Below the pieces are notes generated by a model. That model searched no databases. It worked only from the letters and a program-made list of their open reading frames with translations, and was not told the DNA's origin. From assembly GCA_964016885.1 (NCBI GenBank), contig CAXHJY010001717.1, positions 1 to 42,801 on the forward strand: 42,801 bases of DNA. The letters are read 5' to 3'. The DNA is from Eledone cirrhosa (lineage: Eukaryota). Both the position numbers and the translations under genes were made by a program. Shown here in pieces: positions 1 through 42,801 of the stretch; the stretch's first letter is position 1; every line of letters starts with the position of its first letter.

Positions 1-13435: not shown

Positions 13436-13566
13436 CAGCAGTACTGTACTTTATTCATTGACCGTGAAAAGATAAACGGCAAAGTTAACCTCGGCGGGAT
13501 TTGAACTGAGAACGCAGTGGACTCAAACAAATACTGACGCCCTAATAACTCCGCCAATTCGCCATC
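13436..13566 (-). mobile_element. tRNA-derived SINE
   Basis: GGCAAAGTTAACCTCGGCGGGATTTGAACTGAGAAC core. Confidence 0.8.
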
Positions 13567-13764
13567 TAAATTGCCAATTATGACATAAGTAACAATATAA
13601 ATTAAATCAAATATATGGCTGGAAACACAAACCAAATTATTACGGAGTTATTTTATACAAAATATCCTTTCAAACGGATGAACTTACTGCGACATATTGA
13701 TTTCTATCATTGTCACAAGATTACACGAATTGTAGGAGAGGAATAATCGGTTATATAAGCCACA

Positions 13765-13905
13765 ATGCTGATTAATACATATTTTATTGACCTTGGGAGT
13801 ATGAAAGGTAACGTCTCTCTTAGCAGTATTCGAACTCAGAACGCCAAGAATTGTAACTAAATACAAGGCATTTTGTTTGCCGCTCTAACGGTTTATGCAT
13901 CTCCA
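13765..13905 (-). mobile_element. Diverged tRNA-derived SINE
   Basis: TTTTATTGACC...ATGAAAGG...ATTCGAACTCAGAAC...CGCTCTAACG, a degenerate match to the family. Confidence 0.6.
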
Positions 13906-14855
13906 CTGCTTCTTTACTGCTAAATGTTAAAAATAGAAAAACAATTAATGTTTAGTTAAAAAAAACTTATAAGGGGCACTTTTTACCTTGTCATTGGTTG
14001 TTGAAAACATATTCGAACATTATCGCTCAATATTCTATTAATATTGCTAGAACAACATGTAAAACAGATAAACAAACAATAGTCTAAATGAAGTTGAGTT
14101 GCTGTAGGTCTGTATCGGGAATAGTGAATTAAAATAAAAGTAAAATGTGCGAGGAGAAAAAAATATGTAACATTTCTAACATTAGATAAAGTGAAATAAT
14201 GATTATCACACTTTACAAATAAGAAATAACGCAGCCTTCTTCTACACAAACTTTTATGTTCATTCTACAAGTAAGCAGTCTCATTTACGATAACAAATAT
14301 TATGATAAACACGAACAAGAGACGAATAGCTGAAATTCTGGAACGCAAACATTAAAACGTAAAGGCGAAAATAACATGCAAACTTCCAAATGCAATTCTT
14401 GTTAGAGTTATTCAATTATTTCCTTTCCAGATTCTTTTTGACTGTTTGTAATTAGTGAAAAGTAATAATTGGAATCGGTTAGGTCAAAATGAATTGATAT
14501 TTAGAACAGTTAAATTTTCTATTTAGTATGCATCGCACGAGCTACTTTTGTTCATTACTCGAAAACAGAGTACAAACCATAAAATGTAAAATTTTGTTTC
14601 TTCTTAAACGAGCTTGAATGAAAATAGATTAATAAAAAATCATCAATTCTAAAGGGATTTGAAAAAATATGTATATATAGGATTTCAATCGCTATGTTTG
14701 TATTTTGTTCATGCCGTTAGCTAATTGCTTTGATATGTTTAGAATAAGCAAAAATCTTTTCAACCGAAAAAATACAATTCTATTTTCATCATAGCTCACG
14801 AAAGCAAACACACATTCATTGAAAGAGAGTTATATATATATATATATATATATAT

Positions 14856-14949
14856 ACGAAGGAATTGTGGTAAGGAACCAGATGGACCATAACGCACCAG
14901 AAATAGCCGTCGAAACGGTTTGAGCTCTGCCGTCGGGGTCATACTTTTT

Positions 14950-14951
<2 letters not shown>
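14856..14951. mobile_element. 96-bp mini inverted insertion of the PLE family at 30425-32450
   Basis: 14856-14899 matches the reverse complement of ~32405-32448; 14898-14951 matches ~32315-32368 directly. Flanked by (TA)n on both sides. Confidence 0.85.
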
Positions 14952-15017
<66 letters not shown>

Positions 15018-15492
15018 TTACAATAATCAAAGTTCAGTTTAAATCATTTATTTGCTTACAATTGTTTCCTCCAAACCGAGGTTTGGATTCTTCGGAGCAA
15101 CTATTTAGTGATCTATAACATACTTGACCTCCTTTTCAACACAAGAGACATATAAAAACATATGCATATATTGACCCACAGTGGGTTGACATCCATCATA
15201 ATGATATAGCATGGCAATTTACATATAAAGGTTAAAGGATTAAAATTAAAATAAAAATAAAAATAAAACATTGGCAGTTTATGAATATAAAGCAAGAGGA
15301 AAGTTTAGAGTAGTCAGTGTATGAAACAATCTCACGTGTGGCATGCACGCGTGTCTTATTTATACAGGATTAGAGTGCGGCAGATTGTTACTTGTAGAAT
15401 CAGGCAGTTAAAGCAGGCAGTCAATAGCATCATGTGTGCCGTATTGTTAAATCATTTTTTCGCATACACCTGTACGATATACAATCCCGAAT

Positions 15493-15494
<2 letters not shown>
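15018..15494 (-). mobile_element. Probable solo pseudo-LTR / 3' end of a Penelope-like element
   Basis: Lies between microsatellites and carries an HHR motif followed directly by AATAAA on the minus strand. No coding homology recognised. Confidence 0.5.
15052..15100 (-). ncRNA. Type I hammerhead ribozyme motif (U4->C core variant)
   Basis: Minus strand: TTGCT-CCGAAGA-a-TCCAAACC-tc-GGTTTGGA-g-GAAA-CAATTG-TA-AGCAA. Stems I and II pair; stem III is palindromic (ACAATTGT). Confidence 0.75.
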
Positions 15495-15527
<33 letters not shown>

Positions 15528-16081
15528 AAAAAGTAAACGGAAATAACAGCAGAATCGGTACAGTATATGGAAGGAATATATATATATATATATATATATG
15601 AATTGTTATACTTTGGGAGGGTCATGCTGCCAATAAAAGCACACGCACCTGTTGGTTTCACTTCAATGTCCGGTTGGTTGGTTGAATAACAGGATGGTTG
15701 TTTATATATTGTCAAAGCTTTTATCGTCACACATTCTGTGATCTCCACAGTGACTGATCTCTTATTTTGTGTCCCTCCTTTGTTCTGTCCTACACCATTT
15801 TGTTTTTGTTTGTTGTATGCCCAACACAAAAGTAGGGTGTACTTTGAAGGCGATTTGGCTGCTATATCTAGCAAGTTGAGCGATTACGAGATGCTTGGGA
15901 AGTAGTGTAACAGTATAGTGAAATACAATGTAATGCTAGGAATAGTGTCAATATGTCCATTCTTCAAATTGTGAGTTTGTGTGTGAAAATGTTGTCATGC
16001 ATCAAGTTTGCAACAACGAGCAGCTAAGGTCATTACTTATATCTCTTGCAAAGAGCTGCTATGCCACATTAGTGAGCGACA

Positions 16082-16490
16082 GTGTGTGTGTGTCTGTGAT
16101 ATATACATATACACCAGGTCCAAACACAAAGGAACCAAAATCCCACTGTCACTGCCTCCGTCTCTCCCGGTCTCCCCATCTCGTACTATTAGGAGCAAAT
16201 GGGGGCCCACGCGTTGGCCGCCCCGCCGCCCCGACGAAAAGAATAGAGAAGGCGTTTCCCCGGGAGATGGCGAGGGAGAGGCGCTGGAAGAGTCATTCCA
16301 GCTCGCGTGGCTCACACCTGTGGGTAGCCAAATCTGTGCCGATGGTAGTAAGTAGGGAGGTAGCCCTAGGGCCGAGGACACCAGAAGTCTCCACTGTTAC
16401 GGGCTCGACTGTAAACCTGTCGGAGAGCTACCGATCTTTGGAGAATTTACCCTCCTCGGCCCGAAGTGTAGCAGAGCCTGGGTTAGTCGC
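16082..16490 (-). mobile_element. 3' fragment of CRE retrotransposon (variant 3' UTR)
   Basis: Antisense of VATNPGSATLRAEEGKFSK...VETSGVLGPRATSLL...ELEWLFQR; 3' UTR shared with 7706-8000 and 17945-18480. Confidence 0.9.
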
Positions 16491-16820
16491 AACTATTCTA
16501 ATATTCTAAATATTTCATGAGTTATTTGGGTTGCTCACTTCATAAGAACTCATCCCTTTCTTTCTGAGATTGTATGTGTGTAGGAATAATGTCAGACTGT
16601 TGTAGTAGCTGTCGTGGTTGTTATTGACGAAATTATCGACCCCATGACTGTTGTTATTGTAATTGTTCTTACTGTAAATGTTACTGCCGTTGTTATTAAT
16701 GTCAATCGACATTATGAATTCTTGGTGCAGTGGGTGTCAAAATATCATCGATCATTATCAGGAACAAATACAAAAAAAAAAATCATATAATTTTGGGGTT
16801 CAACATTTGTGGTATAGACC

Positions 16821-17070
16821 TCTTCTTCTTCGCTCACTTATTCATGAGAGGGTCGTGGAGGCAGAGTCCTCAAACTCTCCTTCCAGCGGGTCATGTCAGA
16901 AGCAACCGTCTCCTACTGATTCGGCTGGACCCCCAAGCGAGACCAGCCAAGCTCATGGATGTTATCCCGCCATCTTGTTCAGGGTCTACCCCTGGTTCTC
17001 CTGCCAGTTTGTTTTTCCCGTAAAATCTGTCCAGTGATTCTTTCTTGAGACATTTTAACCACATGCCCAT
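16821..17070 (-). mobile_element. 3' end of RTE-clade LINE
   Basis: Minus strand reads GHVVKMSQERITGQIL...GRRTRGRP.TRWRD...W and ends in a short (GAA)n tail. Confidence 0.75.
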
Positions 17071-17944
17071 AACAAATATAAAGTTTTTTTAAAACATCAT
17101 ATTACTGGCTGGGATTTGTTCATTGTTTCTCAATAGCTCTAAAATTTCAATAAAAGAACTATTCAACATTATTAACATGCAATGATTTCGTCTCTCATAA
17201 ATGTAAATAACAATTTTCTTTTATCTCTATTTTTTCCATACATTTACTTTCTTTTTATTTTATTCCCATACTTTAAGCTCTAAATATTTGTCTTGTTACT
17301 TGATTCGAGTTTCAACTCACGTTAATGAGTTTAGTCAACTGTGCCTGTCCCGGGTCATTTTCTCACAAAACTGGATAGACAGCTATTGTTTTCTCACTGA
17401 ATCTAGACGAGACATTTCTGAAGCCATATACATTTATATATTTAGATATGTATATTGTTTTCAGCTTATGCCTAACTAGAATATTACCAAACTATACCTC
17501 AATTGAACATGTTACATATTTACGAAGACCCAGAGACATATATTTAAGGTTTTCTACAATACACTTCACTATATCTATTCTACCCCTTTTTTTATAGCTA
17601 TTTATAAACGTACCGTATTGTTGTTTAAACATATGGTATATATTTTATAAAACACTGTGCTGGTTGACCCAATTTTAAAATCCTACTGTGCTTGTTACTC
17701 TGATCATGATGAAAGTGATGATGATGATGATGATGATGATGAGGATGATGAGGATGATGTCGCTGTTGATGTGGTTTGACTGCATATCCTGATTTCAATA
17801 ACGTTCAGCAAGTATGAATGTATGAATCAGATACACGGCAGGCCACTGATGAAAGATAAAAATAGGTACGTTAATGTCTGCTTCTGTGATGATAAGCATA
17901 CCAAATACCTACAGCTGAAGGTGGCGGTAGTGTATAAAGCCTGA

Positions 17945-18480
17945 ATGGTTTGGATGCTGCAGGTTTCCCCTCCCAGTTCGAGCCGGTGCGGCTAAACCGA
18001 GGGGACGGCAAAAGGCCAGACGGCATGGCCATCTTCCCGTTTCATATTGGTAAACCCCTCGTCTGGGATGCCACTTGCAGCGACACATTCTCCAGCGGTA
18101 ACCTGGTGCAGTCTGTGACTAACTCAGGTTCTGCTGCACTTTTGGCTGAGGAGGGTAAACTCTCCAAGTATCGGTCGCTCTCCGACAGGTTTGCAGTTGA
18201 GCCCCTAGCAGTAGAGACTTCAAGGGGCTCTAGGGCTACCTCCCTACTTACCACCATAGGCGCTGAGCTAGCGAGCTGCAGGTGTGAGCCGTCTCGCGAG
18301 ATGGAATTGCTCTTCCAGCGCATCTCCCTTCTCCATCCTTCCGCCGGGCTGTGGGGCGGCCAGTACGTGGGACTCCATTTGCTCATAATTGTGAGAGATG
18401 GGAAGGGCGAGAGAGATGGAGGCGATGACAGTGGGAGTTCGGCTTCTCTGTGTTCGGACCTGGTGTACGTGTATGTGCAT
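17945..18480 (+). mobile_element. 3' fragment of CRE retrotransposon (variant 3' UTR)
   Basis: ORF 17950-18504: DAAGFPSQFEPVRLNRGDGKRPDGMAIFPF...WDATCSDTF, nearly collinear with 5715-6140. Confidence 0.92.
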
Positions 18481-18849
18481 TCTTACTGTCTTATGTTTGA
18501 TTAATTTTAACGTTTGCTCCCTTCCGGATCCTCTTTGAGGTTACGGGGTACGTTTCCTTTTCCGTCCATCCTACACCTTCTAGGACAGGTTGTATACCCA
18601 TCACCAGACTTTTGGGCGTTAGATGGAAACTGCAATATACTTTTTCGAATAGGGCCTCTCTATTTAAGGTCCGAATGAGTGCCTTGTTAACGTACGCGAA
18701 GGACGATGCGGTGATTTTCTCAGATCCGCGAAGACTAGGCTTTTTTTAGAGACGACATTTATCCGCCTCCTCGTAACTACAACGCTGGGTTGTAAAAGCT
18801 TTTTTCTTTGAATTAACAGGAAACATAATAAAGAATATCAGATCAAATA

Positions 18850-19032
18850 TAATTGTTTCTACTTTTTGGCACAAGGCCAGCAATTACCTAGTGCATTACT
18901 GGTACTTTATTTTATCGACCCCGTAAGGATGAAAGGCAAAGTTAACCTCGGCGGGATTTGAACTCAGAATGGCAAGGGCCGTAACTCTATGCATCGAAGC
19001 ATGGCGTCCGACCCTCTACCGATACTGCCAAT
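18850..19032 (-). mobile_element. tRNA-derived SINE, full length
   Basis: Near reverse complement of 9994-10183. Confidence 0.88.
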
Positions 19033-20573
19033 TGTTGTTCTGAACGTTGAAAAGGATAGCAGTTCATATTTCAGAGACTATGTGTTTTGATTTAGGCGTC
19101 TCAGCGACTCAGTTTTATAATTTGATGGTAGACGTATATCTCTGAATGCCTACCAACATATTATCTTGCGGTCAGACTCACTAAGTTATCTCTCCCCTTT
19201 TTAGTCCCTCATTTCAGTGATTAGAATAAAAAAAGAAAAGAAAAAAAACCCCGAAATATTCTGTGTTATGAAAAAATAACCAGAGTGAACTAGTGAACTG
19301 ATACAAACTCATCCATCAACTGAAAATAGGACACGTCATTTGGTATAACGTGATTGATTCAGTCGGTTTCACCCATATCTGTTATATTAATTTTTTATCT
19401 GTGACAAGCACCACACAGCAGAGGAAGAATACGGTTCCGGTAAGTTGTGTTGAAAGCCTAGTTTCAGATCATCATTGGAACCACGTGACATCACTTACGT
19501 CAGTAAATCCATTGGAAAAATTATGAATATTTCTCTTGAGCAAAGATGTCAAGATTTGGTTTGGAATGTAGTAGCAAAAAAAATAAAAAATAAAAAATGG
19601 TTAAGAGTAGAGCATTTAAATAAATATTTCACCGTATTATATTAAGTTCACACCGAAACACCCTTCAAAAACTTGACTCACAAGTAGTTGACCTCTAATT
19701 CAAAGCGATCGTTTTGAATATTAATTTCTTACTTGCGCATTTAGACCTTAAATTTGCATTAGCCATGTCAATTTTTATGACTTAATTAGAGAAAGATAGG
19801 AAGTATGTATGACGCATTTCTAGCACTCCAAAACTGACCGAAAGAAGAGTAAAAGTCATTCTCGCACAGTAGAGCAAACCTTAGTACCTTTATCAGAGAG
19901 GTGATGGTGCTAAATTGGGCAACGGAATTAAGTGTACGAATTTTTTAACTACATAACAATGAAGTGGTCTTAACTGTTTCAATTGAATCATGAAACTAAT
20001 GCAAATACTTGACTTAACGAGAGCTTAATTTTTTATGCGTTGACGCACTCCAGCCATTGGAACGAGTTAATATAAAATATTACATATTTTCTTTTATGAA
20101 GTCTTGATAAATAAACCTAAACAAACCAACAATGCTTAAATGTTTAAAGAAGTGTAAAATATAGTAGGAAATTTAATAATCAATTTGTTTACTGAGTCAC
20201 AAGACTACCAATGTTTAATGGTAGGGACTGTGGTTATCTGATGTTTATGATTTTTTTAGGTGAATTTGTGAATAAGAAAAGTAAAGACACATCACATTTG
20301 AATCAAATTAATGTTATGAAATCATCTGATCGGGGGTGGGGGACTTTCTATGTTACAACGTCCATCAGAAGGAGCATCACTTATTGTTTCTGAATGAGAC
20401 ACAAAGTCTTGTATTTATTATAGAAGCGAAGAAATGATGTCATGATGTTAAGGTCTTTCGAGAGATGTTTGTAAATTAAAATAGCTTCTCCTTGAAATCG
20501 TAATTGGGCTGCACAATCGACCCGCAGGAAGCCTATTTCTATAATCCTGTGCAACGTTGCCAGCTACATGGGA

Positions 20574-20681
20574 AATAATTGTTTCTACTTTTGGCACAAG
20601 GCCAGCAATTATCCCAGTGTATTACTGGTACTTTATTTTATCGACCCCGTAGGGATGAAAGGCAAAGTTAACCTCGGCGGG
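20574..20681 (-). mobile_element. tRNA-derived SINE, 5'-truncated
   Basis: Tail and core only. Confidence 0.85.
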
Positions 20682-21094
20682 GGGAAATAATGATTCATAT
20701 TAACACTATTAACAAATAAATGCAGATGTTAATACCAGCATATACAGCGGAAACTTACTATCGTTTAATGTCATCTGTAGATTTGGCTAATATTTTAACT
20801 CATCATATATTCTGTATAAACAGTTCGTGCTGACTGAGAAAACTATATCAACATAGTGTGAAACATAGTGTGTTTAAGATTGAAACATATGCATGTTTTA
20901 TAGCCTAAGTTACATTTTAACCCAAATGGTTTAAATCGTTTTTCTGATACCCCATGAGATAAAATAAATTTGTTTTCGTTTTGTCCCCGTAAATCTGAAG
21001 CACCATATTAAGGTTCACGGCAAGAAGACAGCATTGGGTTTTAAAATGGATTTACTAGTTGCTTTTGTCTTATCAATCGTTATATTCTCATATT

Positions 21095-21240
<146 letters not shown>

Positions 21241-21719
21241 GAGTGTATGTACGCGTGTACGTGTGTGCATTTCTAAATTTAAATATATGTATATATGTGA
21301 ATGTGCATTTATTTGTGTGCAGTCGATGTTTCTAAGTGGTCATGTGAGGCTATTAGAAGTAATTTAAATCATTTCATGATATAAAAGCAAATAAATTAGC
21401 AGGGTCTGTGGTTAAGAAATAGGCTTCACAACAGCAGAGCGTCAACGAGGACCAGTAAGAGAGGATTTGTAAATAAAGTTGTAAGAGTGAGAAAGAGGAG
21501 ATAAGAGAGAAGGAGAGGGAGAAGGGGGAATAGAGAGAATTTATAAAAAGTTATGCTCAGACAAATAGATATATATAGACCTACATATACATGATACTTA
21601 TTATTATATTACATAGATATACATACATGCATACATAAATACATTTATACATGCATACCTATATGCATGTATACATTTTTACCTGCATAAATACATATAC
21701 ATACATACACGATGGCTGC

Positions 21720-22195
21720 AAACTCTGCTAAGAGTATTGCAATCGCTTGTCAGATTATAGAGTTTGGGGCACTTTTAGGCTACCACCAGCCACACGAACC
21801 TGTAACATATCCTGAACAAGCAATGCCTCTGCTTTGAAGGTTTTTTAAGTGGGGAAAGGCTTTGTACTCGACCAATCCCACTCTCTGAGCATCGAAAACA
21901 CTACCTGAAAAGGAGAACCGGTCAACATCATCGGAAGCTTTCGAAGCCGCAGGTTTGTTTTCAGAGTTTCCCTCTCCTAGAAAGGTTCTGTGACAACAAC
22001 TGGTGGCCTTTCACTCCCAGGTAAAACACAAAAAAAAACTACTATTTGGATGGTCGTTGACTCTGCCGAGTTCCTCCGCCCTTTGCCGGGTTTCGTATTT
22101 CATCCTGCAGGGTGTCCAAATATCACCCTCCTCACCAAGCTATCTTGGTGGGGTTGCCGGTTTAGTCGCCGACAACCCAACCATGAGACAGGTTG
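21720..22195 (-). mobile_element. Probable 5' UTR fragment of an RTE-like LINE
   Basis: GC-richer block between (CATA)n tracts. Minus-strand motifs GGCGACTAAA and CTAGGAGAGGGAAACTCTG..AAACC resemble RTE 5' UTRs as I recall them; not verified. Confidence 0.4.
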
Positions 22196-22581
22196 TAAAC
22201 ACATGCATACATGCATACATACATACATACATAGATATTTCCATACATACATAGATATTTCCATACATACAAATATATATGTGTGGAAAACGAGACGTAC
22301 AGAGTGAACGTGAAAGAGAAAGCCAAAGAAATTGCAAGAGAAAAAATGCTTAGCATTAGAAATTATTGCGTAATAAGAGGGCTAGAAAACAGGAAAGTTT
22401 TGTTTTAAATTACGTTATGAATTTTTAAATATGATATGATTAACAGCTAGTTTAACTAATCGAAATATCGATACTAATGACAAGAAAATTATGTAGGTAC
22501 GTCTGCTGCATGAAAATCTAATATTAGTGAATCAAGAAATGTTAACTATCTAATATTACACCGGTAGTGATGTGAAACAAA

Positions 22582-22950
22582 GCGGTGGATTGGCAGTATC
22601 GGTAGAGAGTCGTACACCATGCTTTGAAGCATAGAGTTACGTCCCTTTATGATCTGAGTTCAAATGCCGCCGAGGTTAACTTTGCCTCTCATCCTTGCGG
22701 GGTCGATAAAATAAAGTACCAGTAATGTATTGGGTAATTGCTGGCCTTGTGCCTAAAATAGAAACAATTATTTCTACTTTTGGCACAAGGCTAGCAATTA
22801 TCCCAGTGTATTACTGGTACTTTATTTTATCGACCTCGTAAGGATGAGAGGTTAACTTTGCCTTTCATCCTTACGAGGTCGATAAAATAAAGAACCAGTA
22901 ATACACTGGGATAATTGCTGGCCTTGTGCCAAAAGTAGAAACAATTATTT
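22582..22950. mobile_element. Cluster of three SINE pieces in +/-/+ orientation
   Basis: Full + copy 22582-22770, minus 3' half ~22766-22850, plus 3' half ~22848-22950. Confidence 0.88.
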
Positions 22951-23344
22951 TAATGATCAATTAGAAAAGGAAAGTCAGACAAACATAAAATTTAAATTAA
23001 TTAAAAACATAGAATATGTTGTGTTAATATTCTCCAATAGATAAAAATAACTTCATAAACCCCTGACAAAAACTCACAGTAATTATCTAAAAAGCATGTT
23101 GGGTATGTTCATGATGAATCTCCGATTGAAGTAATTTCATTATTGAACTTTCATCTGACCCACCTTGGTGATTTTTGCTCGAAACAGAAGAATAACATTT
23201 AGAAATTAAACAATCAATATAATCAAGGTGTTAGTGAAAAAATAAATTGGTGGTAATTTCTTCAAAGAGTCATGTCTAAGATCGGGTTTCAAATCTCTGA
23301 TGTGCTGATTTTATTTCAGCCAAGTTTTAACACTTTAAAACAAA

Positions 23345-23626
23345 TCGTTCTCCCGCGATAAAGTATGTTATCTTACTTATCCAGAGAAGTTGTGGTGTTC
23401 ATGCTTTCACGTGCTTTTTCAGCTAAGTTTTAACTCTTTTACACAGCTCGTTCCCCCGCGATAAAGTATGTTATCTTACTTATCCAGAGAAGTTGTGGTG
23501 TTCATGCTTTCACGTGCTTTTTCAGCTAAGTTTTAACTCTTTTACACAGCTCGTTCCCCCGCGATAAAGTATGTTATCTTACTTATCCAGAGACGTTGTG
23601 GTGTTCATGCTTTCACATGCTTTTTT
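23345..23626. repeat. 103-bp tandem repeat, ~2.7 copies
   Basis: TCGTTC.CCCGCGATAAAGTATG starts at 23345, 23448 and 23551; copies nearly identical. Confidence 0.95.
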
Positions 23627-23939
23627 CAAAAGGCGTCAGTCTTGATTAACAATTAAATATTAGGAACCATTTAATAGGAGACTACTCACTCTAAACTATC
23701 AATTTCTCATATGAACTCAGTGCTACAAATTTGTTGAAACAACGAAATATAGTGAATTGACCCTCAGATTGAGATTGGCACATGTATCGATTTTCGAGAT
23801 ATATGTAAAGTTAAACCTTGTAAGTTTTTAACTCAGAATGTATACAGACAACAAAACTAATTACACGCGTGTATTTCATTGCTCTATTGTTTGTATCACA
23901 CTAAAGTTAATTTCGTAGGAGACAGTTTGTAGAAATTTG

Positions 23940-24132
23940 CAGACCTGTCTACTCTCCCATCCGACGGAGAGATCTCCCACACACTTTGGAGTGGGTTAGA
24001 GATGTCTTCTCTTGTGAAAACGGATATAGCTTTCATAATGTAAAATCTCCCCATTTTGCCTCATTTCTCCCCGTTTTGAGGCACTTTTTTCATGCTACTC
24101 CTCGTTTGGGGTTTTAGATGTTGGCAGGTCTG
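23940..24132. mobile_element. MITE copy C
   Basis: CAGACCTGTCTAC...GTTGGCAGGTCTG; flanks AATTTG / TATTTA. Confidence 0.85.
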
Positions 24133-24247
24133 TATTTAGATATTCCCACCTTATTGATTCTTAACAGGAGGAATAAACTATCTAACTGGATACAGGTAAA
24201 TCATCCAATCAAGCGTTGTAATGTCTCAATTATATTGCATATTTAAA

Positions 24248-24410
24248 CAGACCTGCCAACTCAAATGGTAGTACCATGAAAAAAAGTGCCCCAAAACGGG
24301 GAGATTTTACATAATGAAATCTATACCCATTTTACAAGAGAAGACATCTCTCACCCACCTTGGGGTGGGTGGGAGATCTCACTGTCGTACGGGGAGAGTT
24401 GATAGGTCTA
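24248..24410. mobile_element. MITE copy D (internally deleted, inverted relative to C)
   Basis: CAGACCTGCCAAC...GTTGATAGGTCTA; flanks TTTAAA / CTTAAA. Confidence 0.85.
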
Positions 24411-24454
24411 CTTAAAGAACAGAATTGTAGTGGAATGAATCGACAGCGGCATAG

Positions 24455-24550
24455 TTCTTGTACGTATTTTATCGATTCTTTAAAGGTGAAGACAAGGTAG
24501 ACCTCGGCTGAATTTGAACTCACAAGATAAAGAACCGAAAATAAATACCG
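24455..24550 (-). mobile_element. Diverged SINE
   Basis: TATTTTATCGA...GACCTCGGCTGAATTTGAACTCA. Confidence 0.65.
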
Positions 24551-25705
24551 TCATCGTAAACGTTAAATATTGATTACTTACATAAGCAGAATCGGCAGAG
24601 TACAGGATTAAATTAATTGCAGCATTTAGTTTTGTCTCTTTCAAGTTTCGTCAGTTTCCAGACTCGTTAAAATAAGTACCAGAGATGTAAAGCAGTCAAT
24701 ACAAAATCTTTACCTTGTGTTGATATAGTACATTGAGGGTAAATAAGGAAAGATGTTTACTTTTACATTGGCTCTCTTAAAACGTAACGTTTAAAGTTAT
24801 TTTGTTAAACCACAACTCCAAAGTAAATGTTTGATTATGTTCCATTAATTCGTTCCTTCTAAGAACATTATCCAGTAATATGTTTGGCTAAATCAACGCA
24901 CTATTTTCTCATGAGACATATTTAACTTATTTGTTATATCAGCTCTATGTGTTAGAGGAAACATTCCTCCATTTTGAACCACGCCTAAACATATTTTCCT
25001 ATCCCTTTTTTCTGGTTGAATTTCCATTATTTGATAAACGAATGTGACCCCTAATAATGCTTTATTTTAAATTTTGCCTTGCAAGCCTTCCTCTATTCGA
25101 CCGGAAACTTCTATAATTGCATTTTATTAACATACTCATTTCTTCTCAAACGAAATTTTAAAGAATTTCTTTGCAATGTAAATTTCAATGAATTATAAAT
25201 TACTTTGACATTACAATCAAGGTTAAGTAGGGAATTAAGTGGATTGGCAGCCCAAAGGGGATAGCGTTCTTGACTGACTAGTTTGTGGGAAAATTCTGCA
25301 AATATTAGAAGCCTAAATTTTCCGCCAAAGATAATTTTAGGAAAAATTAATTTACACAGAAACAAAAGTAAAATAAATAAATAAATAAACAAAACAGAAC
25401 ACCTCGAGCGATATAATCTGGAGCGTAATACCACAAAGTGTTCGATAAATAGCGAATTATAATTTTATGTGTATGGCTGTCTAAATAATCTTGTGCTTTC
25501 CTTTCGAAATTCTTTTCCCCGTTTGTTCGTCTTCTTACTCTCACCTATCTTTCTAGTTCTTCTTTTACCTATCCTTCTATCTTCAGATGAACCACTAATA
25601 TCCGAAACCATAATACTCTTTACTACTGTATCATGTATTAGACTAATATATATCATCATTGTACTGTATCGTTCCCTTGAGTTGTTTTACCAAGTTGACT
25701 TTCCA

Positions 25706-25711
<6 letters not shown>

Positions 25712-25767
<56 letters not shown>

Positions 25768-25831
25768 CGCGTGAGTGTGTGTATGTGTGTGTGTATAGGT
25801 ATATATGTATATATATATATGTATGTATGCA

Positions 25832-25905
<74 letters not shown>
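25712..25905. repeat. Compound (CT)/(TA)/(GT)/(TA) microsatellite
   Basis: Directly visible. Confidence 0.97.
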
Positions 25906-25909
<4 letters not shown>

Positions 25910-25989
25910 GGTGTGGAACGAGAGACTCCTAGTCTTCATTAAGACATCTCTCTAGTAGAAGGTCACTCTGATATAAAACCTGCGTCATC

Positions 25990-26237
25990 GTTTGCATCAA
26001 ATGATGTTGTCCAGTTCTTTTTGGGTGGGTAAATGCATTCGATGTTCAGAGAGTGGGTTCGGCCCATTCAAAGCCTTTCCTCACTTAAAAAAGCTTCGAG
26101 CACAGGCATCGCTTCATACTGTATGTGACATTTTTTTACGATGCATGTCACTGCTGGCCATAGGTAAGTCCCTAGCAGGACTAAAAAGCCACGTCTGTGA
26201 TGCCCATGATGGCGTTGCAGTCATCATGTAAACGAGA
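25990..26237 (+). mobile_element. Possible 3' end of an RTE/BovB-like LINE with C2H2-like remnant
   Basis: VCDIFLRC...KSLAGLKSHV resembles the terminal zinc finger of some RTE ORFs; degenerate. Confidence 0.4.
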
Positions 26238-27579
26238 CAAACACAGAGATTCAAAAACAAAAAGTCTTATTAGATTGGGAATGAAGATTAAGAAAAAAGA
26301 AGTAAACAAATGTCTCAACGTATCGAACATAAATCCTTCACCAGGAAATGAAATAGCAATGTTGTAAGTGAAACTAGGTTCTTATTTTACATGTATATTT
26401 TGTGTGTGTGTGTGTGTGGTGTGGTGTGGTGTGGTGTGGTGTGGTGTGGTGTGGTGTGGTGAGTGTGTGTGTGTGTGCAAGATATACGTGTAAAATACAA
26501 TAGGAAGTACGAATAGACATATTAATCTGAATATCATAATATTCGTACTTGATATAATATTCTGCTTGTATAGTTTTGCTTGGTTATTATATTACATTAT
26601 TTTAGCTTTGATTTAATGTATTAAGCATCTGTAACGACTACATAAGGATGTAACGAAAGATTGTACAGAATATGTGTGTGTGTGAGTAGGTATGTATCTG
26701 CATGTGTATGTATGTGTGTGTGCATGTGTGTGTGTGTATATAAGTTTGTGTGTACCTAGATATTATATGTAGACTTTATCTTTGAAGCTGATTAGAACTC
26801 TTATACAGTATATTGTGTATTTTAGTTAAACAGCAATAACAGCTACAACGTATATTAGTCAAAATGTATATAACTTTCATTTTGTCTACATTTTACAACT
26901 ATATATACTCGTATGACTTATTTTGTAAACGCGACCTGATTTTGGGTGTCGGTAATAGCAAATTCATGTTTTTGACATCGCTCTAATCTTGAAAAATTAA
27001 TAGGTTACATAATATTATGACTCCCTTCCTCTCTATAAACGCCTGGTTACATAGCAATATTGTTTTGCTGTAATTCTATCTGTAAATCCCTGCATTATTC
27101 TGTTTTTATTTACATGCAGATAATATGTTAACGAGAAAAACCAATGAGATTTTTATTTTATTTTTCACCGACTTCACGTTCTGCTTTCTTAGGTACTCTG
27201 TCGATCTATTCCACTGTTCTCTTCATCAAACCTCTGGCTTTGGAGGCAAACGTAGAAATCACTAGTTAATAGGAGTATCATCTTAAATAGCCTTTTTGTC
27301 GAAGTTTCGGATTCATTGAAAGTAGTGTTTAATAAATGTTCAGTTATGATATGATACGTGCGGTTTCCACCTTTCCAAACCATCTTACATGATATGCAAC
27401 TTTTGTGCATCCATCCCATGTCGCCTATAACAGGTTGCATGCCCATTGCCAGTTTTTGTAGTATCAGATGGAGACAATACAATATATCTTTCGAACAGGC
27501 CCCTCTACATTTGGCCTGAAAGCGTCTCTTGTTAACCTATGCCTAGGACGATGCAGTAGGATTGTTTTTCTTGCCTCTA

Positions 27580-27700
27580 ACCATAAACTCGTTTTCTTCA
27601 ATTCGGTATTCGTGCCAACTCTTACCTATCGTCCTCAATCTTGGGAAATGACTGAAAGAATACGGTTGCGAATACAAGCGACCGAAATGGGGTTCCTGAC
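27580..27700 (+). mobile_element. RTE (Expander-like) LINE post-RT fragment
   Basis: KLVFFNSVFVPTLTYRPQSWEMTERIRLRIQATEMGFL matches the conserved RTE PTLTYG.E.W.MT...IQA.EM.FL motif. Confidence 0.8.
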
Positions 27701-29372
27701 TATATTTCTCCTCATCTAGTAAAGATGCAACTCTCTGAAGAGAGGAGAATCCCAGACGCGTTCCTGGTAGAAGGTGTAGAGGAGGACATCTTATTAAGAT
27801 GTCATTTCTGGCATCCCTTGTGAAGGACGATACGGTATGGTTCTTTGGTATGATTCTTTTTCGTTCCTCTCACCATATTGCAGTTTTGGTGATCTTATTC
27901 GGGCGAGTCACCAATCTGGTACTTTCTCGAACCAGCGAGTGGCGGGAATCCCAGTTTTTTTAATTTTACCCACCAACCCGTTTTTCTTTTCTCATACAGC
28001 GGTCTTCTTCTATTTTAGAGATCATGTGTTATGACAACATTGAACTGCTAGATTTGGGAAGCTGGTAGCCTATGCAGCTGTGTTCACTTTAAACACCACC
28101 TCTTCAGGAAATGCAATAGCTCGGATTGCCCAATATCTCCTGATATTTCGCAATTCTCTGCATATCCTACTTTTCATAACTGCTTTAGACAGAATATTGC
28201 ATAGAAACAAAATCCGTCCAGGAGATAGATAGGGAAGTATTTTTACCACAACACTGCCATAAGACACACTAACTAACTATAATGTGTGCACTCTGTATTT
28301 TAAAATGCAGTTTGACAACTGCAAACTTATTATATCATTGAGTGAGAGGTTCATAGCCTAAAATCGCTGAAATAAATTCGGTGACTTTCATATACTATGT
28401 ATACACCCCCATATATATATATATATACGCAAGATTTATGAATGAATATACCTATATACTTACAGTGATCAATCGAATTAATTGTTCATTATACATTCAA
28501 ACTGTAGTTGTGTTGAGCTTCCAATATTTAACAATAACAACAAGGAGAGCAACAACAACATGAACAAATAGAACTGGCAGCTCGTTATTTAATGTCGGTT
28601 ACCTCAATTTCAAATAATATTATCTAAGTCTGAAAAGTAGTGTAGACGACTATCAAATTCATTGTGTGGCTTTATTTACAGCGTATCTGACCTTTAGCCT
28701 TTTACATTGACTCGTTCTTTTATAAATGAAACCGAAGTAGTTGGATATAGAGAAAAAGAAGAGTTTCTATACAGTATAAGGTGTGACCAAGTCACGGATA
28801 AGTGTTTACCTAATAGATAAGAATGGCGTGTCCAGGTACATATTCTAAGCCAAATATGTCAGGATTAATTTGAGTAAAGCAACTGTGAGAGACAGACTAT
28901 CCCTGATCACTTATTGGTGGTTAAGGTAAATATCAAATCAAGTACGAATTATAGGTGTTGATGATAATTTGACTTTTGTTGAAGTTAATTTATGACGCAA
29001 TCACAACTTTAACATTAATGAATGTGGTTGCCAGAGATTAGATACGTACACATCTAATTTTTGTTAAATTTATAAATCAACTATTAGCCATTCTGGGATT
29101 CAATGAAGCCCCTTCAGGACAATAACTTTAGGTTGTACTCTATAACTGTTCAATGTTGCGATAACCTGCTTGTTAAGAACTTATAAGATTTTACTCTTAC
29201 AGCTGTGACATAGTTAGTGGATCTATATGTGTAACATGATAGCAAAGTCTTCAAATTGTGCCCTAAAGTTTCAATGAGTTATATAGATATCTACATACGT
29301 ACATACACACACACATGTATATAAATATGCGTGTATGTCTGTATGTATGTGTATGCACGTGTGCGTGTAGAC

Positions 29373-29470
29373 ATGACGTTGTGCTTAAGGATTTCGTTTC
29401 AAAATTATGTGGTTTCAGATTTTGTCCCACTGTGCGGCACCTTGGGCAAATGTTTTCTACTATAGCATCG
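29373..29470 (+). mobile_element. Second tRNA-derived SINE family, diverged 5' part
   Basis: GTCCCACTGTGCGGCACCTTGGGCAAATGTTTTCTACTATAGC after a decayed tRNA head. Confidence 0.65.
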
Positions 29471-29485
29471 CGTGGAACAATGTTT

Positions 29486-29545
<60 letters not shown>

Positions 29546-29707
29546 TTTAAAACATAACTATCTTAAGATGCTTCGTCAAATCGGGCTGGTTGTTGGCTAA
29601 GCTTCTACTGAGAAGTGATGTGGTGTTGTACTGGTATGTAGTATGTTGATTTGTTTCGTTGAATGTGTGTATAGGAAGTGTTAGGAGGTATGGAGCACGC
29701 AAGTGGA

Positions 29708-29708
<1 letters not shown>

Positions 29709-29776
<68 letters not shown>

Positions 29777-29785
29777 CCTGCCTGC

Positions 29786-29824
<39 letters not shown>

Positions 29825-29845
29825 CCTATATATATATCAGCGCGC

Positions 29846-29884
<39 letters not shown>

Positions 29885-29903
29885 TGTGTGTGTGTGTGTG
29901 TGT
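29709..29903. repeat. Compound microsatellite (TCTA)/(CCTG)/(TCTG)/(GCGT)/(GT)
   Basis: Directly visible. Confidence 0.97.
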
Positions 29904-30374
29904 GGTAGTTCGATAACTTATCTTTTCAACCAATTTAAGAATGAATTACTTTCATCTTGATTAATACATAGTATATTACAGAGACATGGAAAACTGTGAA
30001 GTTATGTATATGCAAATGTCCACAGATGCAATCTCCCCTCGCCGGTAACTTCTTCAAGTATTATCGTTGCATGACGTCATTTTCAGTTGGTATGATCTAA
30101 TATGTAAGAGTACATAAATACTAATAACTACCTATCGTCAACAAGTAGGGACGACAGCAAATCCTATGAGTATTTTTTTTTATCTATCTCAACGTCATAA
30201 TAGTAACAACACCATGCTGGCTTTAATCGTATATATTAGATGCAGGGAAGCTTCTATGACATCGATAAGACTATATGTTATCTATGACGCAATCACAACT
30301 TTAACATTAATGAATGTGGTTGCCAGAGATTAGATACGTCCGAAAGAAACATTGACATGTAGGCAGTTCAAAGC

Positions 30375-30426
<52 letters not shown>

Positions 30427-30441
30427 ATAGGAACAAGTAAG

Positions 30442-30536
30442 ACCCCGACGGCTGAGCTCAAGACGTTTCGACGGCTAATTCTGTACTGAATGAAAAATTA
30501 ATTCTGGTATTTAAATAGCCGAACTTATCAAGAGGT
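30442..30536 (-). ncRNA. Type I hammerhead ribozyme, U3-A8 core variant (left arm)
   Basis: Minus strand: ACCTC-TTGATAA-Gtt-CGGCTA...TAGCCG-tC-GAAA-CG...CG-TC-GGGGT. Confidence 0.7.
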
Positions 30537-30641
30537 AATTCCATATATGGTCAAAGAGATAATCACCAGGATTGGTCACATCACAAGTTAGTAGTAAATC
30601 TGTGATGGCAAGTTGGTGGGGGAAGGGGTAGCAAAACCTGC

Positions 30642-31545
30642 TTCAATTACCTTACCGCTACTTACTGCCGCCTTGGACTTCGCAGAAGCACTTGTGCCCA
30701 TCACCGACCAGGAAAGAAAAATCATCCTCCACGCCAGGAAGACAGTCTTACTCTTTGACAACGCCAAATGGATAAAAAGAGCTCCTGACTCACCCTTCGA
30801 CGTCAGCATGGGCGCTACGGATTCGGCGGAGGTCACAGATCTTATAGGATTATTCCTTATAGCCAAACTCACCGATATGTTTCCTGCTTTCGGTGGTGGA
30901 TTGTACCGTGATGATGGGCTCCTTACCCTTAAAGGGTACAACCCCAGTAGTACAGATCGGGTCCGTAAACAATTAATCAGCCTCTTCCGCGACTGGGGAT
31001 TTAAAATAACCATACAAACGTCCCTGACCCAAGTTAATTTCCTGGACGTTACCCTCGATCTCAATAATGACCTGTACTACCCATACAGGAAACCCAATGA
31101 CAACCTGCACTACATCCACCGCCGATCTAACCATCCCAGGAACATCACCAACAACCTGGTCAAAAACATCTCCCTCCGTATATCCCGTTTGTCAGCTAAT
31201 GAACATGCACCTTACTACAACCAGGCCCTCAAGCGGAGTGGTTTCCGGGAGGAAATATCCTACTGTCCAGCTCCCATTAGCGGAACCAGCAGGCGACACC
31301 GCCGCTCACGCAATGTAACATGGTTCAATCCTCCCCACAACGCTGAGGTGACAACTCCCATCGGGAAAATTTTCTTTAGGCTCATTGAAAAATACTTCCC
31401 ACCACAACACCGCTACCACAACATAATTAACAAAAATACCATCAAACTCTCTTACAGCACTACACCTAACTTCGCACAAAACATCGTCTCCTCCAACAAC
31501 AAAAAACTCAACCCCGATGGAAGAAACAACCTAAATAGCAGTGGT
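30642..31545 (+). pseudogene. 5'-truncated PLE reverse transcriptase + thumb, no GIY-YIG domain
   Basis: SIT...FDVSMGATDSAEV...GLYRDDGL...VNFLDVTLDL...PYRKPND...YIHRRSNHP...WFNPP; the frame then runs into non-protein-like sequence. Confidence 0.88.
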
Positions 31546-32221
31546 ATCTTGTATAAGACCTTTTGTTTCGTGGCGGTACCCTTAGAGTTAGCACCAGTAT
31601 TTTTTTGCGGGACCCTGAATTATATTCTCATACTAGTTTACTTTCTTGCACTGGGTGGTTGCTGGCCCTGTGTTTGGGGTAGAAACCTTTATTATTTTCG
31701 TGGTAGTCTCTTTAGTATTCTGGCCCCCCTTCTGTTGACCCGTCACCGTACGATACACGCACTTATACCTCGTATAAGGGTCCCTTTCTTTCCGTCCCAC
31801 CTAGTTTTTTTCTATTATTATCATTTATTTTTTTATTCTACATTATATATATATATATATATTTTTAAAAAATTTATTTATCTATTCTTTTATTCACTTA
31901 TTTGTTTATTTATTTATTTATGTATTTCTTCAGCCTAGCAATAGCGAGAGACTGAAGTCTTAGTAACCAGATTTTGCTTATATTTTTTTCTCTCTCAGTA
32001 CCTTTTACAGTTTTACCTTTCATTGTTCTACTTACCGTTTCGACCTCCTCCCCCTCCTCCTCCCCAGTATCCTCTTTGACCTCACACCCAGCTGTAGCTG
32101 GCACCACCAACGCATGAATGGGTCTACTCCACCCCCTCTCCCCTTTTCTCCTACTGGCAGGTTTTGCTACCCCTTCCCCCACCAACTTTCCATCACAGAT
32201 TTACTACTAACTTGTGATGTG

Positions 32222-32313
32222 ACCAATCCTGGTGATTATCTCTTTGACCATATATGGAATTACCCCTTGATAAGTTCGGCTATTTAAATACCAGAATTAA
32301 TTTTTCATTCAGT
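32222..32313 (+). promoter_or_regulatory. Putative Pol II promoter of the pseudo-LTR (CCAAT, CArG-like, TATA-like, Inr)
   Basis: CCAAT 32223, CCATATATGG 32248-32257, TATTTAAA 32281, TCATTC/TCAGT 32305-32313 (26-30 nt after the TATA). Motif evidence only. Confidence 0.45.
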
Positions 32314-32356
32314 ACAGAATTAGCCGTCGAAACGTCTTGAGCTCAGCCGTCGAGGT
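32262..32356 (+). ncRNA. Type I hammerhead ribozyme, U3-A8 core variant (right arm)
   Basis: ACCCC-TTGATAA-Gtt-CGGCTA-(38 nt)-TAGCCG-tC-GAAA-CG-tcttgagctcagc-CG-TC^GAGGT; predicted cleavage after 32351. Confidence 0.7.
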
Positions 32357-32729
32357 CTTACTTGTTCCTATTACTCACTCTACTACCCTAAGTATTGAGT
32401 ACTTTGGTGCGTTATGGTCCACCTGGTTCCTTACCACATTTCCTTCGTTATATATATATAATAAATACATGCATGTTATGTTCTATGAATGCGTGTTTGT
32501 GTATCAGATATTCTTATTGGTACAAGCATTGCCCGACAAGAATTTGTTTAAAACAAAGTATAAATTAATTTTCACTAACCATAGATATACGTAGACATTT
32601 ACCCATGCCTACATGGAACTCATATGATGGCACACAATATTATAAAATATACTTTAGCTTTTCATTTTATTGTATAACTCTTTTGCAAATAATAAGATAA
32701 TTAAGTGTTATAGTTTACTTAAAGCATTG

Positions 32730-33085
32730 TGGAATAAGAAATACGAATTTTTTTAGATGATCGATCGCAAAACTCACGTCAGACGTGAATAAACGTAACG
32801 ATGCTATATTGATACCTCGTTTGTAGACCTTATTATAATATACGTGTAATCACTTTGCAACTGGAGAGGAACTCAAAAGTTTTGTTAATGAATATTTGAA
32901 CTCTTTGGATGATTCATTTTTCAAAGCGGCGTTTGAAGAATTACTGGTAAGATGGCGAAAGATGGTTGTAAACAATGGAGGCTACATTGAAAAATAACTT
33001 TATTAATGTTTTCTTTACTAGTATTGAATGTATTTTCAAATAAAATTCGTTTGAATGTTCTCGCTTTTTCTTTTCATACCGAGTA
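32730..33085 (+). mobile_element. Mariner transposon 3' relic
   Basis: FFKAAFEELLVRWRKMVVNNGGYIEK* (~32918-32998) matches the mariner transposase C-terminus; putative right end ...CATACCGAG-TA. Confidence 0.7.
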
Positions 33086-33186
33086 TTAGAGATTATTGAA
33101 CCGACCACGTATATATATATATACTGACTCTTTAATCTGTTATTTAATAAATATATATATACATATATATATATATTGACTCTTTT

Positions 33187-33233
<47 letters not shown>

Positions 33234-33255
33234 TAAATAACAGATTAAAGAGTCA

Positions 33256-33318
<63 letters not shown>

Positions 33319-33576
33319 TATTTATTAAATAACAGATTAATGAGTCAGTATATATATATATATAAATGTAAATATGTATACGTACATACATATATGAATA
33401 CAGACGTACAGTAGTATATATATACATACATACATACACACATATATATATGTACGTATGGGTTTACCGAACATTTATTATAATGCACAGTTTGTTTGTA
33501 AACAAACAATCCGAATTATTAGCCGTACAGTGTTCGGCAACCATCGCTGCCCTATTTGTTCAACACTGACAAAGGA

Positions 33577-33619
33577 ACGATGAACTAGTTTCTAGCTTAT
33601 TAGCTGTCATCAGCACCGT
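33577..33619 (-). ncRNA. Minimal type I hammerhead ribozyme
   Basis: ACGGTG-CTGATGA-c-AGCT-aata-AGCT-a-GAAA-CTAG-TT-CATCGT. Confidence 0.85.
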
Positions 33620-34320
33620 ATACCCTCCTGTCAGTTGATTGAACGTTTGAAAGTATATACTTTCCTTATGCATATTAACGGCTGAGCAGCATAATTTATA
33701 TATCGAGTGGGTTAGTCGGCTGGGCGTACCGAAAACGATAAATGGGAAAAATGGAATTTCATTTCTCACTCTTAGTACGGCTGATACTTGAATGTAAGTA
33801 TGTATACGTACATACATATATGTATACAGACGTACAGTAGTATGTATATACATACATACATGCACATACACATATATATATATATATGTACGTATGGGTT
33901 TACCGAACATTTATTATAATGCTCGGTTTGTTTGTAAACAAACAGCCCGAATTATTAGCCGTACAGTGTTCAGCAACCATCGCTACTCTATTTGTTCAAC
34001 ACTGACAAATAGGGCAGCGATGGTTGCCGATGGTTTCCATTTATATATATATAAATGGAAAAGAATGAAACGAAATTTCATTTCTCACTCTTAGTACGGC
34101 TGATACTTAAATGTATGTATGTATATATAGGTACATACATATATGTAGTATGTATATATATATATACATACATGCACACATATATATATGTACGTATGGG
34201 TTTACCGAACATTTATTATAATGTTCGGTTTGTTTGTTTGTAAACAAACAAACAGCTCGAATTACGCCGTACAGTGTTCAGGCAACCATCGTCGCCCTTT
34301 TGTTCAACACTGACACAGGA

Positions 34321-34363
34321 ACGATGTACTAGTTTCAAGCTTATTAGCTATCGTCAGCATCGT
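34321..34363 (-). ncRNA. Minimal type I hammerhead ribozyme
   Basis: ACGATG-CTGACGA-t-AGCT-aata-AGCT-t-GAAA-CTAG-TA-CATCGT. Confidence 0.88.
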
Positions 34364-34647
34364 ATACCTTTCTGCCAGGTGATTGAACGTCTGAAAGTAT
34401 ATACTTTCCTTATGCATATTAACGGCTGAGCAGCCTAATTTGCATATCGGGCGCACCGAAAACAATAAATGAAAAAGAATGAAACGAAATTTCATTTCTC
34501 ACTCTTAGTACGGCTGATACTTAAATGTAAGTATGTATATATACGTACATACATATATGTATACAGACGTACAGTAGCATGTATATATATATATACATAC
34601 AGGAAAGTATATACTTTCAGACGTTCAATCACCTGGCAGAAAGGTAT

Positions 34648-34690
34648 ACGATGCTGACGATAGCTAATAAGCTTGAAACTAGTACATCGT
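34648..34690 (+). ncRNA. Minimal type I hammerhead ribozyme (inverted copy)
   Basis: Exact reverse complement of 34321-34363; perfect 6-bp stem I, palindromic stem III ACTAGT, GUA cleavage triplet. Confidence 0.88.
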
Positions 34691-35044
34691 TCCTGTGTCA
34701 GTGTTGAGCAAAAGGACGACGATGGTTGCCGAACACTGTACGGCTTAATTCGGGCTGTTTGTTTACAAACAAACCGAACATTATAATAAATGTTCGGTAA
34801 ACCCATACGTACATATATATATGTGTGCATGTATGTATATATATACATACTACTGTACGTCTGTATACATATATGTATGTACTTATATATACATACTTAT
34901 ATATATATCAAGTAAGTATGTTTTGAAACAGTGAGCAGGTGTGAAATTAGAAAATATATAGCTTTCACCGTATTTTTGACTAAAGGAATTTTTAGCCTGA
35001 TAATGGGGTTTAGAACCCTCAGATAAATGGAAAAAGATGAGTAT

Positions 35045-35115
35045 TGACGTACATGGGAGTCGAACCCACATCTGTGGTTATCGCGACCACTCTGCTACCA
35101 TTACACCAACACATC
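35045..35115 (-). tRNA. tRNA-like sequence / SINE head (left arm)
   Basis: A-box TGGTGTAATGG, B-box GGTTCGACTCC, cloverleaf stems; mirror of 35124-35194. Confidence 0.6.
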
Positions 35116-35123
35116 ACCCGGAT

Positions 35124-35194
35124 GATGTGTTGGTGGAATGGTAGCACAGTGGTCGCGATAACCACAGATGTGGGTTCGACTCCCATGTACGTCA
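35124..35194 (+). tRNA. tRNA-like sequence / SINE head (Gln-like scaffold, non-canonical loop CG-CGA-TA)
   Basis: Acceptor GATGTGT/GTACGTC (three G-U), anticodon stem GTGGT/ACCAC, T arm GTGGG-TTCGACT-CCCAT, T5 terminator 9 nt downstream. Lacks U33, so probably not a translating tRNA. Confidence 0.6.
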
Positions 35195-35277
35195 ATACTC
35201 ATCTTTTTCCATTTATCTGAGGGTTCTAAACCCCATTATCAGGTTAAAAATTCCTTTAGTCAAAAATACGGTGAAAG

Positions 35278-36030
<753 letters not shown>

Positions 36031-36150
36031 TATTAATAAGAGGAATTCCAACTTTGTCTGATTTACTCGTTTTATTTACAATCCTTTAAAATATATATAA
36101 TGGTATTATAATGAAATAGTATGATAGAATATTAAATTCTAAGTGTTAAT

Positions 36151-36189
36151 TGAACAAGTACTTTCATGCTTTCGCAATCTTCAGGTTCA
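36151..36189 (-). ncRNA. Minimal type I hammerhead ribozyme (left arm)
   Basis: Reverse complement of 39512-39550. Confidence 0.85.
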
Positions 36190-36564
36190 TGATATGTGGT
36201 GACAGTCGAGTTTGCAATTTTCAACTGTAATGAGATGGGTAAATTTCCTACCTTTTATACATTTTATACAGAGAAAAGTGGCTCCAGAATGCAAAGCCCT
36301 GTAAACTGTATTTCGACCAATCAGTGTGTAGTTTCACTGAATTACTACAGCTGATTGGTTTAAGCGTCACGGCTGGTTGAGCATGCTAACGACCAATAGT
36401 CATATCCAACGTATCAATTGTTTTGCTTTTTTGAAATGATGAAAATAGCATTTTCTATTAATCATCACCATCAACATCACTTTTATTATTATTATTATTG
36501 TTGTTGTTGTTGTTGTTAGTGGTCGTGGTCATAGTGGTAGTAGAAGTAATACCCCTAGGCGTTA

Positions 36565-37565
36565 TTATTGTTCATTTAGCTTGGGTTTGAATTTATCAAT
36601 AAAATTCTTTTCTTTGATTTTTCTCTTGATTTCATTTGGGCTGTGTAATTTGTAGAATGGGAATATTATAAATATTCCCTGACCACATGTTGCCAGGTGG
36701 CCGCTTAGGGGTATCTGACGGACATTTGGGTCTCTGATTTGTTGACGGTGTACCCGTGCACGTTCCGATAGTGCATTTCCAGTTTGACCGACATATAGTT
36801 CTTCACAATTCGGGCATTTAATGCAGTAAATTAGATTTCTGCTTTTGCAGTTCATATTTGCATTTGTGAATATTTTTCCAGTTTTTGTTTTCATATATTG
36901 ACCGGCGTGTATGGATTGACATGTGCCGCATCGATTATCATTGCATTTAGATACAGTGAATGATTGGTCTTTGTTGTTAAGGTCAAACTTTGCTTTTGTT
37001 AGCAATTGCTTCAAATTTTTTGGCTGTCTTTTACTAAGAGTCAAAGATCGATCTGTGATTAAGCCTTTTAATTCATTACTTTGAGCAATGATCGGTAGGT
37101 TTGCTTTGGCAGTGTTGAAGATATTCTGGTGACATGGGTTGTGTGTCATTATAAATGGTATGACCAGTTCTTGGTTTCTTCTTCTTTGGGTTGTTCTAAG
37201 TTGTTGTATAGGTATTTTTATAGCCCGCTGTATGCCATTTTCTATAAGTAGAGATGGGTATTTTTGTTTGAGCAAAAATTCTCTTAGTTCTGTTAGGCGT
37301 TTGTACCTGGTATTCGTATCTTCTACAATGGTACAAATTCTTCTGGCTAGGCAGTATGGGATGTTGCGTTTTGTATGAGGTGGATGGCACGACTTGAAAT
37401 TCAGATATTGATGGGTGTCTGTGTGTTTATAATATATATCCGTGGTAATGGTGGTGTCGTTTTTGATTATCATTATATCTAGGAATGGTAATTTGGTCCT
37501 ACTCATCTCTTTTGTGAATTGGAGAGATGGGTGTAGGTTATTCAGGAGGATATTGAACTCATCCA
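36565..37565 (-). CDS. Inverted duplicate of the C-terminal part (thumb + GIY-YIG) of the PLE ORF
   Basis: Protein identical to the + copy from DEFNILL to KLNEQ*. Confidence 0.85.
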
Positions 37566-39136
37566 TTAAATTATTACACCCAAAAGACTTAAAACTTAGA
37601 CCTATTATAGCTGGTCCAACATGCCCCACTCACCGTCTAAGCAATTTTGTTGACATTATTTTGAAACCACTATGTATTCACATACCCAGTTTCATCAGGG
37701 ATGATATCGACTTCCTGTCCCATCTTCCCAAAACCACGGAAACGAATTCACTTCTACTCAGTTTTGATGTGGTAAGCCTTTACACCAACATTACACATGA
37801 TTTAGGAATAAAGGCGGTTAAATACTGGGTGGAAAAACATAGAGAAGTGATTCCCATTAGATTCACAGCGCCATTTATATTAGACGCAGTTAAACTTATT
37901 CTGGAAAACAACACTTTCTTCTTCAATGGAAAGAATTACATCCAAATTAGAGGCACAGCGATGGGAACGAAGTTTGCTCCCGTTTACGCGAACTCTGTAA
38001 TGGGATACTTAGAACAACAACTCTACCAAGAAATAGAGGAAAAATATAGTACTGACTTTAGAAAGTACATTGAAAAATCTTGGAAGAGATACCTTGACGA
38101 CTGTTTCATCATCTGGACAGAATCTTTAGATACTCTGGATGAGTTCAATATCCTCCTGAATAACCTACACCCATCTCTCCAATTCACAAAAGAGATGAGT
38201 AGGACCAAATTACCATTCCTAGATATAATGATAATCAAAAACGACACCACCATTACCACGGATATATATTATAAACACACAGACACCCATCAATATCTGA
38301 ATTTCAAGTCGTGCCATCCACCTCATACAAAACGCAACATCCCATACTGCCTAGCCAGAAGAATTTGTACCATTGTAGAAGATACGAATACCAGGTACAA
38401 ACGCCTAACAGAACTAAGAGAATTTTTGCTCAAACAAAAATACCCATCTCTACTTATAGAAAATGGCATACAGCGGGCTATAAAAATACCTATACAACAA
38501 CTTAGAACAACCCAAAGAAGAAGAAACCAAGAACTGGTCATACCATTTATAATGACACACAACCCATGTCACCAGAATATCTTCAACACTGCCAAAGCAA
38601 ACCTACCGATCATTGCTCAAAGTAATGAATTAAAAGGCTTAATCACAGATCGATCTTTGACTCTTAGTAAAAGACAGCCAAAAAATTTGAAGCAATTGCT
38701 AACAAAAGCAAAGTTTGACCTTAACAACAAAGACCAATCATTCACTGTATCTAAATGCAATGATAATCGATGCGGCACATGTCAATCCATACACGCCGGT
38801 CAATATATGAAAACAAAAACTGGAAAAATATTCACAAATGCAAATATGAACTGCAAAAGCAGAAATCTAATTTACTGCATTAAATGCCCGAATTGTGAAG
38901 AACTATATGTCGGTCAAACTGGAAATGCACTATCGGAACGTGCACGGGTACACCGTCAACAAATCAGAGACCCAAATGTCCGTCAGATACCCCTAAGCGG
39001 CCACCTGGCAACATGTGGTCAGGGAATATTTATAATATTCCCATTCTACAAATTACACAGCCCAAATGAAATCAAGAGAAAAATCAAAGAAAAGAATTTT
39101 ATTGATAAATTCAAACCCAAGCTAAATGAACAATAA
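37566..39136 (+). CDS. 5'-truncated but uninterrupted PLE protein: RT, thumb, Cys linker, GIY-YIG endonuclease
   Basis: LRPIIA, FDVVSLYTNI, GTAMG, RYLDD, LPFLD, CNDNRCGTC, NLIYCIKCPNCEELYVGQT...R...H. The first ~41 aa of ORF 37442-39136 are only antisense read-through from the inverted arm. Confidence 0.93.
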
Positions 39137-39299
39137 TAACGCCTAGGGGTATTACTTCTACTACCACTATGACCACGACCACTAACAACAACAACAACAA
39201 CAATAATAATAATAATAAAAGTGATGTTGATGGTGATGATTAATAGAAAATGCTATTTTCATCATTTCAAAAAAGCAAAACAATTGATACGTTGGATAT

Positions 39300-39475
39300 G
39301 ACTATTGGTCGTTAGCATGCTCAACCAGCCGTGACGCTTAAACCAATCAGCTGTAGTAATTCAGTGAAACTACACACTGATTGGTCGAAATACAGTTTAC
39401 AGGGCTTTGCATTCTGGAGCCACTTTTCTCTGTATAAAATGTATAAAAGGTAGGAAATTTACCCATCTCATTACA
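39300..39475 (+). promoter_or_regulatory. Putative pseudo-LTR promoter (three CCAAT/ATTGG boxes, TATAAAA, Inr-like)
   Basis: ATTGG 39304, CCAAT 39343, ATTGG 39380, TATAAAA 39433 and 39442, TCATT ~39468. Confidence 0.55.
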
Positions 39476-39511
39476 GTTGAAAATTGCAAACTCGATTGTC
39501 ACCACATATCA

Positions 39512-39550
39512 TGAACCTGAAGATTGCGAAAGCATGAAAGTACTTGTTCA
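39512..39550 (+). ncRNA. Minimal type I hammerhead ribozyme (right arm)
   Basis: TGAAC-CTGAAGA-t-TGC-gaaa-GCA-t-GAAA-GTAC-TT^GTTCA; palindromic stem III AGTACT. Confidence 0.87.
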
Positions 39551-39719
39551 ATTAACACTTAGAATTTAATATTCTATCATACTATTTCATTATAATACCA
39601 TTATATATATTTTAAAGGATTGTAAATAAAACGAGTAAATCAGACAAAGTTGGAATTCCTCTTATTAATATAATCTTCTATACACAATCATACACACCCG
39701 TGTATATTTACCTATCTAT

Positions 39720-42801
<3,082 letters not shown>

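Follow-up and report, generated by a model that had tools for sequence, protein, structure and literature searches.

A putative transcription start site within loop II of a U3-A8 hammerhead in a Penelope-like retrotransposon of Eledone cirrhosa

The stretch of DNA analyzed here, referred to as the window, comprises 42,801 nucleotides of a contig from Eledone cirrhosa (CAXHJY010001717.1) and contains, at 32222..32356 of the forward strand, a hammerhead ribozyme motif within an insertion of a Penelope-like element. This insertion consists, in this order, of an inverted arm, a 5'-truncated reverse transcriptase (RT) piece, a deletion of the endonuclease region that comes next in full copies, a 3' UTR, the hammerhead and a tail in (TA)n. 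The inverted arm (30425..30641, reverse strand) is a pseudo-LTR piece that matches unit positions 3397-3530 and 1-63, carries a second complete hammerhead and ends near +61 in (TA)n, where positions with a sign are counted from A32311 as +1. It is followed on the forward strand by the RT fragment of a Hydra-clade element (30639..31544; amino acids 327-633 of the open frame P0002, 94%) and by the 3' UTR or upstream part of the pseudo-LTR (31544..32247). Downstream of the hammerhead lies the tail (32357..32451), in which insertion 3' ends at ~+61 (32371) and ~+141 (32451) are joined to (TA)n; we infer that reverse transcription starts at these two sites. An ATG at 32414-32416 (+104), in the putative 5' UTR, opens a short frame ahead of the main ATG. 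The window contains a second, short fold-back copy of the same kind (14856..14954, forward strand), whose forward arm begins near +4 in loop II.

Several further features were observed in the window. A second, different Penelope-like insertion with 2.3-kb inverted arms in (TA)n is found at 35278-40423 and encloses a frame of 567 codons (37433-39136), which matches RVT_1 and GIY-YIG weakly; beside it, two tRNA-Ser(CGA)-like genes stand back to back as an inverted pair (35044-35116, reverse strand, and 35123-35195, forward strand). A GC-rich (~60%) block with open frames (2982-6179, 16103-16491 and 17938-18501) is partly repeated elsewhere in the window, and a Pfam search gave no match for its frames. 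Short interspersed repeats of several families, 70-290 nt long and in part arranged as inverted pairs, are spread over 6921-24412, and a 103-nt tandem repeat is present at 23314-23625.

The hammerhead belongs to the pseudo-LTR of a young, high-copy Hydra-clade Penelope-like retrotransposon. Across the 3.0 Gb of genome searched, a tail motif of 30 nt occurs 21,988 times without mismatch (control: 0); of the first 100 tails, 97 continue into (TA)n. Full copies are arranged in tandem arrays with a repeat unit of 3,531 nt, and two neighboring units differ at 1 position. The unit carries the 784-codon frame P0002, a 784-aa RT/GIY-YIG ORF with its main ATG at +232 and with no AATAAA or ATTAAA downstream of it within the unit. 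P0002 shows, read by eye, the RT motif YRDD and a GIY-YIG-like C-terminal end (VIY..AYIGLT), it is 36-37% identical to three metagenome relatives over most of its length, and a Pfam search of P0001 and P0002 matched no family. Its motifs RWR, DKT and C-N-C-X5-C fit those given for the Hydra clade (Craig et al., 2021, PMC8557442), and this motif-based placement agrees with the tandem and inverted pseudo-LTR structure with a tail and with the insertion in (TA)n. Five lineages were separated by eye, namely A (containing the window copy), B (the youngest, with intact arrays), C, D and the diverged F. One copy (L245, contig C1 of genome G000 near 5,772,300) has a U3-G8 core, an F-like 5' arm of stem II and a D-like loop and 3' arm, and is an intermediate or chimera between lineages. 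In another locus (L064:4171-7742) ~65 head-to-tail repeats of a 55-nt ORF piece lie at the inversion point of a tandem array, which suggests repeated template jumping by the RT.

Every motif named in the original prediction was found in its place, in the forward copy as well as in the inverted arm, and the two arms, which both contain the core TTGATAA, are 98.6% identical over 217 nt (30425-30641 vs 32157-32373). On the forward strand the 5' arm of stem I (ACCCC, 32262..32266) precedes the catalytic core U3 U4 G5 A6 N7 A8 A9 (TTGATAA, 32267..32273), of which position N7 is occupied by all four bases across lineages. The 5' arm of stem II (32274..32282) comprises G10.1, a 2x1 internal loop and CGGCTA (32277-82); the 38-nt loop II (32283..32320) follows, and the next segment (32321..32332) comprises the 3' arm TAGCCG (32321-26), C11.1 and the core residues G12 A13 A14 A15.1 (GAAA, 32329-32). 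The proposed stem CGGCTA/TAGCCG closing a 38-nt loop is thus present, and it was overlooked that stem II reaches the core via the pair G32274-C32328 and the 2x1 internal loop. Stem III (32332..32350) is formed by 32332-36 and 32346-50 and closes a 9-nt loop with the self-complementary GAGCTC and the palindromic word TGAGCTCA (32338-45). The triplet GTC at 32349-51 places C17 at 32351, where the last segment, consisting of C17 and the 3' arm of stem I (32351..32356; GGGGT in the family), begins; the cut is predicted after C32351, i.e., at +41. Folding additionally predicts a distal stem I with an internal loop. The family shows the core of a type I hammerhead, with a Watson-Crick 3-8 pair, G10.1-C11.1 in 14 of 14 copies and a GUC triplet, and an Rfam scan of the window contained no hammerhead family among the best 150 of 168 matches. 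A minimal, dimer-dependent Penelope hammerhead, in which stem III is absent or of 1-2 bp and its loop palindromic, was considered and rejected, as the family has a 5-bp stem III, which folds already in the monomer; the palindromic loop III is retained although stem III is of this length.

The original prediction did not recognize that the window copy is damaged by two stem-breaking changes. T32335, which breaks stem III, and A32353 in the 3' arm of stem I replace G and G of the family, and with both of them stems I and III have a pair probability of 0-0.02 and the copy folds poorly alone (fold z-score 0.69). All three helices form in family copies, and in the family-type copy L002 the hammerhead is the minimum-energy structure with pair probabilities of 0.82-0.98 for stems I-III. 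T32335 is found in 3 of 120 complete-core entries, two of these being the window's own arms, and G at 32353 makes up ~99% of the depth in public runs. At the stem I pair 32265/32353 the forward arm has C/A and the inverted arm T/G, each a separate change from the C-G pair of the family.

At the family level the hammerhead exceeds chance, with 8,187 genome matches of the complete-core pattern vs 118 for the reversed control. In a structure alignment of 14 hand-chosen copies 90.2% of the cells are paired, and the covariation check that had been proposed revealed three compensatory pairs in stem II between lineages D and F. None of 500 shuffles reached the observed paired share, the number of double-change cells or the covariation score, which are inflated by the relatedness of the copies and owe their signal mostly to the single split of D vs F, and the remaining two of the five structure measures were reached by 63 and 170 of the 500 shuffles. 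When lineage A is compared with B, C, D or F, the 36-nt stretch from a CC(A/T)6GG box to stem II, which lies wholly upstream of +1, is 89-94% conserved; between lineages, similarity is 49-75% in the 150 nt that precede the box and 38-81% in the part of loop II upstream of +1. This pattern of conservation suggests that the ribozyme is under selection as RNA.

The reading of the core as U3-A8 instead of C3-G8 was borne out, and the motif is a U3-A8 type I hammerhead in a Penelope pseudo-LTR. U3-A8 is found in 74 of 100 listed 5' halves, C3-A8 in 24, U3-G8 in 2 and C3-G8 in none. A C3-A8 mismatch is expected to cause a large loss of cleavage rate. The C3-A8 form occurs in both arms of ORF-carrying insertions at all four loci inspected, so that an intact 3-8 pair is unnecessary for spread. 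The junction pair G10.1-C11.1 has a pair probability of 0.03-0.10 in lineages A and C and of 0.62 in lineage B, where U3-A8 is combined with the stem II junction that pairs best. One ordinary C3-G8 short-loop hammerhead is shared by the three long relatives from metagenomes, and the long-loop U3-A8 design was not found in them. U3-A8 cores in Penelope hammerheads are not new, as natural U3-A8 variants exist (PMC3088659) and ~1,300 matches are given for Schistosoma Penelope-like elements (PMC4209133).

Promoter-like motifs surround and enter the ribozyme. The TATA-like word TATTTAAA (32281..32288, forward strand) lies 30 nt before +1, with its first two bases forming the top of stem II, and the spacing from TATA to +1 is 28-31 in 106 of 106 matched copies. 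The word is TATTTAAA in lineages A and B, TATTCAWA in C and TATTTATT in D, and it is absent in F. CCAAT (32223..32227, forward strand) is present in A and C and absent in B and F. Neither the TATA box nor CCAAT is therefore a conserved part of the design, as had been proposed; both were rejected as family-wide elements, and a TATA-initiator promoter of RNA polymerase II fits in its spacing though not in conservation of TATA. The elements that persist across lineages are YYAGT (TCAGT at 32309..32313, forward strand), which we take to be initiator-like, and the CC(A/T)6GG box CCATATATGG (32248..32257, forward strand), which fits the CArG/SRF consensus. The box is kept in A-D and F with changes confined to its A/T middle (ATATAT, ATATAA or AAATAA), homology between lineages begins at it (loose ends at 32248), and it is likely an upstream promoter element at -63..-54.

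As insertions are cDNA copies, their 5' ends mark the end of the template or the point where the enzyme departed. These ends were determined for 100 of the 21,988 tail matches, namely the first ones along the genome; the tail motif at +96 was the only criterion and imposed no selection on the upstream sequence. Half of the forward arms (50 of 100) begin at -4..+7, including 10 at +1 and 9 at +2, none begins at -149..-6 and 7 extend beyond -150; 21 begin at +8..+39, 2 at +40..+44 and 20 further downstream, part of these downstream ends belonging to diverged lineages for which the three references are a poor fit. Where an arm ends at -1..-4, added runs of T or A are often present. Among the adjacent inverted arms 50 of 70 end at -5..+7 and none further upstream, and a similarity-picked set of 29 other copies gave the same picture. 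Genome-wide there are 29,100 arms with +1..+19 (the pattern excludes C at -9) vs 6,162 matches of 5' halves and 8,187 complete cores, and in a hand count of 100 listed +1..+19 arms 34 continue into the template (4 of them uncertain) and 66 do not. The summed depth of contigs from four public runs of unspecified kind (2 samples of 1 study, possibly from the same source) rises about twenty-fold across 32300-32317, from ~75,000 to 1.7 million, and mixed loose ends are present at 32311 in 3 of the 4 runs. In lineage F (3,518 arms) inspection by eye places the break again at TTAGT, 10 nt ahead of the corresponding stem arm; of 16 rows picked as template-like, 3 extend into the 5' half and most of the remainder begin at a second boundary, 12-14 nt further upstream and also within loop II. 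Two starts without a TATA-like word, and a focused start with one, are common in promoters of RNA polymerase II.

Short insertions thus have a hard upstream limit at A32311, strong though indirect evidence that transcription probably starts inside loop II. The start had been proposed at ~32307-32311, and the 5' ends indeed pile up at A32311 in TCAGT, the second initiator candidate, and not at TCATTC (32305-10). We infer that the limit corresponds to a start of RNA polymerase II that is set by the YYAGT initiator together with the CC(A/T)6GG box; the TATA-like word would merely sharpen it in some lineages. At the base before +1, G occurs in 13 of 58 arms (with A 2, C 25 and T 18), but it is as frequent before breaks at +2, +4, +5 and +7 and hence not specific to +1. 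What is new is the genomic evidence for a start inside loop II: a search of the open literature turned up no description of transcription starting within the loop of a hammerhead.

The boundary could alternatively be an enzymatic stop, at which the RT stalls or switches template or the RNA or cDNA is nicked at YYAGT, with transcription starting upstream and covering the whole ribozyme as in Drosophila virilis Penelope. The spread of the ends over +1..+7, the base counts before +1 that are not specific for a cap G, and the position of the lineage F boundary directly 3' of an inner hairpin would be consistent with such a stop. However, a structural stall is expected 3' of stem II (~+18) and not ~17 nt further in an A/U-rich loop, none of the 100 ends falls in -149..-6, and the boundary tracks YYAGT in lineages with loops that are 38% alike and lies ~30 nt behind the TATA-like word and ~55 nt behind the conserved CC(A/T)6GG box, which makes a stop quite improbable. 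Splicing could create the switch if TTTTCATTCAG in loop II, which resembles a pyrimidine tract followed by YAG, were the 3' splice site of an intron that removes the 5' half of the ribozyme, and the D. virilis Penelope intron does end at helix I (PMC4209133, PMC2377424). This splice-acceptor reading was rejected as very improbable because, among 100 copies, 10 have their first base at +1 and 9 at +2, which are the A and the G of that very AG, and the sequences ahead of them are unrelated, with no exon in common.

A different question is whether the ribozyme cuts at all. The start may be located in loop II while the hammerhead is a slow or decaying passenger, in which case the promoter crept into a tolerant loop, cutting in vivo is negligible and the helices either serve protein binding or survive as recent relics. 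The C3-A8 form in 24 of 100 5' halves and in ORF-bearing insertions, the lack of a 5'-end peak at the cut site and the weak G10.1-C11.1 junction of lineages A and C speak for this possibility, as do the poor in vitro activity of Penelope hammerheads (PMC4209133) and an anole element in which cleavage is unnecessary (PMC11167929). It is nevertheless somewhat unlikely in view of the 89-94% conservation of core, stem I and the 5' arm of stem II upstream of +1, the free position N7 combined with compensatory changes in stem II, and the youngest lineage B having both U3-A8 and the best-paired junction (0.62).

The best explanation as a whole, to which we assign a probability of roughly 0.55, is that transcription starts in loop II and that the complete ribozyme is present only in the read-through copy. 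The RNA of the element would start at A32311 (+1), so that its 5' end would contain no more of the ribozyme than the 3' half. With the 5' half of the core left out of the transcript, this end would be kept, and the capped mRNA with its intact 5' end would then be translated from the ATG at +232. In the absence of a poly(A) signal after the ORF, the RNA would run into the next pseudo-LTR, where the whole hammerhead could fold and cut at +41, slowly or in part, yielding an RNA 3' end or unit-length monomers. Starting at +61 or +141 near the RNA 5' end, the RT would run off at +1 and leave the abundant fold-back copies of 60-140 nt. Cleavage by the hammerhead in vivo is fairly probable, and the full 5'/3' switch postulated by the original prediction has about even odds. 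The absence of a pile-up of 5' ends at the cut site (2 of 100 copies begin at +40..+44) may reflect that the uncapped 3' cleavage product is simply degraded. In most full-ORF insertions that were inspected, the sequence continues past +1 into part of a preceding unit; such insertions were accordingly templated by uncut multimers, by circles or by molecules that arose when synthesis jumped from the 5' end to the repeat at the 3' end. Likewise, every copy running through a complete hammerhead required an uncut, re-joined or jumped template. A model with circular templates has been described (PMC4209133, PMC6765202).

It is possible, though unlikely, that the pseudo-LTR is organized as a retroviral U3-R-U5, in which +1 to +41 would be a terminal repeat of 41 nt and a strong-stop cDNA would jump to the 3' end made by the ribozyme. 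In that case the strong-stop cDNA made by the RT from +61 or +141 would account for the tens of thousands of short copies, and the jump would restore the promoter together with the missing 5' half of the ribozyme, giving rise to tandem copies of more than unit length without a circle. A scar of such strand transfer is not supported by the complete copies, in which purines occur 14 times at -1 (6 G at 3 loci, 8 A) vs 13 times at -2. The hairpin of loop III can pair with itself (predicted self-duplex, -30.7 kcal/mol), so that in a dimer a complete ribozyme could cut the 5' half. An alternative AGCCG/CGGCU hairpin, with a probability of 0.03-0.19 in short folds of lineage A and of 0.97-1.0 in 260-nt folds, would block this dimer cleavage and is predicted to be dominant only in the longer folds.

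The Eledone element resembles the Hydra-clade elements in its C-terminal GIY-YIG, the RWK-like and DKT motifs, the CxCX5C linker, the (TA)n targets, the tandem and inverted structure and the hammerhead in the pseudo-LTR (PMC8557442). In contrast to the 26 Hydra hammerheads of supplement S2 of that source, which have C3-G8 and a loop II of 3-10 nt, it has U3-A8, a loop II of 37-39 nt, a 5-bp stem III and a 3.5-kb unit; two plant PLE-X1 rows of the supplement have loops of ~30-35 nt, and no start site is mapped there. The Cercyon Penelope-like elements of Schistosoma (PMC4209133) share the U3-A8 pair and the element class, and the natural U3-A8 variants (PMC3088659) the same compensatory core pair, but these hammerheads are minimal motifs with short loops, and in the accessible parts of both sources no start inside the ribozyme is reported. 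D. virilis Penelope is similar in that promoter and start lie in the pseudo-LTR, that the promoter is initiator-based and that a partial tandem is required for expression (PMC2377424, PMC4209133). Its start lies ~120 nt before the ribozyme (46 nt and a 75-nt intron ending at helix I), so that the primary RNA holds the whole hammerhead, whereas the putative start in Eledone splits it.

In L1Tc of Trypanosoma cruzi (Pr77/L1TcRz, PMC3383444) one short sequence also serves as DNA promoter and as self-cleaving RNA. Promoter and HDV-like ribozyme share the same 77 nt there, and the ribozyme is wholly included in the transcript and cuts at +1; unlike this, the Eledone hammerhead straddles +1 and would cut at +41 only if the upstream sequence is co-transcribed. 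The plant retrozyme NbRZ1 likewise combines a terminal-repeat promoter with a hammerhead, but the transcript of the repeat itself is cut at its 5' end and is untranslatable (PMC12029980), an outcome that a start inside the ribozyme would avoid. Retrozymes were linked to Penelope pseudo-LTRs (bioRxiv 10.64898/2026.07.22.740005), a source that in its accessible part adds nothing on starts. For the anole Poseidon element PAc it was described that the RT initiates internally, at two sites shortly after the hammerhead, which the Eledone tail ends at +61 and +141 match, that hammerhead mutants still insert in vitro and that no reads ended at the cut site; PAc differs in its C3-G8 core, in protein-assisted cleavage and in an ORF start within stem II (PMC11167929).

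The role of the hammerhead in Penelope-like elements is puzzling, as it is present in nearly all of them, cuts slowly in vitro and is not required for insertion in the sole reconstituted system. If true, a start within the ribozyme would reconcile a capped mRNA with a self-cutting RNA in the terminal repeat, and the model predicts sharply that +1 is capped and that +41 is cut only in read-through RNA. Long-loop U3-A8 hammerheads are missed by standard descriptors, and the "half core" cases with 35-50-nt spacers of PMC8557442, as far as they are described there, may represent the same design. The 5' ends of insertions would furthermore provide a map of transcription starts from DNA alone, which would be applicable to other families.
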